Sequence record: OR896157.1
Reading direction: 5' to 3' (one strand)
DNA length: 64,000 nt
From: a phage
In this document: one piece after another, positions 1-64,000 of the stretch
Position numbering within the stretch: position 1 is the first letter of the stretch
Layout of the letters: each line of letters begins with the position of its first letter
The notes under the pieces: generated by a model
What the model saw: the letters and a program-made list of their open reading frames with translations, nothing else
What the model was told of the DNA's origin: nothing
Databases searched by the model: none
Position numbers and translations under genes: made by a program

Positions 1-1926
<1,926 letters not shown>

Positions 1927-1956
1927 TACTAAAGCACACATGTAGAGGAATTCTTA

Positions 1957-3939
1957 ATGGCTTTATTATCTCCGGGCGTTGAGCTCAAAGAAACTAGTGT
2001 ACAAAGCACTATTGTTAATAATGCTACTGGGCGTGCGGCCCTGGCTGGTAAATTCCAGTGGGGTCCGGTTGGTCAAGTTGTTCAAGTGACTAACGAAGTC
2101 GAATTAGTCGATATTTTCGGCACTCCAGATAGCGAAACTGCTGATTACTTTATGTCAGCAATGAACTTCCTGCAATATGGCAATGATCTTCGTATTTCTC
2201 GTGCAGTAAATCGCGAAGTAGCTAAAAACTCATCTCCAATTGCTGGGAACGTTGAAATTACCATTTCTGCTGCGGGTTCAAACTATGCTGTAGGCGATAC
2301 CGTTCGAGTTAAATACAACGTAAACGTTATTGAATCAGCTGGTAAAGTTACTGCGGTTGATGGTAACGGTGGTATTGTTTCAGTTTCAGTACCAAGCGCA
2401 AAAATTATTGCATACGCAAAATCAATTAATCAATACCCTGGCCTTGGAGCAAACTGGACTGCTGAAGTTACTTCTGCATCTTCTGGCGTAGCTGCAACTC
2501 TGACTGTTGGAAAAATTGTAACTGATTCTGGTGTTCTTTTAACTGAGCCAGAAACTGCTACTGAGCAAATGACTTCGGTCGAATTCCAAGCTGCTTTGAA
2601 AACTTATGGCATGCCAGGTGTCGCTGCTCTTTATCCGGGTGAACTTGGTTCTCAATTAGAACTTGAAATTGTCTCTAAAGCTGGATTTGAACAGGGCGCT
2701 GCTACACAGCTTCCAATTTACCCTGCTGGCGGAACTCGTGTTTCTACTGCTCGTGCAGTATTTGGATACGGTCCTCAGTCAGATGACCAATATTGCATTA
2801 TCGTTCGTCGTGACGGAGCAATTGTAGAAAGCTTTGTTCTTTCAACTAAACGCGGTTCTAAGGACGTTTACGGAAATAACATCTTCATTGATGATTTCTT
2901 CTCTAAGGGTTCAAGCAATTATATCTTCGCTACTGCTGAAGGCTGGCCAACTGGATTCTCCGGTATTGTTCAGTTGTCCGGTGGTGTATCTGCAAACGAA
3001 TCAGTTACAGCTGGTGATGTAATGCAGGCATGGGATTTATTTGCTGACCGTGAAGCTCTGCATGTTAATCTCTTGATTGCAGGTGCATGTGCTGGTGAAG
3101 ATGACGAATTTGCATCTACTGTTCAAAAACACGTAGTATCAATTGCTGATGAACGGCAAGACTGTCTGGCTCTTATTTCTCCTCCACGTAGTGTGTTGGT
3201 AAATATTCCTCTGACTCGTGCAATTGATAACTTAGTCGATTGGCGTACAGGTACTGGAACTTATGCAGATGCAAATATGAACATCAGTTCTACTTACGCA
3301 TCTATTGACGGTAACTACAAATATCAGTATGACAAATACAATGATGTTAACCGTTGGGTTCCGTTAGCTGCTGATATGGCTGGTCTGTGTGCTCGTACTG
3401 ATAATGTCAGTCAACCTTGGATGTCTCCAGCTGGTTATAACCGTGGACAGATTCTGAACGTCATTAAATTGGCAATCGAACCTCGTCAGAGCCAACGTGA
3501 CCGTCTGTATCAGGAAGCAATTAACCCTGTTACTGGCACCGGTGGTGACGGATTCGTTCTGTTCGGCGATAAGACTGCAACCAAAGTTCCTACTCCGTTT
3601 GACCGCATCAACGTACGTCGTCTGTTCAACATGCTGAAAACGAATATTGGAAACGCTTCTAAATATCGTCTGTTCGAGATGAACGACAACTTCACTCGTT
3701 CAAGCTTCCGTATGGAAACTTCTCAGTACCTGTCTGGAATTAAATCTCTGGGTGGTGTATATGAATTCCGTGTGGTATGTGATACTACGAACAACACGCC
3801 TGCTGTAATCGACCGCAATGAGTTTGTTGCGTCGTTCTACATCAAGCCAGCTCGTTCTATCAACTACATCACTCTGAACTTCGTTGCTACTGCTACGGGT
3901 GCTGATTTCGATGAACTGATTGGACCACAAGCTCAATAA
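1957..3939 (+). CDS. 18: tail sheath protein gp18
   Basis: 660 aa (T4 gp18 659 aa); N-terminus LLSPGVELKETSVQST... matches T4 gp18 as recalled; GAGGAA Shine-Dalgarno. Confidence 0.97.
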   Translation: MALLSPGVELKETSVQSTIVNNATGRAALAGKFQWGPVGQVVQVTNEVELVDIFGTPDSETADYFMSAMNFLQYGNDLRISRAVNREVAKNSSPIAGNVEITISAAGSNYAVGDTVRVKYNVNVIESAGKVTAVDGNGGIVSVSVPSAKIIAYAKSINQYPGLGANWTAEVTSASSGVAATLTVGKIVTDSGVLLTEPETATEQMTSVEFQAALKTYGMPGVAALYPGELGSQLELEIVSKAGFEQGAATQLPIYPAGGTRVSTARAVFGYGPQSDDQYCIIVRRDGAIVESFVLSTKRGSKDVYGNNIFIDDFFSKGSSNYIFATAEGWPTGFSGIVQLSGGVSANESVTAGDVMQAWDLFADREALHVNLLIAGACAGEDDEFASTVQKHVVSIADERQDCLALISPPRSVLVNIPLTRAIDNLVDWRTGTGTYADANMNISSTYASIDGNYKYQYDKYNDVNRWVPLAADMAGLCARTDNVSQPWMSPAGYNRGQILNVIKLAIEPRQSQRDRLYQEAINPVTGTGGDGFVLFGDKTATKVPTPFDRINVRRLFNMLKTNIGNASKYRLFEMNDNFTRSSFRMETSQYLSGIKSLGGVYEFRVVCDTTNNTPAVIDRNEFVASFYIKPARSINYITLNFVATATGADFDELIGPQAQ

Positions 3940-4034
3940 TTCTAAGACACTTAGGGACCTTCGAGAGGAGGTCCATAAATACAATCATCTTAGGAAAACT
4001 AATTCATCTCGGCCGTTCTGGTGAATCAGAACGG

Positions 4035-4042
4035 TATAAATA
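4035..4042 (+). promoter_or_regulatory. T4-type late promoter TATAAATA upstream of gene 19
   Basis: Exact TATAAATA 16 nt upstream of gene 19 ATG, preceded by a short hairpin. Confidence 0.6.
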
Positions 4043-4057
4043 TAACAGGAACTCACA

Positions 4058-4549
4058 ATGGAATTAACAGATCTCACGAGAGCATTCGAATCCGGTGATT
4101 TCGCGCGTCCTAACTTGTTTGAGGTAGAAATTCCTTATCTCGGTAAGAACTTCAGCTTCAAATGTAAAGCAGCTCCACTGCCTGCTGGTATCGTTGAAAA
4201 AATTCCGGTCGGTTATATGAACCGTAAACTTAACGTTGCCGGTGACCGTACATTCGACGATTGGACCGTGACTATCTATAACGATGATGCTCATAATACT
4301 CGTCAAGCTATTGTTGAATGGCAGGGTATCGCAGCAGGTCAGGGTAATGAAATTACTGGTGGCTCGCCTGCAGAGTATAAGAAAAAAGCAATTGTCCGTC
4401 AATTCGCACGTGATAGTAAAACAATTACTCGTGAAATTGAAATTACGGGCGTTTGGCCAACTAACGTTGGTGAAGTCCAGCTCGACTGGGATTCAAACAA
4501 CGAAGTTGAGACCTTTGAAGTAACATTCTGTCTCGACTGGTGGTTGTAA
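4058..4549 (+). CDS. 19: tail tube protein gp19
   Basis: 163 aa, same length as T4 gp19; position between sheath and portal. Confidence 0.95.
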   Translation: MELTDLTRAFESGDFARPNLFEVEIPYLGKNFSFKCKAAPLPAGIVEKIPVGYMNRKLNVAGDRTFDDWTVTIYNDDAHNTRQAIVEWQGIAAGQGNEITGGSPAEYKKKAIVRQFARDSKTITREIEITGVWPTNVGEVQLDWDSNNEVETFEVTFCLDWWL

Positions 4550-4554
4550 AATGT

Positions 4555-4568
4555 GGGCCTTCGGGCCC
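4555..4568 (+). terminator. C(UUCG)G tetraloop hairpin after gene 19 (stability element or attenuator)
   Basis: GGGCC-TTCG-GGCCC directly after gene 19 stop; no U-run, so probably not a full terminator. Confidence 0.4.
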
Positions 4569-4569
4569 A

Positions 4570-4577
4570 TATAAATA
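4570..4577 (+). promoter_or_regulatory. T4-type late promoter TATAAATA upstream of gene 20
   Basis: Exact TATAAATA about 30 nt upstream of gene 20 ATG. Confidence 0.55.
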
Positions 4578-4609
4578 TTAGTATGCTTTAACCCTTATTG
4601 GAGACTCTA

Positions 4610-6178
4610 ATGAAATTTGACGTCTTAAGTTTGTTCGCGCCGTGGGCCAAAGTCGACGAACAGGAATACGACCAGCAGCTAAATAATAATTTAGAGTCTA
4701 TCACGGCCCCTAAATTTGATGACGGCGCGACAGAGATTGAATCGGAACGTGGAGACATTGCAGGCGCTGGATTATTCCAGAGAATGTACGGTCAAAATGA
4801 ACCGGGAATGAAAAACACCAGGGAGCTTATCGATACTTACCGTCAGTTAATGAATAACTACGAAGTAGATAACGCTGTCCAAGAAATCGTCTTAGATGCA
4901 ATTGTATACGAAGATGATCATCCAGTTGTTTCATTGGATTTAGATAACACTGATTTTAGCCAGGCGATTAAAGACCGTTTACAAGAAGAATTTAACGAAG
5001 TTCTTACTTGTCTGAATTTTGAAAGAAAGGGTCTTGACCATTTCCGTCGCTGGTATGTCGATTCTCGTATCTTCTTCCATAAAATTATTAACCCTAAAAA
5101 ACCGAAAGAAGGTATTCAAGAGCTTCGTCGTTTAGACCCTCGCAATATTCAGTTCGTTCGTGAAGTTATCACTGACACTGAAGCGGGCGTGAAAATTGTT
5201 AAAGGCTACAAAGAATATTTCGTTTATAACACCGGTCACGAGTCTTATCAATGTGACGGTCGAATTTACGACGCTGGAACGAAAATTAAAATTCCAAAGG
5301 CTGCAGTTGTTTATGCACACTCTGGATTAGTTGATTGTTCAGGAAGAAACATCATCGGTTATTTGCACCGAGCTGTTAAACCTGCTAACCAGCTTAAACT
5401 GCTTGAAGACGCAATGGTGATTTATCGTATTACACGTGCGCCAGACCGTCGAGTATTTTACATTGACACAGGGAACATGCCTTCCCGTAAAGCTGCTGCT
5501 CATATGCAACACATCATGAACACCATGAAAAACCGTGTGGTATATGATGCGTCTACTGGTAAAATTAAAAACCAGCAGCACAATATGTCAATGACAGAAG
5601 ATTATTGGTTACAGCGCCGCGATGGTAAAGCTGTTACTGAAATTGATAATATGCCTGGTGCTTCAGGCATGAACGAAATGGACGATGTCCGTTGGTTCAA
5701 GAACAACCTTTACCAAGCATTACGTGTTCCACTGTCTCGTATCCCGAATGACCAACAAAGTGGAGTTCAGTTTGATGCTGGAACTGGAATTACACGTGAC
5801 GAGTTACAATTTGCTAAATTCATTCGTGAACTGCAGCATAAGTTTGAAGAAATTTTCCTCGACCCTCTTAAAACAAACCTTATTTTGAAAGGCGTAATGA
5901 GCGAAGATGATTGGAAAGATGAAATAAATAACATTAAGATAGTATTTCATCGTGACAGTTACTTCACTGAACTTAAAGATGCTGAAGTCACTGAACGCAG
6001 ATTCAATATGCTTCAAATGGCCGAACCGTTTATCGGTAAGTATATTTCTCATCAGACTGCAATGAAGACTATTCTTCAAATGACTGATGAACAAATTGAC
6101 CAAGAGGCTAAGCAAATTGAGCTAGAGTCTAAAGAGGCTCGTTTCCAAGACCCAGACCAAGAACAAGAGGATTTCTAA
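4610..6178 (+). CDS. 20: portal vertex protein gp20
   Basis: 522 aa from first ATG (track start 4598 is TTG); GGAG Shine-Dalgarno 6 nt upstream; T4 gp20 is 524 aa; synteny 19-20-67. Confidence 0.95.
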
Positions 6179-6426
6179 TGGAAGATTTCATCTCCGCACT
6201 CAAATCCAACGACCTCGTTAAAGCTAAGAAAGCCTTTGGTGCTATTATGCTTGAACAGACCGCTGATTTGATTAGCCAACGTCGTGTTGAGATTGCCCAA
6301 TCTATTATGATTGAAGGCGAAGAAAAAGAAGACGACGAAGACGAGAATGATGATTCTGAAGATGAAGGTAAAGAAAAACCTGAATCTAAAGATGAAAAAG
6401 ATTCTGAAGACGAAGACGAAGAATAA
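6178..6426 (+). CDS. 67: prohead core protein gp67
   Basis: 82 aa with strongly acidic E/D-rich C-terminal half, as in T4 gp67; ATG overlaps gene 20 stop. Confidence 0.85.
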   Translation: MEDFISALKSNDLVKAKKAFGAIMLEQTADLISQRRVEIAQSIMIEGEEKEDDEDENDDSEDEGKEKPESKDEKDSEDEDEE

Positions 6427-6435
6427 GGAGTCGCA

Positions 6436-6861
6436 ATGCTGATTGTTCCTGATGAGTACGAAGTCGTACTTGAAAACATCGAAGCAGCTATTCCTGAAGC
6501 CGAATCTCGTTTTAAGCAGTTGTCAGAAGCTCTCGATAAAGCAGACATAAATACAATTGTAGAAAACATGTTGCCAATTGAACCTGAAGTAGCAATTGCT
6601 ATGGGTTCACTGAATGAAGAAATGCAGCTCAATGAATTTATCGTTAAGCATGTTTCTTCTCGTGGAGAAATTACGCGTACTAAAGACCGTAAAACCCGCG
6701 AGCGCCAAGCATTCCAAACAACTGGTTTATCTAAAGCTAAACGTCGCGCTATCGCTCGAAAAGTCGTTAAGTCCAAACGCGCTAATCCGTCTGGTACTGT
6801 ACGAGGCAACCGCAAACGTAAGAAAGCTATGAAACGTCGTCAGGCGTTAGGATTAAGCTAA
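6436..6861 (+). CDS. 68: prohead core protein gp68
   Basis: 141 aa, basic C-terminus; T4 position between 67 and 21. Confidence 0.8.
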
Positions 6862-7502
6862 TGAATGAACCCCAATTACTCATTGAGCATTGGGGTCAAC
6901 CCGGCGAAATTTTGAATGGCGTACCGATGCTTGAGTCATACGATGGCTCAGATGCAGGGCTAAAACCTGGATTATACATCGAAGGCGTGTTCATGCAAGC
7001 CGAAGTAGTTAACCGAAACAAGCGTCTTTATCCAAAGAGAGTATTGGAAAAAGCCGTAGCTAATTATATTAAAGAGCAGGTTTCTACTAAACAAGCACTT
7101 GGAGAATTAAATCACCCACCACGTGCTAACGTTGACCCGATGCAAGCCGCAATCATCATCGAAGATATGTGGTGGAAAGGAAACGATGTTTATGGACGAG
7201 CTCGTATTATTGAAGGTGACCATGGTCCTGGAGATAAACTCGCTGCAAACATTCGTGCTGGCTGGATTCCTGGAGTATCTAGTCGTGGACTAGGCTCATT
7301 AACGGAAACCAATAAAGGCTACCGTATCGTAAACGAAGGATTTAAACTCACCGTTGGCGTTGATGCTGTGTGGGGACCTTCTGCACCAGATGCTTGGGTA
7401 ACTCCGAAGCAGATTTCGGAATCCGCTGAGGCGCAAGTCGCCAAAAAGAATGACGATGAGTCATTTAAAGCTCTCGTAGAGAGTCTCGAAAAAGCATTAT
7501 AA
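6861..7502 (+). CDS. 21: prohead core protease gp21
   Basis: 213 aa (T4 gp21 212 aa); T4 order 68-21-22. Confidence 0.9.
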   Translation: MNEPQLLIEHWGQPGEILNGVPMLESYDGSDAGLKPGLYIEGVFMQAEVVNRNKRLYPKRVLEKAVANYIKEQVSTKQALGELNHPPRANVDPMQAAIIIEDMWWKGNDVYGRARIIEGDHGPGDKLAANIRAGWIPGVSSRGLGSLTETNKGYRIVNEGFKLTVGVDAVWGPSAPDAWVTPKQISESAEAQVAKKNDDESFKALVESLEKAL

Positions 7503-7535
7503 ATAATAATGTAACTTAACAACAGGACTAACAAA

Positions 7536-8351
7536 ATGCTGAAAGACATCCTGCTCCAGGAAGCTCAGAATATTGAAGCTACCGTAGCTGTGGACAGTAT
7601 TTTCGAATCGGTCGAGCTTTCTCCGGAAGTAAAAGCGAAGTTCGAAACTGTATTCGAAGCAACTGTAAAGAAACATGCCGTTGAATTGGCTGAATCCCAC
7701 ATTACCAAAATTGCTGAAATGGCTGACGAAAAGCTGAAAGACGCTAAAGAAGAAGCCGAAGAAAAAGCTGAAAAGAAACTGACCGAACATGCTTCACGTT
7801 TCTTCAATCACATCGCTCAAGAATGGATGAACGAAAACAAACTGGCTGTTGATAAAGGCATCAAAGCTGAACTGTTTGAATCCATGTTCGCTGGTATGAA
7901 AGAACTGTTCGTTGAACACAACGTTGTTCTGCCAGAAGAATCAGTTGATGTAGTTGCTGAAATGGAAGAAGAACTGGCTGAAGCTCGTGAAGAAATCAGC
8001 AATCTGTTCGAAGGTATTTCTGCTCGCGACGAAAAAATTAATACCATGCTGCGTGAAAGCGCTGTAATGGAATCAACTAAAGACTTGACCGACGTTCAGA
8101 AAGAGAAAGTAGCTTCTCTGACCGAAGGTATGGAATATTCCGACGAATTCTCAAGTAAGCTGTCTGCCATCGTCGAAATGGTTAAAGGCTCCGTCGAGAA
8201 AGAGGTAGTAAATGAAAGCATAAATACTACCGACAATGATGCTGACGGTCTCAACTTCATTACTGAAGAACACATTGAGCCAGAAGAAAAAGTATCAAAA
8301 CAGCCATCGATGATGGACGCATACGTAGCCTCTGCGGCACGTCTTTCTTAA
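7536..8351 (+). CDS. 22: prohead core scaffold protein gp22
   Basis: 271 aa, highly acidic, predicted coiled coil (T4 gp22 269 aa). Confidence 0.9.
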   Translation: MLKDILLQEAQNIEATVAVDSIFESVELSPEVKAKFETVFEATVKKHAVELAESHITKIAEMADEKLKDAKEEAEEKAEKKLTEHASRFFNHIAQEWMNENKLAVDKGIKAELFESMFAGMKELFVEHNVVLPEESVDVVAEMEEELAEAREEISNLFEGISARDEKINTMLRESAVMESTKDLTDVQKEKVASLTEGMEYSDEFSSKLSAIVEMVKGSVEKEVVNESINTTDNDADGLNFITEEHIEPEEKVSKQPSMMDAYVASAARLS

Positions 8352-8373
8352 TTTTTAAAAGGTTATAAAACAC

Positions 8374-9936
8374 ATGAAAAAGATTAATCCGTTAGTAGAA
8401 AAATGGACTCCGCTGCTTGAGAACGAAGCACTGCCTGAAATCGTTGGTGCTGGTAAAAAAGCTCTGATTGCAAAAATCATGGAAAACCAGGAATCAGCTA
8501 TTAAAACTGAACCTGCATTCCGTGATGAAAAAATCGCTGAAGCATTTGGTTCGTTCCTGACTGAAGCAGAAATTGGTGGTGACCACGGTTATGATGCTCA
8601 AAACATCGCTGCTGGCCAGACATCAGGCGCAGTAACTCAGATTGGACCAGCTGTTATGGGCATGGTACGTCGTGCAATTCCTAACCTGATTGCTTTCGAC
8701 ATCTGCGGTGTTCAGCCAATGAGTTCTCCAACCGGACAGGTATTCGCTCTGCGTGCTGTTTACGGTAAAGACCCTCTGGCCGCTGGTGCTAAAGAAGCAT
8801 TCCACCCAATGTACGCTCCAGATGCAATGTTCTCTGGTCAGGGTGCTGCTCAGAAATTCGCTCCTGTAAAAGCTGCTGACGTTCTGACTGTTGGTACTAT
8901 CGTAGTTCACGATTTCGCTGACGTTGGTCGCGCTTACTTCCAGGTTGCTGAAGGTTTCACCGTAGACGCTGGTGCTACCGATGCTGAAAAACTGGATAAA
9001 GCAGTTAAAGCTGCTGAAGAAGCTGGTCAGCTGGTAGAAATCGCTGAAGGTATGGCTACCTCCGTAGCTGAACTGCAGGAAAACTTCAACGGTTCTACTG
9101 ATAACCCATGGAATGAAATGGGCTTCCGTATCGATAAGCAAGTTATCGAAGCTAAATCTCGTCAGCTGAAAGCTCAGTACTCTATTGAACTGGCTCAAGA
9201 CTTACGTGCTGTTCATGGTATGGACGCGGATGCTGAACTGTCTGGTATTCTGGCTACCGAAATCATGCTGGAAATCAACCGTGAAGTTGTAGACTGGATT
9301 AACTACTCTGCGCAACTGGGTAAAACCGGTATGACTCAGACCGTTGGTTCTAAAGCTGGTGTATTTGACTTCCAGGACCCAGTAGATATTCGTGGCGCTC
9401 GTTGGGCAGGTGAAAGCTTCAAAGCTCTTCTGTTCCAAATCGATAAAGAAGCTGCTGAAATCGCACGTCAGACTGGTCGTGGTGCTGGTAACTTCATCAT
9501 CGCTTCTCGTAACGTAGTTAACGCTCTGGCAGCTGTTGACACTGGCGTTACTCCTGCTGCTCAGGGTCTGGGTCAAGGCTTCAATGCTGATACCACTAAG
9601 ACTGTGTTCGCAGGTATTCTGGGCGGTCGTTATAAAGTATACATCGACCAGTACGCTCGTCAGGACTACTTCACCATTGGTTACAAAGGTGCTAACGAGA
9701 TGGATGCTGGTATCTACTACGCTCCATACGTTGCTCTGACTCCACTGCGTGGTTCCGACCCGAAAAACTTCCAGCCGGTCATGGGGTTCAAAACCCGTTA
9801 CGGTATTGGTATCAACCCGTTTGCTGATAGTGCATCACAGCAGCCGAATGCTCGCATTCAGTCTGGTATGCCTTCTATCGTCAACTCCGTTGGTAAGAAC
9901 GCGTACTTCCGTCGCATCTGGGTTAAAGGTCTGTAA
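8374..9936 (+). CDS. 23: major capsid protein gp23
   Basis: 520 aa (T4 gp23 521 aa); T4 order 22-23-24. Confidence 0.97.
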   Translation: MKKINPLVEKWTPLLENEALPEIVGAGKKALIAKIMENQESAIKTEPAFRDEKIAEAFGSFLTEAEIGGDHGYDAQNIAAGQTSGAVTQIGPAVMGMVRRAIPNLIAFDICGVQPMSSPTGQVFALRAVYGKDPLAAGAKEAFHPMYAPDAMFSGQGAAQKFAPVKAADVLTVGTIVVHDFADVGRAYFQVAEGFTVDAGATDAEKLDKAVKAAEEAGQLVEIAEGMATSVAELQENFNGSTDNPWNEMGFRIDKQVIEAKSRQLKAQYSIELAQDLRAVHGMDADAELSGILATEIMLEINREVVDWINYSAQLGKTGMTQTVGSKAGVFDFQDPVDIRGARWAGESFKALLFQIDKEAAEIARQTGRGAGNFIIASRNVVNALAAVDTGVTPAAQGLGQGFNADTTKTVFAGILGGRYKVYIDQYARQDYFTIGYKGANEMDAGIYYAPYVALTPLRGSDPKNFQPVMGFKTRYGIGINPFADSASQQPNARIQSGMPSIVNSVGKNAYFRRIWVKGL

Positions 9937-9945
9937 TCCAATTAA

Positions 9946-9976
9946 ATGGGAGCCGCAAGGCTCCCATTGTTGTTTC
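9946..9976 (+). terminator. intrinsic terminator after gene 23
   Basis: GGGAGCC-GCAA-GGCTCCC hairpin followed by TTGTTGTTTCT. Confidence 0.6.
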
Positions 9977-10021
9977 TACGGATGATAAATAAAAGTATAA
10001 TCCACTAGAGGAAAAGCGACG

Positions 10022-11305
10022 ATGGCTAACATCCATGACCTTCTGCGCGAATCAACTACAACGACGAGTTCAATTTCTGCCCGTCCTAGCCTCGTTGCAT
10101 TGACTCGCGCTACTACTAAATTAATTTACTCTGATATTGTAGCTACTCAGCGTACTACTCAACCTACTGCTGCTTTCTATGGTATCAAATACTTGAACCC
10201 TAACAAAGAATTAACGTTCCTTACTGGTGCTACCTACGCAGGTCAAACTGGTACTGAGGACCGTAAGTCTATTGAAACATTAACTGCTTCAAATAAAGAT
10301 TCATTTGGCAAGGGCGATTTATTCAAATACAATGACATTGTTTACAAAGTACTTGTAGATAATCCATTTGACCAGATTACTGAAACTGATTTAGAAGTTG
10401 TAATTCAGATTTCTCTGGTTAAACTCACTACTCGTTTAATGTCTGATGCTGCTATCACTTCCAAGTTTGAAACTGCTGGAGCTGATATCGCTGAAGCTAA
10501 ATTCCAAATTGATAAATGGCAGACTCAGGTTAAATCTCGTAAACTTAAAACGAGTTTGACTGTTGAATTGGCCCAGGACCTTGAAGCTAACGGCTTTGAT
10601 GCTTCTAATTTTATCGATGATTTACTGGCTACTGAAATGGCCGATGAAATTAACAAAGACATTTTACAAAGTCTTGTGACAGTTTCAAAACGATATAAAG
10701 TTGAAGGTATCACAGATACTGGATTCATCGATTTATCTTATGCATCTGCTCCAGAAGCTGGTCGTTCTCTGTATCGCATGGTATGCGAAATGGTTTCTCA
10801 TATTCAGCGTTCAACATCCTTTACTGCAACGTTTGCTGTAGCATCTACTCGTGCTGCTGCTGTTCTTGCTGCATCAGGTTGGTTGAAGCACCAAGCTGGT
10901 GACGATGAATATCTGTCAGAGAATGCCTATGGTTTCCTGGCGAATGGTTTGCCTCTGTATTGCGATACTAACACTCCACTTGATTATGTAATTGTCGGTG
11001 TAGTAGAAGATATTGGTGATAAAGAAGTTGTATCGAGTATTTTCTATGCTCCATACACTGAAGGTATCGACCTTGATGACCCGGAACATGTTGGTGCATT
11101 TAAAGTAATTGTTGACCCAGAAAGCTTACAGCCTTCTGTAGCTTTACTCGTTCGTTATGCACTGTCTGCTAACCCGTATACTGTAGCTAAAGATGAAAAG
11201 GAAGCTCGAATCATTGATGGCGGGGATATGGATAAGATGGCAGGACGTTCTGATTTATCAGTTCTTCTTGGTGTTAAGTTACCAAAAATCATCATTGAAG
11301 ACTAA
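10022..11305 (+). CDS. 24: capsid vertex protein gp24
   Basis: 427 aa, same length as T4 gp24; gp23-like paralog downstream of 23. Confidence 0.95.
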   Translation: MANIHDLLRESTTTTSSISARPSLVALTRATTKLIYSDIVATQRTTQPTAAFYGIKYLNPNKELTFLTGATYAGQTGTEDRKSIETLTASNKDSFGKGDLFKYNDIVYKVLVDNPFDQITETDLEVVIQISLVKLTTRLMSDAAITSKFETAGADIAEAKFQIDKWQTQVKSRKLKTSLTVELAQDLEANGFDASNFIDDLLATEMADEINKDILQSLVTVSKRYKVEGITDTGFIDLSYASAPEAGRSLYRMVCEMVSHIQRSTSFTATFAVASTRAAAVLAASGWLKHQAGDDEYLSENAYGFLANGLPLYCDTNTPLDYVIVGVVEDIGDKEVVSSIFYAPYTEGIDLDDPEHVGAFKVIVDPESLQPSVALLVRYALSANPYTVAKDEKEARIIDGGDMDKMAGRSDLSVLLGVKLPKIIIED

Positions 11306-11308
11306 AAG

Positions 11309-11334
11309 AAAGGGAACCTCACGGTTCCCTTTTG
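11309..11334. terminator. bidirectional hairpin terminator between gene 24 (+) and the convergent minus-strand operon
   Basis: AGGGAACC-TCAC-GGTTCCCT flanked by A-run upstream and T-run downstream. Confidence 0.6.
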
Positions 11335-11337
11335 TAG

Positions 11338-11883
11338 TTATAAAGCAAATATATCGAATGTTGGCGCGTACTTGTCTTTGAATCTCTGATAGATTTCCTT
11401 TTCATACAGATTGTAGCAAGGTATCCCATGACGCTTAGCTATATCAACGGCCACTCGTGTCCCTCCAGTAACGCTAGAGAGTTTTATTGGAGCATAGAAT
11501 AGTACCATATCCACGGGTGACTGGCAGTCCTCTCCGAGCACCTGAAGTGCATTGCGGGCAAATAAAGTCTTCACTATATCCCGGCACTCATCCCAGTAAC
11601 TTGTCACTTCTCTTACTTTAATTACACTCCTGATTCTCACTTCATTTGGAAAATCTTTCCACACCTTTACTCCAACTCCGGTTTTAAGACCATTGAAGCC
11701 TTCGTATGGTATGATACGTAATGAACGCTCACGGTCGTATCTACTGAGCCATGATTCATCTGCACCAGGAGCTCCTCCCGAATACGAAAAATGGCCCGAC
11801 TCCGAAAGAGCCTGACCAGTTAATGACATGACATCTAAAACACGACGTGGCGTCTCTCGAGAACCGATTAACGCCAAACGCAT
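11338..11883 (-). CDS. DprA/SLOG-like Rossmann-fold protein (nucleotide- or nucleic-acid-binding), function unknown
   Basis: 181 aa; N-terminal LALIGSRETP...FSYSGGAPGADESW resembles the DprA/Smf GSR and SGxAxGxD motifs; start codon overlaps rnlB stop (TAATG). Confidence 0.5.
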   Translation of the reverse strand: MRLALIGSRETPRRVLDVMSLTGQALSESGHFSYSGGAPGADESWLSRYDRERSLRIIPYEGFNGLKTGVGVKVWKDFPNEVRIRSVIKVREVTSYWDECRDIVKTLFARNALQVLGEDCQSPVDMVLFYAPIKLSSVTGGTRVAVDIAKRHGIPCYNLYEKEIYQRFKDKYAPTFDIFAL

Positions 11884-12887
11884 TAGTTACTTACCAGTTC
11901 AATCCAAACTGGACGAATTACGCCTTGCACGTAATTGACAAGTTCTTTCTTGACTACATCAGGATTGTCTGCATCGGTAATGAAGATTTCTTCACGACCA
12001 GCTTCTTCCAGAATGTCCTGGACAGTAAGACCCATAACTTTGCCAAAGTCTTTTGGACCAACTTGACCAATCTTACTGATAACGTTATTGACTCGGTTCA
12101 GAGTAGCATAAGCTGCCAGGGTGGAGAAAGTTACCTTATCAACATCAGTCAGTTCAACCTTAGCTTTAATAGGCTTATCGGATTTAGCTTTCTCAGAGAA
12201 CTTGGAGTTCTTGCATTTAATAGCTACACGAGAACCGTTAGGGAAGAATTTAGGGTAGCATGGTTTCAGAACGTAGCCTTCGGCAACATTTTCATTTGAT
12301 ACTACAGCATCGTATGTTGCGGTATTAGCAATTTCCAAACCTGCATCTCTTACAATATCATTATAATAATTTACAACTACGGATAAATCGTTTGGAATTT
12401 TAGCAAGGTCATCGAATTTACCACGACCCAGTAATGGAGCCATTTTAAACCCAAAAACATTACACATGCGTTCCATCATGAAATCATCGACATAAGACGA
12501 TTCACCGGATTCGGTAGTCACTTTAATATCAAAGACATAGAAGTCTTTTTCACCGTAATCAACACCTTTCTGAATTCCGCCACCAGCAAATTCACCAAAG
12601 ATTTGATAAGCTACAGTAGCACCAGTCAGTGCAGCTTGAACAGCTTTAAATGACTCGTTATAGCGACCCATGATAACCATATAGCCAAAGAAGTCTTCTG
12701 CTGGCAGAATAGGACCAGTACGCTTGGCAGGCTGAATTGAATCTTTAGTTACGATAACAGAGAAGTTAGTGCCGTGAATTTTCTCACGCGCTACCCAAGT
12801 TTCAGAGACATCAAAACCAGCATTACGAATACGCTCAATGAATTTACCGTTGTAGTGGTTCTCGAGCGTTGAATATTTCTCAAACAT
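11883..12887 (-). CDS. rnlB: RNA ligase 2 (Rnl2)
   Basis: 334 aa, same length as T4 Rnl2; nucleotidyltransferase lysine motif KIHGTN; T4 position downstream of 24. Confidence 0.93.
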
Positions 12888-12895
12888 ATTTCACC

Positions 12896-13144
12896 TTAGA
12901 ATTTAATTTTGAAAGACTGACCTTGATAGTCAGCATTGAACTCATATGAGAAGCCATTTTTAGAAAAGAATACTTTCATAGCTTCTACATTATTGCTCCA
13001 TTTTTCTGGAACAATATAAAACGTTTCAAACTTACCACGTTGTGCTGCGTTCCGCAGGTTATCTTTAATATGAGCTTTAATATCTTCTGGTAGTTCATCA
13101 CGCACACCCTGTGCCAATGCTCTGTATTCTTGAGCTAGACTCAT
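12896..13144 (-). CDS. hypothetical protein
   Basis: 82 aa from first ATG with GGTGA Shine-Dalgarno (track start 13153 is GTG); precedes rnlB on the same strand. Confidence 0.55.
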   Translation of the reverse strand: MSLAQEYRALAQGVRDELPEDIKAHIKDNLRNAAQRGKFETFYIVPEKWSNNVEAMKVFFSKNGFSYEFNADYQGQSFKIKF

Positions 13145-13258
13145 TATAATCACCGTATAAATATCAATAATTAGGGAGGGTTCTATCCTTCTATGGTCAA
13201 GCGTATGTACTAGAAAGAATCCGTGAAACCATTATACCACGCGGATTCTTTAAGCATA

Positions 13259-13612
13259 TTATAGAGGGATTACTTTATACTTCTTATTGCCACGAGCATC
13301 ACGCTTACAAACTAATTTGCACTTCGTACCGCTTGCGATAGTGTAGTCTTCATCAACCTTCATCCGCATCCAGTCTAATACCATTCCAGATGGGTTAAAA
13401 GATTTTTCAACTTCAACCATAATCTTCGTTCCAGATTTATAGAACTTCGATTCTTGTTGTACATGGTCAGCCAATGCTCGAGAAAATGCAGACGGACTCA
13501 GGAATTTGTTATAACCATGAGCTGCAGCTACAAATGTGTTATCTAATGCATGCTGAATGTTTTTGATAACTACCTTAGAATATCCAAGGTGTTTTTCAGG
13601 ATACTGATTCAT
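13259..13612 (-). CDS. hypothetical protein
   Basis: 117 aa, ATG with GAGGGG Shine-Dalgarno. Confidence 0.6.
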   Translation of the reverse strand: MNQYPEKHLGYSKVVIKNIQHALDNTFVAAAHGYNKFLSPSAFSRALADHVQQESKFYKSGTKIMVEVEKSFNPSGMVLDWMRMKVDEDYTIASGTKCKLVCKRDARGNKKYKVIPL

Positions 13613-13838
13613 TAAATCCCCTCATATGTTTTACGAGTTGTTGATGACGAGATTCTACATCAGTATTAGATAAGCGTTTACGATAGACGATGATTTCTCT
13701 TCGTTTAACTCGTGACCGAGCGGCTTCAACCTTTGCGTAATGCAGTGCAGCTTCTTCTGGCTTAATGCCAGCTTCTCGAGCGATTTCAATAAAGCTCATG
13801 CCGTTTTCATGCTTAAAATGAATCTCAATCGGTGTCAT
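13596..13838 (-). CDS. hypothetical small protein with helix-turn-helix-like segment
   Basis: 80 aa; segment MSFIEIAREAGIKPEEAALHYAK resembles an HTH; overlaps the next ORF by 17 nt. Confidence 0.5.
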   Translation of the reverse strand: MTPIEIHFKHENGMSFIEIAREAGIKPEEAALHYAKVEAARSRVKRREIIVYRKRLSNTDVESRHQQLVKHMRGFNESVS

Positions 13839-13893
13839 TACTTTATCCTACAGTGAAAGTTGTTGGTATAATACCACTCTCTAGAAAAAGCAA

Positions 13894-13913
13894 AAGGAGC
13901 CCGAAGGCTCCTT
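13894..13913 (-). terminator. C(UUCG)G hairpin terminator downstream of hoc
   Basis: Plus-strand AAGGAGCC-CGAA-GGCTCCTT, i.e. UUCG loop in minus-strand RNA; followed on the minus strand by TTGCTTTTT. Confidence 0.6.
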
Positions 13914-15317
13914 TTAATAGATGATGCCAGCTTCTAAAGCTGAACGATGAACAATACGTCCATTCCGTGATTCTTGCACATCAACTTCTGGATAATCATC
14001 TAGCATTTTAGCTAGTGTATATCGGTGCAAGTAATAATCGCTGTCGGTGTCATCAAGTTTCCAATCTTTTCCTGCGACAGTCATTTCTTGGATTTCATCC
14101 ATGACCCACCAACCACACCAGATATAGGCTGTTCCTCGGAATGGCAGAGGATGAATATACGGAAGTTCTCCATCAGGGGCAGGAGCTACCCTTTTAGTAA
14201 TAGTTACATCACCAGTTGTAGTGACTGTAACAGGAGTGTAATCTTCTGCGGAAACATCAACAGAAACACCAATCACTTGGGACCCTATATCAGACGTGTC
14301 AATCACTAAAGTGCTAGTAGAACCTTCTACAGGAGAACCATCTTTAGTCCAAGAATAAACCCCAGTTGCACCTTCAGGAGCACCGATAACATTGGCTTTA
14401 AAAGACGCCTCAGACCCCTGCTCGGTCGTAATAGACTCAGGAGTCAAAGTAACTGAAACCCCGCTCATGGTCTTTTTGGTAATCGTTACATTACCGGTTT
14501 TAGTAACTGTAACGGGTTTATAATCTGGAGCAGAAACAACAGCAGAAACCTCAATTGCCTGCGACCCGATAGTGGATGTATCAATTTCTAGCGTACTTGT
14601 TGAGCCTTCTATAGGAGAACCGTCTTTGGCCCATGAGTAAGCTACAGATGCTCCCGCCGGCGCTCCAGTAACATCGGCTTTAAAAGATGCTTCTGCTCCC
14701 TTTTCAGCGGTAATTGAACTAGGCGTCAGAGTAACAGAAACACCACTCATGGTCTTTTTAGTGATGGTTACGCTAGCACCTTTGCTTACAGTCACTGGAT
14801 TGTAATCTGGTGCAGAAACTGTTGCTTCACAATTCAGAGTATAATTAGCCTCTGCTGACTCAGTTATGGTAATCGTTTTAGCAGTCTGACCTTCAATAAC
14901 GACAGTACCACGCTTCCAAACATAAGCAATGCTTGCACCTTCTGGAGCACCAACAACGTTAGCCGTAACTACCTGAGACTGGCCAATTTCTTTAGAAACA
15001 GAAGTCGGGCTCAAAGTTAAAGTAATCGCAGGCATAGTTTTGTTCTGAACTGTAAGAGTGGTTTCTGCCTCAGCAGTTTCTGCCTCACCCTCTGCTGGGG
15101 TAACAGTAGCAACTACTTTAACAGTCTTACTGCCGGCAGGTCCTGCAGCAACATAATTCATAGCTGCGGTGACAGAAGATTGTTTTACGCCATTTACTGT
15201 CCATACAAACGTTTCTGTGCCTTCAGCTGCGGCTCCAGAAGTTGTTGCAGTAAAATTGGTTGTTGCTCCAATGACTGCCGAAGCAGCCAAAGGAGCAATA
15301 GATACGCTATAAGCCAT
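13914..15317 (-). CDS. hoc: Hoc, highly immunogenic outer capsid protein (decoration protein with Ig-like domains)
   Basis: 467 aa; C-terminal domain ...APAPDGELPYIHPLPFRGTAYIWCGWWVMDEIQ... matches T4 Hoc capsid-binding domain as recalled; repeated Ig-like modules. Confidence 0.9.
   Translation of the reverse strand: MAYSVSIAPLAASAVIGATTNFTATTSGAAAEGTETFVWTVNGVKQSSVTAAMNYVAAGPAGSKTVKVVATVTPAEGEAETAEAETTLTVQNKTMPAITLTLSPTSVSKEIGQSQVVTANVVGAPEGASIAYVWKRGTVVIEGQTAKTITITESAEANYTLNCEATVSAPDYNPVTVSKGASVTITKKTMSGVSVTLTPSSITAEKGAEASFKADVTGAPAGASVAYSWAKDGSPIEGSTSTLEIDTSTIGSQAIEVSAVVSAPDYKPVTVTKTGNVTITKKTMSGVSVTLTPESITTEQGSEASFKANVIGAPEGATGVYSWTKDGSPVEGSTSTLVIDTSDIGSQVIGVSVDVSAEDYTPVTVTTTGDVTITKRVAPAPDGELPYIHPLPFRGTAYIWCGWWVMDEIQEMTVAGKDWKLDDTDSDYYLHRYTLAKMLDDYPEVDVQESRNGRIVHRSALEAGIIY
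14205..14768 (-). repeat. in-frame tandem duplication (2 x 282 nt) encoding two about 80 percent identical 94-aa Ig-like modules within hoc
   Basis: Protein residues 184-277 and 278-371 both begin TITKKTMSGVSVTLTP and align over their full length. Confidence 0.8.
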
Positions 15318-15326
15318 AGGTGTTCC

Positions 15327-16082
15327 TTATTTTAAAGTTACAAATGAAGAATTACGTGTTTCACGAATCATAACAGACCCGTTTCTTTTGATGTAATAAA
15401 TTAAACTGAACAGTGTCTGGTGTGCTGATGGGTGTCCAAACGATGTTGGACGAGATTTCCAATCAGGATTGTCTTTAATCCATTGGTAAATCCACCAAGG
15501 AAGAGTAACATATCCTGGATTCTTACCTAACAATTGGGTGTTTGGACTAAAGTTTTCAGGAAGTTCAACAATTTCTTCATTGTTAATAATTTTAACAGCC
15601 TTATCCATTTCTTCATTAAACTTTTCTTGGGTGATTGCAGTCACTGGAATAGTATGAACTTTATCATCTGCAACTGTAATCACGGAATCACCGATTGGGG
15701 CTTCAAGAATAACGCCTTTAACCGGGTCCATTGGCTTACCAAAATGAGGGTCGATATCAGTTACTTTCACTTGTGGCGCATCAGAAGATACAGAATCAAT
15801 CAATAGACGAGCTTCTTCTTTAGCCTCATCTTTAAAAATAGCAGTGCCTTTGGCCTCGTCGTCAGCTTGAATAAGGTCATAGATTGAAAGACCGTCATTC
15901 TGCTCTGGCATGGGTTCATTAGCAAGTTTGGCCAATTCGACTTCAAGGTCAGCGACCATATTGTCAAAGGCTTTAGTTTTCTTCAGCTTGATGCCGAAGG
16001 TTTCAGCGTACTCGGCAAGCTTTTCTTTGGCTTCTTTTTTCTCAAGTGCACCGATTTCAGCAATATAATCTTTATCTAACAT
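15327..16082 (-). CDS. inh: Inh, inhibitor of prohead protease (head protein)
   Basis: 251 aa from first ATG (track ORF extends 22 codons upstream); T4 position between hoc and uvsW. Confidence 0.75.
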   Translation of the reverse strand: MLDKDYIAEIGALEKKEAKEKLAEYAETFGIKLKKTKAFDNMVADLEVELAKLANEPMPEQNDGLSIYDLIQADDEAKGTAIFKDEAKEEARLLIDSVSSDAPQVKVTDIDPHFGKPMDPVKGVILEAPIGDSVITVADDKVHTIPVTAITQEKFNEEMDKAVKIINNEEIVELPENFSPNTQLLGKNPGYVTLPWWIYQWIKDNPDWKSRPTSFGHPSAHQTLFSLIYYIKRNGSVMIRETRNSSFVTLK

Positions 16083-16097
16083 AGTAGCCTCGTTGTG

Positions 16098-16105
16098 TAT
16101 AAATA
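16098..16105 (+). promoter_or_regulatory. T4-type late promoter TATAAATA for uvsW
   Basis: Exact TATAAATA 30 nt upstream of uvsW ATG. Confidence 0.55.
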
Positions 16106-16111
16106 TAAATG

Positions 16112-16119
16112 TATTTATA
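16112..16119 (-). promoter_or_regulatory. T4-type late promoter TATAAATA for inh/hoc (divergent from the uvsW promoter)
   Basis: Plus strand reads TATTTATA, i.e. TATAAATA on the minus strand, about 30 nt upstream of inh ATG. Confidence 0.55.
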
Positions 16120-16134
16120 ACTAAGGAATCGGCA

Positions 16135-17637
16135 ATGCACGATATCAATGTAAAATTTCATGATTTTAGTCATGTGTTTATTGAGTGTGATGAATCCACA
16201 TTCCATGAACTAAGAGACTATTTTAGTTTTGAAGCTGATGGCTACAAATTCAATCCAAAGTATCGTTATGGACATTGGGATGGACGTATTCGTCTTCTGA
16301 ACTATGACCGTCTGTTACCGTTCGGCCTAGTCGGACAAATCCGTAAATTCGCAAATAGCATGGGTTATTCAGTTTACTTCGAACCGAAGATTTTTGAGAC
16401 TGAAGAAATAACTCGCAAAGATTTTGATGACTGGCTTGGTAATCTCAATATTTACTCTGGGAGTAAAAAGATTGAGCCTCACTGGTATCAGAAAGATGCT
16501 GTGTTTGAAGGGTTAGTGAATCGTCGTCGAATTTTGAACCTTCCAACATCTGCTGGTAAATCTTTAATCCAATGCTTACTTGCGCGTTATTATGTTGAGA
16601 ACTATGAAGGTAAAATTTTAATCATCGTTCCAACAACAGCATTAGTTGACCAGATGATTAATGACTTCTGTGATTATCGTCTGTTTGGCAAACAACATTG
16701 TCTTGGTATTCGCTCAGGTACAAAGCGCGATTCAGATGCAATGATTTATGTTGCCACCTGGCAGACAGCCGTTAAACAACCAAAAGAATGGTTTCACCAA
16801 TTCGGCATGATGATGAATGACGAATGTCATCTGGCTACTGGCAAATCTATTTCAACTATCGTTGCTGGTTTAAATAATTGCATGTTTAAGTTCGGCTTGT
16901 CTGGTTCATTAAAAGACGGCAAAGCTAACGTGATGCAGTATGTTGGAATGTTCGGTGAAATTTTCCGTCCAGTTTCAACATCTCAGCTCATGGAAGATGG
17001 TCAAGTAACTGACTTAAAAATTAACTCAATCTTCCTTCGTTACCCAGACGAATTCACCACTAAAATGAAAGGTAAAACTTACCAAGAAGAAATCAAGGTA
17101 ATTACCAGCGCAAAACGTCGTAACAAATGGGTAGCTAATTTAGCTGTAAAACTGGCCAAAAGAAATGAAAACGCGTTCTTGATGTTCAAACATGTTGCTC
17201 ATGGTAAAGAGCTGTTTGAAATGATTAAAGAACTTGGACATGAGAAGGTGTATTACGTTTCAGGCGAAGTATCAACTGAAGTTCGTAACGCATTGAAGGT
17301 AATGGCTGAAAACGGTACGGGGATTATTGTAGTTGCATCTTACGGTGTATTCTCTACTGGTATTTCCGTTAAGAATCTTCACCATGTTATTTTAGCTCAT
17401 CCAGTTAAGTCTAAAATTATCGTTCTGCAGACTATCGGTCGTGTACTTCGTAAGCATGATTCTAAATCAATTGCTACAGTATGGGATATCATCGATGATA
17501 TGGGTGTTAAACCAAAATCAGCAAATGCCAAGAAGAAATACGTTCATTTGAACTATGCTTTAAAGCACGCGCTGGAGCGCATTCAGAGATATGCAGACGA
17601 AAAATTCAATTACGTAATGAAACAAATCGATATTTGA
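16135..17637 (+). CDS. uvsW: UvsW DNA/RNA helicase (recombination and repair)
   Basis: 500 aa from ATG at 16135 (AAGGAA Shine-Dalgarno); near-identical to T4 UvsW as recalled (...HWYQKDAVFEGLVNRRRILNLPTSAGKSLIQ...). Confidence 0.95.
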   Translation: MHDINVKFHDFSHVFIECDESTFHELRDYFSFEADGYKFNPKYRYGHWDGRIRLLNYDRLLPFGLVGQIRKFANSMGYSVYFEPKIFETEEITRKDFDDWLGNLNIYSGSKKIEPHWYQKDAVFEGLVNRRRILNLPTSAGKSLIQCLLARYYVENYEGKILIIVPTTALVDQMINDFCDYRLFGKQHCLGIRSGTKRDSDAMIYVATWQTAVKQPKEWFHQFGMMMNDECHLATGKSISTIVAGLNNCMFKFGLSGSLKDGKANVMQYVGMFGEIFRPVSTSQLMEDGQVTDLKINSIFLRYPDEFTTKMKGKTYQEEIKVITSAKRRNKWVANLAVKLAKRNENAFLMFKHVAHGKELFEMIKELGHEKVYYVSGEVSTEVRNALKVMAENGTGIIVVASYGVFSTGISVKNLHHVILAHPVKSKIIVLQTIGRVLRKHDSKSIATVWDIIDDMGVKPKSANAKKKYVHLNYALKHALERIQRYADEKFNYVMKQIDI

Positions 17638-17644
17638 GGAAGCT

Positions 17645-17884
17645 ATGAGCAATCTTAAAACTTTTGAACAAATCATTTACGAGGCATCGATTGATAACTT
17701 CATGAGCAAAATTAATTCTTGTCAGACTTTAGATGGTTTGAAAGAGCTTGAGAAGTATTATGAGAAGCGCTCAAAAGAAGCTGAGCTGGCTGATTCTGAT
17801 GACATCAGTGTACGGGATGCTTTGGCGGGGCGTCGAGCTGAACTCGAAGCTGCAGATGATTCTGAGTCGGAAGAAGACTTCTAA
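17645..17884 (+). CDS. uvsW.1: UvsW.1 small acidic protein
   Basis: 79 aa, acidic C-terminus, directly downstream of uvsW as in T4. Confidence 0.8.
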   Translation: MSNLKTFEQIIYEASIDNFMSKINSCQTLDGLKELEKYYEKRSKEAELADSDDISVRDALAGRRAELEAADDSESEEDF

Positions 17885-17889
17885 TAAAA

Positions 17890-17916
17890 AGGCCCCTCGA
17901 AAGAGGGGCAAACCAC
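17890..17916 (-). terminator. hairpin terminator at end of the minus-strand uvsY operon
   Basis: GCCCCTC-GAAA-GAGGGGC with T-run on the minus strand (A-run on plus). Confidence 0.5.
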
Positions 17917-17936
17917 AAGTGGCATAAAACACTAGG

Positions 17937-18104
17937 CTACATTAAAAGTTGCGTTTCATTTAATTGCTCTTCTGCGCTTTCGCTTACCGGCAATTCAATC
18001 GCATAATTATAACAAGCACCTGGATGAACAGGGCCTTTATCTGTTTCAACAACCAACGCCGAATCAATCGGTTGCTTACAGACAGCACAAATCTTTTCAG
18101 ACAT
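17937..18104 (-). CDS. small CxxC protein (uvsY-downstream ORF, uvsY.-2-like)
   Basis: 55 aa from ATG with GAGGAG Shine-Dalgarno; Cys pair CAVC plus a later Cys. Confidence 0.55.
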   Translation of the reverse strand: MSEKICAVCKQPIDSALVVETDKGPVHPGACYNYAIELPVSESAEEQLNETQLLM

Positions 18105-18137
18105 GATTGTCTCCTCAGTTATTAACAATTCTATTTA

Positions 18138-18551
18138 TTAGTCACCTGCTTCAAACCTACGCATATCAATAATATGCTTGATTGAGAATCCACGAGATTT
18201 GATAGCATCCATCGCATCACGACAGAACTCCAACAAAATACCCCAATATTGCAAACTTGTATCAATACGAAGAACTTCTTTATCAGCAGACAGAACAGTC
18301 TTCATTTCGGACTTTTCATAACGGTCCATGCTGAACTCGTCACCATCGCCTCTGCCTGTGTAATAATCCAACTTCTGCTTTAACGCGGACTTCTTCGAAG
18401 CCTCGATGCGAAGCATTTCTTTACGAATAGCAGACAATTTTGTCAACCATTTACCATAAAGAACTGGATTATTAGCTGCTTCATACTGCAATTTAGTTGA
18501 ATCAATAATCAAATCTTGTTTCAACTCTTCCTGTAAATCTTCAAGCTTCAT
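18138..18551 (-). CDS. uvsY: UvsY recombination mediator protein
   Basis: 137 aa from first ATG (track start is GTG), same length as T4 UvsY and about 85 percent identical as recalled. Confidence 0.95.
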   Translation of the reverse strand: MKLEDLQEELKQDLIIDSTKLQYEAANNPVLYGKWLTKLSAIRKEMLRIEASKKSALKQKLDYYTGRGDGDEFSMDRYEKSEMKTVLSADKEVLRIDTSLQYWGILLEFCRDAMDAIKSRGFSIKHIIDMRRFEAGD

Positions 18552-18627
18552 AATCACCTTTCTTTGTTCAATTTGTTACTCTAGCAAGGAACTCAAAACC
18601 ATTATAACCATCTTGAAATGAAAGCGA

Positions 18628-19026
18628 TTAGTTACGGCTTGAGCTTGCCAACTGAAGCTTAATCTGCTCAAGGTCGTCCGGGTTGTCAACTACAGAGAAC
18701 CGAACTTCAACGATAAGCGTATGGTCATCGTAAACCGGAGTAACATTCACTTGTAGACGACGGACTCGCGGTTCATAGTTTCTTATAGCAGATATGATAT
18801 TTCGTTCTACTGTATCAGCTGTCAGAGGAGTCATGTTCTCGAAAAGCTGGTCTTGTAAATCACACCCAAAGTTAGGGTCGAATGGACGGCTTCCCTTTCT
18901 TGTTGTTATAATACCTAAAAGAGAGTTTTTAATTGCTCGTAACCCACGAGCACGTGCCACGTCTTTGGACCAATCCATTTTAAGTTCAGGGTCCAAATCC
19001 GAATAAAGGTCATTTATATTTGCCAT
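18628..19026 (-). CDS. 25: baseplate wedge protein gp25
   Basis: 132 aa, same length as T4 gp25; MANIN.LYSD...TRKGSRPFDP.FGCDL matches T4 as recalled. Confidence 0.96.
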   Translation of the reverse strand: MANINDLYSDLDPELKMDWSKDVARARGLRAIKNSLLGIITTRKGSRPFDPNFGCDLQDQLFENMTPLTADTVERNIISAIRNYEPRVRRLQVNVTPVYDDHTLIVEVRFSVVDNPDDLEQIKLQLASSSRN

Positions 19027-19655
19027 TACAGATACCTGAAGAATTCTTTAAGGCCTTTAATCACTTCAACGTGAGTTGCTCCGCATTTCTGACATTTCAC
19101 AGGAACTGCTAGATAAACGGTAGGCTTTAAAAGCATATTTTTGATGCGGATAATATCCTCTTCAGTGATAGCTGAGTAAAGGTCATCGATTTCTTTGTCA
19201 TTCAAATCTTCGATTGAAATGGTTTCACCATTCACATAGATGTACTCGATGCACGTAGCAATCATCTGTGCGATGTTCTTATCATCGAATAATTTTGGAT
19301 AACGAAGCTTAAGTTTAAAATTCGCTAGAGGATACCAGAGTTCCTCTGGTTCATCGATTTGTGCAGATGTAAAGTTAATCGGTGTTAATGTTTCGTGACC
19401 TTCTGGACATATCCAGATGTTCTCATGATTAACCTCACCTAATGAGTGAGACCATAACTGAATCAGCAGAAGTTCTGATTCTTGCTTGTTAAGGTTTTTC
19501 GCTGATGTACAATTATTAATCAGCCGTTTTACTACTTCATCAATGTTTCCATTGATTTTGCCATCGATGAGCTCTTTGTATTCTTCTAACGTAAAAGCTC
19601 TGCATTGAATATCAGAGCCATTAATCTGGACTTCAAATTTGTAATCGTAGTTCAT
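19026..19655 (-). CDS. 26: baseplate hub protein gp26
   Basis: 209 aa (T4 gp26 208 aa); start overlaps gene 25. Confidence 0.9.
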   Translation of the reverse strand: MNYDYKFEVQINGSDIQCRAFTLEEYKELIDGKINGNIDEVVKRLINNCTSAKNLNKQESELLLIQLWSHSLGEVNHENIWICPEGHETLTPINFTSAQIDEPEELWYPLANFKLKLRYPKLFDDKNIAQMIATCIEYIYVNGETISIEDLNDKEIDDLYSAITEEDIIRIKNMLLKPTVYLAVPVKCQKCGATHVEVIKGLKEFFRYL

Positions 19656-19662
19656 ATTAGCT

Positions 19663-19670
19663 CCTTACGG
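19663..19670 (-). promoter_or_regulatory. T4-type late promoter TATAAATA for gene 26
   Basis: Plus strand TATTTATA; overlaps the divergent gene 51 promoter within the motif TATTTATAAATA. Confidence 0.5.
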
Positions 19671-19674
19671 ACTA
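19667..19674 (+). promoter_or_regulatory. T4-type late promoter TATAAATA for gene 51
   Basis: Exact TATAAATA about 30 nt upstream of gene 51 ATG. Confidence 0.55.
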
Positions 19675-19704
19675 TTTATAAATATTTCAATAAAGGAGAC
19701 CTCT

Positions 19705-20457
19705 ATGGCCAATATAATTCGTTGTGTACTACCGGACGGGGTCCATCGTTTTAAACCCTTCACGGTAGCTGATTACAGAGATTTTCTTCTGGTTCGTAAC
19801 GACATGCAACACAAAACTTACGAAGAGCAGAAGGTGATTATAAAAGAACTTTTAGCTGATTACTTTGGTGAATATCCAGAGACTTTACGTCCATACATGT
19901 TCATGAAGGTATTCACTGGCTCAATCGGTAAAACAAAAATTCCGGTGGCTTTCACTTGTCCGACTTGCGAAAAACAAAAGCAAGTTCTGTTTGATATCAG
20001 TCAAGAGGATTTGGTTGAACCGACAATCGAAGTAGCTGGAATCACAATAGCTTTTAAATTTCCTGAGAGGGAATATGAAGATAAAGCTGCAATGATTTAC
20101 GATTGCATTAAAGCAATTAAATACAACAATCAATGGTATCCTTGGAAAGAGATGTCAGAAGACAACCAAATCCAAGTAATAGAAGCAATTGACTTCACAA
20201 CGTTTGAAAAGATTTACACTCAATTAACTCCGATGAGATTTGAGCTTAAGATGAAATGTTGTGAGTTGAGAACAAACGTGTATGAAGACATTTTATCAGT
20301 CTTTAAGCTTCTGATAAACCCGGATGAAATTTTTAGCTTCTACCAAATCAATCACACTCTTGTTAAAAGTTCATACGATTTGAATAGTATAATGGGTATG
20401 ATTCCAATCGAGCGAAGCATCGCCCTTTCGTTAGTAGAGAAGGACAATAAGAAATGA
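19705..20457 (+). CDS. 51: baseplate hub assembly protein gp51
   Basis: 250 aa (T4 gp51 249 aa); divergent from 26 as in T4. Confidence 0.9.
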
Positions 20458-21638
20458 CAGTACTACAACGTCCAGGTTTTCCTAACTTAAGCATAAAGCT
20501 CTATGAAAATTACGATGCTTGGTTAGATAACCGTTTCCTTGAATTAGCAGCAACTGTAACGACACTCACTATGCGCGATGGTCTTTATGGAAGAAATGAA
20601 GGAATGCTGCAATTCTATGATAACAAAAATATGCATACCAAAATGAATGGTGACCAAATCATTCAAATTTCTGTGGCCAATGCAAATAGTAAAAGAACAT
20701 TGAACCGCATTTATGGATGCAAACACTTTTCGGTTTCGGTTGACTCTAAAGGCGATAACATCATCGCAATTCAACTTGGATTGGTGCATGAGATTATCAA
20801 CCTCAAATTTAGTCGTTGTTTCTTCAACGACGCTGGAGAGTCAATTAAAGAGATGATTGGTGTAATTTACCAAGACACTCCTCATATTGCTCCAGCTATA
20901 AACTCAATTAACACTTACGTTCCACGAGTTCCATGGACGAGTACGTTAAAAGACTATTTAGCTTGGGTTAGAGAAATATCTCTTGCTGTTGAAAGTGACC
21001 AGTTCGTGTTTGTGTGGGAAGATATCTATGGCATCAACATGATGGACTACGCGTTTATGATTGCCCAAGAGCCTATCCCGGTTGTTGTTGGTGAACCTCG
21101 CCAAATTGGCCAAATGATTAATGAACTGAACACCGACCTTGCTTATAATTTCGAGTGGCTTACTAAAGCTAATCAATTCACGCGTAACCCAATGGCTAAT
21201 GCTACATTTTATGCCCACAGCTTCTTGGATAACCAATTCCCTCGAATTATTACTGGCGATGGTTATAACTCGGTTTTGGTATCTCGCTCAGGTTCATATT
21301 CTGAAATGACTTATCGTAATGCATATGAAGAAGCTTTACGATTAGGAACAATGGCGCAATATGACGGTTATGCTAAGTGCACTATGGTTGGTAACTTTGA
21401 ATATACTCCAGGAAAAAAGATAAACTTCTTTGACCCTAAAAACCAATTCCGCACAAACTTTTACGTAGATGAAGTTATTCATGAAGTTTCTAACAACCAG
21501 TCAATAACTACATTATACATGTTTACTAACGGACAGAACTTAAGTCCAGTAGAACCAATTAAGGTGAAAAATGAATTTAAACCTAATACTTCCAATGAAA
21601 ACAATTCAAGTGAACCAGAAGGAAATAAAAATTCCTAA
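20454..21638 (+). CDS. 27: baseplate hub protein gp27
   Basis: 394 aa (T4 gp27 391 aa); highly similar to T4 gp27 as recalled. Confidence 0.95.
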
Positions 21639-22098
21639 GCTTGGATTGAAGCATCACAACATGCTGAAAGAAGTTAAATCTCCGGAAGAGAATTTATCGC
21701 TGCTGATTAATTCAATTCATCCAGGTTTAACACCAGCCGAAATCGATTACGTTTCAATTCATTTACTTGAGTTCAACGGTAAGATTAAAAGTAAGGTAGT
21801 CAAAGATGATTTTGAATATGACCTTTCAACTTTAAGAATTGTTCAACGATTAGAATTTCAATTCGCTGGTCATACTTTCAAATTCAGAGCTCCTAAGCAG
21901 TTTGAAGGATTTGGCGGTGTTGATAAGATGCTTTCAAAATGCCTTGAAACGGTAGACGGTAAAAAAGAAGATGTCGACTTCATGAAGATGCCAGCATTTG
22001 TAACTAAATGGGCAGACGACATTTCAAGTACCGTAGCAGTAAGCGGCCCTAATGGCGACATCAGAGGAGTTGCCAAAATCATAGGAATTTTTGAATGA
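21571..22098 (+). CDS. 28: baseplate hub distal protein gp28
   Basis: 175 aa (T4 gp28 177 aa); overlaps gene 27 3' end, so start may be the internal ATG near 21595. Confidence 0.85.
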
Positions 22099-23855
22099 AA
22101 ACCGAAAACATGAAGACGATGCGTCGGAAGGTTATTGAAGAGGGTCGTAGTGAAAGAGATGCAGCGAAAGCTGCATCAACTCAAGCCGAATCTTTATCAG
22201 TTCTTTCTTCCCAGCTTGATGATTTACAAACTCAAGCTGAGCTTACGTCTGAAGTAATTGAGGATAAAGGTAATCAAGTTATTGATGCCTTGAATCGCGT
22301 TGACCAAAGCATAATTGATACTACAGCCGGAGCTGAATTAACAGCCGAAGCATCTGAAAGAACTACAGAAGCTGTTAAGCAGCAGACTGAAGTATCAAAC
22401 AAGATTTCAGATAAGCTCAGTAAGCTAACAGAACTTTTAAATGAACGTCTTTCAGCTATCACTCCGAATCTTCCACAGATATCTGTTCCAGATACATCAC
22501 TGTCTGTAGTTGAAGATGCAGTACCTGTTGATATAGTGACACCAGGGTTACCAGAATTACTTCAGGAGTTAATTCCGGACCCGGTCAATAATACCAATAA
22601 CCCTAATGATGCGTTCTTCCCTACCGTTCCAGAGAACCCAGAGAGTGATTCTAAAAAGGGAGCTGATGAGGAACGTAAGAAGAAAGACTCTGACACTCTG
22701 AGCAATCTGCTTAAAGCGACAAAAAGCGGATTCAAAGCTTCAATGAGCATTACAGACAGAATAGCTGGAATGCTTTTCAAGTACACTGTAACTGCTGTGA
22801 TTGAAGCTGCTAAAACAGCTGCACTGCTGTTCTCTATCGTGCTCGGTATAGATGTTATAATGAAGCACTTCAAGTATTGGTCAGATAAATTCACTTCTGA
22901 TTTTGATAAGTTCTCCGAAGAAGCTGGAGCGTGGGGAAGCACATTATCATCTATATTTGGAACACTTGAAAATATTCAGAAGTTCTGGGAAGCTGGAGAT
23001 TGGTCTGGATTAACTGTGGCTATTGTAAAAGGCGTAACTGAAATCATTTACAACCTCGGCGAACTCATTTCTTTGGGAATGTCAAAAGTGGCTGCTGCTA
23101 TTCTTTCACTTATTCCTGGTTTAGGAGATGCTGCATTATCTGTTGAAGGAGCTGCATTGGAAGGTTTCCAAGAAAGAACGGGTAACTCTCTTTCAAAAGA
23201 AGACCAAGACACATTAGCTAAGTATCAATCATCTAAGATTGAAAAAGGCGAAAACTTCTTCGATAAAGTATCTCAAGGTAAAACTTGGATTGTTAACAAA
23301 ATAACTGGAGATGCTAACATTTCTGATTTTGTTACAGATGAAGAAAGAGAATCCCAGAATGAAAAACTTCGTCAGATGAAACCTGAAGAAAGGGAACAAG
23401 TTCTGAAGAAAGGGAATGAAGCTCGTGCTGCTATTGTTAGATTTGAAAAATACATGGAACAAATCAACCCTGATGATAAACGCTCAGTTGAATCAGCTGA
23501 TAAAGCATATGCTAATCTTCAAACGCAGTTAAACGACACTGACCTGAATAATTCTCCTGTAACTAAAAAAGAATTAAGTGCTCGTATGAATATTGTTACT
23601 GCTAAGTATGATAAGCTCAAAGGTAAAGAACCTCAGCCTGCTCCATCGTCTCAATCTGAGGATGTTAAAAAAGTCGAAAGCATTGAGAAGAATAAAGCGG
23701 CTAAAGAGGCTTCATTAGGTACTAGTGCTGGAGCTGCTGCGGCTAACTTGTTCAATACAAATAACGTCATTAACAACAGTAGAACTATAAATACTGTTAG
23801 TCCTGTAACGAGCACTAATGCTCCAGGCGTATTTGGTGCAACTGGTGTTAACTAA
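22095..23855 (+). CDS. 29: baseplate hub / tail-length determinator gp29
   Basis: 586 aa (T4 gp29 590 aa); order 28-29-48. Confidence 0.9.
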   Translation: MKTENMKTMRRKVIEEGRSERDAAKAASTQAESLSVLSSQLDDLQTQAELTSEVIEDKGNQVIDALNRVDQSIIDTTAGAELTAEASERTTEAVKQQTEVSNKISDKLSKLTELLNERLSAITPNLPQISVPDTSLSVVEDAVPVDIVTPGLPELLQELIPDPVNNTNNPNDAFFPTVPENPESDSKKGADEERKKKDSDTLSNLLKATKSGFKASMSITDRIAGMLFKYTVTAVIEAAKTAALLFSIVLGIDVIMKHFKYWSDKFTSDFDKFSEEAGAWGSTLSSIFGTLENIQKFWEAGDWSGLTVAIVKGVTEIIYNLGELISLGMSKVAAAILSLIPGLGDAALSVEGAALEGFQERTGNSLSKEDQDTLAKYQSSKIEKGENFFDKVSQGKTWIVNKITGDANISDFVTDEERESQNEKLRQMKPEEREQVLKKGNEARAAIVRFEKYMEQINPDDKRSVESADKAYANLQTQLNDTDLNNSPVTKKELSARMNIVTAKYDKLKGKEPQPAPSSQSEDVKKVESIEKNKAAKEASLGTSAGAAAANLFNTNNVINNSRTINTVSPVTSTNAPGVFGATGVN

Positions 23856-23864
23856 GGAATAATC

Positions 23865-24914
23865 ATGGCTATAAGAGCTACAGAAATTCTAGATAAAGAT
23901 TTCGGCAGTGGAGAAAAGACCTCTGCCGGTCAAAGTTCTATTTCGTCAACTCGAAGAAGTACTATAGTAGCTCAATACCCGGCACAACGTGCCGCCGGTA
24001 ACGATGCTGCAGGAGACCTTCGTGTTCATGACCTTTATAAAAATGGATTGCTTTTTACCGCATATGATATGAGTTCAAGAACATCTCCGGACCTTCGTAA
24101 TATGCGTCAATCCCAATTGAGTAAATCAGCGAGTTCTATTCTTAATAGCCTCGGAATTAAAAATAACGGCCAAGTTGATAAATCTCCGATTGCGAATATT
24201 TTACTTCCACGTTCTAAATCTGACGTTGAATCAACTTCTCACAAGTTCAATGACGTTGGTGAATCATTAATTACTCGTGGAAATAATTCAGCTACTGGAG
24301 TATTGAGTAACGTTGCATCCACAGCAGTATTTGGTGCATTAGATTCAGTCACTCAAGGTCTGATGGCCGACAATAACGAGCAAATCTATAATACTGCGCG
24401 AAGCATGTATGCGGGAGCAGATAACAGAACAAAAGTATTCACTTGGGATTTGACTCCTCGTTCAGTAGCTGATTTAGTTTCAATTATTCAGATATACGAG
24501 TGCTTTAATTATTTCAGCTATGGCGAAACTGGCAATTCAAGTTACGCTAAAGAATTAAAAGGCCAATTAGATGAGTGGTACAAAACAACTCTGCTGTCTC
24601 CATTAACTCCAGATGGAGCTGATTTGAACAACACGATGTTTGAAAATATCACTTCATTCTTAAGTAACGTTATTGTTGTAACTAACCCAACGGTGTGGTT
24701 CATCAGAAACTTTGGTAAGACATCTAAATTTGATGGAAGAACCGAGTTGTTTGGTCCATGCCAGATTCAGAGTATTCGCTTTGATAAAACTCCGAATGGT
24801 CAATTCAATGGTTTAGCAATTGCTCCTAATATGCCAAGCACTTTTACTCTGGAAATTACTTTCCGTGAAATCTTGACATTAAGCAGGGCATCACTTTATG
24901 CAGAAGGTTTCTAA
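23865..24914 (+). CDS. 48: baseplate tail-tube cap gp48
   Basis: 349 aa; order 29-48-54. Confidence 0.9.
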   Translation: MAIRATEILDKDFGSGEKTSAGQSSISSTRRSTIVAQYPAQRAAGNDAAGDLRVHDLYKNGLLFTAYDMSSRTSPDLRNMRQSQLSKSASSILNSLGIKNNGQVDKSPIANILLPRSKSDVESTSHKFNDVGESLITRGNNSATGVLSNVASTAVFGALDSVTQGLMADNNEQIYNTARSMYAGADNRTKVFTWDLTPRSVADLVSIIQIYECFNYFSYGETGNSSYAKELKGQLDEWYKTTLLSPLTPDGADLNNTMFENITSFLSNVIVVTNPTVWFIRNFGKTSKFDGRTELFGPCQIQSIRFDKTPNGQFNGLAIAPNMPSTFTLEITFREILTLSRASLYAEGF

Positions 24915-25876
24915 TGCTTAATTTAGATGAATTCAACAACCAAGTAATGAACGTTGATTTTCAACGTACAAATATGTTTAGTTGTGTATTCGCAACGACT
25001 CCATCTGCAAAGTCTCAATTATTGTTGGACCAATTCGGTGGAATGCTTTATAATAACTTGCCAGTCTCAGGAGACTGGCTTGGATTATCTCAAGGCGAAT
25101 TTACACAAGGAATTACATCAATTATCACTGCAGGTACTCAAGAACTAGTTCGTAAATCGGGTGTATCTAAGTACCTTATCGGTGCAATGACAAACCGTGT
25201 TGTTCAATCTTTATTGGGAGAATTTGAAGTTGGTACTTATTTACTTGACTTCTTCAATATGGCTTTCCCAACATCAGGATTGATGATTTATTCAGCTAAA
25301 ATTCCTGATAACAGACTGTCACACGAAACAGATTGGCTTCATAACTCTCCGAATATTCGTATCACCGGAAGAGAATTGGAACCACTTACATTAAGTTTCC
25401 GAATGGATTCTGAAGCAAGCAACTGGAGAGCAATGCAAGACTGGGTTAACTCTGTACAAGACCCAGTCACTGGATTAAGAGCTCTTCCTGTTGACGTTGA
25501 AGCCGATATTCAAGTTAACTTACATGCACGTAATGGATTACCTCATACCGTGTGTATGTTTACCGGGTGTGTTCCAGTTTCATGCGGTTCACCTGAATTT
25601 ACTTGGGATGGTGACAACCAAATTGCTGTATTTGACGTTCAGTTTGCTTATCGCGTTATGCAGGTGGGTGCTGTTGGTCGTCAAGCTGCTGCTGATTGGG
25701 TTGAAGATAGGCTTGTTCATGCTATTGGAAATATTTCTGATGACATGGGTCTTGACCCATCATTGTCAAGACTTAGTAGATTAGGGGGCGCTGGCGGTGG
25801 CATTACTCAGATGGGTAATGCAATAGGGCGTAAGACTGGAATGTGGAATAGTACTTCCAAGATACTTGGACTATAG
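24914..25876 (+). CDS. 54: baseplate tail-tube initiator gp54
   Basis: 320 aa, same length as T4 gp54. Confidence 0.9.
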   Translation: MLNLDEFNNQVMNVDFQRTNMFSCVFATTPSAKSQLLLDQFGGMLYNNLPVSGDWLGLSQGEFTQGITSIITAGTQELVRKSGVSKYLIGAMTNRVVQSLLGEFEVGTYLLDFFNMAFPTSGLMIYSAKIPDNRLSHETDWLHNSPNIRITGRELEPLTLSFRMDSEASNWRAMQDWVNSVQDPVTGLRALPVDVEADIQVNLHARNGLPHTVCMFTGCVPVSCGSPEFTWDGDNQIAVFDVQFAYRVMQVGAVGRQAAADWVEDRLVHAIGNISDDMGLDPSLSRLSRLGGAGGGITQMGNAIGRKTGMWNSTSKILGL

Positions 25877-25877
25877 A

Positions 25878-25905
25878 AAAAGGGAGCCGAAAGGCTCCCT
25901 TTGTT
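25878..25905. terminator. bidirectional intrinsic terminator after gene 54
   Basis: GGGAGCC-GAAA-GGCTCCC followed by TTTGTTTTATTT; A-run on the 5' side. Confidence 0.65.
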
Positions 25906-26196
25906 TTATTTACGGAACACCACGAAAGCATTAATAACAACTTCCGAAGACTGCTCAACGTTAGTTACAGTGATTTTAAACGGAACTTCACCATCGAATT
26001 TACCATTCAGAGTATAAGCGATATACCCTTCACATTTATCTTCTGGAATTCCGAACGGTGCCAGTGGAACCATTTCAACCATTCCTTTAGCAATCTTTTG
26101 AATCTCATTAAAGACCATGTTGTTGAATTCGTCAGATACTGGAACTACGCCTTCAACTACAGTTTCTTGGCCATTCATACGCAGAATCGATTTCAT
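25906..26196 (-). CDS. hypothetical protein (alt-proximal small ORF)
   Basis: 96 aa from ATG with GAGGAG Shine-Dalgarno; early-promoter-like motif just upstream. Confidence 0.6.
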   Translation of the reverse strand: MKSILRMNGQETVVEGVVPVSDEFNNMVFNEIQKIAKGMVEMVPLAPFGIPEDKCEGYIAYTLNGKFDGEVPFKITVTNVEQSSEVVINAFVVFRK

Positions 26197-26223
26197 GATG
26201 TTCTCCTCAGTTAGTGTAAGTCT

Positions 26224-26253
26224 ATAGTAACACACTTCCATGTGCGTGTAAAC
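26224..26253 (-). promoter_or_regulatory. early-promoter-like motif TTTACA-N17-TACTAT (copy 1 of 7)
   Basis: Minus-strand ccGTTTACA, 17-nt spacer, TGtTACTAT extended -10; upstream of the 96-aa ORF. Confidence 0.5.
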
Positions 26254-26255
26254 GG

Positions 26256-28391
26256 TTAAAGAACGAACTTCTCTGGAGTGTCTTCAACATCAATCATTGA
26301 AGCCAGCAGAGCAAGAATCTTGTTACTTTCCGACGTCTTTGTGGACTTCACAAATCCTTCAAAATCAAATGGACCTGATTCAGGCTGAGGTTCGTCACTG
26401 TATTCTACTACTTCACCAGTTTCCATCAGAACATCACCGTCATAAACAACAGCTTCGTCTAATTGGTCAGCAGTCATTACTTCGCCTTGGATGAATTTCT
26501 GATTGTCATGCACGAGACCATCACTATAAGAAGCATCTACAATGTTGTTGACTTTCAGCATGGTACCACGAGGCAGAATAACTTCCATTTCACCTGACAT
26601 ATTACTTAAGTCGCCAGGATAAACCACGTTAACTTTCTCGCCGCCAGTAATAGCCCAACCAATCATGACTCTTGTGCTTTCAGCTTGCTGAACATCTTTA
26701 GCTGCATGAACCTCATCAGTAAGACCTAATTCAGCATAAGTCATAGAAGCTAACTTGACAGTTTCTGCACTGTTATCTGGCTGATTCAATACTGCACGAG
26801 TATTATCAGAAGCCATTGCAACCGCTTGGTTACCTTTCCAACCGCCAAAGATAATTGGAGATAAAGATGTTGAAACATAGTTTCTGAAATAGAATACTCT
26901 GTTCTTAACCATAGCTTCAAAAATTGGTTTACGAACTGACTGTGAACGCCATAAGGTAAGTCCTTCTGGAATTCTGTCGCCGCGTTTAAATGCATCGTCC
27001 AAATTTTTGATAGCAGTAGTAACTTCTTTATAAGACAGTGTATCGTAATTGTCAGCTCTATAACGACCTAAAAGCATATTGTTGATGTCTGAATAACCGG
27101 AACCAACATACTCTTTAATGCCACGTTTTTCTGCATTTGTATATTGAAGAGGCGTACGAGTACGAGTAATATCTTCAATAGTAGCAGAAACGTTTTTAGC
27201 ATAACCTTGAAGAGCTGCTTTAATCATTTTGGTACGTTCAATGTTCCAAAGATTGTTAGCCATTTGCTCTTTATCTTTTGGCTCAAGGTATTGTGGAACT
27301 TTAGTCATGATATGTTCCATTGCTTCATGTTTACGTTCTTCTAAAGAGTCCAAAAGAGTTTGAGTATATGCCTGCATACTCTTAACAGAAGTTAATGGAG
27401 CATTGCCAATTCTTGATTCAAGTTCTTTTACGAATCTTTGTTCAAATTTCTCAGATTGGCTCAATTTAATCGTAGTCAACGATTTTAAATGGAAAATAGC
27501 ACCAGTAGCTGCTAATTGAGCAGAACGAGCTTTAGCCGCTTTAGATTCTACTGCATCCTTCAATTGCTGAGCTTCTGGAATAGGATTTGCCGTTGCGGGT
27601 TTACTGAATTCGGCAGCAGTAGCTTCGTATTTTTCAAATTCTTCTGGGTCATGAATAATGTCAGAAGTTAAAGATTGACTTGCTGCTACTTGACGACGAG
27701 ATACCTTAGCACGAGCAATAACAGATTGGTCGGTACGTTTGTCGTTCTCTTGAGCAATAGTAGCTGCTAACGCTTCTGATTTAGAAACCTGTTTACCTGA
27801 CTTATTGTTGATGTAAACATCGCCAACATCAGTATCAACCTTGGTGAACTCTTCTGTTGATATCTCTGGGATGCCAGGGACGGTTGAGAGGTCAACATTC
27901 TTACGATGAATAAGAACATACACGTACTTCTTATCGTAATCATAGAGTTCTTTCAGGATAACAAAACGACCGCCCAAACGACTCATCACCAAACGGTTGA
28001 TAATCATCTGAACTGCTCGAGCTTGTCCACCCATTTTGCTTTTAGCAATACGGAACATAACTGCATCCATTTTGTATTTCTTCACAGTTTGAGATACTAA
28101 GTCAAACATGGTAGAAATAACACCCAATGGATTACCACCAAGATTTTTCAGCTTAACCAAAGTACCTTTTTCAGATACACCAAGCACAATAGCATGCATC
28201 ATTTTATCGCCAGGTTTAACGTTCTTGTTAACGTCGCCACCGCCGGTGTAAGAACACATACGAAGAGCTACTGAACCTTCTGGAGCAGCAATTGCAAAAA
28301 TCTGTGGAATTTTAGTTTTCGGATAAAGATTAGTGACCGGAAGCATTTCTGAATCCGCGTCAAAAATCTCATTTAATTGAAATTCGGTCAT
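26256..28391 (-). CDS. alt: Alt, ADP-ribosyltransferase
   Basis: 711 aa from ATG at 28391; N-terminal half closely matches T4 Alt as recalled (...LPVTNLYPK.KIPQIF..., LKELYDYDKKYVYVLIHRKNV). Confidence 0.92.
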   Translation of the reverse strand: MTEFQLNEIFDADSEMLPVTNLYPKTKIPQIFAIAAPEGSVALRMCSYTGGGDVNKNVKPGDKMMHAIVLGVSEKGTLVKLKNLGGNPLGVISTMFDLVSQTVKKYKMDAVMFRIAKSKMGGQARAVQMIINRLVMSRLGGRFVILKELYDYDKKYVYVLIHRKNVDLSTVPGIPEISTEEFTKVDTDVGDVYINNKSGKQVSKSEALAATIAQENDKRTDQSVIARAKVSRRQVAASQSLTSDIIHDPEEFEKYEATAAEFSKPATANPIPEAQQLKDAVESKAAKARSAQLAATGAIFHLKSLTTIKLSQSEKFEQRFVKELESRIGNAPLTSVKSMQAYTQTLLDSLEERKHEAMEHIMTKVPQYLEPKDKEQMANNLWNIERTKMIKAALQGYAKNVSATIEDITRTRTPLQYTNAEKRGIKEYVGSGYSDINNMLLGRYRADNYDTLSYKEVTTAIKNLDDAFKRGDRIPEGLTLWRSQSVRKPIFEAMVKNRVFYFRNYVSTSLSPIIFGGWKGNQAVAMASDNTRAVLNQPDNSAETVKLASMTYAELGLTDEVHAAKDVQQAESTRVMIGWAITGGEKVNVVYPGDLSNMSGEMEVILPRGTMLKVNNIVDASYSDGLVHDNQKFIQGEVMTADQLDEAVVYDGDVLMETGEVVEYSDEPQPESGPFDFEGFVKSTKTSESNKILALLASMIDVEDTPEKFVL

Positions 28392-28431
28392 TATGAGTCC
28401 TCTATTGTTTCTTATATTTATAGACAATTAA

Positions 28432-28445
28432 AGCCCCGAAGGGCT
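28432..28445 (-). terminator. C(UUCG)G hairpin between gene 30 operon and alt
   Basis: Plus AGCCC-CGAA-GGGCT, UUCG loop in minus-strand RNA. Confidence 0.4.
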
Positions 28446-28663
28446 TAGACTGCAATAATATTCCTGAAGATTTCAACTTTTCCACCGCCACGAGTAGCAA
28501 TGACCTCGTGTTTGTTGATTCCTGAAACTCGACCATCTGTAAATGATTCTACTTCACCTTGTGGGCGGAATGGTAATTCGACCAAGCTCTGTGTTACATT
28601 AGCGGCTCGTCCTGAGCCTTCACCTGGGTGAGCAATTGTGATAATCTCTAAATAGAATTTCAT
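28445..28663 (-). CDS. hypothetical protein
   Basis: 72 aa; start overlaps the ligase stop. Confidence 0.5.
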   Translation of the reverse strand: MKFYLEIITIAHPGEGSGRAANVTQSLVELPFRPQGEVESFTDGRVSGINKHEVIATRGGGKVEIFRNIIAV

Positions 28664-30105
28664 AGACCAGTAACCTCATGGAAATCGCCCCAGATATCAG
28701 CAAACGTATTTGCTACATCTTTGTCACGACGCATTTTAATTGCAATAGGCAAGAACAGTTTGACATAATCTGTCCGGCCTTCAGCAGCTAACCAACCATT
28801 ACATTCGGATTCAAGAATACCACCGATGTATTCATTTTTATTCAGCCAAATACGAGTACGGTCTAACTCGTGCCAATCTGAAATTTTGTCTTTAAGACCT
28901 GAACCAGCTTTAACTTTAATCAGACCACATTCTGATTCAAGATAAAAACCACCGGCTTTGCCTGGTTGTTTACTATGCTCATATATATCAACAATGCGAA
29001 GGTCAATCGTAATAACTTCTTTGAACTTATAAAGGTTTTTAGAACGAGTGTTTTCCCAGAAAGCACCAATGTTCTTCAGGATAATACCTTCAAGGCCTTC
29101 ATCAACATATTTGCGATAAATGACCTTGGCTTCATCAAGATTATGAACGATGTGGTTCTCAATCAGAATCATCTGAGAGTAACCTTTAACCATCAGTTCT
29201 AATGCACGGAAGCGAACATCATACGCAAATCCAGATTCTTTACCTTCGGAATAAACAACATCCAACGGAACGTAATCCCATACCTGGAATTTCATACCAG
29301 CAGCTTCTTTAGCTGAGATAGTTCCTTTCAGAGATTTATTGGCCAACCCGTTTGACATTGTACGGGATTCTTCTTTGAATTCCTTAGCTTCACTTAACTC
29401 AGGTAAATCGCCAAAGATATCGTCCAACGGACCAGCAGGTTCAACGATAGCATGATAAACGAGTTCACCGTCAATCATTACACCGCCAGGATGGCGTTCA
29501 CGAGCTTCTTTAGTCATTTCGATGAGCTGTTGTTTCAGCAAATCTAAACCAAGATACTCGTTACCAGCACGAGACAGAATTTTTACATCGTCTAATTCAT
29601 CACCACGGATTTCAGCAAATGCTCGTGCGCCATCAGCCTTCAGCTGCGCAAATGCAGGGAACTTAATGTTCTTTTTAATGCCTTTTTCATCGTAAGATGA
29701 AGCAAGCATTTGAGGTTGTTCAGGAATTAGATTTTTCCATACTTTATTCGCAATACTACGGGATGCGCCACAGCGCAAATCACGAAGCAGAACTTTCTTA
29801 ATAACTTCTGCATCCGCATCAGATGTTTGAGATAAAGCAATTTCAAGTTTTTCCTTTGCGGCATTACCGGTCACAACTCGCTTAGCTAATTTTTCTTCTA
29901 GCAAATAAAGCATGTCTTCAAGAGTAAGATGAATATCACCTTTAGGTCTCGTATCCCACTTCTTGATGTAATACTGGAGCTTACCATCATAAGTCATTCT
30001 GAATACTCGCTTCAAAAGCTCATTATCTTTATGACGACGAATGATAGCTTCTTTTTCTTTTGTAGAGCCAATTGAAGCAATTTCATTGATAATATCTAAA
30101 ATCAT
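28660..30105 (-). CDS. 30: ATP-dependent DNA ligase gp30
   Basis: 481 aa from ATG at 30105; near-identical to T4 DNA ligase over long stretches as recalled (...NIKFPAFAQLKADGAR..., ...DYVKLFLPIAI...). Confidence 0.96.
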   Translation of the reverse strand: MILDIINEIASIGSTKEKEAIIRRHKDNELLKRVFRMTYDGKLQYYIKKWDTRPKGDIHLTLEDMLYLLEEKLAKRVVTGNAAKEKLEIALSQTSDADAEVIKKVLLRDLRCGASRSIANKVWKNLIPEQPQMLASSYDEKGIKKNIKFPAFAQLKADGARAFAEIRGDELDDVKILSRAGNEYLGLDLLKQQLIEMTKEARERHPGGVMIDGELVYHAIVEPAGPLDDIFGDLPELSEAKEFKEESRTMSNGLANKSLKGTISAKEAAGMKFQVWDYVPLDVVYSEGKESGFAYDVRFRALELMVKGYSQMILIENHIVHNLDEAKVIYRKYVDEGLEGIILKNIGAFWENTRSKNLYKFKEVITIDLRIVDIYEHSKQPGKAGGFYLESECGLIKVKAGSGLKDKISDWHELDRTRIWLNKNEYIGGILESECNGWLAAEGRTDYVKLFLPIAIKMRRDKDVANTFADIWGDFHEVTGL

Positions 30106-30163
30106 ATTCACCTCGTTTATTGTCCCGAGCGGGTATGACAATTATATCATACCCTTTGTAAAG

Positions 30164-30394
30164 CTATTGACCGCGATACTCACGAATGAGTTCAGCCAAA
30201 GTTCGGTGGTAAAGTACTCCACCATTTTTACGAGTAATGTAGATTGCGCCATTGAACATTGCATCAATCATTTCACGTTGCTTTTGATTATCAGCATGAA
30301 TGTTGCGCGCCTTGAAGAACTCTTCTTTGTTTGCGAAACTTTCAATACGCTTGGTTGCGTCTGTTTGAGGGAACCATTCAATTACGTTAATCAT
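30164..30394 (-). CDS. hypothetical protein
   Basis: 76 aa; start overlaps stop of the HAD-like gene (ATGA). Confidence 0.55.
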   Translation of the reverse strand: MINVIEWFPQTDATKRIESFANKEEFFKARNIHADNQKQREMIDAMFNGAIYITRKNGGVLYHRTLAELIREYRGQ

Positions 30395-31254
30395 ACTTTA
30401 CCTATAGTAGTTTTAGCTGTAGGCTGACGATTCAGATATTCGATACCTGTCCCGATTCCAAAGTTTGGACGATGCACAGGAAGATTTCCTGGATGCTCAT
30501 ACCACGGCTTATAATCAGAAGGACCTGGATTTACCCATTTCTTTGGAAATTCTGGAAACTTATCAAATGGCCAATTCGGAGTAGTCTTTTCAACCTTTTT
30601 GAATAAGTCGCTCAGCTTATCACCAAGGCTTTCCTGGAATTCGCGCTGATTCATCAGACGCTGAACATGTTCCCAGTTATGCACCTTTTCTCCATATTTA
30701 GAGGAGGTGTCTCGCTGACCACGAGGCATAAACATGCAATTGACTTCGCCGCCAAAGACTTCATAAGCTGAATCTACGTGATGAGGAAGGTCATCAATAT
30801 AAGCAACAACTCTGTCGCCATATTTTTCTTTTATTTTCTCGAAGAGCTTGGTTTTTGGCTCAGAGTGGTCGCAGATGAAAGTTTCAAGAAAAGCACCTGG
30901 GAACAAAGCGTTCAAGTTGAATTGACGATTCAGTTTAGCATCAACAGAAGTACCAAGCGCAGTAACCGCAACGAAGTCATACTTATCTTTCAGAGCATTG
31001 ACAACTTTCAGAGCATCGTCGTATGCTGCCAGATAGCGAATGAAATCTGAGCAATTATATTTGACCATCAGCTGTTGAGCAAATTCTTCGTCTACACCAA
31101 ACAGATCTTTTGGCGCAACGAATTGGTCATCAATAATCATTTCAAGAATGTGGTGAACAGGCAGATTGTACTTCTGAGCGAAGTAAGGCAAGCCTGATTG
31201 CCACTTTACTAATACACCGTCTACATCAGTAGAGATAATTGGTTTATTTGACAT
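30391..31254 (-). CDS. HAD-superfamily phosphatase-like protein with about 90-aa C-terminal extension
   Basis: 287 aa; HAD motif I DVDGVL near N-terminus, Thr in VAVTALGT, DD in AYIDDLPHH. Confidence 0.65.
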   Translation of the reverse strand: MSNKPIISTDVDGVLVKWQSGLPYFAQKYNLPVHHILEMIIDDQFVAPKDLFGVDEEFAQQLMVKYNCSDFIRYLAAYDDALKVVNALKDKYDFVAVTALGTSVDAKLNRQFNLNALFPGAFLETFICDHSEPKTKLFEKIKEKYGDRVVAYIDDLPHHVDSAYEVFGGEVNCMFMPRGQRDTSSKYGEKVHNWEHVQRLMNQREFQESLGDKLSDLFKKVEKTTPNWPFDKFPEFPKKWVNPGPSDYKPWYEHPGNLPVHRPNFGIGTGIEYLNRQPTAKTTIGKV

Positions 31255-31420
31255 TTTTAGCCTTCATTTTAGCAATCATGTAAGCCGCGATACAAGATTT
31301 ACCCGGCAGTGATGGTTGTCCAACTCCACTTAATAGAGTAGTTAACTCTCCTACTTTAATACCGCCTTGATTTAAGCGTTTTAAAACATCAAGACCTTTC
31401 ATATCATATTTGACTTGCAT
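31244..31420 (-). CDS. unannotated small ORF (58 aa)
   Basis: ATG-initiated frame MQVKYDMKGLDVLKRL... below the 60-aa track cutoff; ends 11 nt inside the HAD-like gene. Confidence 0.35.
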   Translation of the reverse strand: MQVKYDMKGLDVLKRLNQGGIKVGELTTLLSGVGQPSLPGKSCIAAYMIAKMKAKNVK

Positions 31421-31567
31421 AACATTTTCTCAAAGGTTGTGATACTGTTAGCTGGGCCACTTAGAGTTATCTCTATGAACCCAGGCTGACTTGAAGGACC
31501 AATTCTGTATATACATATGGCTAATGTTCTTGCGTATTCCAGAAGGTCCTTCGTTAACCCTCTTACA

Positions 31568-31771
31568 TTAAACTGTTTCATAAACTTCGTCATTAGCAGC
31601 TTTAAGAGGCTCGATTTCACATTCTAAACGAATATCAGTATTCCCGTCAACCCATTGTACTTCATAAGCAGGTTGAACACCATATTCTGGAATTGATTCA
31701 GCAGTATCACAGATGACTCCCGGAATACCGCCTTTGCGCAGCTGTACTGGTTGTAAAATGTGGTATTTCAT
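31568..31771 (-). CDS. hypothetical protein
   Basis: 67 aa; start forms ATGA overlap with the upstream 55-aa ORF. Confidence 0.5.
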   Translation of the reverse strand: MKYHILQPVQLRKGGIPGVICDTAESIPEYGVQPAYEVQWVDGNTDIRLECEIEPLKAANDEVYETV

Positions 31772-31935
31772 TCTGCCACCGCATAAGTTAGAATTTGATG
31801 AAAGAAATCAGGGCATTCAAGCTGATACTTGACTTCTGTATCAGAGACAGTTACGCCCAGCACTTCAATCATCGGATTGCTCAACATGCCGCGTTCAAAT
31901 TCAGGTGCTTTATTAAGAGGAATAGTGATAATCAT
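31768..31935 (-). CDS. unannotated small ORF (55 aa)
   Basis: Frame MIITIPLNKAPEFERG... coupled at both ends: TAATG with the upstream gene and ATGA with the downstream gene. Confidence 0.5.
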   Translation of the reverse strand: MIITIPLNKAPEFERGMLSNPMIEVLGVTVSDTEVKYQLECPDFFHQILTYAVAE

Positions 31936-32405
31936 TACAGAGTCTCCAATACAGTTTTAACTTTAGCTTCAGCAACTTGTTTAACAACCAGAACACGAAC
32001 ACCTTCAACTGCATTACGAATTTGCTTTTGAGCTGCTTGGTTGGCTTCCTCTTCAGTGTAAGGACCAACGCAGAAAGGCTGTTGAGAGCGATTAGTTGGA
32101 ATAGTCATCATCCAGAAATCTTTTGCATCAGACTCTGTTGGTTTAACTTCTTCAAGGTACTTGTGAACATCAGTAGCCAAGAAGAAGCACCATACTATAT
32201 TGAATACACCAACATTAGCATGATGAAGTTTACCATCAACATCGATTGCAATGATATTTCCACCACTATCAACCTTTTTGACTGTGAATGGAGTTAGTCC
32301 ATTATTCAACAGCTTAAGAAGTTCTTCAGAATAAGAACTTCCGCGATTTTTAAGACTACCAATACCAGTTTCAGTCAACTTAAACTCTTTATCAACAATA
32401 CACAT
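31935..32405 (-). CDS. hypothetical protein
   Basis: 156 aa from ATG with GAGGAAA Shine-Dalgarno (track ORF runs upstream through a hairpin). Confidence 0.6.
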   Translation of the reverse strand: MCIVDKEFKLTETGIGSLKNRGSSYSEELLKLLNNGLTPFTVKKVDSGGNIIAIDVDGKLHHANVGVFNIVWCFFLATDVHKYLEEVKPTESDAKDFWMMTIPTNRSQQPFCVGPYTEEEANQAAQKQIRNAVEGVRVLVVKQVAEAKVKTVLETL

Positions 32406-32423
32406 AACTATTTCCTCAAGTAG

Positions 32424-32439
32424 AGGGCCCGAAGGCCCT
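32424..32439 (-). terminator. C(UUCG)G hairpin (intercistronic)
   Basis: Plus AGGGCC-CGAA-GGCCCT; no U-run. Confidence 0.4.
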
Positions 32440-32443
32440 AAAT

Positions 32444-32806
32444 TTAGATTACGAATTCGTTTGAAACGATATCCCAAATTGCTTCACGCTGTTCTTCAGT
32501 TGTTTTCTGACCAAGAACGTGACGCAGATAAAGTTTAACCAGAAGTTTGCGATTGTCTCCGTTCCAAGAAGGATGAGTTCCTAAATCGCGTTTACGGTGG
32601 TCATCATGAAAACCAACAGAAATGACTGAACCTTTGAGTTTAACATCTAAAGTTGGGCCATTTTCAAAACTGATGAAGACGTAGTTATCTTCCCAGTACA
32701 TATCGATTTGAGCAACTGTGCCATTTTTATGTTCCCAGAGTAAAGTTGTTGAAACGTCCCATGCATTATCTTGAACGTATTTCTTTTTGAAGTTAGTGTA
32801 ATCCAT
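32444..32806 (-). CDS. hypothetical protein
   Basis: 120 aa from ATG with GGAG Shine-Dalgarno; early-promoter-like motif upstream. Confidence 0.6.
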   Translation of the reverse strand: MDYTNFKKKYVQDNAWDVSTTLLWEHKNGTVAQIDMYWEDNYVFISFENGPTLDVKLKGSVISVGFHDDHRKRDLGTHPSWNGDNRKLLVKLYLRHVLGQKTTEEQREAIWDIVSNEFVI

Positions 32807-32844
32807 TTTGTTCTCCGTTGTATCTGTTTGTTTATTGAGTTTAT

Positions 32845-32874
32845 ATACTAACACATACAACGGAGGATGTAAAC
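32845..32874 (-). promoter_or_regulatory. early-promoter-like motif TTTACA-N17-TAGTAT (copy 2)
   Basis: Same 45-nt motif family as at 26224. Confidence 0.5.
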
Positions 32875-32877
32875 GGT

Positions 32878-33405
32878 TTAGTTCACTTCTGTGAAAATTG
32901 TTTGAGGAACGTACTCGGTTTTGGCAGTTGCAATCATCTTCATAATGATAGCTTTACCTTCAATGTTTTTACGCAAGAACGACTTGCACGCATCATGAGC
33001 TTCTTCAGATGTCATAAGAATAGCTATGGAACGCTCGTCCCCTACTTGGTCCAGATTCAACCAAACGTTTTCTTTCTTAGTCTGGCCTAAAGCTACATAC
33101 ATCACTTCAACGGTCTTTTCTTCAACCTCAACCTCAACCAGGAAATTTCTGACTTCAGTGCCGGTGAACCAAGGACATGAATCACCATTCATACCGTCAA
33201 TTTCAGCACCTTTTGGGCTTATCCAGCTTTCATTTTCAAATCGGATAAGACCTACAGAACCACTTGCAATAGCTTCGCCTTTTGCAATGTAAAAAGACTT
33301 ATCACCGATATACTCAGCAATAAGCTGATTCACTCTCTGATTACAGCCTTCGGTGGATTTTAAAAAGCCTTCTTTTTCTAAGCGGTACAGAACATCACTT
33401 TTCAT
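32878..33405 (-). CDS. hypothetical protein
   Basis: 175 aa; contains CPWFTGTEV segment shared at DNA level with the neighbouring ORF. Confidence 0.6.
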   Translation of the reverse strand: MKSDVLYRLEKEGFLKSTEGCNQRVNQLIAEYIGDKSFYIAKGEAIASGSVGLIRFENESWISPKGAEIDGMNGDSCPWFTGTEVRNFLVEVEVEEKTVEVMYVALGQTKKENVWLNLDQVGDERSIAILMTSEEAHDACKSFLRKNIEGKAIIMKMIATAKTEYVPQTIFTEVN

Positions 33406-33417
33406 AGTTTCCTCATA

Positions 33418-33431
33418 AGGCCCGAAGGCCT
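33418..33431 (-). terminator. C(UUCG)G hairpin (intercistronic)
   Basis: Plus AGGCC-CGAA-GGCCT. Confidence 0.4.
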
Positions 33432-33804
33432 AGAACATTTTACGTTCGGTCCAGTTATCAAGATTAACTGTACCAGTTTTCTTCATTTTTTCAATCAAGT
33501 TATCTGCACGAGTGCGTCCATTTTCATACCACACTACATCTTCAGAATAACCATCTTCGTCTTCATAAGTTTCAGAACGAATATGACCATGAATGCTTGT
33601 TTTCAAAACGTATTCAGTGCCGGTGAACCAATTAGTCAGAATAATGTACCAGCAGAAATCAGTAGATGGACCTTCAGGAGTCATGCAGTGAACTACATCT
33701 CCTTGCCACGAAGACAGATGCCACATTGGCTCTTCTACTTCGATTGCTTTGTATCCATCGTGGTCTTTCGTTTTGATAGTAGCATTCAGATTAATTGTGT
33801 TCAT
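33430..33804 (-). CDS. hypothetical protein
   Basis: 124 aa from ATG with GGAG Shine-Dalgarno; contains NWFTGTEYV. Confidence 0.6.
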   Translation of the reverse strand: MNTINLNATIKTKDHDGYKAIEVEEPMWHLSSWQGDVVHCMTPEGPSTDFCWYIILTNWFTGTEYVLKTSIHGHIRSETYEDEDGYSEDVVWYENGRTRADNLIEKMKKTGTVNLDNWTERKMF

Positions 33805-33840
33805 TTTATTCTCCGTTACCATATTGGTTATTGAGATTCT

Positions 33841-33869
33841 ATCATAACACAACTTTTGGCAGATGTAAA
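33841..33869 (-). promoter_or_regulatory. early-promoter-like motif TTTACA-N17-TATGAT (copy 3)
   Basis: Same motif family. Confidence 0.5.
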
Positions 33870-33872
33870 CGG

Positions 33873-34076
33873 TTAGAGTTTTTCGCAACTATGGTATTCA
33901 GCATCTGCCCAAATGCCGAATGCTGGCAATGATTCTAGCATTGAGTTTCCAACTTCAATTGGGTCTTCCCACGGCCAAAGTGTAGCAATCTTTTCATAGA
34001 AAAAGACTGAATCCATATGTGAATATTCTGCAGGGTATTCTGATATAACTTTGAAAATAAATTTACGTTTAAACAT
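33873..34076 (-). CDS. hypothetical protein
   Basis: 67 aa from ATG with AGAGG Shine-Dalgarno (track start is TTG). Confidence 0.5.
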   Translation of the reverse strand: MFKRKFIFKVISEYPAEYSHMDSVFFYEKIATLWPWEDPIEVGNSMLESLPAFGIWADAEYHSCEKL

Positions 34077-34098
34077 ATGAACCTCTGGATGCAAAAAA

Positions 34099-34118
34099 GG
34101 GACTCCCGAAGGAGTCCC
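34099..34118 (-). terminator. intrinsic terminator with C(UUCG)G loop
   Basis: Plus GGGACTCC-CGAA-GGAGTCCC; minus-strand RNA has the hairpin followed by UUUUUU. Confidence 0.7.
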
Positions 34119-34129
34119 GAACTTATGCT

Positions 34130-34309
34130 TTATGCTTTCTTACGTGGATTACCAAATGCAGCATCATGAGCAATAACTTTGCGAGCGCGAGATGCTAGCT
34201 GGTCAGCCAATGGATTAATACGAGAGTTAGACCCACGCTTGTAGCCAGCGCGTTTAGAGGTACCAACAACTTCTTTTACTGCAGTTTTTGCTTTAGCTTG
34301 TTTAGCCAT
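34130..34309 (-). CDS. small highly basic protein (59 aa)
   Basis: MAKQAKAKTAVKEVVGTSKRAGYKRG...NPRKKA, about one third K/R; followed by a canonical terminator. Confidence 0.5.
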   Translation of the reverse strand: MAKQAKAKTAVKEVVGTSKRAGYKRGSNSRINPLADQLASRARKVIAHDAAFGNPRKKA

Positions 34310-34626
34310 TTTTAGTCTTCCATTTTGGAGAAATACATGGGAGCACGTTCTTCCGAGTTTCAACTTCTTTCGACAGTTCTTTCGGTTGTAGCTCCCGCAA
34401 GCCCTCAAAGGGTACTTTGTGAGTTTTGTATATTTAACGTTCCGGTTCTCACAACCTTAACTTCATACGCTCTTATCTGTTGCACACCGTTAGCTTAAAG
34501 GTTCCGGGTCCGATTTCTCGAGGATAAGATATACACTGATGGATGCATAGGCCTTGAGGCGTACTCCCGATTGGCCATCACCTCGGGGTAGCATGCACTT
34601 GCCGCGTAACTTGCCTTACAGCAACA
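34310..34626 (-). other. ORF-free G+C-elevated segment; candidate structured RNA or gene remnant
   Basis: About 317 nt with no ORF of 60 aa or more in any frame in an otherwise tightly packed genome; contains GGGAGC...GCUCCC long-range complement. Confidence 0.3.
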
Positions 34627-34875
34627 TTACTTCAGAGTCACTACGAAATGACGAACCGCTTTACGAGCTGCTGAACACAGAGGTTTAGCAAACTTCAGCT
34701 CATCTTTCAGAGCAAGTACATCGCGGAGGTCTGCCTGAACAGGATTCAGATGTTTGAAACCTTTCAGAACTTCCAGTGCTTCGGCGTAAACGTCGATTGA
34801 TGCACCGTAGTTATCGTGACCTGCGTTCCAGGAGTTGCGCTGCAGATGCAGAGCGTGTTCAAGTTGTTTGTTCAT
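34627..34875 (-). CDS. rIII: rIII lysis-inhibition accessory protein (probable)
   Basis: 82 aa from internal ATG, same length as T4 rIII; immediately downstream of gene 31 as in T4. Confidence 0.7.
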   Translation of the reverse strand: MNKQLEHALHLQRNSWNAGHDNYGASIDVYAEALEVLKGFKHLNPVQADLRDVLALKDELKFAKPLCSAARKAVRHFVVTLK

Positions 34876-35006
34876 TGACATTATGTCATTCCTCAATACG
34901 AGGTTAATAAAAGGTAGACGGTACCAGAATTTAAGCTGCGCGTCTACCACCTTGTAATTTCTCCGGTTAACTTTTGTCCGGCAGCCAAATTACAATAATA
35001 TTTATA

Positions 35007-35330
35007 TCACCCGTAGATGCACGGAATTGACTTCCAATGACAAGTAACAAATTTCTGTGCAATTTCTTTTGGTTTTTTCATACCAGCAGCGACAAGCGGA
35101 TGAGGTACATTACGAATCTGACCAGTTGGCAGCGGCACTAACATACCGACTTCGAAAATACCTTCAGGAACATCCGCGCCGATTGAATAGATTTCACACA
35201 TATCAGGGATTTGTCCGGTTTCTTGTTTGCCGATAACAATACCGCCAGAAGAAACGATTTCATCACCTTGCTGAGGAGGTTCAGAAACCAAGATAACATG
35301 TTCGCCGATAGCTTTAATTGGTAAATCCAT
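35007..35330 (-). CDS. 31: gp31 co-chaperonin (GroES-like) for capsid folding
   Basis: 107 aa from ATG at 35330; ...[29 protein letters not shown] matches T4 gp31 as recalled. Confidence 0.92.
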
Positions 35331-35386
35331 TGTTACACCTTGTTGTTTGAGCATGAAATAATATTATCATGCTCATATTTAAGCAA

Positions 35387-35743
35387 TTAACCTTTAACCT
35401 GAACCAGTTTCAGCAGATGCTCTACTTTAACACCATTTACTGAAACGATAGAATCTAGTTTGAATGAACGCCATGCGTGTTTTTCAGTGTCCCACACTGG
35501 AATAGCTTCAGTAGATTCTTTACGAGACACCTGAGAGCCAACGCTTTCAACCAAGTCGCTTGGAATGATGTCATGGTCACGAGTACAACGCAGAGAACGG
35601 ATAGTACCGTCTACTTTCTCAAATACTACTTGAGATTCGCCACGAGCCAGAATTGGTTTCAGAGTATCACGAATTTGTACTTTTTCAGCTTCAGTCAGTT
35701 TAGTTTTCTTAGTCATTTTCAACACCACAGTAGTTTTCAACAT
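35387..35743 (-). CDS. hypothetical protein
   Basis: 118 aa per track; overlaps cd 3' end, alternative start at 35716. Confidence 0.55.
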   Translation of the reverse strand: MLKTTVVLKMTKKTKLTEAEKVQIRDTLKPILARGESQVVFEKVDGTIRSLRCTRDHDIIPSDLVESVGSQVSRKESTEAIPVWDTEKHAWRSFKLDSIVSVNGVKVEHLLKLVQVKG

Positions 35744-36275
35744 TATACCAATTGAGTTTATTCAAGTTCGTCTTAGGAACATGATGAATCTCAATACCAG
35801 CATCGCGGAGGATGTTATCCCAACCGTCGGCATTTTTATCGTATGTTTCACAATATACGAGTTTCTTAATTCCAGATTGAGCAATAGCTTTGGCGCAGTC
35901 TGGGCATGGTGAAAGTGTAACGTACATCGTAGCGCCTTCAATTGAAGAACCATTACGTGCTGCGAACAGAATAGCATTCAATTCAGCATGTATTTCGTTA
36001 ATTTTCGACCACTTAGAATGTTCAGCTCGGAATTTAGTGTCTAATCCATATTTTGGAATTGGTCCATCTTGACGAAGACCACTTCCAGGTTTCTTAACTA
36101 ACCACCCTTTATCTTCGGCATGGTCACAGCAGTTAACTCCACCGGCAGGAGAACCATTATAGCCGGTAGAAATGATACGACCATTTTTCTCAATAACTGC
36201 ACCGACTTTCCAGGAGCAGCATTTCGATTCTTGGGAAATCAGATAAGCGATTTGTAAGACGGTGCTAGCTTTCAT
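35709..36275 (-). CDS. cd: dCMP deaminase
   Basis: 188 aa; zinc-binding deaminase motifs HAELNA and PCPDC; T4 position between pseT and 31. Confidence 0.93.
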   Translation of the reverse strand: MKASTVLQIAYLISQESKCCSWKVGAVIEKNGRIISTGYNGSPAGGVNCCDHAEDKGWLVKKPGSGLRQDGPIPKYGLDTKFRAEHSKWSKINEIHAELNAILFAARNGSSIEGATMYVTLSPCPDCAKAIAQSGIKKLVYCETYDKNADGWDNILRDAGIEIHHVPKTNLNKLNWYNVENYCGVEND

Positions 36276-36622
36276 TATTGAATCACCAAATAGTTTGAAC
36301 GGTCAGTTTTAATCAGTGTAATTTCAGTATGAAGAGGAATAATCTCTTGTACCGTACCAGTGATTATAAACACCCCATCTTTAAAGCGTTTCTTTCCGTC
36401 GAAGAAAACATCACCGTAAAAACGTTCACCTACGATAGGAGAAGTCTGGTCTTTAGAAGTGATAAGGATTCCATCATACCCGTCGCAAGAATTCACCAGA
36501 CGGTCACACGCTAATACAGAACGAACGAATCCAACACCATCTTCAGTGAATTGAGATTTATCACCACAAGCATTGTAATGTTCTTTTCGGACACCATCGA
36601 AGATGTCAGTTAAATTCATCAA
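36275..36622 (-). CDS. hypothetical protein (cd-upstream small ORF)
   Basis: 115 aa; start/stop coupled with neighbours. Confidence 0.55.
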   Translation of the reverse strand: MMNLTDIFDGVRKEHYNACGDKSQFTEDGVGFVRSVLACDRLVNSCDGYDGILITSKDQTSPIVGERFYGDVFFDGKKRFKDGVFIITGTVQEIIPLHTEITLIKTDRSNYLVIQ

Positions 36623-36849
36623 ATTATATCACCTAAAACGTTAGTCATTGTAACATGTCCATAACGGTCAAGAGTTAACAAAGCTGTTTGGTCCTTTCCA
36701 TTATGAGTGATTGTAATTAAAGCTCCATTAGAAACGCGGTCAGGACGGAGCTGAACCTCAGCTCCTGGTACTTTATTTGCTAAAGCCTGCGCGAATTCTT
36801 TAAGCTTTTCCAGAAATTCAATCCGGCTAAAAGTTTTATCAGAAGTCAC
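36619..36849 (-). CDS. hypothetical protein
   Basis: 76 aa; coupled overlap. Confidence 0.55.
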   Translation of the reverse strand: MTSDKTFSRIEFLEKLKEFAQALANKVPGAEVQLRPDRVSNGALITITHNGKDQTALLTLDRYGHVTMTNVLGDII

Positions 36850-37132
36850 TGTTGTCCCAGCTGTAAATTACAGAGAAGAAAATAGGGTCATCTTTATCAA
36901 TGTCTAAACGGAAATCAAAAGTCATTGAATAGCTATTGAAAGATGGCGTAACTTTAAATTTAATGCCTTTCCACAGAATTTGTAAAGCACCTACAATATC
37001 CGCATGAATTTGCGCATGAGTTGGTGCTGTTGACGGAACAAACAGAAAGTTATCTGCAACCTGAGCTACAACAACTTCAGCTACTTTACGAAAACTTGAA
37101 AGACCTGGACGTACTTCAGTATGAATTCCCAT
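36839..37132 (-). CDS. hypothetical protein
   Basis: 97 aa. Confidence 0.5.
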   Translation of the reverse strand: MGIHTEVRPGLSSFRKVAEVVVAQVADNFLFVPSTAPTHAQIHADIVGALQILWKGIKFKVTPSFNSYSMTFDFRLDIDKDDPIFFSVIYSWDNSDF

Positions 37133-37350
37133 TAGTGCACCGTATGTACTTTAACGTTAACGACAAAGTGAGTAACAACCTCACCAATTGGAACGAACTC
37201 TACATAATACTCATCTTTGTATCTAGAGTTCATATCGGTGCGAATTTGAGCAAGCTTATTGATGAGCTCAGGTGTCATATTCATACCGACGATTTCACGA
37301 AGAAGCTTGTAAGCTTCCTCTTTGACCTGTTCGTGTTTATTATACATCAT
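37132..37350 (-). CDS. hypothetical protein
   Basis: 72 aa. Confidence 0.5.
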   Translation of the reverse strand: MMYNKHEQVKEEAYKLLREIVGMNMTPELINKLAQIRTDMNSRYKDEYYVEFVPIGEVVTHFVVNVKVHTVH

Positions 37351-37363
37351 TTCACCTTATGCA

Positions 37364-37555
37364 TTATTGACGATACCATGGAAGCATGAGCTTAGTTTTC
37401 TTTACAGTAAAATTTAGCTCTGGATTGGTTTTACGAGCTTTCAAACATACTTCCCAAGCCGAACCTTCATCCATATACGCGCAATACTGTTTTTCAAATA
37501 CAACTACACAGCCTGTGCTACTATTAATGATAACCCAACATTCATGCTTACCCAT
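37364..37555 (-). CDS. hypothetical Cys-rich small protein
   Basis: 63 aa from ATG forming TAATG coupling with pseT stop (track ORF begins 10 codons upstream). Confidence 0.5.
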   Translation of the reverse strand: MGKHECWVIINSSTGCVVVFEKQYCAYMDEGSAWEVCLKARKTNPELNFTVKKTKLMLPWYRQ

Positions 37556-38442
37556 TAGAAATCTCCATGAGCAACTTGCCAACATTCAACGCCGATACGA
37601 CGCCACATTTCAACTACTTGCGCTCGGTCATCTACTGCAAGCTTAATGTTATAATGAGGAGCAATATCGCGCCAGAAGATTTCTTCTTTTACGATATCAT
37701 CTTTACGAGAATCGCCCTGCTGACGCTGCCAATGCCCATGAGTTTCACCGACATGGTCTAATACCCATTTCTGAGTCATGCGACGATAAACAGTTTCATC
37801 TTCTTTTGTACCAGATTCGCGCCCAGATACAGTAAGAATTTTAAACCCTTTCTGCCGAAGCATTTTCAGGAGTTCAATAACCATTTCTTTTGGAGCATCT
37901 TCAGCACATTTATCAAGGTCAAATGGTGAACGATGATGGTTATCTGCAAGAGTTCCATCAAGGTCAAAGATAACCGCTTTTGGTTTAGACAAATCAGGAA
38001 CGTAAACTTTCTCAACTTCCATCAGCGCATAAAAATGGCGCAGAACATCAATCGGAACTGCTTTATCACCACGATATTGGTTGCGCTTAACCAGTTCAGT
38101 CCAAGGAACATGGAAGTCCTGGAAAGACATTTCATACAGACCTTTGAAACGAAGTTCCCACTTCTCGACGGTTTTAGGGTTCAAGTTAGTGTCGCAGACG
38201 ATAACACCTTTGGTGTGTTCAAGGTCAAGCAGAGACACTGCAGCAGAAATTTGAGCAGCTGTTACTGCACGCTCTTTATGCTTAGAATATTTGTAAGCAT
38301 TGCGAGCATCAAGGCCAAACAGCTTTTCACGGAAATCATCACGAGACAGAATGTACCAACCAGGATTTTTAGCGACATATTCATTTGCCCAAGTTGACTT
38401 TCCACAACCCGGCGCACCACGAGTCAAAATAATCTTTTTCAT
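37555..38442 (-). CDS. pseT: polynucleotide 5'-kinase / 3'-phosphatase
   Basis: 295 aa; P-loop GAPGCGKST near N-terminus and HAD phosphatase motif DLDGTL; T4 Pnk is 301 aa. Confidence 0.95.
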   Translation of the reverse strand: MKKIILTRGAPGCGKSTWANEYVAKNPGWYILSRDDFREKLFGLDARNAYKYSKHKERAVTAAQISAAVSLLDLEHTKGVIVCDTNLNPKTVEKWELRFKGLYEMSFQDFHVPWTELVKRNQYRGDKAVPIDVLRHFYALMEVEKVYVPDLSKPKAVIFDLDGTLADNHHRSPFDLDKCAEDAPKEMVIELLKMLRQKGFKILTVSGRESGTKEDETVYRRMTQKWVLDHVGETHGHWQRQQGDSRKDDIVKEEIFWRDIAPHYNIKLAVDDRAQVVEMWRRIGVECWQVAHGDF

Positions 38443-38780
38443 TCAAGTTCCTTTACAAAATCATTAAGGTCGGATTTAGACTTATTATAATCTTCCAGAG
38501 TTTTAGCTAACCATTCTTCTTTGCGGCTGTTTAGTAGAGCAGATATATACGAGCCTTGAGCAAACACATGATTACACATTAAACTCGTCATGCGATTAGA
38601 TAAAGAAATTGACCCACGGGATTCAATAGCTCTACGTAAATTTGCTCCAGCTTCGTCTAAGTCTCGAGCAATGCTTTCAAGTTCTTGATCTGCGCGAACT
38701 GAACCATCATCTACACGAAGCCCATACGAATAAGCATATGAAGCTTTGCGATATTTTTCGAGTAGAATTTTAATGGGCAT
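38439..38780 (-). CDS. hypothetical protein (pseT.1 position)
   Basis: 113 aa from ATG with AGGA Shine-Dalgarno (track start is TTG); ATGA overlap with pseT. Confidence 0.55.
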   Translation of the reverse strand: MPIKILLEKYRKASYAYSYGLRVDDGSVRADQELESIARDLDEAGANLRRAIESRGSISLSNRMTSLMCNHVFAQGSYISALLNSRKEEWLAKTLEDYNKSKSDLNDFVKELE

Positions 38781-38811
38781 TAGCAATTTCCTCAAAGTTT
38801 ATTATCCCGAT

Positions 38812-38827
38812 GAGGCCCGAAGGCCTC
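38812..38827 (-). terminator. C(UUCG)G hairpin (intercistronic)
   Basis: Plus GAGGCC-CGAA-GGCCTC. Confidence 0.4.
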
Positions 38828-38909
38828 AATTAAAACGTAACGACAATTACGAGAACTGCGGAGCATACAATTGCAGCGATGAACAGACCAAAACAAAACA
38901 GCTTTGCAC

Positions 38910-39212
38910 CTAACGTGAATTTACGCATTTTGGTTCCTTTAATTCGGAGCGATAGTAACATATCATACCATTAGCATCTTTGGTATAACGAAGAACATCA
39001 TTCAACCAAATTCTAAACTCCTGAGAATCAGAATAGGGCATTCCTACAAACGGACGACCATCAACTTCAACGATAGTCCAATGTCCATTCCAAGTCTTAA
39101 TTTGGTCAGGCCAAGATGGATGCACTGCCGTTGGCTGGGGTAACTCTGGTGTCTTCTGGGAACATCCAGCCAATAGTCCAATTGATAATACAGCGGCTAC
39201 TAAGAGTTTCAC
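38910..39212 (-). CDS. pseT.2: outer-membrane spanin (o-spanin lipoprotein)
   Basis: 100 aa; signal peptide with lipobox LLAGC; 4-nt overlap with upstream i-spanin gene. Confidence 0.7.
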   Translation of the reverse strand: MKLLVAAVLSIGLLAGCSQKTPELPQPTAVHPSWPDQIKTWNGHWTIVEVDGRPFVGMPYSDSQEFRIWLNDVLRYTKDANGMICYYRSELKEPKCVNSR

Positions 39213-39565
39213 TTGGTGGCCTCCTGGAACTCTAGAGTCAATTTGTTGAAAGACTCATTTAACTGTTTTTCAACCAGCTTAGGCTTAGCTTTGACCACGT
39301 GCTCGCGTTTAGCATCTTTAGCCATTTTAGCGTCAGACTTATCAGCCTCCGCTCTGTTTTCTTTACGTACTTCATCGTACGTATTCAAATTTTTGATATC
39401 TAGCTTCAGCTTATCAATAGCTTTATCTTGAGCTTCTGCTACCTCTTGAACTTCTTTTAGTCCAAGTTTTAAGTTATCGATTCGCATTGACTGGAATTGG
39501 ATGAATCCATAAGCTGCCAGTCCTAGTGCTACTACAATAACATGTGTGTTTGTTATTTTGAACAT
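39209..39565 (-). CDS. pseT.3: inner-membrane spanin (i-spanin)
   Basis: 118 aa; N-terminal transmembrane helix VIVVALGLAAYGFIQF followed by charged coiled-coil-like region. Confidence 0.7.
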   Translation of the reverse strand: MFKITNTHVIVVALGLAAYGFIQFQSMRIDNLKLGLKEVQEVAEAQDKAIDKLKLDIKNLNTYDEVRKENRAEADKSDAKMAKDAKREHVVKAKPKLVEKQLNESFNKLTLEFQEATK

Positions 39566-40059
39566 AATTTGATGATTGCCTGTACAATATCGTCCTGAGA
39601 AAGACCATTGATAAGAATATGGTGTTCAGCAGGAGAGTTTTGAATTTTGAAGCAGGGATCCACCATCTCTGCCATTTCAGAAGCAGACAGACGAGGATTT
39701 GAAACACCCAGACGATGCTTTCCATAGATTGGGTCTACAATGATGTAGCACTTACAACCATTTACATGAACGTTTGGTTGGGAAATGTTAATCATCACTT
39801 CTGCACCGTACTTGGTCAGATGATTATCTAAGAAGCTGCGCATTTCTTCTACTGCTTCAGGCATCTTCTCAGCGCGTTCTTCATTTACGCGGTTGCTATA
39901 TTCTTTACGAGCCTTTTGACGCTTTTGGTCGCGAGAGTAAGCTACACGTAAATCTGTGATGTAACCCAGAGGACGAGAATTTTTGAAAATACGAATCCCG
40001 TCATGATGAGTGCCACCGTAAATTTCTATTAGTTCTTCAGCAGTGATTAAGTTCAGCAT
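39553..40059 (-). CDS. alc: Alc (host transcription inhibitor), by position
   Basis: 168 aa (T4 Alc 167 aa); sits between spanins and rnlA as in T4; sequence identity not recalled. Confidence 0.6.
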   Translation of the reverse strand: MLNLITAEELIEIYGGTHHDGIRIFKNSRPLGYITDLRVAYSRDQKRQKARKEYSNRVNEERAEKMPEAVEEMRSFLDNHLTKYGAEVMINISQPNVHVNGCKCYIIVDPIYGKHRLGVSNPRLSASEMAEMVDPCFKIQNSPAEHHILINGLSQDDIVQAIIKLCSK

Positions 40060-40090
40060 TTCGTTTTCTCCATTTGGTTAGTGTAGAGAC

Positions 40091-40119
40091 ATAGTAACAC
40101 AACCAAATGGAGATGTAAA
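40091..40119 (-). promoter_or_regulatory. early-promoter-like motif TTTACA-N17-TACTAT (copy 4)
   Basis: Same motif family; upstream of alc. Confidence 0.5.
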
Positions 40120-40122
40120 CGG

Positions 40123-41253
40123 TTAGATGTACTTAGCCGGAATGAACGGCTTAGAGTTCTTCAAGAACGCAGCGTTCAGCTTCGTGATGAGCTGGTCGTC
40201 ATCAAGGTCTCCTGCATACATTTTCATGATGATACCGAAAATCTGAGGTAGACCCGCTGCGGCAGTAGCCGCTTGAGCATTTGCTGCATAAGTCTTACGA
40301 TCTTTACCACGATGAGTAGAGTAGAAGTCTTGGCACAGTTTAAGAGCTGAACGAAGATAGTCTAAGTACTGGGTTTCAAAGGCATTAATCTTATCGATAG
40401 CTACTTTATCATTATCAAACATGCCACGAAGGTCATCAGCAGCATTGTTCACGATGCATTCAAACAGACGTTGGTTGTTGATAATAGAATCCTTTGTGTG
40501 GTGTAGAGCACAATACCATTCTGTTTTCAGTTTGAAACGAAGACCATCTTCCATTACGCAAACATAACCTTCAATTTGTTCTTCAGCACGAATCTTGGAA
40601 ACGAAATCTCCATTAGGAACTTCAAATGCTTCTACCAGATACTTACGAAGAACTGGATGTGCCAAAAGGTCTTCGTAATCAATGTACTCACCTGTGTCAT
40701 TTTCGCGAACGTTCAGAAGAATAAGCATCTTTTCATGGTAGTTCAGAACAATTCGGTTTTGTGGAGAACAGTATTCAAAGTTAGCAGTGAAACCATCTTT
40801 TGCTAAATCAATCAGAGCTTCAGCCAAATCCAGATGATCGATACTTGCCAGCATTGCAGAAGCTTCAACAGCCTGCTCAGATTTGATAGAAGTCTTAGAC
40901 TTAAAGCGAATACGATTTTCACCGTCCAAATAAGTAGAAACCAAGGAGCCATCTTCTTTGGCTAACATATACTTAATCTTAGAAAGGTCCAGATTCATAG
41001 TGAATGGAGTTTCATTAAGATTGAAGAACTTTTCCATTGGACGAGATGCGATACGCACCGGGGCATCGTCTGAATCAAGTTCAAACATAATGCCACGACA
41101 CTCTAATGCAGACGGCAGGAGCCAGTCAGAGTAAGATGCGTAATGGTAAGAAAACGTGCGATATTTGTACCCCATTGGAGATACATCATCACAGTAGAAG
41201 AAACGAGTTTCATCGTTACATAGAGTCATGAGCTCATTGAATAATTTTTTCAC
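40123..41253 (-). CDS. rnlA: RNA ligase 1
   Basis: 376 aa (T4 Rnl1 374 aa); ...YASYSDWLLP.ALECRGIMFE... and lysine motif region match T4 as recalled. Confidence 0.94.
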   Translation of the reverse strand: MKKLFNELMTLCNDETRFFYCDDVSPMGYKYRTFSYHYASYSDWLLPSALECRGIMFELDSDDAPVRIASRPMEKFFNLNETPFTMNLDLSKIKYMLAKEDGSLVSTYLDGENRIRFKSKTSIKSEQAVEASAMLASIDHLDLAEALIDLAKDGFTANFEYCSPQNRIVLNYHEKMLILLNVRENDTGEYIDYEDLLAHPVLRKYLVEAFEVPNGDFVSKIRAEEQIEGYVCVMEDGLRFKLKTEWYCALHHTKDSIINNQRLFECIVNNAADDLRGMFDNDKVAIDKINAFETQYLDYLRSALKLCQDFYSTHRGKDRKTYAANAQAATAAAGLPQIFGIIMKMYAGDLDDDQLITKLNAAFLKNSKPFIPAKYI

Positions 41254-41663
41254 TTTTTACCCTTATGTTGAGTATTCCACGGAGGATTGAATTTTTTGAT
41301 GAACATCGGTTCTTCAAGGTCCATCGTTGAGATTGACATTTCACCGAGTTCATTGTTTATCAGGAGATTAAAGCATTGTCGAGCATAGAAGCTAACAGTC
41401 TTTCCTGACATCAGAGCATCGTAAATCTTTGCTGATTTAGTTGAATCTGATGTCTGGTCTTTGCGATTAATCGCTGTCCTGTAATAATTTATTCTCTTTC
41501 TGAGATTCTTGGTCTTACCGATGTAGACCAACTCATTATCAACTGCTATTGCATAAACCACATTCAACTTGTTTGGAACTTGGACGTGGTCTATCGTACA
41601 ATCCGGTAGCAGCTTCAGTTGAGTGTATTCTATAAAAGAAAACTCGTTAGCAATATCTTTCAT
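41250..41663 (-). CDS. denA: endonuclease II (GIY-YIG family)
   Basis: 137 aa; VYIGKTKNLRKRINYYRTAINRKD..SDSTKSA matches T4 EndoII as recalled. Confidence 0.94.
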   Translation of the reverse strand: MKDIANEFSFIEYTQLKLLPDCTIDHVQVPNKLNVVYAIAVDNELVYIGKTKNLRKRINYYRTAINRKDQTSDSTKSAKIYDALMSGKTVSFYARQCFNLLINNELGEMSISTMDLEEPMFIKKFNPPWNTQHKGKK

Positions 41664-41669
41664 AACAGA

Positions 41670-41685
41670 AGGGCCCGAAGGCCCT
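41670..41685 (-). terminator. C(UUCG)G hairpin between nrdB and denA
   Basis: Plus AGGGCC-CGAA-GGCCCT. Confidence 0.4.
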
Positions 41686-41689
41686 CTCC

Positions 41690-42865
41690 TTACAAATACT
41701 TTCTGAATTTCAACAGCACATCAGCATCTACATCGTTATCAATCTGTGCTACAAGGTAACTTGAGATTTCAACTTCTTGTGGAGCAGATTGTACCGCATC
41801 TGAGTTTAAGTATTCACGAATCCATGGGATTGGGTGACGAACAGGAGCGTCAGTAATCGGGCATGGAAGACCACAGCTACGCATACGTGAAACAGTCAGA
41901 TAGTCGATGAAGTCATGAAGGATTTTCACTGAAAGACCAGGAACTCCACCATCACGCCACAGATGAACTGCCCATTCTTTTTCTTGGCGGTTGATTTCCA
42001 TGAAGATATCAACGGCTTCTTGTTCGCATTCACGAGCAATCTGAACCCATTCTTCGCCATCAGTGCCAAGTTGAAGCTGACGAATAATGTACTGCGTGCC
42101 TTTCAGATGAAGCTGTTCATCGCGTGCAATGAACTTCATAATCTTGGAGTTACCTTCCATGATTTCCATGTTCTTATGGAAATTGAAGGTACATGCGAAA
42201 GATACGTAAAAACGAATTGCTTCAAGACCATTGATGACATGCAGACACAGATAAAGTGCTTTCATTAGTTCACGTTTAGCATCAATGACATATCCTTCAT
42301 ACATTTCAATGTCATTTTGTTGGCATGAACCAAGAGATTCTTCATACCGCTCTTTAGCGTTTTCCCACAGACGAGTCTTCAGAATTACATCGTCATAATA
42401 ATGACCAATTGTCTCAGCTCGTTTCATAATTGCTTCATCGAGAACAATCTCATCAAACACCTTTGCCGGGTCATTCAGCAGGTTACGCATGATGTGAGTA
42501 TATGAACGAGAGTGAATCGTTTCAGAGAACGTCCAGGTCTGGTTCCATGTATCGAGTGATGGGTCAGAAATCAGAGCAGAAAGAACAGCAGCTGGAGCTC
42601 GGCCTTGGATTGAATCCAGAAGGCTTTGATATTTCAAATTATCAAGGAATACGTTTTGCTGGCCAACTGGAAGCTTTTCAAATTGAGCTCGGTCAGTCAT
42701 CAGGTTAACTTCTTCAGGACGCCAGAAGAACGAGAGTTGTTTCTCAATCAATTCTTCAAATGTACGGTGACGCTGAATATCATATCGTGCAATACCAAGC
42801 CCACTTCCGAAGAACATCGGCTCGGTCATCAAATCTACTTGTTGCGTATTAAAAACTGTGCTCAT
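41690..42865 (-). CDS. nrdB: ribonucleotide reductase small subunit (uninterrupted)
   Basis: 391 aa continuous ORF; position downstream of nrdA; similarity to T4 NrdB recalled, no intron evident. Confidence 0.93.
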   Translation of the reverse strand: MSTVFNTQQVDLMTEPMFFGSGLGIARYDIQRHRTFEELIEKQLSFFWRPEEVNLMTDRAQFEKLPVGQQNVFLDNLKYQSLLDSIQGRAPAAVLSALISDPSLDTWNQTWTFSETIHSRSYTHIMRNLLNDPAKVFDEIVLDEAIMKRAETIGHYYDDVILKTRLWENAKERYEESLGSCQQNDIEMYEGYVIDAKRELMKALYLCLHVINGLEAIRFYVSFACTFNFHKNMEIMEGNSKIMKFIARDEQLHLKGTQYIIRQLQLGTDGEEWVQIARECEQEAVDIFMEINRQEKEWAVHLWRDGGVPGLSVKILHDFIDYLTVSRMRSCGLPCPITDAPVRHPIPWIREYLNSDAVQSAPQEVEISSYLVAQIDNDVDADVLLKFRKYL

Positions 42866-43083
42866 TTAACTTCCTCAAATTCAAATTCAACATTCACCTG
42901 AGCAATAGCTTCAGCTGCGCAACGATAACCTTCAAGAAACATTGCAAGACTGTGATCGTCGTCGTTTACCATTAAAGGTGGAACTTCGTTTAATGCAGAA
43001 CGAATGATGAATGTTTTCATTTGTTCGCCATTATTATAAACGGCATAAATGTCGTACCATTTTGCTTCTGTTCTGTGGCTCAT
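42862..43083 (-). CDS. hypothetical protein
   Basis: 73 aa; coupled between nrdA-side ORF and nrdB. Confidence 0.5.
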   Translation of the reverse strand: MSHRTEAKWYDIYAVYNNGEQMKTFIIRSALNEVPPLMVNDDDHSLAMFLEGYRCAAEAIAQVNVEFEFEEVK

Positions 43084-43256
43084 AAATTGTATGTCCTATT
43101 AAGTAATTCTGACGTAACTTTAGTTGATTCTGAATAAATTCTAAACTCTTCGTCTAGCTTTTTAAGACGTTTTCTTAATTTTTCAATAAATTCAGGCGTC
43201 AACTCTATTGTTTTAACTATTTCCAAAAGTTCTTGAATACTCATAGTTTGCTTCAT
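43080..43256 (-). CDS. hypothetical protein
   Basis: 58 aa from ATG with AGGAGG Shine-Dalgarno. Confidence 0.5.
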   Translation of the reverse strand: MKQTMSIQELLEIVKTIELTPEFIEKLRKRLKKLDEEFRIYSESTKVTSELLNRTYNL

Positions 43257-43302
43257 AAATCCTCCTAAGGACCATCCGTGGTCCAATTATAAACTGAAAG
43301 AA

Positions 43303-45558
43303 TTAAAGCTTACATGCAGAACAATCTTCGGCTTTTGGTTTTTCGATTTCGAAATCATCGTTACCGGAACCATCACGAGTGTTATGATAGTACAATGTCT
43401 TACCACCAAAGTACCAGAAGTAAAGCAAGTCGTCCATCATAACAGACATTGGCACTTTACCTTTCTCATAATTCTGAGGGTCATAGTAAGTATTAGCTGA
43501 TGCAGATTGGCATACCCACTTCAACATAATAGCTACTTGAGTCAGATAAGGCTTGTTACCCTGCTTAGCAAGTTTCCATGCATAATCATAGAGGTCAGCA
43601 TTCAGTTCAACATTCGGAACTACTTGGTTGAAGCTTCCTTCTTTAGACTCTTTAATAGAGACTGGACCTCGTGGCGGCTCAATACCGTTTGTGCTGTTGG
43701 AAACCTGGGAGGAGGACTCACATGGCATGAGTGCGGACAATGTACTGTTACGGATGCCATATTGCTTGAGTTCTGCACGGAGTGCTTCCCAGTCACAAAC
43801 GTAATTCGGGGCCGCGAGCTGGTCAATTCTTTTATTGTACCAGTCGATAGGTAATTCGCCTCGAGACCAACGAGTGTCTTTATAATACTCGCAAGGTCCT
43901 TTTTCTTTTGCAAGTTTAATTGATGCTTTGATAAGTGCATATTGCAGCCTTTCAAACAGTTCGTGAGTCAAGTCATTTGCATCAGCATATGTAGCAAAGT
44001 TATCTGCTAACCAAGCAGCGTAGTTTGTTACACCAACACCCAATGCTCGACGTTTAAGAGCTTTCAAAGCTTCTTTAACCGGATAACCTTGATAACTCAA
44101 GAGGTTGTCGAGTGCTCGGACTTGGACTTCTGCGAGCTCGTTAATAGTTTCTTGGTCTTGCCAATCGAAGTTGCCGAGCACGAACGCAGACAACGTACAC
44201 AGCGCAATTTCTGCGTCTTCTGAGTAGACGTCTTTAGTAGGTAACGCAATTTCTGCGCAGAGGTTCGATTGCTTAATCGTAGCCACATCACGAATAAAAG
44301 GACCATAATTACCAACGTTATCTACGAAGTAAGGGTAAATTCGAGCAGTGCCTGAACGCTCAGTTAAGAATAACTCAATCAGTTCACGAGCTTTGACACG
44401 CTTCTTACGAACATCTGGATTCTTTTCAAGAGCTTCATATTGTTCACGGAACGCAGCAGCATCTTTGAAATAGTTCTCATAAAGGCGACCAGCATCAATG
44501 TCCGGAGAGAACAGAGTGATGTAATCATCTTTAATCAGACGTTCAAACATCAGGTCGTTGATTTGAACACCGTAGTCCAAGTGACGAATTCGGTTTTCAT
44601 CTACGCCTTTGTTGTTCTTGAGTACGAGGAGGTTTTCAACTTCCAAGTGCCAGATTGGATAGTACAATGTCGCCGCGCCACCACGAACTCCGCCTTGGGA
44701 ACAAGATTTAACTGCTGTTTGGATGTGTTTCCAGAAAGGAATAACTCCAGTATGCTTGACTTCTCCGAAGCCGATTTTTGAACCTTCTGCACGAATCATA
44801 CCTGCGTTAATGCCGATACCAGCACGTTTAGAGATGTACTCTACAATTGATTCAGCAGATTTGTTAATTGATTTCAGTGAATCACCAGCTTCAATAACAA
44901 CGCAAGAGCTGAATTGACGAGTAGGAGTACGAGCACCTGCCATAATAGGAGTAGGCAGAGAAATTTTCTTAGTTGACACGGCATCATAAAAACGAATAGT
45001 GTTCACCAAACGATTTTCACCATCGTCCTGATGCAGAGTCATACCGATGAGCATGAATGCAAACTGAGGAGTTTCGATGATTTGACCGGTGCTACGGTCT
45101 TTGACCAGGTATTTTTCAATGAGCTGCATTGTGCCAGCATACGTCATTTCAAAATCGCGATCATGAACAATTTTACTTTCAAGCAGAGCAATTTCTTCAG
45201 CAGACCATTTGGCAAGAATTTCTTTGTCATATTTGTTGTGATTAACACCAAATGAAATCTGGTCAATAAACGAACGAGGTTCAAACTGCCCATAAACTTG
45301 CTTACGGAGATTGAACATCGCCAGATTACTTGCTACATATTGATAATCTGGTTCTTCAATTGAAATCATTGAAGCTGCAACTTTAGTAGCTGCGCGTTGA
45401 ATGTCATAAGTTGTCATTCCATCTTGTAGATGCGGAACGATAGCTTGATATAGCTCATATGGGTCAACTCGGGTGTTTTCACAACCCCATTCCAGAACTT
45501 TGATAAGTTTTTCTGGAGTAAATTCCTGAGAGGTACCACTGGACTTAATTACTTTCAT
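43303..45558 (-). CDS. nrdA: ribonucleotide reductase large subunit
   Basis: 751 aa (T4 NrdA 754 aa); class Ia RNR features including C-terminal Cys pair. Confidence 0.96.
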   Translation of the reverse strand: MKVIKSSGTSQEFTPEKLIKVLEWGCENTRVDPYELYQAIVPHLQDGMTTYDIQRAATKVAASMISIEEPDYQYVASNLAMFNLRKQVYGQFEPRSFIDQISFGVNHNKYDKEILAKWSAEEIALLESKIVHDRDFEMTYAGTMQLIEKYLVKDRSTGQIIETPQFAFMLIGMTLHQDDGENRLVNTIRFYDAVSTKKISLPTPIMAGARTPTRQFSSCVVIEAGDSLKSINKSAESIVEYISKRAGIGINAGMIRAEGSKIGFGEVKHTGVIPFWKHIQTAVKSCSQGGVRGGAATLYYPIWHLEVENLLVLKNNKGVDENRIRHLDYGVQINDLMFERLIKDDYITLFSPDIDAGRLYENYFKDAAAFREQYEALEKNPDVRKKRVKARELIELFLTERSGTARIYPYFVDNVGNYGPFIRDVATIKQSNLCAEIALPTKDVYSEDAEIALCTLSAFVLGNFDWQDQETINELAEVQVRALDNLLSYQGYPVKEALKALKRRALGVGVTNYAAWLADNFATYADANDLTHELFERLQYALIKASIKLAKEKGPCEYYKDTRWSRGELPIDWYNKRIDQLAAPNYVCDWEALRAELKQYGIRNSTLSALMPCESSSQVSNSTNGIEPPRGPVSIKESKEGSFNQVVPNVELNADLYDYAWKLAKQGNKPYLTQVAIMLKWVCQSASANTYYDPQNYEKGKVPMSVMMDDLLYFWYFGGKTLYYHNTRDGSGNDDFEIEKPKAEDCSACKL

Positions 45559-45856
45559 GCAAATCCTCTAGCGTAAATGTGTCTTTGAATAGTCTGTTTA
45601 CTATATGAGCTATTATATCACCATGGCAAGCTTTAGGTTTACAAGTGCATCCTAATCTCATTCCACGGAGGGTCTCCAAGTGCTCACGTTTTATTTCACC
45701 ACTCCTAATACGCTTAATGAAGTCCTCTTTAAAGGCTTCAATGGCAGCCTCCCGGCTGCCAGCATTTTTACCAACGTCATTACCCCACATTGTACCTCGT
45801 TGGATATTAACGTCGAAATCGGAATGGTATTTATTAACCACTCGACAAGCTCTCAT
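45545..45856 (-). CDS. DUF4326-like Cys-rich protein
   Basis: 103 aa; RGTMWGN and LGCTCKPKACHGD resemble DUF4326 signature motifs as recalled; overlaps nrdA start. Confidence 0.5.
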   Translation of the reverse strand: MRACRVVNKYHSDFDVNIQRGTMWGNDVGKNAGSREAAIEAFKEDFIKRIRSGEIKREHLETLRGMRLGCTCKPKACHGDIIAHIVNRLFKDTFTLEDLHESN

Positions 45857-46086
45857 TTAACTTCCACAATAAACCATGTATCATGAATTAATTGATTAGA
45901 TTCAAGTCCGAATTCTTCAAAACCGTGCGCTTTTTCGTATGCATGGACAACGTTACGAACATAGAGACGCGCTCCACGAACTTGAATAATTGAACCGACC
46001 TTTGGAATTTCAGAATCACGGATGTTATAAACTTCTGCGATAGGGTCTTCTTCATTATTTTGAATTACAATTCTAAGATGTGGCAT
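45853..46086 (-). CDS. hypothetical protein
   Basis: 77 aa. Confidence 0.5.
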   Translation of the reverse strand: MPHLRIVIQNNEEDPIAEVYNIRDSEIPKVGSIIQVRGARLYVRNVVHAYEKAHGFEEFGLESNQLIHDTWFIVEVK

Positions 46087-46274
46087 TATGCTTTACTCAC
46101 AATAACAACGCGTTCAGTAGATTCACCAACAATTTCAATGTGATGAGCCAGAACTATATGAAAATAGCCATTAATCATAATAGAAGAGTTTAATTTGAAG
46201 TCAGCATCGCACAGTTGCTCATCAGTTTGAGCATAAACGATACTTCCCAAAGCATTTGTAAATTTAGTAATCAT
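46086..46274 (-). CDS. hypothetical protein
   Basis: 62 aa. Confidence 0.45.
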   Translation of the reverse strand: MITKFTNALGSIVYAQTDEQLCDADFKLNSSIMINGYFHIVLAHHIEIVGESTERVVIVSKA

Positions 46275-47131
46275 ACAGCCATTTTTCCTTTGATTGTTGG
46301 GTGACTTTCATAGTTAACTAACTTGAAGTCTTCGATAACAGCAAATCGGTTTATCCACTTAAGCTGAGATGAAGTTTGCCAGCGCTCAAACTCAATTGGA
46401 AAATCAATTTCAAGCTCACAGAGTTCTTTTGGCTCTCGACGAAGAATTTCTTCGCACTGCTCAATATGATTTGAGTAGATGTGAGTGTTGCCCCCAGTAA
46501 ATATCAAATGACCAGGTTTTAAGCCAGTCATTTTAGCTACGATATGAATCAAAGCAGCATATGATGCAATATTGAATGGTAGACCAAGGAATACATCTAC
46601 CGACCTCTGGTACCACTGGAGGTCCAGAAACCCATTGCGTACGTTAAACTGATATATCATATGGCATGGTGGAAGCGCCATCTTAGGGATGTCTAGAGGG
46701 TTCCAGGCAGTCACAATTTGACGACGGTCATTAGGCAGTTCTTTAATTCGGTCAATAACCAAAGTCAATTGGTCAACACCCATAAAGTCTCGCCATTGCT
46801 TACCGTAGACAGGACCAAGCTCACCATCAACGTATCCCATTGAACGAGCTTGATTTTCGTAATTGTCGTCCCAGACAGTTTTACCATTTGTCGGAGAACC
46901 ATGCTGACGAAGACGTAAATCGTTTACATTTGTTGAACCAGATAGGAACCACAAAAGTTCTGCAATACATGCTTTCCAGGCAAGCTTCTTAGTAGTTACT
47001 GCTGGAAAACCTTGTTGCAAATCAAAACGAAGCTGAGTGCCAAACACAGCACAAGTGCCAGTTCCTGTGCGGTCATCAGTCACGTAACCTTCATCAAAGA
47101 TATGCTGAATTAGCTGTTGATATTGTTTCAT
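46271..47131 (-). CDS. td: thymidylate synthase (uninterrupted)
   Basis: 286 aa, same length as the spliced T4 Td product; continuous ORF. Confidence 0.95.
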   Translation of the reverse strand: MKQYQQLIQHIFDEGYVTDDRTGTGTCAVFGTQLRFDLQQGFPAVTTKKLAWKACIAELLWFLSGSTNVNDLRLRQHGSPTNGKTVWDDNYENQARSMGYVDGELGPVYGKQWRDFMGVDQLTLVIDRIKELPNDRRQIVTAWNPLDIPKMALPPCHMIYQFNVRNGFLDLQWYQRSVDVFLGLPFNIASYAALIHIVAKMTGLKPGHLIFTGGNTHIYSNHIEQCEEILRREPKELCELEIDFPIEFERWQTSSQLKWINRFAVIEDFKLVNYESHPTIKGKMAV

Positions 47132-47478
47132 TATTTTCCTGGGCGAAAGAAGATTTCACGGCCTTGTTTATCAAACCGACCAAAAACAGTCATCGTATTA
47201 CCAGTGATGACTACATTACCTTTAGCAATATGATGAATTGTTTGACGAGTGTTCATCATAATTTTAACACCTAAGCCACGAGCAATTCTGATGCCTTCAT
47301 CAGCTGCCCAAGTGTCATTGATTTCAACATCAATGCGATACAATCCATGTGGAATTGTTTTGTATAACTCAGGCTTTCGCTTATATTGCTCAATAGTAGG
47401 AGCATTACCCTCGATTACTAAAGCCCAGTTTTTCTGGGTCTCTTCTTGTAACAGAGTCAAATGATTATTGATTTTCAT
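47131..47478 (-). CDS. hypothetical protein, paralog A of tandem pair
   Basis: 115 aa from internal ATG; shares L.LL...TQK.W and GNV.ITGN...FG.F....G...FF.P with the adjacent ORF. Confidence 0.55.
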   Translation of the reverse strand: MKINNHLTLLQEETQKNWALVIEGNAPTIEQYKRKPELYKTIPHGLYRIDVEINDTWAADEGIRIARGLGVKIMMNTRQTIHHIAKGNVVITGNTMTVFGRFDKQGREIFFRPGK

Positions 47479-47785
47479 ATTGTTCTTCCAACGGATTGAA
47501 GAATACTTGACTTCCGCTTTTAAAGAAGTCTCCAATCATTGTAACATAGCCATTTGAAAAGCTAACATTACCATTCATTGAAGCAAGTAGCACTGATTTC
47601 ATTGAACGACAAAGTTCAATTGGGTTATTTCCATTGCTATCATAGATAGTGTACTCTGCATTACGATACTCTCTGATATCTTCAATCGCAAAGGATAACT
47701 CATACACACCGTGAACTTTATTCCAGTTCTTCCATTTCTTTTGAGTTTTATAGGTCTCTAACAGACGAAGATTATACCCTTTCAT
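47465..47785 (-). CDS. hypothetical protein, paralog B of tandem pair
   Basis: 106 aa; see paralog A. Confidence 0.55.
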   Translation of the reverse strand: MKGYNLRLLETYKTQKKWKNWNKVHGVYELSFAIEDIREYRNAEYTIYDSNGNNPIELCRSMKSVLLASMNGNVSFSNGYVTMIGDFFKSGSQVFFNPLEEQYENQ

Positions 47786-48380
47786 AGACAGTCTCCGTTA
47801 ATGAAGTTAGTTCATCACAACGAACCCAAGACGTTTCTACCATTTGAAACGCATTTTCCCATGCCGGATATGAAATAAAGCTCATGTCCAGAGTGACATC
47901 AGAGTTAACCCGATGTTTCTTCTGTATTGACGTTTGGATAATACGGTCTGCGTATGGCTGAGCCGTCTCTAGAATCCTCTTGCCACCAATAACAGAATAG
48001 TTATCATTCGGAAGAAGACGAATACGAATGCCACCGTGATTTGTGTAGTAGTTATTGGTTTTGTCAAGGAAAGCTTTAAATTCTTCTGGACTCATGTAGC
48101 CGTCGGGAAATAAACCATCTTTTGCTTGAGCAAATGGACGATTCATATCTTGTACAACAATGCACTTGCGGCCTTTAAGGGCAGTAGGCATGCTCATCCA
48201 AGTTTTTGCACCCATGATAACGACAGTGTCTTTGGTACGTTTTGCAAAGTTCTGCATATCACGCTTGATATGACCCCACGGCAATCCGTCTTTAAGACCA
48301 AAAGCATATTCGTTTTGACCATTAACTGTCTTGGTTCCACAATAAGCATATACAAGTTGTAGCATTATGATTTCCTGCAT
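47772..48380 (-). CDS. frd: dihydrofolate reductase
   Basis: 202 aa; DHFR-like LPW motif region and nucleotide-binding Gly-rich segment; position upstream of td. Confidence 0.9.
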   Translation of the reverse strand: MQEIIMLQLVYAYCGTKTVNGQNEYAFGLKDGLPWGHIKRDMQNFAKRTKDTVVIMGAKTWMSMPTALKGRKCIVVQDMNRPFAQAKDGLFPDGYMSPEEFKAFLDKTNNYYTNHGGIRIRLLPNDNYSVIGGKRILETAQPYADRIIQTSIQKKHRVNSDVTLDMSFISYPAWENAFQMVETSWVRCDELTSLTETVYERV

Positions 48381-48577
48381 TTAATGAGAGCATTGTAAAG
48401 ACGGCGCGTAAATTCAATATTAGCTTCACGACCAATGCGAGATAAAAAGTTTTTAGTCATATCATCATATGACTGTTTTAGCCCAGTCGTAATATTATCA
48501 ACGGCTTCATTATAACCGTCTTTACGAGCTTTGGCTTTAGCTTCTTCAAACTCTTCAAGAGTCATTGTGATTTGCAT
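48365..48577 (-). CDS. hypothetical protein
   Basis: 70 aa from ATG that forms TAATG coupling with the upstream mini-ORF (track ORF 48365..48607). Confidence 0.5.
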   Translation of the reverse strand: MQITMTLEEFEEAKAKARKDGYNEAVDNITTGLKQSYDDMTKNFLSRIGREANIEFTRRLYNALIKCRKS

Positions 48578-48675
48578 TAACCTTGCCTCATTCCGCATTT
48601 GATACAACGACCACCAGCAAACATCAGATTAGTCCCGCAATACTTGCATTCCCAATCAGAAAGAATTCGAATCAT
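48577..48675 (-). CDS. unannotated 32-aa zinc-ribbon-like mini-ORF
   Basis: MIRILSDWECKYCGTNLMFAGGRCIKCGMRQG, CxxC-N11-CxxC; coupled to downstream ORF. Confidence 0.35.
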   Translation of the reverse strand: MIRILSDWECKYCGTNLMFAGGRCIKCGMRQG

Positions 48676-48979
48676 AACCAGCAGCCCTTACAAGACGACG
48701 CATCATTTCCATTCCATCTTCAACAGCACCAGCGAGTTCTTCAAATGCAGTTTTAGTGAAGATGAAAGCCGCACCTACTTTCTGACGCTGAAGATAACCG
48801 TTGATGATTTGGTCATCCAGCGGGAAGGTGCCATATCCAGTTTCAATTATGCCTGACACTCGGTTACCACGGGAGTGTGGGTCATACTCCATAGTAATCC
48901 AAGATACACCTGGAAAATTCTCAAACTGACAACGTACTTTAACTTTAGGATATGCAATTGAGTGAATATCGTTAGACAT
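48656..48979 (-). CDS. hypothetical protein
   Basis: 107 aa. Confidence 0.55.
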   Translation of the reverse strand: MSNDIHSIAYPKVKVRCQFENFPGVSWITMEYDPHSRGNRVSGIIETGYGTFPLDDQIINGYLQRQKVGAAFIFTKTAFEELAGAVEDGMEMMRRLVRAAGYDSNSF

Positions 48980-49263
48980 TATTTTGGCTCCTTTTTAGCA
49001 ATTTTCCAGGCAGCTTTGAAAGCTTCGACTTCAGAAATTTCAATCCAAAAACCGCTACCAAAGCCATCGTTATAGCAGGGACAGCCATCGCAGTAATGGT
49101 CCCAAGTAAGTACCAGACCATCACCACGAACAGCACCAGTTTCCATTTCGCGAAGGCGGTCTTCAGCAGCTTCAATAGCTTCCGGGTCATTCCCTTCGAT
49201 GATAAAGTACCACTTGCCATTGTATTCACTTCCGAGTTTAATTGATTGACGTTGAAGTTTCAT
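48979..49263 (-). CDS. hypothetical Cys-rich protein
   Basis: 94 aa from ATG with AGGAG Shine-Dalgarno; HYCDGCPCY motif. Confidence 0.55.
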   Translation of the reverse strand: MKLQRQSIKLGSEYNGKWYFIIEGNDPEAIEAAEDRLREMETGAVRGDGLVLTWDHYCDGCPCYNDGFGSGFWIEISEVEAFKAAWKIAKKEPK

Positions 49264-49290
49264 TTTATTCTCCTTTGTTTTGATAGGGCT

Positions 49291-49319
49291 ATAGTAACAC
49301 ACCATAGCCCTGATGTAAA
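49291..49319 (-). promoter_or_regulatory. early-promoter-like motif TTTACA-N17-TACTAT (copy 5)
   Basis: Same motif family; the -10 lies within a short palindrome GGGCTATAG...CTATAGCCC. Confidence 0.5.
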
Positions 49320-49322
49320 CGG

Positions 49323-49571
49323 TTAGTCGTCTACTTTTAGCAACTTTTTGAAAGCATCAAATGATTTCATGTGCTTTGGTTCAAGATACACATGCTTAAC
49401 CATCTTGCCTTCAAGGGAGAAGACTTCAACTACCATGTCATAACACTCGTCTTCAACGAGATGCATGCATTTTGGAGTACAAGCTTTGTCAAACAACTGA
49501 ACCAAGTTGTTGCCAGCCCAGATGTTTTTGCTGCCGTCATAGCTATAATCTTCAGAAAGAACATAAAACAT
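49323..49571 (-). CDS. hypothetical protein
   Basis: 82 aa from ATG with GGAG Shine-Dalgarno (track start is TTG). Confidence 0.55.
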   Translation of the reverse strand: MFYVLSEDYSYDGSKNIWAGNNLVQLFDKACTPKCMHLVEDECYDMVVEVFSLEGKMVKHVYLEPKHMKSFDAFKKLLKVDD

Positions 49572-49583
49572 TTTAATCTCCAA

Positions 49584-49599
49584 AGGGCCCGAAGGCCCT
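49584..49599 (-). terminator. C(UUCG)G hairpin (intercistronic)
   Basis: Plus AGGGCC-CGAA-GGCCCT. Confidence 0.4.
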
Positions 49600-49603
49600 A
49601 TTA

Positions 49604-49876
49604 TTAAGCGGTGTAATCTTCCACCATTTCCATGATGTATTCATAATCTTCTTCGTCTTGGGCATAAAAATCTTTAACCCAAAGACCAATGTCTACTTGA
49701 TGACCAATTAATTTAATTTCTGGCCAGCCGCCGCCTTGACCACTTTCATTTACAACTTCAAATTTCAAACCACTAAATGGACTATTGAAACGAGAGCCGT
49801 CATCAAACTCTAAATCAACTACTTTACCGTTTTCTTTAACGAGATCGCATACAATGTCAATTACAAGTTGTTTCAT
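49604..49876 (-). CDS. hypothetical acidic protein
   Basis: 90 aa. Confidence 0.55.
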   Translation of the reverse strand: MKQLVIDIVCDLVKENGKVVDLEFDDGSRFNSPFSGLKFEVVNESGQGGGWPEIKLIGHQVDIGLWVKDFYAQDEEDYEYIMEMVEDYTA

Positions 49877-49908
49877 TTTGATTTACTCTCTGTTGTTTTG
49901 ATAGTGCT

Positions 49909-49937
49909 ATAATACCACATCCATGCGGTGATGTAAA
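49909..49937 (-). promoter_or_regulatory. early-promoter-like motif TTTACA-N17-TATTAT (copy 6)
   Basis: Same motif family. Confidence 0.5.
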
Positions 49938-49940
49938 CGG

Positions 49941-50165
49941 TTAGTTGCAAATTTCAGAAATAGTGTCAGCCAAGAATTCGCCAGTTTCGTCAGCGCCTAC
50001 GCAGTAAGATTCAGTTAAGAATTTTACAATTTTCTCACGAGGACCGAATACTTTGTATTCATATCCCCATTCTACATCGCCTGCTAATTCACAGTTTAGA
50101 CCGAATTTTTCAACTTCAGCTTCAAAATGTTCTTCATCTGCAACGCCGAGATAGATATGTGCCAT
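49941..50165 (-). CDS. hypothetical protein
   Basis: 74 aa. Confidence 0.55.
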   Translation of the reverse strand: MAHIYLGVADEEHFEAEVEKFGLNCELAGDVEWGYEYKVFGPREKIVKFLTESYCVGADETGEFLADTISEICN

Positions 50166-50196
50166 TTTGTTTTACTCCGTTTGGTTGGTGTAAGAG

Positions 50197-50225
50197 TATA
50201 GTAACACAGCTTAAAGCGGATGTAA
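50197..50225 (-). promoter_or_regulatory. early-promoter-like motif TTTACA-N17-TACTAT (copy 7)
   Basis: Same motif family. Confidence 0.5.
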
Positions 50226-50233
50226 ACGGCAGA

Positions 50234-50297
50234 ATTAACGTAACGTAAAAGTTACTTTAGGTGGGACTTGGGAGGTTAATGTAACGTAAACGTTACT
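50234..50297. repeat. pair of 23-bp palindrome-containing direct repeats (TTAAyGTAACGTAAAmGTTACTT)
   Basis: Copies at about 50234-50256 and 50275-50297, each with GTAACG...CGTTAC dyad; located between the gene 32 terminator and the next promoter. Confidence 0.6.
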
Positions 50298-50315
50298 TAG
50301 TTCAAAAACAACAAA

Positions 50316-50339
50316 AGGAGCCCGAAGGCTCCTTCTTTT
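50316..50339. terminator. bidirectional intrinsic terminator with C(UUCG)G loop downstream of gene 32
   Basis: GGAGCC-CGAA-GGCTCC flanked by A-run and TTCTTTTTATT. Confidence 0.65.
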
Positions 50340-50341
50340 TA

Positions 50342-51262
50342 TTACAGACCGTTCAGCAGTTCGTCGAGGTCTTCATCACCGCTGGAGGCAGAACCGCCAG
50401 TTTCCATGAAGTCTTCAGCCGGTGCTGATTTCTGAGAACCTGCGTTAAAGTTCGCGAGGTCATCTTCAAAGTTGTCCAGGTCTTCACCAACCTTATCAGC
50501 CTGGGCAGAAGCGCGAGACGCGGCAGTACCCATAGCAGATGTACCCATAACCTGAAGGAATTTCTTCTGGTTATCTTCGAAAGATTTGAACTGGTCTTTC
50601 GCAGTCAGAGTAGACAGGTCAACCATTTGTTCCTGCAGCTGTGCTTGATAAGCTTCATCTTCGATGTTAGGAATCTCAGATTGGCCAAGGAACTTGGATT
50701 CATCGTAGTTGCTGAAACCAGATACTTTCTTAACTTTCAGAACGAAGTTAGCACCTTCAAACGCACAAGTTACGTCGATTGGTGTTTCGCCCATTTCAAC
50801 GTCAACGGCAACCATTGCATTGATTTTGTCCCAAATTTTCTTACCGAAACGATATTTGAAGACTTTACCTTCGTTTTCTGGAGCAGCCGGGTCTTTAACA
50901 ACCAGGATGTTCGCGTAGTAAGAAGTTTTGCGTTTCAACAGCTTGTATTCTTCGTTGTTGGTGTTATATGAATCATTCTTGGACAGATATTGACATACTG
51001 GGCAAGAATCATAATCACCGTGGGTAGAAGTACAGTTTTCAATGTACCATTTACCACCTTTCTTGAAGCCGTGATTCACTAGAACAGCGAATGGTACGCC
51101 TTCATCACCTTTACCTGGCAGGAAACGGATGACCGCTTGACCGTTACCAGCATTATCCAACTTCAGTTTCCATTCACCTTTATCTTCGGAGTTAAAACCT
51201 TTAGAACCAGACAGGGAAGCCAGTTGGGAAGCCAGGGCAGCAGGATTTTTACGCTTAAACAT
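50342..51262 (-). CDS. 32: single-stranded DNA-binding protein gp32
   Basis: 306 aa (T4 gp32 301 aa); zinc-site residues in ...[15 protein letters not shown]...; acidic C-terminal tail. Confidence 0.96.
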
Positions 51263-51337
51263 AGATTTTTACCTTTTTAATATTGACAGTTGGTGCTGCA
51301 ACGTTTGTCCTTGCAGCTGGACGACGAGATAATTATA
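51263..51337 (-). promoter_or_regulatory. gene 32 mRNA leader (candidate translational operator)
   Basis: Leader has hairpin CUGCAA-GGACAAACG-UUGCAG followed by AU-rich AAUAUUAAAAAGGUAAAAAUCU before the AUG; T4 gene 32 is autoregulated at such a leader. Confidence 0.4.
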
Positions 51338-51976
51338 TCAATGTATAATTAAAGCGTTCTTGAATATCTGAAAATCTTTATCTAACTTAGGATTCCATCC
51401 ATTCTTAAACATATTTATTATGCAATTTCCGGTTGTAGAAGTGCAATATTTACCAGTTTCTTTACTCATTAAAACCGGGCCTAAACGAGAATGTCGATGA
51501 GGACCGAAATACCAATCATAATAAATTTCAGAATTCAGCCAGTATAAATGAGCATTCCTTTTTATAGTATGTGGATGCTCCCATGGTTTAAGTCCCTTTA
51601 AATGAGAAGATTCTTTCATTTTAGACTTATGTTTTTCGGTCTTTGGAACTCCCTTTAAGCACGATTTAAAAGTTCCTTTTGCTTGAGATTTATTGAAAAA
51701 CATTTCTGATTTAACAACATTCCACTTAATGTGGAGCTCTTCTTCAATATCTAATGAAGAATCACCTTCATATAAAATATGAACTTTTGGTTTTTCCAAT
51801 TCAATAGCATCTAAAAATCTTTGTTGATAGCAAGAGCTCCAATATTCTTTACCAGATGAATCATATATTACATTGTTTTCAATATAGCATTCTTGTTTTG
51901 AACCGATATAAAAATATGGAGGAGTTCTTGCATTTAATCTTGATTCAAAGGTGAACCAATAAGTTACTCCTTTCAA
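51338..51976 (-). CDS. putative homing-endonuclease-like protein at the T4 segG (32.1) position
   Basis: 212 aa, visibly A+T-richer than flanking genes; inserted between genes 32 and 59; N-terminal GVTYWF...YFYIGS is only loosely GIY-YIG-like. Confidence 0.45.
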   Translation of the reverse strand: MKGVTYWFTFESRLNARTPPYFYIGSKQECYIENNVIYDSSGKEYWSSCYQQRFLDAIELEKPKVHILYEGDSSLDIEEELHIKWNVVKSEMFFNKSQAKGTFKSCLKGVPKTEKHKSKMKESSHLKGLKPWEHPHTIKRNAHLYWLNSEIYYDWYFGPHRHSRLGPVLMSKETGKYCTSTTGNCIINMFKNGWNPKLDKDFQIFKNALIIH

Positions 51977-52626
51977 TACTTACAATCCTTAACAGTTTTA
52001 ATAAATAACTGCTTTGCTTCTTCTCTATCTACATTCAATATCTTTCGATACGCATGCAACTTCGTAGAGTAGTTTGACCAAACTAAGTTATTGGTTGCAG
52101 TGTCATGTTTATCTATCAAATCCAGAAACGAGTCCAGAATTATAAAAGTCTCGAAAGAGATGATATTACTTTGAAGTAATTTGAATATGTATGACGAGTT
52201 AACCTTATCATTATAATCAAATAATTCATTAAGCGATTTAACTTCAACTTTCTTGCTGAAATAGTAAATATTGCGAACATCTTCTTCGAAGTTCGACTTG
52301 ATTAATTTCAGCTTACCAATATATTCACGATAAAACACTAACGCATCTGCATCGGAAATTTCACCAATCCAGGCGTCCTGGTTAGCTACCAGGTTACTGA
52401 TGAATATCAAGGTCAATTCTTTTAATGTGTACTTCTCAGATAACTTCTTGAAGAAGTATTTGTCACGACGTTTATCGTAAGCCTTATCTGATACTCGCAT
52501 GCACCAGTTGTACTTGACAACATCATATCGACCGTTGAAGTGATTCTTCAACATCAAGTACAACTTGTACACAGACTTACCGTCGATATATCGTCCACCA
52601 TTTGGTGGCATGCGCAATTTAATCAT
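51973..52626 (-). CDS. 59: gp59 helicase loader
   Basis: 217 aa, same length as T4 gp59 and near-identical N-terminus as recalled (MIKLRMP..G.RYIDGKSVYKLYLM...). Confidence 0.95.
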   Translation of the reverse strand: MIKLRMPPNGGRYIDGKSVYKLYLMLKNHFNGRYDVVKYNWCMRVSDKAYDKRRDKYFFKKLSEKYTLKELTLIFISNLVANQDAWIGEISDADALVFYREYIGKLKLIKSNFEEDVRNIYYFSKKVEVKSLNELFDYNDKVNSSYIFKLLQSNIISFETFIILDSFLDLIDKHDTATNNLVWSNYSTKLHAYRKILNVDREEAKQLFIKTVKDCKY

Positions 52627-52922
52627 AACAGGAAATCGAGTGTATTTGTCTTTTGCTGTTTACTAAAGGATGGACGCAATAAATTATCGTCTAATGCTTC
52701 GCTCATAATCTTTTCAATTATATTACCAGGAATATATTTAGCGAATGCAGTTTCAGGGAAAGAATTTTCTTCTAACCAGTGTGTAGCAGCTTCAAGATAA
52801 CTCATTCCATGTTCATTAACTAAAGCTTCGATAGCGAAGCCATTGTTCTGTTTATCTACCAATGTAGTAACAGAATCCGGCTTTTCAGCCGGAGTTTCAT
52901 CATTTAGGGAAAACAGTGTCAT
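52623..52922 (-). CDS. 33: gp33 late transcription co-activator
   Basis: 99 aa from internal ATG; C-terminus ...LLRPS...KTNTLDFLL matches T4 gp33 as recalled. Confidence 0.85.
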   Translation of the reverse strand: MTLFSLNDETPAEKPDSVTTLVDKQNNGFAIEALVNEHGMSYLEAATHWLEENSFPETAFAKYIPGNIIEKIMSEALDDNLLRPSFSKQQKTNTLDFLL

Positions 52923-53175
52923 ACAGCTCAATCGCCTCTTCAGTTTCGGCTTCAAATTCATCACGAGCAGATTTGAAGTACAGAGTCAGCAGTCGGTTAA
53001 ACATCTTACCGTCAACGCCAAGTTCATCTTTAGCGCGGTCACGAATGTCTTTGATTAGAACCTGGAAACCAGAGATTTTCAGTTTATGGTCAGCAGCTTC
53101 AACAATTAGTTTCTTGAGGTCAGCACCATGTACTGCTTCGTCAAATTCAACTGGTTCTTTCTTTTCTTTAGCCAT
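52900..53175 (-). CDS. dsbA: DsbA double-stranded DNA-binding protein (late transcription)
   Basis: 91 aa; ...HKLKISG...LIKDIR.RAKDELGVDGKMFNRLL... matches T4 DsbA as recalled. Confidence 0.88.
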   Translation of the reverse strand: MAKEKKEPVEFDEAVHGADLKKLIVEAADHKLKISGFQVLIKDIRDRAKDELGVDGKMFNRLLTLYFKSARDEFEAETEEAIELYDTVFPK

Positions 53176-53182
53176 AATTTCC

Positions 53183-54121
53183 TCAGAAATCGTTAACGTT
53201 TTTGGTTAATTTTGAAAGTCCTGATTTCACGAAGTAAGGATAGATTTTACCACGTGGAGGTACTTTATAAGAGTTATAATAATCCAGAATTTGATTAGCA
53301 ATATCTTCTGGAATATAATCGAAGTCGATAAGCACTCGGTTTTCATAGAAACGTTTGAGCTGCTCACCTTCAAGAACAGTTGTGATATCTTCAGCGTCAC
53401 AACATTGTTCAACAAATGCAGTTTTAGTTGGTGGAGTGCGCTCACCTTCTACACGAGTGTACCAGAAATCAGAACGCACAGTAATTGCTGCTACGTTATC
53501 TTTCTTATCGCCCTTCACTACTTTCATCATGCAATCAAGTGCAGGAGAACCTGTCTTCGCTTTAACAAATTTCTTCTGCATTGGAGACCACTGAGTTACA
53601 TTCGGATATTTGTGCAACTGAGTAAAGTCACCATCCGATGAAACGATAAGTACTTTATTACCTTCTAGCGAAAGCTTTTTAGTAAGGACCGCAATATGGT
53701 CATCCGCTTCCATTTTATCAATATTCATCATATGATAAGGCATGTACTTTTCAAATTCTTCGATTACGGTACGAATACCTTCGAAATAACCTTCCCAGTC
53801 CCATTCAGATTCTTCACGGCCATCAGCACGGTTCTTTTTGTAGTAATAAGCTTTATCGCGACGCCAATAGCCGGACTTGGCATTATCACAACAAATAATT
53901 ACCTTGTTGTAGCCATCCTTACGGAATTTGAAAGCATTAAATTTCAGAGTGCTCAATACCAGATGACGAAGCATCGGAGTAGTGATTTTCTCTTTATCTT
54001 TGAAGGTGTGCATCGCTGTCGCCAATGCGATTTGAGACAAGTCGACTAGAATGTAACCATCTTTTACTTGGTCTTCTTCGTCGAACAGACAGTTTAAATT
54101 AGACATTAGAACCTCGTTCAT
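53183..54121 (-). CDS. rnh: RNase H (5'-3' exonuclease / flap endonuclease)
   Basis: 312 aa (T4 RNase H 305 aa); ...GYWRRD.AYYYKKNR...EADDHIAVL...SSDGDFTQLHKYPNV.QWSPM.KK... matches T4 as recalled. Confidence 0.93.
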   Translation of the reverse strand: MNEVLMSNLNCLFDEEDQVKDGYILVDLSQIALATAMHTFKDKEKITTPMLRHLVLSTLKFNAFKFRKDGYNKVIICCDNAKSGYWRRDKAYYYKKNRADGREESEWDWEGYFEGIRTVIEEFEKYMPYHMMNIDKMEADDHIAVLTKKLSLEGNKVLIVSSDGDFTQLHKYPNVTQWSPMQKKFVKAKTGSPALDCMMKVVKGDKKDNVAAITVRSDFWYTRVEGERTPPTKTAFVEQCCDAEDITTVLEGEQLKRFYENRVLIDFDYIPEDIANQILDYYNSYKVPPRGKIYPYFVKSGLSKLTKNVNDF

Positions 54122-54137
54122 TTAGTAACAGAGTCAT

Positions 54138-54145
54138 TATAAATA
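54138..54145 (+). promoter_or_regulatory. T4-type late promoter TATAAATA for gene 34
   Basis: Exact TATAAATA about 30 nt upstream of gene 34 ATG. Confidence 0.6.
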
Positions 54146-54175
54146 AGTTCTATAATAGCAAATAGGAGCACCATT

Positions 54176-57100
54176 ATGGCAGATTCAATCAAACGCAAGT
54201 TTCGTGGCGCTGACGGCTTCGATGCTGCGGGTGAAAAAATAGTCAACGTTGCTACTGCTGACCGCACGGTGTTATCCGATGGCGTCAACGTTGAATTCCT
54301 TATCCAAGAAAACACATTACAACAGTATGATTCTACTCGTGGCTACACTTCCGGTTTCGCAGTAATTTACGACAACCGCATTTGGGTTTCAAATCGTGAT
54401 ATTGCAAAACCTGCTGGCAATTTTAATGAGCTTTATTGGACTTCGGTTCGTACCGACGCAAAATGGCGTGTAGTTTCAAGCGGAACAACAATTTTAAAAT
54501 CAGGTGAATTTATTTCTGTCGATACTGCAAAAGGTAATGACATGATTTTCACTTTACCAAATAATCCGCAAGATGGTGATACAATTATGCTGAAGGATAT
54601 CGGTAATAAAACCGGTACCGTTGGTGTAACTATCAACGCATCTATTCAAGACATTGTGTTGCGTGGCCCTACGAATAAAGTTCGCTCAGTCAAAATGACT
54701 CATCCACTGTCTCAATATGTGTTTGTGTTCAGCAATAGATTGTGGAATCTTTACGTTTCTGATTACGAACGAGTTGCTCGTATTGTAACACCAAGCGCAG
54801 TTGTTCAAGCTCAATCTAACGACTTTATAGTTCGCAGATATACTTCTCCAGACCCAATCCGTGTTACTTTGCCTAAACATGCAAACACTGGAGATATCAT
54901 CAACTTTACTGACCTTGATGGAAAGAACCCTCAATTCCATATGATTGTTAGTACATTCGATGATAACACCAATATCGGTACTGTTGGTCAAAAATCTATA
55001 GAGGTTCGTACTTCTGGTGACGGATTCATTGTATATGATGAATCAGAGTCAATCTGGAGAATCTGGGAAGGCGACTTACGTCCGCGCATGCGTGTGATCA
55101 CCGACAACGTAACTTTAATTCCAAACGAGGTTGTTACTGTTTTTGGTGTAAATAACAGCACTCAGAAAACTATTGATATAACTTTACCTACTGATATTGC
55201 TATTGGCGATACTGTCACTATTGCAATGAATTATATGCGCAAAGGACAGAAAGTAAATATCAGAGCAGCTACTGGAGATAAAATTGCTTCAAGTCTTCAA
55301 TTACTGCAATTCCCTAAACGCTCAGAGTATCCGCCTGATACCACTTGGGTAATGAATGATGTTCTTACTTTTGATGGTACTACTTCTTATGTTCCAGTAT
55401 TGCAATTATCTTATATTGAACATGCTGGAAGTAAATACTGGATTGTTGCTGATAATGATCCGACCGTAGAGCGTGTTGACTCTAAAGATAACGAAACTCG
55501 TAAACGCTTAGGTGTTATTGCATTAGCAAGTCAAGACCAAGCAAACGTTGACCACGAAAATAATCCAGAAAAAGAGTTAGCAATTACTCCTCAAACTCTG
55601 GCAAACCGTGTTGCTACTAAAGTTCGTCGCGGTATTGCTCGTTTAGTTACTTTAACTGAAATCCAAGCTCTAACTCCTGGACCGCATTTGGATGATGTTA
55701 TTGTCACTCCTGCGATGCTGAATGAAAAAACAGCAACAGAAACTCGTCGTGGTGTTGCTGAAACTGCTACTCAAGCTGAAGCAAATGGTTCAACAGACGA
55801 TGAACGTATCATCACTCCGAAGAAGCTGCATAACCGTATTGCTTCTGAGATTTTGACTGGTATTCTTAAATTAGTCAGAACGACTGGAACTCTTGCGGGT
55901 ATTGGGCGTGATACAAAAGGTACTAACGTTTATGACTATGATAACAACATTGATGCGGTAACTCCAAAATCATTGTTCCAATTCAAGTCTACTGAGCAAG
56001 CTCAGGGCGGTGTTTATCTTGCAACTCAAAACGAAGTAATTGCTGGTGGTCCAGCTCAACCTGGTTTCCCAGTGGTGGTTACTCCTGAAACTCTTCATGG
56101 TAAAACAACTACTGATGGAAGAATTGGTCTTATTCAGATTGCTAAACAAACTGAAGTAGATGCTGGTACTAATTACAATAAAGCTGTTACTCCTAAAACT
56201 CTTAATGACCGTAAGGCTCGTGAAGATTTAAGTGGTATTGCTGAAATTGCAACTCAAGTTGAATTTGATACCGGAACGGACGATACGCGTATCGTAACTC
56301 CATTAAAGGTTAAAACTCGTTTCAATTCAACCGACAGAACATCTGTTGTTGCTCTGTCTGGATTAGTTGAGCAAGGAACCTTGTGGGACCATTATACATT
56401 AGATATCAAAGAAGCATCTGAGACTCAGCGTGGTACTGCTGCTCTGGCCACTCAGGTACAAGTTGATGCTGGTACTGATGATAAGACGATTGTTACGCCT
56501 AAGAAATTGCATGCTAAGAAAGCTACTGAAACTACCGAAGGTATTATTCAAGTTGCTAACCAAGCTGAAACGGTAGCCGGTACTATTGCTAATAAAGCAG
56601 TTTCTCCTAAGAACTTTAAGTATGTTGTCCAAGAAGAAAAAACTTGGGAATCTACTATAGCTCAGCGTGGTTTCGTTAAATTATCAGAAAAAGCACTCAC
56701 CTTTAAGGGTGATACTTTAAATGGTTCTGGTCGTCTGCTTCTAGGTGATTTAATTAACGAACCCGCTTTAACAGATTTGCCTAAAGAAGGTTATGCAGTA
56801 TCTCCATACGAGATGAACCGTGCTCTGCAATACTTCTTGCCGGCTAAAGCAAAAGCTGTTGATTCGGATTTACTGGATGGAATTGATTCAACTCAGTTTG
56901 TTCGCCGCGATATCGACCAAGTAGTTAATGGCAAAATTACATTCAAAAAGGATGTTACTCTAGAAGCTCCTCTGGTGTCCTCTAGTACGGCCAAATTCAC
57001 TACCGTGAATGCTACTATATCTGTTGATATTGGTGACACCCTGGGTAATTCTAGAATCAATTTGAATACTCTGGCGAATGGCTGGAACATTGAAACTCTG

Positions 57101-57970
57101 GCGAATGGTTCAACTCTTGATTTTACTGCTACAGATAAAGTTCTGACGCTTAATCGTAATGGAAACGTAACGGTTGCTCAGACTCTGACGGCAATGAACA
57201 AAGTTGATGCTAGTAAGGGCTTTTCAGTCGAAGGTGGTACAATGGTTATCAATCCTTCCTCTACTGAAATTGTCATTGGTACTCAATCTAAGCAAGTAAC
57301 ATTGCAGAACAAAGATGCTAAGACATTCTCAGTTGTAGACCCTTCTGGCACTTACACCATTCTGAATACCAAGAATGCTTTTGAAATAACGGCTCAGGGG
57401 TTCGTTAAGAAAGCAGGTGATTCAATGACTGGGCCACTTCAAATTCAAGCTCCATTGACTGTTCAGATTCCTGAAGGACGAGTTGCTCCTGATGTTAAAC
57501 CATCAGATGATAACCCAGCTTCATGGTCTGCATCAATTACCTCAGCAGCAATTTACAACAAATTGCCTGGCTATGGTGTTCCAGTTATGGAAAAAGATGC
57601 TGAAGGACAAGACACCGGTTTCGTAGACCATTACGAATATGTTAAAGGTCCTGGTGTATTAACTCAACATGGTATTGGTAAGACTGCGGTCTATCAAATT
57701 TGGGCGCCTCGCCCAACTGTGCAAGAGTTAAACCATAATGCTCAGACTTTCTGGATTCGTAACTTCAACATCGTCACTGGCGAGTGGGACGAATTTGGTA
57801 AGATGTACACCTCAGTTCAGAGACCTACTGCAGGGGAAATTGGTGCTGTATCAACTTCTGGTTCAGCTTTCAATAACTTGACAATTCGCGATTGGTTACA
57901 GATTAAGAACGTTCGTATTGTTCCTAATGAAACTACTCGCACTGTTGACTTCATATGGGTTGATGAATAA
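54176..57970 (+). CDS. 34: long tail fibre proximal subunit gp34
   Basis: 1264 aa (T4 gp34 1289 aa); conserved N- and C-terminal regions as recalled; divergent from rnh as in T4. Confidence 0.95.
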   Translation: MADSIKRKFRGADGFDAAGEKIVNVATADRTVLSDGVNVEFLIQENTLQQYDSTRGYTSGFAVIYDNRIWVSNRDIAKPAGNFNELYWTSVRTDAKWRVVSSGTTILKSGEFISVDTAKGNDMIFTLPNNPQDGDTIMLKDIGNKTGTVGVTINASIQDIVLRGPTNKVRSVKMTHPLSQYVFVFSNRLWNLYVSDYERVARIVTPSAVVQAQSNDFIVRRYTSPDPIRVTLPKHANTGDIINFTDLDGKNPQFHMIVSTFDDNTNIGTVGQKSIEVRTSGDGFIVYDESESIWRIWEGDLRPRMRVITDNVTLIPNEVVTVFGVNNSTQKTIDITLPTDIAIGDTVTIAMNYMRKGQKVNIRAATGDKIASSLQLLQFPKRSEYPPDTTWVMNDVLTFDGTTSYVPVLQLSYIEHAGSKYWIVADNDPTVERVDSKDNETRKRLGVIALASQDQANVDHENNPEKELAITPQTLANRVATKVRRGIARLVTLTEIQALTPGPHLDDVIVTPAMLNEKTATETRRGVAETATQAEANGSTDDERIITPKKLHNRIASEILTGILKLVRTTGTLAGIGRDTKGTNVYDYDNNIDAVTPKSLFQFKSTEQAQGGVYLATQNEVIAGGPAQPGFPVVVTPETLHGKTTTDGRIGLIQIAKQTEVDAGTNYNKAVTPKTLNDRKAREDLSGIAEIATQVEFDTGTDDTRIVTPLKVKTRFNSTDRTSVVALSGLVEQGTLWDHYTLDIKEASETQRGTAALATQVQVDAGTDDKTIVTPKKLHAKKATETTEGIIQVANQAETVAGTIANKAVSPKNFKYVVQEEKTWESTIAQRGFVKLSEKALTFKGDTLNGSGRLLLGDLINEPALTDLPKEGYAVSPYEMNRALQYFLPAKAKAVDSDLLDGIDSTQFVRRDIDQVVNGKITFKKDVTLEAPLVSSSTAKFTTVNATISVDIGDTLGNSRINLNTLANGWNIETLANGSTLDFTATDKVLTLNRNGNVTVAQTLTAMNKVDASKGFSVEGGTMVINPSSTEIVIGTQSKQVTLQNKDAKTFSVVDPSGTYTILNTKNAFEITAQGFVKKAGDSMTGPLQIQAPLTVQIPEGRVAPDVKPSDDNPASWSASITSAAIYNKLPGYGVPVMEKDAEGQDTGFVDHYEYVKGPGVLTQHGIGKTAVYQIWAPRPTVQELNHNAQTFWIRNFNIVTGEWDEFGKMYTSVQRPTAGEIGAVSTSGSAFNNLTIRDWLQIKNVRIVPNETTRTVDFIWVDE

Positions 57971-59118
57971 TGGCTAAAATGATGGCGAGCTTTGGACAAG
58001 GATTTGTCCAAACTCAAGTTCTCTCTGAGAACAATTCCGTCAAGTATAAGCTAGCATTCGCTGCAGGGGTAGCTCAGTCTACCCCTTCTGAAGCTTATTA
58101 TACTTTCCAGGATGAACCTGCTGGTGTTCAATATGACGGTCCCGGCATAAATTTGAGAGAGTTTAATCCAACTAACAACCAAATGATTAACTTCAAGACT
58201 TTTAATATAAAGCCTGAAGATACAAATGCTGGAACAAAAGCGTTTGTCGATCATATGAAAACGTTAGTATCTTCTGACAATTTGCTTATAATTACTTCAT
58301 ATGATAGATTATATTCAAGCCCGTCTGTTGAAGCATTAATGAAATCAATTGGCTCAGTTTTATGGCCAAGCGTATTCTTAACGACCAATTATAGTTGCAA
58401 TTATTGTGCATTGTATTCTATAAATCGTAAAAAGATAATTGCTGAAAATGCTACTTACTCTGATTTCAAAAAAGAAGACAGAGACATTAGGCCAGCACTT
58501 GAATTCATTTATGATAAGCCAAGCGACATAGGAGCTACTGGGTATTCTCAAAAAGCAATTGATGACCCTGAAACTTATATCATCGATAAAGATAATACAA
58601 GTAAAAGATTTCCACAGCAATTTGAACGAATATCTCCAATAAGTGAATATGGAATTTCTCCTGGAGATAAAATGCAATGGAACTTTGAAGTTAAAGGTGA
58701 TGCTTCTTTAAATGCTCCTGGGCAAAATATTAGAGTTAACTTAAGATGGTTTAAAGGAAGCTCTTATTTATCTGGAGCTGTAGTCGAAACAAATCCTTTA
58801 GATGCAGACAAATGGGCTTGGCATCAAAGATATGTCACTGTACCAGACACTGCTGATGGATTTACTATCATAGCTTCTCGTTATCCAGAAGTAGCTGGTT
58901 CTGAAGGAAGCGGAGCCATTAGAGAAATGATGCTTACTCAAGTGTCAAGATTGGTTGAACCTCTTATGGACCCAGCCGGATTCGGTGTCAATGGTATTCG
59001 TATGAATAATATGATTTCTGATGGAGTAAATGAAAATACTCTATTAGTCCTTCCTGATACTGAAGATGATAAGTCTGGTAATATCTACTCATCTGACTTC
59101 AGAGAGTATAATGACTAA
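57970..59118 (+). CDS. 35: long tail fibre hinge protein gp35
   Basis: 382 aa (T4 gp35 372 aa); order 34-35-36-37. Confidence 0.88.
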   Translation: MAKMMASFGQGFVQTQVLSENNSVKYKLAFAAGVAQSTPSEAYYTFQDEPAGVQYDGPGINLREFNPTNNQMINFKTFNIKPEDTNAGTKAFVDHMKTLVSSDNLLIITSYDRLYSSPSVEALMKSIGSVLWPSVFLTTNYSCNYCALYSINRKKIIAENATYSDFKKEDRDIRPALEFIYDKPSDIGATGYSQKAIDDPETYIIDKDNTSKRFPQQFERISPISEYGISPGDKMQWNFEVKGDASLNAPGQNIRVNLRWFKGSSYLSGAVVETNPLDADKWAWHQRYVTVPDTADGFTIIASRYPEVAGSEGSGAIREMMLTQVSRLVEPLMDPAGFGVNGIRMNNMISDGVNENTLLVLPDTEDDKSGNIYSSDFREYND

Positions 59119-59144
59119 AGCCCTTCGGGGCTTTTGTTGTTTCT
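59119..59144 (+). terminator. intrinsic terminator with C(UUCG)G loop after gene 35
   Basis: AGCCC-TTCG-GGGCT followed by TTTGTTGTTTCT. Confidence 0.65.
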
Positions 59145-59177
59145 GAATAAATACAACAAACACATAAGGGGAAGGCC

Positions 59178-59831
59178 ATGGCTGATTTAAAAGCTAACAG
59201 TACAATTGGCGGATTACCGATTTGGCACCAGGGGAATTTCCCTCTTTTTCCAATAAACGATACTCTGCTTTACAAGACTTATAAAGTCTATACCGAATAC
59301 GACAAGCCTCAAGCTGTAGATAACGACTTTGTTTCTAAAGCTAATGGCGGAACATATCTGCAGTCAGTTAACTTTAATCAAGGAATGACTTTCCTTGATA
59401 GCGCTGGTGGCGAAGTTACAATAGGAAAAGCAACTGGAACATTAGGAGCAACCTATACTGCTTCAATTAAAGTACCTGCTCAATTTGCGTTTGAAACTGG
59501 TGAAGGCAAGCCGTTTGTAATTTTTGACCCAGTTACTGATATGACTAAGCCTCGTCTTATTGTGATGGGAGATGTCTTAGGTAAGTTTTTATATGATGAA
59601 TCTGGACGAGTTTATTCACCTGGAAATAAACCTACAAATGCTGACGTTGGTTTAGGTAATGTTACCAATGACACTCAGGTGAAAATAAATACAACCGAAT
59701 TACAAACAATGACAGGTTCATTAGCTGCCCCGAACTTAAGTTCTTTGAATGCAGCTTCTGCGCCACAACACGTTCCTCGTTTTGATCAGATTGTCGTAAG
59801 AGATTCTATTCAAGATTTTGGAACTTATTGA
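59178..59831 (+). CDS. 36: long tail fibre distal connector gp36
   Basis: 217 aa (T4 gp36 221 aa). Confidence 0.88.
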   Translation: MADLKANSTIGGLPIWHQGNFPLFPINDTLLYKTYKVYTEYDKPQAVDNDFVSKANGGTYLQSVNFNQGMTFLDSAGGEVTIGKATGTLGATYTASIKVPAQFAFETGEGKPFVIFDPVTDMTKPRLIVMGDVLGKFLYDESGRVYSPGNKPTNADVGLGNVTNDTQVKINTTELQTMTGSLAAPNLSSLNAASAPQHVPRFDQIVVRDSIQDFGTY

Positions 59832-62379
59832 GGAATTTATGGCAACTATCAAACAAATTCAATTTAAGCGTTCTAATGTTGCTGGTAAAAGACCGCTTCC
59901 TGCTGATATCGCAGAAGGCGAATTAGCAATTAACATCAAAGATTCCACGTTATTTACAAAGAACGCTGATGGACAAATTATTGACCTCGGTTTTGCTAAA
60001 GGCGGTAAAATCGATGGTGACGTTACTCAAGTAGGTAATTACACTCAAACCGGTAATTTTAGTACTACTGGTGATGTCAGTGCTAAAACTATTTTAGCCT
60101 CAGCAGGTGTTTCAGCAAATGGTGATATTGTTGCTGAAAGAGGTGTAATTAAAACTCGTGCTGCCGCTTCAGGCAACGCTCATTTATGGTTTGAAGGCGA
60201 AGAAATAACTGGCGAAAACCGTAATAAAGAACGAGGTGTTTTATATGCTACCCAACAAACAGATACAGATGGGCGAGTAAACCTTCGAGTTTACAATGGT
60301 AAAGCCCACGCGGCTAATACAAACAACGCACTGTTTGTGTTTAACGGTGCCGGGGATTTCGCCGCTCCTAAAGATTTGTATGGTCAACGCTCTCGTCTGA
60401 GCATCGAATCCGTTGCTCCTACTATGAATACGAACCGTCTTTTTACGGCATATAAACCTTTTGGTGCACAGCAATATAGTTGGGACGACTCAGTAACTTA
60501 CACAAAGGCATCAGGTGCTTTAAACTACGTGTATAAAGGTCGTGCAAATATAGAAGGAACTATTTGGCATAACATTATTGATGAAAGAACTGGCGCTGAA
60601 AACGTTTGGTATACAGGTTCTGGTCCCGAAAATAAACTGTATTCTTTAGCAAGTCGTGGTGCCAAAGGACACGGTTTTTATACCGGTTCTTTAATGATCG
60701 GTGCTAATAATCTTGGAGAATACTCTGGAATGGGAGATTCTTCTATTGCCCTTGGTGATAACGATACTGGGTTTAAATGGACCGGTGATGGTGCTTTTAG
60801 TATTATGTCAAATGCCCAGAAAATAGTTGACATATATAACTCTGCCACAAAACCGTTTTATATTAAAAAATGTACTAAAATAGCACATAGTGATAATAAC
60901 TCAGATAATTTGTTCCCATCAAATAATAATGCTTTATTAGAAATTGACACTTCATTAGACGGAAATAATGCTGGTGGTAATGGCGTAACTCTTATTGGGT
61001 ACAACTCTGGAAGTAGGTATTATCATTATTTCCGAGGCCGTGGAAGTGCAAATTTTGACATGGATAGTGGTGTCTATATTAGTAAAGGTGGATTGTCAGT
61101 TGGTGGCAACATATCATCTACTGGTCAAGTTCAGCCTTCTAACTATAGTAACTTCGATTCACGTTATCAGAATTTGTTACAACTCGGCGCCAACGTGAAC
61201 TTAGATACTCTAATTAATGATAGCCACCTTGGTGAGTGGGCTCAACACTCTAATTCTAATACGTCTTTAGCTTTGAACTATCCTGAAGCACAAGCAGGTC
61301 ATTTAACAGTTACTTCTGGTGCGGGTGTTCAACAGCGATATCACGTTTATAACAGTACTCGTGTATACTTACGTGCGAAATATAGTTCTGAAGCATGGAA
61401 ACCGTGGGACCGGGTTGTAACAGAAGATTATTTGAAAACTGGAATTCCTTCTCAATTCGTATCTAAAAACTCTGATGGTTTCCGTATTGCATATGGTAGC
61501 TACGGGTTCTTTATCCGTAATGATGGTGGCAATACTTATTTCATGCTGACCAACTCTGGCGACCAAATGGGGACTTGGAACGGCCTTCGTCCGTTAACAA
61601 TAAGTAACACAACCGGCCAAGTTACTATAGGTACTCCATTAGTTGTGACTCATGCTTCAGGTCTTACAGTAAATAGTACAGCAGGTGATGCTATTTCTTG
61701 GGGTAGCTTAGGTGCATGTTTAGCAAACGATGGTAACTTAAAAGGTTCGCGTTGGAAATCCTTTGGCGGGTCAGAATGGGTTGGTGATGCTTTAAGCTGG
61801 GTTCACGGTCAAAACGTTTCTAAGTCTGGCGATACTATGACCGGCGCATTAAGAGTTACTAACTGGATTAGTGCCGATAACGTTAGGACTTATAATGATA
61901 TAGAATTAAGTAAAAACGCTCGTCGACATATAAGATTTCAGGATTCTAGGGGTGCAGATGCCTTTATTTACAAAGATGCTGGTGCTAATCCTTTAAGAAT
62001 CAACTTAGGTGTTGATGGTGGAGATTGGCAATTCCAAGTAGGCGGTACTTTTTATGCTAGCGGTAATGGTGATTTTAACGATGTTAGAATTCGTTCTGAT
62101 ATAAGATTGAAAACTAATTTAGTTAAAATAGAAAGTGCTACTGATAAAGTAGAAAAGCTAAATGGCTACGTCTATGATAAAAAACAATCTTTAAATGATT
62201 CAGAGTACAACTCTCATGAAGCTGGATTGATTGCGCAAGAATTAGAAAAAGTACTTCCTGAAGCAGTTTCAGAACTTTCTGATGGAACTAAAACTATCTC
62301 TAGTTCCGCAACCATAGCACTTTTAGTAGAAAGTATCAAAGAGCTTAATTCTAGAATTAAAGAACTTGAATCTAAATAA
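59818..62379 (+). CDS. 37: long tail fibre distal subunit gp37 with C-terminal intramolecular-chaperone-like domain
   Basis: 853 aa; C-terminal ...SDIRLKTNL...GLIAQELEKVLPEAV... resembles the autoproteolytic chaperone domain of fibre and endosialidase proteins. Confidence 0.88.
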   Translation: MELIEEFMATIKQIQFKRSNVAGKRPLPADIAEGELAINIKDSTLFTKNADGQIIDLGFAKGGKIDGDVTQVGNYTQTGNFSTTGDVSAKTILASAGVSANGDIVAERGVIKTRAAASGNAHLWFEGEEITGENRNKERGVLYATQQTDTDGRVNLRVYNGKAHAANTNNALFVFNGAGDFAAPKDLYGQRSRLSIESVAPTMNTNRLFTAYKPFGAQQYSWDDSVTYTKASGALNYVYKGRANIEGTIWHNIIDERTGAENVWYTGSGPENKLYSLASRGAKGHGFYTGSLMIGANNLGEYSGMGDSSIALGDNDTGFKWTGDGAFSIMSNAQKIVDIYNSATKPFYIKKCTKIAHSDNNSDNLFPSNNNALLEIDTSLDGNNAGGNGVTLIGYNSGSRYYHYFRGRGSANFDMDSGVYISKGGLSVGGNISSTGQVQPSNYSNFDSRYQNLLQLGANVNLDTLINDSHLGEWAQHSNSNTSLALNYPEAQAGHLTVTSGAGVQQRYHVYNSTRVYLRAKYSSEAWKPWDRVVTEDYLKTGIPSQFVSKNSDGFRIAYGSYGFFIRNDGGNTYFMLTNSGDQMGTWNGLRPLTISNTTGQVTIGTPLVVTHASGLTVNSTAGDAISWGSLGACLANDGNLKGSRWKSFGGSEWVGDALSWVHGQNVSKSGDTMTGALRVTNWISADNVRTYNDIELSKNARRHIRFQDSRGADAFIYKDAGANPLRINLGVDGGDWQFQVGGTFYASGNGDFNDVRIRSDIRLKTNLVKIESATDKVEKLNGYVYDKKQSLNDSEYNSHEAGLIAQELEKVLPEAVSELSDGTKTISSSATIALLVESIKELNSRIKELESK

Positions 62380-62385
62380 ATTAAG

Positions 62386-62403
62386 AGGGGCTTTACGCCC
62401 CTG
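62386..62403 (+). terminator. weak hairpin after gene 37
   Basis: AGGGGC-TTTAC-GCCCCT; no strong U-run. Confidence 0.3.
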
Positions 62404-62413
62404 AGGATTTAAT

Positions 62414-63190
62414 ATGGCAGTAACAGGCCCTATGGTTGGCAGTTCAGCTAAAAACGAGACAGGCAAAGAATGGATGTCCCAAGCAGGAACTGTCTTAAGA
62501 ATGAGTGTTCCATTTATGATGTCTTCTATGATTGGACGCTCTAAAGAAATAACTATAACTTTAGGCGCTAACCACAACTATGACCGAAACGACCTGATTA
62601 ATAAACTTCGTGCATTGGGTTCAACTCCTGCTGTAGTCGTTATTTCAGGTGATTTGGTTGCTCAAAATACTGGTGTTCCTTGTTTAGAATTTCCATCTAA
62701 CTTACCAAATGAATATGTTCATTTACGAGTTAATGCTAACGTATATGGTAGGGGTGGTGCAGGTTGTAGTAATGGGCAAACATCAGGTCAACCTGGTGGT
62801 CCCGCAATTTTAAACAGTTTCGGAACACGTCTTCGTATTGAAAATAACGCTGCTATTTGTGGTGGTGGCGGTGGCGGCGGCGGTGTAAAATTAACAAGTG
62901 TAGTTTCTGGTGGTTCAGGTGGTAGGCCATTCGGGGCTGCTGGTATAGCATCCGGTCGAGATTCACATGATGGTATAGCGGCAACCTTAACCGCACCGGG
63001 TCCAACTCCTCCGCAAACTCGTTATAAGACTACTGGTGGTGCTGGAGGTGATGTTGGACGTCCAGGTGCATCTGGTACTAATGGTGGTGGTAAGGTTACT
63101 AACCTTCCAGGTGGTGCAGCCGGAGCAGCAGTATATGGAAATGCTCCAACTTGGATTAAAGTTGGTAGCGTCTATGGCTCAAGAGTTTAA
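62414..63190 (+). CDS. 38: gp38 receptor-recognising adhesin (T2/T6 type, glycine-rich motifs)
   Basis: 258 aa; N-terminus MAV.G...GSSA.NETG..WMSQA and poly-Gly run GGGGGGGG match T2-type gp38 as recalled; unlike T4 gp38. Confidence 0.85.
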   Translation: MAVTGPMVGSSAKNETGKEWMSQAGTVLRMSVPFMMSSMIGRSKEITITLGANHNYDRNDLINKLRALGSTPAVVVISGDLVAQNTGVPCLEFPSNLPNEYVHLRVNANVYGRGGAGCSNGQTSGQPGGPAILNSFGTRLRIENNAAICGGGGGGGGVKLTSVVSGGSGGRPFGAAGIASGRDSHDGIAATLTAPGPTPPQTRYKTTGGAGGDVGRPGASGTNGGGKVTNLPGGAAGAAVYGNAPTWIKVGSVYGSRV

Positions 63191-63219
63191 AGCATAAATA
63201 CCCTTGAAAAGGAGGGTAT

Positions 63220-63876
63220 ATGACCCAGAGAACACCACTACCAGGAATATCTGACATTTTATTTGGTGTTCTAGACAGACTCTTCAAAGATAACGCAACC
63301 GGGAGGGTACTTGCTTCCCGGGTTGTTGCGCTTGTAGTTGTTTTCATTCTTTCACTTACATGGTATCGTTTAGATTCTATTATGCAAGTGTGGAAAGAGT
63401 CTCGTTACGAGACGTACACTAAAGTCCTGCAACAAGATAAAGAGGCTAAATTTGAAGCATCAGCTCTAGAACAACTACAGATAGCTCACGTTTCGAGCAA
63501 TGCAGATTTTTCCGCAATTTACTCATTTAGACCACGCAACTTAAATTACTTTGTGGATTTAATTGCATATGAAGGGCGCCTGCCTAGCGCAGTCAATGAA
63601 AAAAATTTGGGAGGATTTCCAGTTGATAAGACTTCAAACGAATATTCTGCTCATTTGAGAGGTGCATATTTCTCTTCTGAGAATGAATTTGTTTTCTTGC
63701 CAACTAAGAAAAAGGATGGGGAGTTGAAGTACATGTACTCGTGCCCGTATTTCAACCTGGACAACGTTTATGCCGGAACAGTTTCCATGTACTGGTATAG
63801 CAAACCACTCTTAAATGAAAATAGATTGGCTGCAATTTGTAGTCAAGCTGCTAGAACTTTAGGAAGAGCCAAGTAA
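63220..63876 (+). CDS. t: holin T
   Basis: 218 aa, same length as T4 holin; ...SDILFGVLDRLFKDNATG.VLASRV... and C-terminus ...AARTLGRAK match T4 as recalled. Confidence 0.95.
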   Translation: MTQRTPLPGISDILFGVLDRLFKDNATGRVLASRVVALVVVFILSLTWYRLDSIMQVWKESRYETYTKVLQQDKEAKFEASALEQLQIAHVSSNADFSAIYSFRPRNLNYFVDLIAYEGRLPSAVNEKNLGGFPVDKTSNEYSAHLRGAYFSSENEFVFLPTKKKDGELKYMYSCPYFNLDNVYAGTVSMYWYSKPLLNENRLAAICSQAARTLGRAK

Positions 63877-63884
63877 CAAGGATG

Positions 63885-64000
63885 TTACGGCTTGCTGTAC
63901 ATCATCATATAACGATATACCGATTCAAAACCTTCATTAAACTCTTCAACTAGCTGTTGTTTTTCTTCAGCTGTCATTTCTTCAATCATTTTACGGAAGT
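63885..64000 (-). CDS. asiA: AsiA anti-sigma-70 factor, C-terminal fragment (5' end outside window)
   Basis: Minus-strand frame ...EEKQQLVEEFNEGFESVYRYMMMYSKP* resembles T4 AsiA C-terminus as recalled; convergent with t. Confidence 0.7.
   Translation of the reverse strand, partial: FRKMIEEMTAEEKQQLVEEFNEGFESVYRYMMMYSKP

Follow-up and report, generated by a model that had tools for sequence, protein, structure and literature searches.

What is the A+T-rich open reading frame (ORF) that separates genes 59 and 32 in this phage, how did it come to lie there, and on which DNA would its product act? We analysed a 64,000-nt stretch of the genome of a Karamvirus (a CC31-like phage), called the window below, and compared this locus with its counterparts in other phages. 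The initial annotation had pointed to an A+T-rich insertion at the position of T4 segG, encoding a divergent or different-family endonuclease that would drive the local gene conversion of gene 32. In T4-like phages, some of them considered for therapy against Enterobacter and Klebsiella, marker exclusion and mosaicism are shaped by free-standing homing endonucleases. We conclude with high confidence that the ORF is a free-standing homing endonuclease gene of the SegG family (SegE/SegG-type GIY-YIG), gained by a minority Karamvirus lineage through homologous recombination with a diverged donor. This explanation builds on the observed homology, fold, presence/absence polymorphism, scar position and regulatory motifs.

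The ORF and its position

The ORF lies in the same orientation as its two neighbours (Table 1), and gene 32 is followed by genes for gp33, DsbA and RNase H (Pfam; PHROGs). Its A+T-richness is confirmed by a G+C content of 30.8%; the mean over the window is 40.3%, with an sd of 2.8% for segments of 639 nt. Just 0.44% of such segments have so low a G+C content, and the lowest ones all map to the ORF, which is the G+C minimum of the whole 64-kb window. We found no paralogues of the ORF elsewhere in the 64 kb.

The only possible in-frame start of the 212-amino-acid reading frame is the TTG at 51976, which is preceded by AAGGA and overlaps the TGA stop codon of gene 59 (TTGA). The homologue in phage UPEC07 has the identical TTG/TGA overlap, while T4, KM16 and Potts1 use an ATG at the equivalent or adjacent position, and the homologues in other phages start at the same alignment column as the window's ORF. 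A weak TTG start implies low expression. Through the overlap, translation of the ORF may be coupled to that of gene 59.

Table 1. Positions of the features at the 59/32 junction (window coordinates, or residues of the ORF protein where so marked)
Feature	Position	Strand	Basis or remark
Gene 59 (helicase loader), upstream neighbour	51973..52626	minus	Pfam T4_Gp59_N, E 1e-48; T4_Gp59_C, E 1e-41
Altered site at the tract's outer edge (codons 167-175 of gene 59); predicted target position in segG-less genomes	52102..52128	minus	window TTTCTGGATTTGATAGATAAACATGAC; segG-less Karamviruses TTTCTGGACATTATAAATAAACATGAC
Imported (co-converted) gene 59 3' end, codons 169-218	51973..52120	minus	alignment with segG-less Karamviruses
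segG-like ORF, 212 aa	51338..51976	minus	between the gp59 and gp32 genes; open reading frame list
GIY-YIG-type nuclease domain	residues ~1-105		N-terminal
Helical region, presumed DNA-binding	residues ~110-212		C-terminal
MotA-type middle-promoter-like element, GCTTTA-N12-TATAAT (cGCTTTA)	51332..51355	minus	overlaps segG stop; ~10 nt upstream of the pseudoknot
T4-type gene 32 translational-operator pseudoknot (predicted)	51295..51322	minus	stem 1 GUCC/GGAC; stem 2 GCUGCAA/UUGCAGC
Unstructured A/U-rich gene 32 initiation region	51260..51294	minus	ACCAACUGUCAAUAUUAAAAAGGUAAAAAUCUAUG; Shine-Dalgarno and ATG
Gene 32 (ssDNA-binding protein), downstream neighbour	50342..51262	minus	Pfam gp32, E 4.9e-60

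A SegG homologue with a GIY-YIG-like fold

T4 SegG, formerly ORF 32.1, was reportedly characterized as a free-standing GIY-YIG homing endonuclease by Liu et al. 2003 (J Mol Biol 334:13). It is reviewed in PMC2988022. We found that the ORF protein is homologous to T4 SegG over its full length (34.8% identity across residues 4-202, E 6e-25, tblastn against GenBank phages), and that an alignment including T4 SegG retains 47 invariant columns. The two proteins have nearly the same size (212 aa in the window and 210 aa in T4), their genes share the 59/32 locus and its orientation, as the initial annotation had supposed, and both genes are present or absent among close relatives and have gene 32 control signals at or near their 3' ends. 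A PHROGs search places the ORF protein in phrog_7504, "homing endonuclease" (E 4.4e-63).

Closer homologues occupy the same junction in other genera. Proteins of 57-73% identity are found there in KM16 (Moonvirus), Potts1 (Marfavirus) and UPEC07 and SP18 (Gaprivervirus), and the copy of MHG19 (unassigned Tevenvirinae) is 66% identical to the window protein. These five genes are annotated as homing endonucleases and are unstudied; they resemble the window's protein in both domains (57-74% identity) and come from phages of other genera, with Salmonella (KM16), Yersinia (MHG19), Escherichia (UPEC07, SP18) and Klebsiella (Potts1) as hosts. Related copies also lie at this locus in Dhakavirus, and all of these homologues are co-oriented with genes 59 and 32. 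The same gene family has invaded the 59/32 junction in at least six genera.

The family carries the signature VYWFTF..R....PPY(F/Y)YIGSK....GKEYWSSC, which includes the N-terminal string (VTYWF...YFYIGS) flagged earlier as a loose GIY...YIG pattern. T4 SegG itself has VYWF...YYYIGS at this position, and the variant motif VYWF...YYIGSK...KEYWSSC is common to both proteins. The pattern noticed at the outset is therefore real, and it is the normal SegG/SegE-type variant of the motif.

Searches with curated profiles returned nothing for the ORF protein. The ORF protein has no Pfam match at E <= 1, none in NCBIfam and none in a PDB sequence-profile search, and a five-sequence profile of the family likewise had no matches in the Pfam, NCBIfam and PDB sequence searches. 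However, T4 SegG, a proven enzyme, has no Pfam match at E <= 10 either, and its NCBIfam and PDB sequence searches are also silent. Consequently, the missing match is uninformative and reflects a limit of the profiles. We collected an alignment of 52 family members, of which 12 match NUMOD3, 6 match NUMOD1 and 3 match SegE_GIY-YIG (PF19835) in Pfam; only one of the latter three, the distant member P0052, exceeds the gathering score (26.0 bits compared to a cut-off of 25). The window protein has no match to the PF01541, PF19835, NUMOD3 or NUMOD1 profiles. Its residues 108-121 (KGVPKTEKHKSKMK) align with the KxVPKSExHKxK segment of distant members that carry NUMOD3 matches, and this similarity suggests a NUMOD3-like segment.

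We used the 52-member alignment to obtain an AlphaFold model of the family protein (mean pLDDT 90.7). A Foldseek search of BFVD with this model returned 24 matches at E <= 1e-3, named SegG, Gp32.1, GIY-YIG or NUMOD proteins, while the same search of the PDB found nothing. In the model, beta strands are predicted at residues 3-9 and 22-27, and the C-terminal domains are helical and HTH-like. The nuclease fold that the initial annotation had left in doubt is thus present in the model as a GIY-YIG-like fold.

The expected catalytic positions are largely conserved. Across the 52 members, there is no or almost no variation at residues Y6, Y23-I24-G25, K27, Y45, S48, E78 and N95. The YIG motif is exact and invariant in all 52 sequences (Y23-I24-G25), while the GIY motif here reads V-T-Y6, with a nearly invariant Tyr. 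In a weak hhalign match to I-TevI, entered as a single sequence and checked against 1MK0/1LN0, E78 lies opposite the catalytic E75 (E 0.064). From its spacing, N95 may be the equivalent of I-TevI N90. Because the hhalign match covered the Glu region only, the catalytic Arg could not be mapped: the candidates for the I-TevI R27 equivalent are R13 (nearly invariant), K27 (invariant) and R53 (variable), and no alignment covers this position. Compared to I-TevI (PDB 1LN0/1MK0) and T4 SegE (PF19835), the window protein has ~25 extra residues separating the YIG strand from the first helix; compared to I-TevI, it also has no zinc finger or I-TevI-type linker, and its gene is free-standing rather than intron-encoded.

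Its fold and four out of five catalytic positions, with the Arg as the exception, thus place the ORF protein in the GIY-YIG superfamily; its sequence, locus, fold and population behaviour place it in the SegG family. Of the two options raised initially, a divergent or a different-family endonuclease, the second is discarded; the protein is a SegG homologue with the family's usual motif variant.

Import into a minority Karamvirus lineage

Presence of the ORF is polymorphic within Karamvirus. The Enterobacter phage EcL8g (an unannotated GenBank record) carries the ORF and is 99% identical to the window across the locus, and a third carrier is one Logan metagenome contig (L014). The ORF is absent from 29 records at 95-97% identity and from 3 more at ~88.5%. 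In segG-less Karamviruses such as CC31, only 10 nt separate the stop codon of gene 59 from the ATG of gene 32, compared to 710 nt in the window, giving a net insertion of 700 nt.

The insertion extends into gene 59. We aligned eight segG-less Karamviruses and found that the window's gene 59 has no differences from that of UMC02 in its first 504-505 nt, followed by 32 differences in its last 148-149 nt. These 32 differences fall in 24 codons, 19 synonymous (including a TGA/TAA stop change) and 5 non-synonymous. The 148-nt tract is 79-83% identical to every segG-less relative, compared to 92-100% immediately upstream. Further, we counted as segG-linked the positions at which the window and EcL8g share a base that none of the seven segG-less genomes has; 24 such fixed differences occur within +/-5 kb, and 21 of the 24 lie at 51970-52113. 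The initial annotation had named a recombination scar, seen in comparison with ORF-less relatives, as the mark of a mobile insertion, and the gene 59 tract is such a scar.

The scar is on the opposite side from the one that had been anticipated. Rather than local conversion of gene 32, we observed that gene 32 is native from its ATG on, with 0-3 differences per 50 nt compared to segG-less relatives. Its sole segG-linked candidate, at position 50504, is absent from the third carrier. The right-hand junction with native Karamvirus sequence falls inside the gene 32 initiation region (AAGGTAAAA..ATG). The imported unit is therefore ~860 nt long, from ~52120 to ~51263-51285, and its import is recent. 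No flanking direct repeats or target-site duplications were found around the insert, and their absence rules out transposition.

A probable promoter and a predicted gene 32 operator in the imported spacer

The 75-nt spacer between the ORF and gene 32 (51263-51337) arrived with the ORF, and a middle-promoter-like element overlaps the segG stop codon at its upstream end. MotA-dependent middle promoters have a TGCTTtA box ~12 nt upstream of a TAnnnT -10 element and no -35 element, and the window's cGCTTTA-N12-TATAAT fits this arrangement. The pattern GCTTYA-N11-13-TATAAT occurs four times in the window, compared to 0.03 expected, and always on the minus strand, which is the strand of the locus genes. 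UPEC07 and MHG19 also have a CGCTTYA box 12-13 nt from TATAAT, in spite of differences in the protein sequences that it overlaps. A sigma-70 promoter scan had no hits on the coding strand; middle and late promoters would not be expected to give any. The window's element is probably the gene 32 promoter brought in by the cassette. In T4, gene 32 promoters are embedded in segG and favour the gene's retention (PMC2988022), and we apply the same logic to the window's ORF.

Between this element and gene 32, the spacer is predicted to fold as a pseudoknot whose sequence reads GUCC A GCUGCAA GGAC AAACG UUGCAGC and continues directly into the A/U-rich initiation region. The T4-type gene 32 autoregulatory mRNA pseudoknot was reportedly described by Shamoo et al. 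in 1993. Like the operators of T4, T2 and RB69 (PMC535899), the window's element consists of two stems, after which come ACCAACUGU and an A/U-rich tract with a Shine-Dalgarno sequence, and it shows compensatory changes in both stems. Across the window, T4, LQ5 and Potts1, the base-pair cells hold standard pairs in 44 of 44 cases and compensatory changes affect 7 of 11 pairs, while slid controls reach at most 48% pairing; this test covers only four sequences, and the structure was derived from those same four. The hairpin appears in the window's minimum-free-energy fold, whereas the equivalent CC31 segment has no structure (z 0.03) and lies inside gene 59. Rfam holds no gene 32 pseudoknot family and returned only a sub-threshold match to DUF2815 RNA. 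We predict that this element is the operator for the window phage's own gp32, as described for the T4 gene 32 operator (PMC535899).

The pseudoknot's distribution differs from that of the endonuclease gene. In the window, it lies 14 nt past the ORF's stop codon, whereas the T4 pseudoknot overlaps the ORF. The window and Potts1 have one, while the spacers of KM16, UPEC07 and MHG19 do not. The segG-less Marfavirus contig L025 has the pseudoknot natively and, therefore, the element is older than segG in some lineages, yet it is foreign to Karamvirus. Unlike its T4, T2 and RB69 counterparts, the window's copy is endonuclease cargo, and the other Karamviruses have neither the 59-32 spacer nor the hairpin. 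A selfish gene has thus carried cis-regulatory cargo, a promoter-like element and a predicted gp32 operator, into a lineage without them. The import of these elements bears on the question, raised in PMC535899, of how the autoregulation of gene 32 diversified.

A candidate target site in gene 59

The cassette consists of the final 148 nt of gene 59 in recoded form, the endonuclease ORF, the MotA-type promoter-like element and the pseudoknot together with the initiation region of gene 32. Judging from T4 SegG, SegE and SegF, during mixed infection with a segG-less relative the enzyme would make a double-strand break near the locus in the segG-less genome; with the segG+ genome as template, repair would then copy in the cassette and the stretch that separates the gene from the break. 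The imported promoter and operator would keep the essential gene 32 expressed and autoregulated even though the 10-nt 59/32 junction has been split.

Where would the break be made? T4 SegG targets gene 32 of T2 (PMC2988022 Table 1). Because the window's gene 32 has no scar and no protective difference, we compared further pairs of segG+ and segG-less genomes. In 5/5 pairs from five genera, the window's included, the diverged part of gene 59 starts at codons 168-173 (nt 504-519 of 654). In Marfavirus (Potts1 vs L025), gene 59 has 28/145 differences in its last 150 nt, while there are none across the spacer and on into gene 32 for ~75 nt, and at most 2 per 50 nt thereafter. In Moonvirus (KM16 vs CF1), the gene 59 tract has 22/126 differences and the first ~90 nt of gene 32 have 7. 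The Gaprivervirus pair (UPEC07 vs P896) has a diverged tract in gene 59 and none in gene 32; 5 substitutions fall within 12 nt at the site, only scattered differences occur before it and over the next ~70 nt, and gene 59 does not diverge more strongly again until its very 3' end. In Dhakavirus (NC-G vs WG01), the gene 59 tract is diverged and gene 32 has no clear tract. KM16, Potts1 and UPEC07 thus show the same type of tract as the window. As a control, T4 compared to T2 and RB68 has no gene 59 tract, and the differences are scattered through gene 32.

The start of the tract coincides with a conserved sequence. Four of the five segG-less alleles share TATAAATAAACATGA there, and the segG-less alleles of four genera read AT(T/A)ATAAATAAACATGA, with the exact late-promoter box TATAAATA in Karamvirus, Moonvirus and Gaprivervirus. 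The segG+ alleles read TTTGATAGATAAACATGAC (window), TTTAATCGATAAACATGAC (KM16), CATCATTGATAAGCATGAC (Potts1) and TATAATAGACCAACATGAT (UPEC07) instead. Between CC31 and the window, ACATTATAAAT has become TTTGATAGAT, changing TATAAATA to GATAGATA and Asn172 to Asp; the TATAAATA box is absent from the gene 59 site of the window and from the whole insert. We also considered Asp172 in gp59 as an exclusive mark of segG+ genomes, which is refuted by the segG-less T2, RB68 and WG01, as they also have Asp.

The protein itself diverges from T4 SegG in the half that is presumed to bind DNA. The C-terminal half is only 22% identical to that of T4 SegG, compared to 55-75% within its own clade. Based on these comparisons, we tentatively propose, with somewhat less than even confidence, that the clade of the window, KM16, Potts1, UPEC07 and NC-G cuts or recognises gene 59 near codons 167-175, and not gene 32. 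The candidate site would lie ~130-150 bp from the insertion point and read TTTCTGGACATTATAAATAAACATGAC in segG-less phages, its substitutions in carriers (GATAGATA, Asp172) would confer self-immunity, and the gene 59 tract would be the product of obligatory conversion between the break and the endonuclease gene. Since the scar lies in gene 59 and T4 and T2 differ by no gene 59 tract, the inferred target differs from that of T4 SegG. Free-standing endonucleases can cut away from their own gene (PMC2988022), and our literature search found no paper linking SegG to gene 59. The tract pattern provides a concrete target-site prediction for an uncharacterised SegG clade, one that differs from the published T4 SegG site.

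The same substitutions have an alternative reason, because they destroy the late-promoter box. The enzyme could cut gene 32 as T4 SegG does (PMC2988022), or elsewhere, while the changes at codons 168-173 were selected to remove the native late promoter, which after the insertion would drive late transcription through the endonuclease gene, or mark a preferred crossover point. We consider this alternative, the main rival, unlikely, though several observations favour it: an exact box is lost in at least three genera, TATAAATA is over-represented in the window (13 vs 3.4 expected) and so represents a real signal class, and the cassette supplies a promoter-like element of its own. However, in the Dhakavirus pair the segG-less allele lacks TATAAATA at this site, and the tract begins there all the same. 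Cutting in gene 32 would also leave the window phage unprotected, as its gene 32 has no segG-linked difference, and it fits poorly with the diverged DNA-binding half and with the T4/T2 control. An original gene 32 tract could have been erased by later recombination; the window and EcL8g differ in a mosaic pattern within gene 32.

Returning to a gene 59 target, the observations can be joined into a single explanation: a SegG clade that has switched its target compared to T4 SegG, cuts gene 59 at the conserved late-promoter site, obligatorily carries a recoded and immune gene 59 end, and has transplanted a T4-type gp32 pseudoknot and a middle promoter into Karamvirus. This combined explanation is a tentative one, and we would not yet give it an even chance. 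If it is true, a selfish endonuclease has rewired both the transcription and the translational autoregulation of an essential replication gene. Three features set the window's ORF apart from T4 SegG: the presumed DNA-binding half of its protein, the scar's side and so probably the target, and the pseudoknot and promoter-like element that it delivered.

Intactness and origin

The ORF appears intact. Its length matches that of its homologues, and it has every residue that is invariant in the family. Its dN/dS ratios are 0.10-0.21 compared to KM16, the ENA contig L015 and Potts1, calculated only where dS could be estimated (dS is saturated for MHG19 and UPEC07, and saturated synonymous sites were also noted in the KM16, L015 and Potts1 comparisons). 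Purifying selection has therefore acted on the lineage. Only 3 synonymous changes separate the three copies known for this allele (window, EcL8g and L014). By analogy with its characterized relatives, the ORF's product may be an active nuclease and the gene may still be mobile.

Alternatively, the ORF could be a stranded or domesticated copy, imported by ordinary recombination, inactive as a nuclease, and kept as a DNA-binding protein or for the adjacent gene 32 promoter and operator. Its TTG start, the unassigned canonical Arg, the existence of only three known carriers and the retention of T4 seg genes favoured by embedded promoters (PMC2988022) would agree with such a fate, which we nonetheless judge improbable: the reading frame is full length, it has all family-invariant residues and low dN/dS ratios, its copies differ only synonymously, copies of the UPEC07 type also use TTG, and T4 SegG is an active enzyme with the same motif variant (PMC2988022). 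If the protein were inactive, the locus would be one more homing endonuclease gene of the annotated type. Related genes already bear the annotation "homing endonuclease" in a number of GenBank phages, so this kind of gene is known; the novelty lies in the Karamvirus allele and in the target that is inferred for it by comparison.

It is highly improbable that the gene is ancestral to Karamvirus and was deleted from all other sequenced members, despite the homologues at this locus in several Tevenvirinae genera, because 32 of the 32 other records, including two lineages at 88% identity, share the tight 10-nt junction, the ORF and its spacer form the G+C minimum of the window, and the drop in identity along the gene 59 tract is a signature of import and not of deletion elsewhere.

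We searched for the donor in GenBank phages, IMG/VR, JGI metagenomes and a 5.8-billion protein set, and found nothing above 74% protein identity besides EcL8g and the one Logan contig. Therefore, none of the homologues is the direct donor. The gene 59 tract encodes an almost unchanged Karamvirus-type gp59 C-terminus, which points to a probable donor among unsampled, more distant relatives of Karamvirus. An A+T shift of the tract like that of the ORF is not supported, with a G+C content of 31.5% compared to 32.9% in CC31.

Ends of segG and the gene 59 terminus

In Potts1, a segG-carrying Marfavirus phage, the final SegG codons (...NKCKI*) match exactly the native gene 59 3′ terminus of L025, a Marfavirus contig without segG. 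Because of this identity, the end of the Potts1 segG ORF is read as a chimera with the recipient's own gene 59 terminus; a chimeric segG end of this kind has been speculated for T4 (PMC535899). In three other segG-carrying phages, MHG19, KM16 and NC-G, the spacer between segG and gene 32 still holds the gene 59 terminal motif, AAAACTGTCAAAAACTGTAAA, in a non-coding copy. These copies suggest that the end of gene 59 was duplicated upon insertion. The AACTGT motif is also part of the operator tail ACCAACTGT in T4, LQ5 and the window.

Two segG-less Karamviruses, EnC07 and RZH, also carry some of the window's variants, in short runs, within the gene 59 tract, the diverged imported 3′ end of that gene. 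These runs could be leftovers of earlier conversion events, or the outcome of recombination with segG-carrying phages in which segG was not kept.

Coordinates of features at and around the segG locus and of promoter-like matches
Feature	Sequence	Position	Strand	Detail
EnC07 shared runs	window	52090-52121		GATTTGATA and CCAATAACTTGGT
RZH shared run	window	52024-52030		GTAGATAGAG
GCTTYA-N11-13-TATAAT match	window	30141-30164	-	exact pattern
GCTTYA-N11-13-TATAAT match	window	36363-36387	-	exact pattern
GCTTYA-N11-13-TATAAT match	window	43286-43309	-	exact pattern
DUF2815 RNA motif match	window	51260-51311	-	23.2 bits
gp33 mechanical ORF	window	52623-52964	-	GTG start, 113 aa
Final SegG codons	Potts1	3124-3145
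Homing endonuclease gene	Ursula	1240-1899		660 nt, phrog_314
Endonuclease gene	KP179	1667-2329		220 aa

Other endonucleases at the junction

The gene 59/32 junction appears to be a hotspot shared by several families of endonuclease. Citrobacter phage Ursula carries there a homing endonuclease gene that, by nucleotide comparison, is different from segG: the megablast alignment covered only 75% of the KM16 query and did not join this gene to the KM16 segG region. Ursula gene 59 has its own diverged stretch, yet retains the TATAAATA site. Klebsiella phage KP179 has an endonuclease at the same junction, with a 3-nt gap between its gene and gene 32. The N-terminal domain is SegG-like (~51% identity over residues 4-111) and the C-terminal half is unrelated, an arrangement that looks like domain shuffling within the SegG family.

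Probable mosaicism around the locus, and the gene 32 leader

At the segG locus the window is ~99% identical to EcL8g, its closest relative. Differences between the two are dense in three blocks (46400-46610, 48000-48237 and 53327-53936), which contain small ORFs downstream of frd, plus rnh, and point to further mosaic replacements near segG. The gp33 ORF is annotated as 99 aa (300 nt) in the segG-less Karamvirus CC31, and its real start in the window is probably an internal ATG.

Rfam contains no gene 32 operator family. The DUF2815 RNA motif match, which overlaps both the pseudoknot and the leader of gene 32, is sub-threshold (gathering score 41.2 bits; E 0.24) and probably due to chance. The three additional minus-strand matches to GCTTYA-N11-13-TATAAT are candidate MotA-type middle promoters of the window phage.

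Follow-up and report, generated by a model that had tools for sequence, protein, structure and literature searches.

In the classical model of Henning and Krisch, the gp38 adhesins of T2, T6 and M1 are built of glycine-rich motifs and hypervariable segments. The gp37 of T2 and T6 is trimmed proteolytically and then capped by gp38 (PMC3157838). A known pair of this kind is that of Salmonella phage S16, whose gp37-gp38 complex has a structure in the PDB (6F45; Dunne et al. 2018, cited in PMC12892980 and PMC7917993). S16 gp37 is cut at DLNVS^SDRRIKK, which uncovers the surface where gp38 docks, and the equivalent site in the fPS phages is DVYIR^SDGRLKI (PMC7917993). Peptidase S74 proteins carry a Ser-Lys dyad with a five-residue spacing, S911/K916 in endoNF and S587/K592 in MyRF (PMC8326128). 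A self-cleaving gp37 chaperone followed by a glycine-rich gp38 adhesin is a well-described, textbook arrangement; what the locus analysed here adds is a mosaic origin, a glycine run whose length is fixed at eight within its clade, and a nearest studied relative that binds lipopolysaccharide (LPS).

The window is a 64,000-nucleotide stretch of OR896157.1, in which the distal long-tail-fibre operon has the order g34-g35-g36-g37-g38-t (Table 1). The g38 gene likewise lies between g37 and t in T2, T6, M1, fPS-90, CIP9 and PG7. Upstream, gp36 is Karamvirus-backbone sequence, with 93-100% nucleotide identity to PG7 and EnC15, and this backbone resumes at the holin gene, which is 91-100% identical to the same two phages. 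Both gp37 and gp38 match curated models far above the cut-offs, which excludes chance, and we found no evidence that contradicts either family assignment. We consider it very likely that the two genes form a T2/S16-type host-recognition module at the long-tail-fibre end of a T4-like, Karamvirus-type Enterobacter phage.

Table 1. Features of the distal long-tail-fibre locus, in window coordinates.
Feature	Position	Strand	Basis
gp36, distal hinge connector	59178..59831	+	PHROG 1425, E 4e-58
gp37, long tail fibre distal subunit, 846 aa	59839..62379	+	PHROG 1699, E 6e-210
Gp34_trimer-type module in gp37 shaft, aa 538-614	61450..61680	+	Pfam PF21446, E 1.5e-22
Predicted self-cleavage site R752/S753	62092..62097	+	alignment to S16 gp37 site
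Intramolecular chaperone (Peptidase_S74), gp37 aa 753-846, 94 aa	62095..62376	+	Pfam PF13884, E 7e-15
GC-rich intercistronic hairpin, g37 stop codon to g38 Shine-Dalgarno	62386..62402	+	dG -15.3 kcal/mol, z -2.7
gp38, T2-type long-tail-fibre tip adhesin, 258 aa	62414..63190	+	PF05268, E 9e-75; PF21721, E 4e-20
gp38 N-terminal gp37-attachment domain, aa 1-44, CIP9/Entb_45-type	62414..62545	+	Gp38_N covers aa 1-40
Mosaic junction, 8 nt GAAATAAC, gp38 codons 45-47	62546..62553	+	identical in window, CIP9 and PG7
gp38 predicted beta-helix and polyglycine receptor-binding body, aa 45-258, PG7-type	62546..63187	+	PF05268 covers aa 45-258
Eight-glycine run, gp38 aa 150-157	62861..62884	+	GGT GGT GGC GGT GGC GGC GGC GGT
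K227-V228, gp38	63092..63097	+	only residues of aa 45-258 unlike PG7 (N-I)
Holin t	63220..63876	+	Pfam Phage_holin_T, E 1e-77

A preliminary description of this DNA gave gp37 a length of 853 residues. An open reading frame of that size does exist (59818-62379), but it opens at a TTG at 59818 and overlaps the end of gp36, whose stop codon is at 59829-59831. We place the start of the gene proper at the ATG at 59839, because a GAGGA Shine-Dalgarno sequence lies just 5' of it and the resulting N-terminus, MATIKQIQFKRS, is the same in PG7 gp37 and T4 gp37; this gives a protein of 846 residues. For the Gp34_trimer-type module in its shaft, matches were found in tail fibre S of Mu (5YVQ) and in gp34 of T4 (4UXE/5NXF).

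The C terminus of gp37 had been described as chaperone-like on account of an SD.R.K motif and a helical tail, and comparison with S74 domains agrees with that description. The Pfam model PF13884 ('Chaperone of endosialidase') matches residues 753-810 of 846 with 55.5 bits, against a gathering cut-off of 22 bits, over profile positions 1-57 of 58. The motif, SDIRLK (residues 753-758 in the 846-residue numbering, nucleotides 62095-62112), stands at the start of the domain and puts Lys758 five residues after Ser753; its Ser and Asp are invariant in the eight gp37 tails that we compared. Besides the Pfam family and the dyad spacing, the domain has in common with the endoNF chaperone and the MyRF ICA domain the core motif GxIAQE and, as predicted, a coiled-coil helix at the C terminus. 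The sequence pattern places this heptad helix at about 62299-62376, and in the last ~24 residues of gp37, ATIALLVESIKELNSRIKELESK, I, L and V can be read at a 3-4 spacing. Weaker matches were found to the phage tail fibre 8JOV and to the MyRF ICA domain 7DC3, although a direct sequence comparison with MyRF gives only a marginal score (E 0.16), and in endosialidase the domain sits on a tailspike rather than on a T-even tail fibre. All seven other gp37 proteins encoded just before a Gp38_N-domain gene (T2, T6, fPS-90, CIP9, PG7, EnC15 and AS6) also carry S74, so that it is present in every T2-type gp37 tested.

The similarity to S16 spans the cleavage site. The gp37 sequence FNDVRIR-SDIRLK aligns with DLNVS-SDRRIKK, with R752/S753 opposite the S/S of S16, where the cut likewise falls before the SDxRxK motif of a C-terminal S74 chaperone; the site is kept in the eight gp37 tails. 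After cleavage, mature gp37 would end at ...GDFNDVRIR. The two proteins differ in that, N-terminal to the ~7 residues that lead up to the cut, their sequences are unrelated, and in that the S16 chaperone has 113 residues rather than 94. On the basis of the S16, T2 and endosialidase literature, we propose that gp37 would be made with its chaperone attached, that the terminal helices of the chaperone would form a trimer that nucleates the folding of the fibre trimer, and that after folding the Ser753-Lys758 dyad would cut between R752 and S753 and free the chaperone. Its release would expose the fibre tip, on which a single gp38 may dock through the N-terminal attachment domain (residues 1-~44), giving a 3:1 stoichiometry. 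The rest of gp38, a putative beta-helix and polyglycine-II sandwich formed by the glycine-rich motifs, would then display variable loops for binding to the host receptor.

The 258-residue gp38, previously noted for a conserved N-terminus and glycine-rich motifs, matches PF05268 (GP38) with 251.6 bits over the whole profile (1-218 of 218; residues 45-258) and PF21721 (Gp38_N) with 72.1 bits over residues 1-40, the gathering cut-off being 25 for each; it also matches PHROG 2056 (E 2e-93). The crystallised S16 gp38 (6F45_D) is matched over residues 1-256 (E 7e-53), with 49% identity over the full length, and PP01 gp38 (9V85) is matched with E 8e-36. Glycine makes up 20% of the protein and 28% of residues 110-258. 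It aligns over its full length with the adhesins of T2, T6, M1, fPS-90 and S16, and an alignment of ten adhesins has 63 invariant columns, which include all of the glycine motifs: G112-R113-G114-G115, G128-G129, G151-G156, G166-G167/G169-G170-R171-P172, G209/G211-G212 and G233-G234/G237. P245, W247, G251 and G255 near the C terminus are invariant as well, and the segments between the glycine motifs vary. The adhesins of T2, T6 and M1 share with gp38 of the window the five glycine-rich motifs and their order, the conserved N-terminus and the C-terminal ...P.W..VG..YG, but are only 44-54% identical to it, with unrelated hypervariable segments and 11-16 residues after the glycine run instead of 8.

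In S16 gp38, an N-terminal attachment domain is followed by a linker, a beta-helix and a polyglycine sandwich with an ICGGGGGGGG run; our gp38 has the same run and is predicted to have the same layout. The 49% identity to 6F45_D suggests that it adopts the same polyglycine-II sandwich fold; a single-sequence AlphaFold2 run gave a pLDDT of 33.7. The variable loops of the two proteins differ. In the attachment domain, two of the three tryptophan 'prongs' with which S16 gp38 docks onto gp37, W7 and W36, are replaced by M7 and M35, while W20 is kept, and details of docking may therefore differ from those in S16.

The nearest experimentally studied relative is the gp264 adhesin of the Karamvirus Pet-CM3-4, a Cronobacter phage, which is 82% identical to gp38 of the window and belongs to the same clade. 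This adhesin uses LPS core or O-antigen; the wild type uses LPS core, and the K163Q variant uses the O:3 antigen (PMC10194368). By analogy, the receptor of the phage studied here is probably LPS core or O-antigen as well. Single substitutions at positions 163, in the loop after the eight-glycine run, and 229 change the host range of Pet-CM3-4, and the relative differs from our gp38 in these loops that matter: the loop after the run is one residue longer (VKVGKNVV against VKL-TSVV here) and N229 aligns with K227. Its attachment domain is of the PG7 type. It is possible, although we think it somewhat unlikely, that gp38 instead recognises an outer-membrane protein of the OmpA, OmpC, OmpF or Tsx type, as do the adhesins of T2, T6, K3, Ox2 and S16, the last of which binds Salmonella OmpC. 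Porins or other outer-membrane proteins are indeed the receptors of most gp38-family members characterised (PMC12032242; PMC12892980), but identity to the porin-binding adhesins is only 44-54%, their variable loops are unrelated, and it is the LPS-using Pet-CM3-4 adhesin that is closest.

Comparison with related genomes revealed that the module is a mosaic. The phage backbone is that of a Karamvirus, 96-98% identical to PG7 and AS6 (97% to the Enterobacter phage PG7), but a sliding-identity map assigned the gp37 shaft, tip and chaperone and the gp38 attachment domain to a Kanagawavirus-like type (CIP9/Entb_45). Enterobacter phage vB_EclM_CIP9 (Kanagawavirus) shares 97% identity in the last 130 residues of gp37, 94% protein identity in gp38, the same attachment domain and the same intercistronic hairpin, whereas in gp36 and the holin, which belong to the backbone, identity falls to 56-72%. 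In PG7 the C-terminal half of gp37 is of another type (23% identity in the last 130 residues), as is the attachment domain of gp38, yet the gp38 body (~97% identical) has the same amino acids at residues 45-258 save K227N and V228I. The two affinities meet within g38. Before 62545 the gene has 13 nucleotide differences from CIP9 and 57 from PG7; from the junction onward it has 18 from PG7 and 80 from CIP9, or 2 and 12 amino acid differences, respectively. Megablast homology to other Karamvirus gp38 genes begins at query 619-646, which corresponds to 62518-62545 of the window. Thus gp38 is CIP9-like on the upstream side of the junction and PG7-like on the downstream side. On this sequence evidence, the gene pair is a natural chimera, with gp37 shaft, tip and chaperone and the gp38 attachment domain inherited as one CIP9/Entb_45-related block and joined to a PG7-like gp38 body; the comparison comprises five genomes, too few to give the direction or order of the recombination events. 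The join falls within a short conserved linker that follows the attachment domain, and it keeps the N-terminal domain of gp38 with the matching gp37 tip.

The preliminary description also pointed to an eight-glycine GGT/GGC run in gp38. The run is there, but the position given for it, 62868-62890, is some 6-7 nucleotides too far downstream. Its further proposal, that this GGY tract is a hotspot of slippage or recombination that underlies length variation and module swapping among the adhesins, seems improbable to us. Glycine-rich motifs have been proposed as recombination hotspots in the literature (PMC12032242), the run ranges from 5 to 10 glycines across the wider gp38 family, and Tandem Repeats Finder reported a weak, short and imperfect repeat of 6 or 9 nucleotides in the tract. 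In addition, over the 437 nucleotides from 62648 to 63084 the only two differences from PG7 both belong to one synonymous swap of GGT-GGC to GGC-GGT inside the tract. Against this, the tract contains no perfect trinucleotide repeat longer than three units, and in distant relatives much of the apparent length variation reflects substitution of Gly by Ala, Ser or Cys at the edges of a 9-10-residue span. All 11 other sequences sampled from the Karamvirus/Kanagawavirus clade have exactly eight glycines, even though nearly every one of them encodes the run with a different GGT/GGC pattern, which argues for purifying selection on run length and gives no sign of slippage; in T6, deletion of glycine-rich motifs is not viable (PMC3157838). 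The crossover mapped in gp38 coincides with the domain boundary, ~300 nucleotides upstream of the tract.

It is hardly conceivable that gp38 is a T4-type assembly chaperone outside the virion, with the gp37 C terminus itself binding the receptor: the gene occupies the position of T4 g38, between g37 and t, but BLASTP found no similarity between gp38 and T4 gp38 (best E 14), along its whole length gp38 is matched by the adhesin family and by the crystallised adhesins of S16 and PP01, and gp37 carries S74 in place of the Collar (PF07484) and Phage_fiber (PF03335) domains of the T4 gp37 tip, which itself has no S74. The T2-type gp37/gp38 arrangement, which the preliminary description had also preferred to that of T4, is thus supported. 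The two genes of the module are separated by a hairpin that is found at the same position in ten relatives, with differing stem sequences and often a UUCG loop.

A gp37 chaperone followed by a gp38 adhesin is the dominant, well-characterised tail-fibre tip in T-even-like phages, and the pair in the window, from an Enterobacter phage resembling Karamvirus, is an ordinary host-range module of T2/S16 type. The kind of module is already known and what is new is its mosaic combination; it is of modest interest for a crossover at a domain boundary and for a two-residue difference from Karamvirus PG7 at a known specificity site. Neither the exact gp37 nor the exact gp38 sequence is present in a collection of 15 billion proteins. 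The T2-type assignment of gp38 made in the preliminary description was supported by a match to the Pfam GP38 adhesin family (PF05268, E 9e-75) over the whole 218-position profile; gp38 also matched the N-terminal attachment domain Gp38_N (Pfam, E 4e-20), the crystallised Salmonella phage S16 adhesin (6F45_D, gp38 residues 1-256, E 7e-53) and the PP01 adhesin (9V85, E 8e-36). When gp38 was aligned with the adhesins of T2, T6, M1, fPS-90, S16 and four Enterobacter phages, 63 columns were invariant and took in every glycine motif as well as GGRPFG and the C-terminal P.W..VG..YG, while the segments between the glycine motifs varied. A single-sequence AlphaFold2 model of gp38 had a pLDDT of 33.7, too low to be usable. 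We rejected a T4-type gp38, as BLASTP against T4 gp38 gave E 14 and no similarity; moreover, T4 gp37 carries the domains Collar and Phage_fiber and lacks the Peptidase_S74 intramolecular chaperone, which the gp37 in the window has. Thus neither result named beforehand as contrary, a T4-chaperone-like gp38 or a gp37 C terminus without a chaperone match, was found, and the T2-type interpretation is therefore supported.

The two genes lie in a T-even long-tail-fibre operon that occupies the final 10 kb of the window. A late-promoter box of perfect T4 type, TATAAATA, was found at 54138, just 5′ of g34; this is the copy nearest to the module, which contains none, and a promoter and terminator scan gave counts no higher than the shuffled expectation. 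The 853-aa gp37 described earlier exists as a mechanical open reading frame from TTG 59818 that overlaps the gp36 stop codon, but the true start is ATG 59839, so the protein is 846 aa long. This ATG has a GAGGA Shine-Dalgarno sequence 5′ of it, and the N terminus that it opens, MATIKQIQFKRS, is the same in PG7 and T4 gp37.

Genes of the tail-fibre operon and mosaic segments of the module, with identities from 100-nt sliding comparison
Feature	Position	Strand	Length	Closest relatives
gp34	54176-57970	+	1264 aa
gp35	57970-59118	+	382 aa
gp36	59178-59831	+	217 aa
gp37	59839-62379	+	846 aa
gp38	62414-63190	+	258 aa
holin t	63220-63876	+	218 aa
gp36 and first ~50 codons of gp37	up to ~59980			Backbone-like: PG7/EnC15 93-100%, CIP9 56-72%
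gp37 shaft	60078-60378			EnC15 and Entb_45
Remainder of gp37	~60380 to 62545			Mostly CIP9/Entb_45, about 70-100% per 100-nt window
Within gp37	61278-61478			EnC15
gp37, comparison with PG7	from 60878 on			Not PG7, which is only 30-58% identical
gp38 body	62554-63190			PG7 (18 differences in 646 nt vs 80 for CIP9)
Holin	63220 onward			Backbone

Two intergenic hairpins were seen in the operon. One, with a TTCG loop and a T-rich run after it, is found immediately 3′ of gp35, between g35 and g36 (59117-59134), and looks like a terminator. The other is a GC-rich hairpin at 62386-62402 (AGGGGC-TTTAC-GCCCCT, dG -15.3, z -2.7; outer stem 62377-62411), between the stop codon of g37 and the Shine-Dalgarno sequence of g38. 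It occupies the same position in ten other T-even relatives, frequently with a UUCG loop, and its stems differ among them (GGGCC/GGCCC, AGGGC/GCCCT, GGGGG/CCCCC), so that the structure is conserved by covariation. Because no T-run follows it on the + strand, it is probably not a terminator but an mRNA-stability or processing element. Separately, residues 59-131 of gp35 matched the Pfam ILEI domain (interleukin-like EMT inducer) below threshold, scoring 23 bits where 27 are required (E 1e-4).

The chaperone-like C terminus and SD.R.K motif that had been noticed in gp37 were both borne out. The motif reads SDIRLK (aa 753-758, nt 62095-62112) and opens the stretch aa 753-810, which matched positions 1-57 of the 58-position Pfam profile Peptidase_S74 ('Chaperone of endosialidase') with E 7e-15 and 55.5 bits (cut-off 22). 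Among solved structures, S16 gp37 (6F45_A) aligned with the final 100 residues, FNDVRIR-SDIRLK facing DLNVS-SDRRIKK, and another phage fibre (8JOV) and the MyRF ICA domain (7DC3) matched them more weakly. In S16, the last 113 residues of gp37 are autocleaved between the two serines of DLNVS-SDRRIKK, exposing the gp38 docking surface, and T2-like fPS phages have DVYIR^SDGRLKI at the equivalent cleavage point (PMC7917993), where the gp37 in the window has DVRIR-SDIRLKT. In this family the catalytic dyad is a serine and a lysine five residues on, S911/K916 in endoNF and S587/K592 in MyRF (PMC8326128); S753/K758 has the same spacing. On the basis of this sequence correspondence, a predicted cut between R752 and S753 would free a fragment of 94 residues. 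The final ~24 residues (ATIALLVESIKELNSRIKELESK) show the 3-4 hydrophobic spacing expected for a trimerising coiled coil. Peptidase_S74 was also present in all seven other gp37 proteins tested that have a Gp38_N gene downstream (T2, T6, fPS-90, CIP9, PG7, EnC15 and AS6). We also observed a Gp34_trimer module in the gp37 shaft (~61450-61680, aa 538-614; Pfam E 1.5e-22), which recurs in T4 gp34 (4UXE/5NXF) and in tail fibre protein S of phage Mu (5YVQ, E 1e-25); proximal and distal fibre subunits have this module in common, and Mu has it too.

Three types of attachment domain co-vary with three types of gp37 tail: one in the window, CIP9 and Entb_45, a second in PG7 and Pet-CM3-4, and a third in EnC15, T2 and T6. 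This co-variation fits a need for the gp38 N terminus to match the gp37 tip, which has been shown experimentally in T2/PP01 chimeras (PMC12892980). Two of the three docking-prong tryptophans of S16 are methionines in the window type of gp38 (M7 and M35), whereas W20 is retained.

Over the 20 kb that precede the module, identity to Karamvirus phages, including PG7, AS6 and EcL8g, is 96-98%, and the best overall matches to the module itself are from Kanagawavirus (Entb_45, 86% over 99% of the query; CIP9, 90% over 84%). We narrowed the mosaic junction to 8 nt, GAAATAAC, at 62546-62553 (gp38 codons 45-47), directly 3′ of the attachment domain (Pfam Gp38_N, gp38 aa 1-40). In a dozen other Karamvirus gp38 genes megablast homology to the window likewise starts at 62518-62545, so mosaic edges recur in this group at the gp38 domain boundary. 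The window's combination was not found in any phage record among the nucleotide matches to the module or gp38 that we examined. We tentatively suggest, with somewhat less than even confidence, a natural cross-genus 'adapter swap', in which a PG7-type receptor-binding body was placed on a gp38 attachment domain, gp37 tip and chaperone of Kanagawavirus type by a crossover at the 8-nt conserved linker, a boundary common to many Karamvirus gp38 genes. In this reading K227/V228, the sole difference of the body from PG7, may be a recent host-range adaptation, as they fall where gaining a lysine changed adsorption in Pet-CM3-4. Should exchange in general favour the boundary at codons 45-47, this site would parallel in nature the N-terminal gp38 swaps that have to be engineered for gp37 compatibility, and would outrank as an exchange point the glycine motifs to which that role is usually given.

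That glycine motifs promote recombination is a hypothesis in the literature (PMC12032242), and the GGY tract of gp38 had been proposed as a slippage or recombination hotspot. The eight-glycine run is present (aa 150-157), at nt 62861-62884, a few bases 5′ of where it had been placed. An alignment-based scan gave 25 related loci for a survey, and a single-protein search only 4 close loci. A run of at least four glycines was found at this position in 32 of 34 gp38 sequences; its length is 5-10 across the family and exactly eight in all 11 other Karamvirus/Kanagawavirus-clade sequences sampled, even though nearly all clade members have GGT/GGC/GGA patterns of their own. Much of the 'length' change in distant relatives is edge glycine replaced by Ala, Ser or Cys within a span of 9-10 residues. 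Judging from these comparisons of sequence, run length is under purifying selection. In the tract in the window, the longest perfect triplet repeat is three units, and the Tandem Repeats Finder score is only 33-40. One hint of local instability is that a stretch of 437 nt (62648-63084) differs from PG7 at only two positions, 62872 and 62875, both in the tract, which form a synonymous swap of adjacent codons (GGT-GGC to GGC-GGT). With run length constant in the clade and the mapped crossover elsewhere, the hotspot proposal is unsupported here.

Classical gp38 adhesins bind OmpA, OmpC, OmpF, Tsx or FadL. Among characterised relatives of the gp38 in the window, the nearest, 82% identical to it, is the adhesin of the Karamvirus Pet-CM3-4, which binds the LPS core; in the loop that follows the G8 run, substitution K163Q redirects this adhesin to the O:3 antigen, and at position 229 a lysine-gain mutant adsorbed best (PMC10194368). 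Over aa 45-258, only two residues of gp38 differ from PG7, K227 (N in PG7) and V228 (I in PG7), and K227 aligns with N229 of Pet-CM3-4. Because of this alignment and the LPS binding of Pet-CM3-4, LPS would be at least as likely a receptor as a porin.

These results carry little weight as biology but are of some use in practice, for Enterobacter phage therapy and for the engineering of tail fibres: they provide exact domain boundaries (predicted cleavage between R752 and S753, attachment domain aa 1-44, receptor-binding body aa 45-258), show which part of gp38 has to accompany which gp37 tip, and indicate LPS, beyond porins alone, as a candidate receptor.

Further features were seen in related phage records. 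Enterobacter phage vB_EclM_AS6, a sister phage with a backbone ~97% identical, has at its locus (L005, 4522-7921) a 949-aa gp37, also ending in the S74 chaperone, and then a 172-aa gp38 that resembles the gp38 in the window only in the N-terminal attachment domain; its C-terminal part of ~130 aa has no Pfam match. We rejected a T4 type for this protein, which consists of Gp38_N and an unknown C-terminal domain (BLASTP against T4 gp38, E 0.077); it looks like a third kind of tip protein that alternates with the T2 type within one genus. Reading PG7 DNA against the Pet-CM3-4 protein, we found an apparent extra base near codon 21 of the deposited PG7 gp38 (L003, KJ101592.1, ~5085-5160), because of which the annotated CDS ('hypothetical protein') begins too far downstream, at a false codon; the likely cause is either a sequencing error or a real frameshift in the record. 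The Entb_45 record (L001, ON630910.1, 2502-5066) gives gp37 as two features, a pseudogene ('missing C-terminus') and, apart from it, a 'tail fiber domain-containing protein'.
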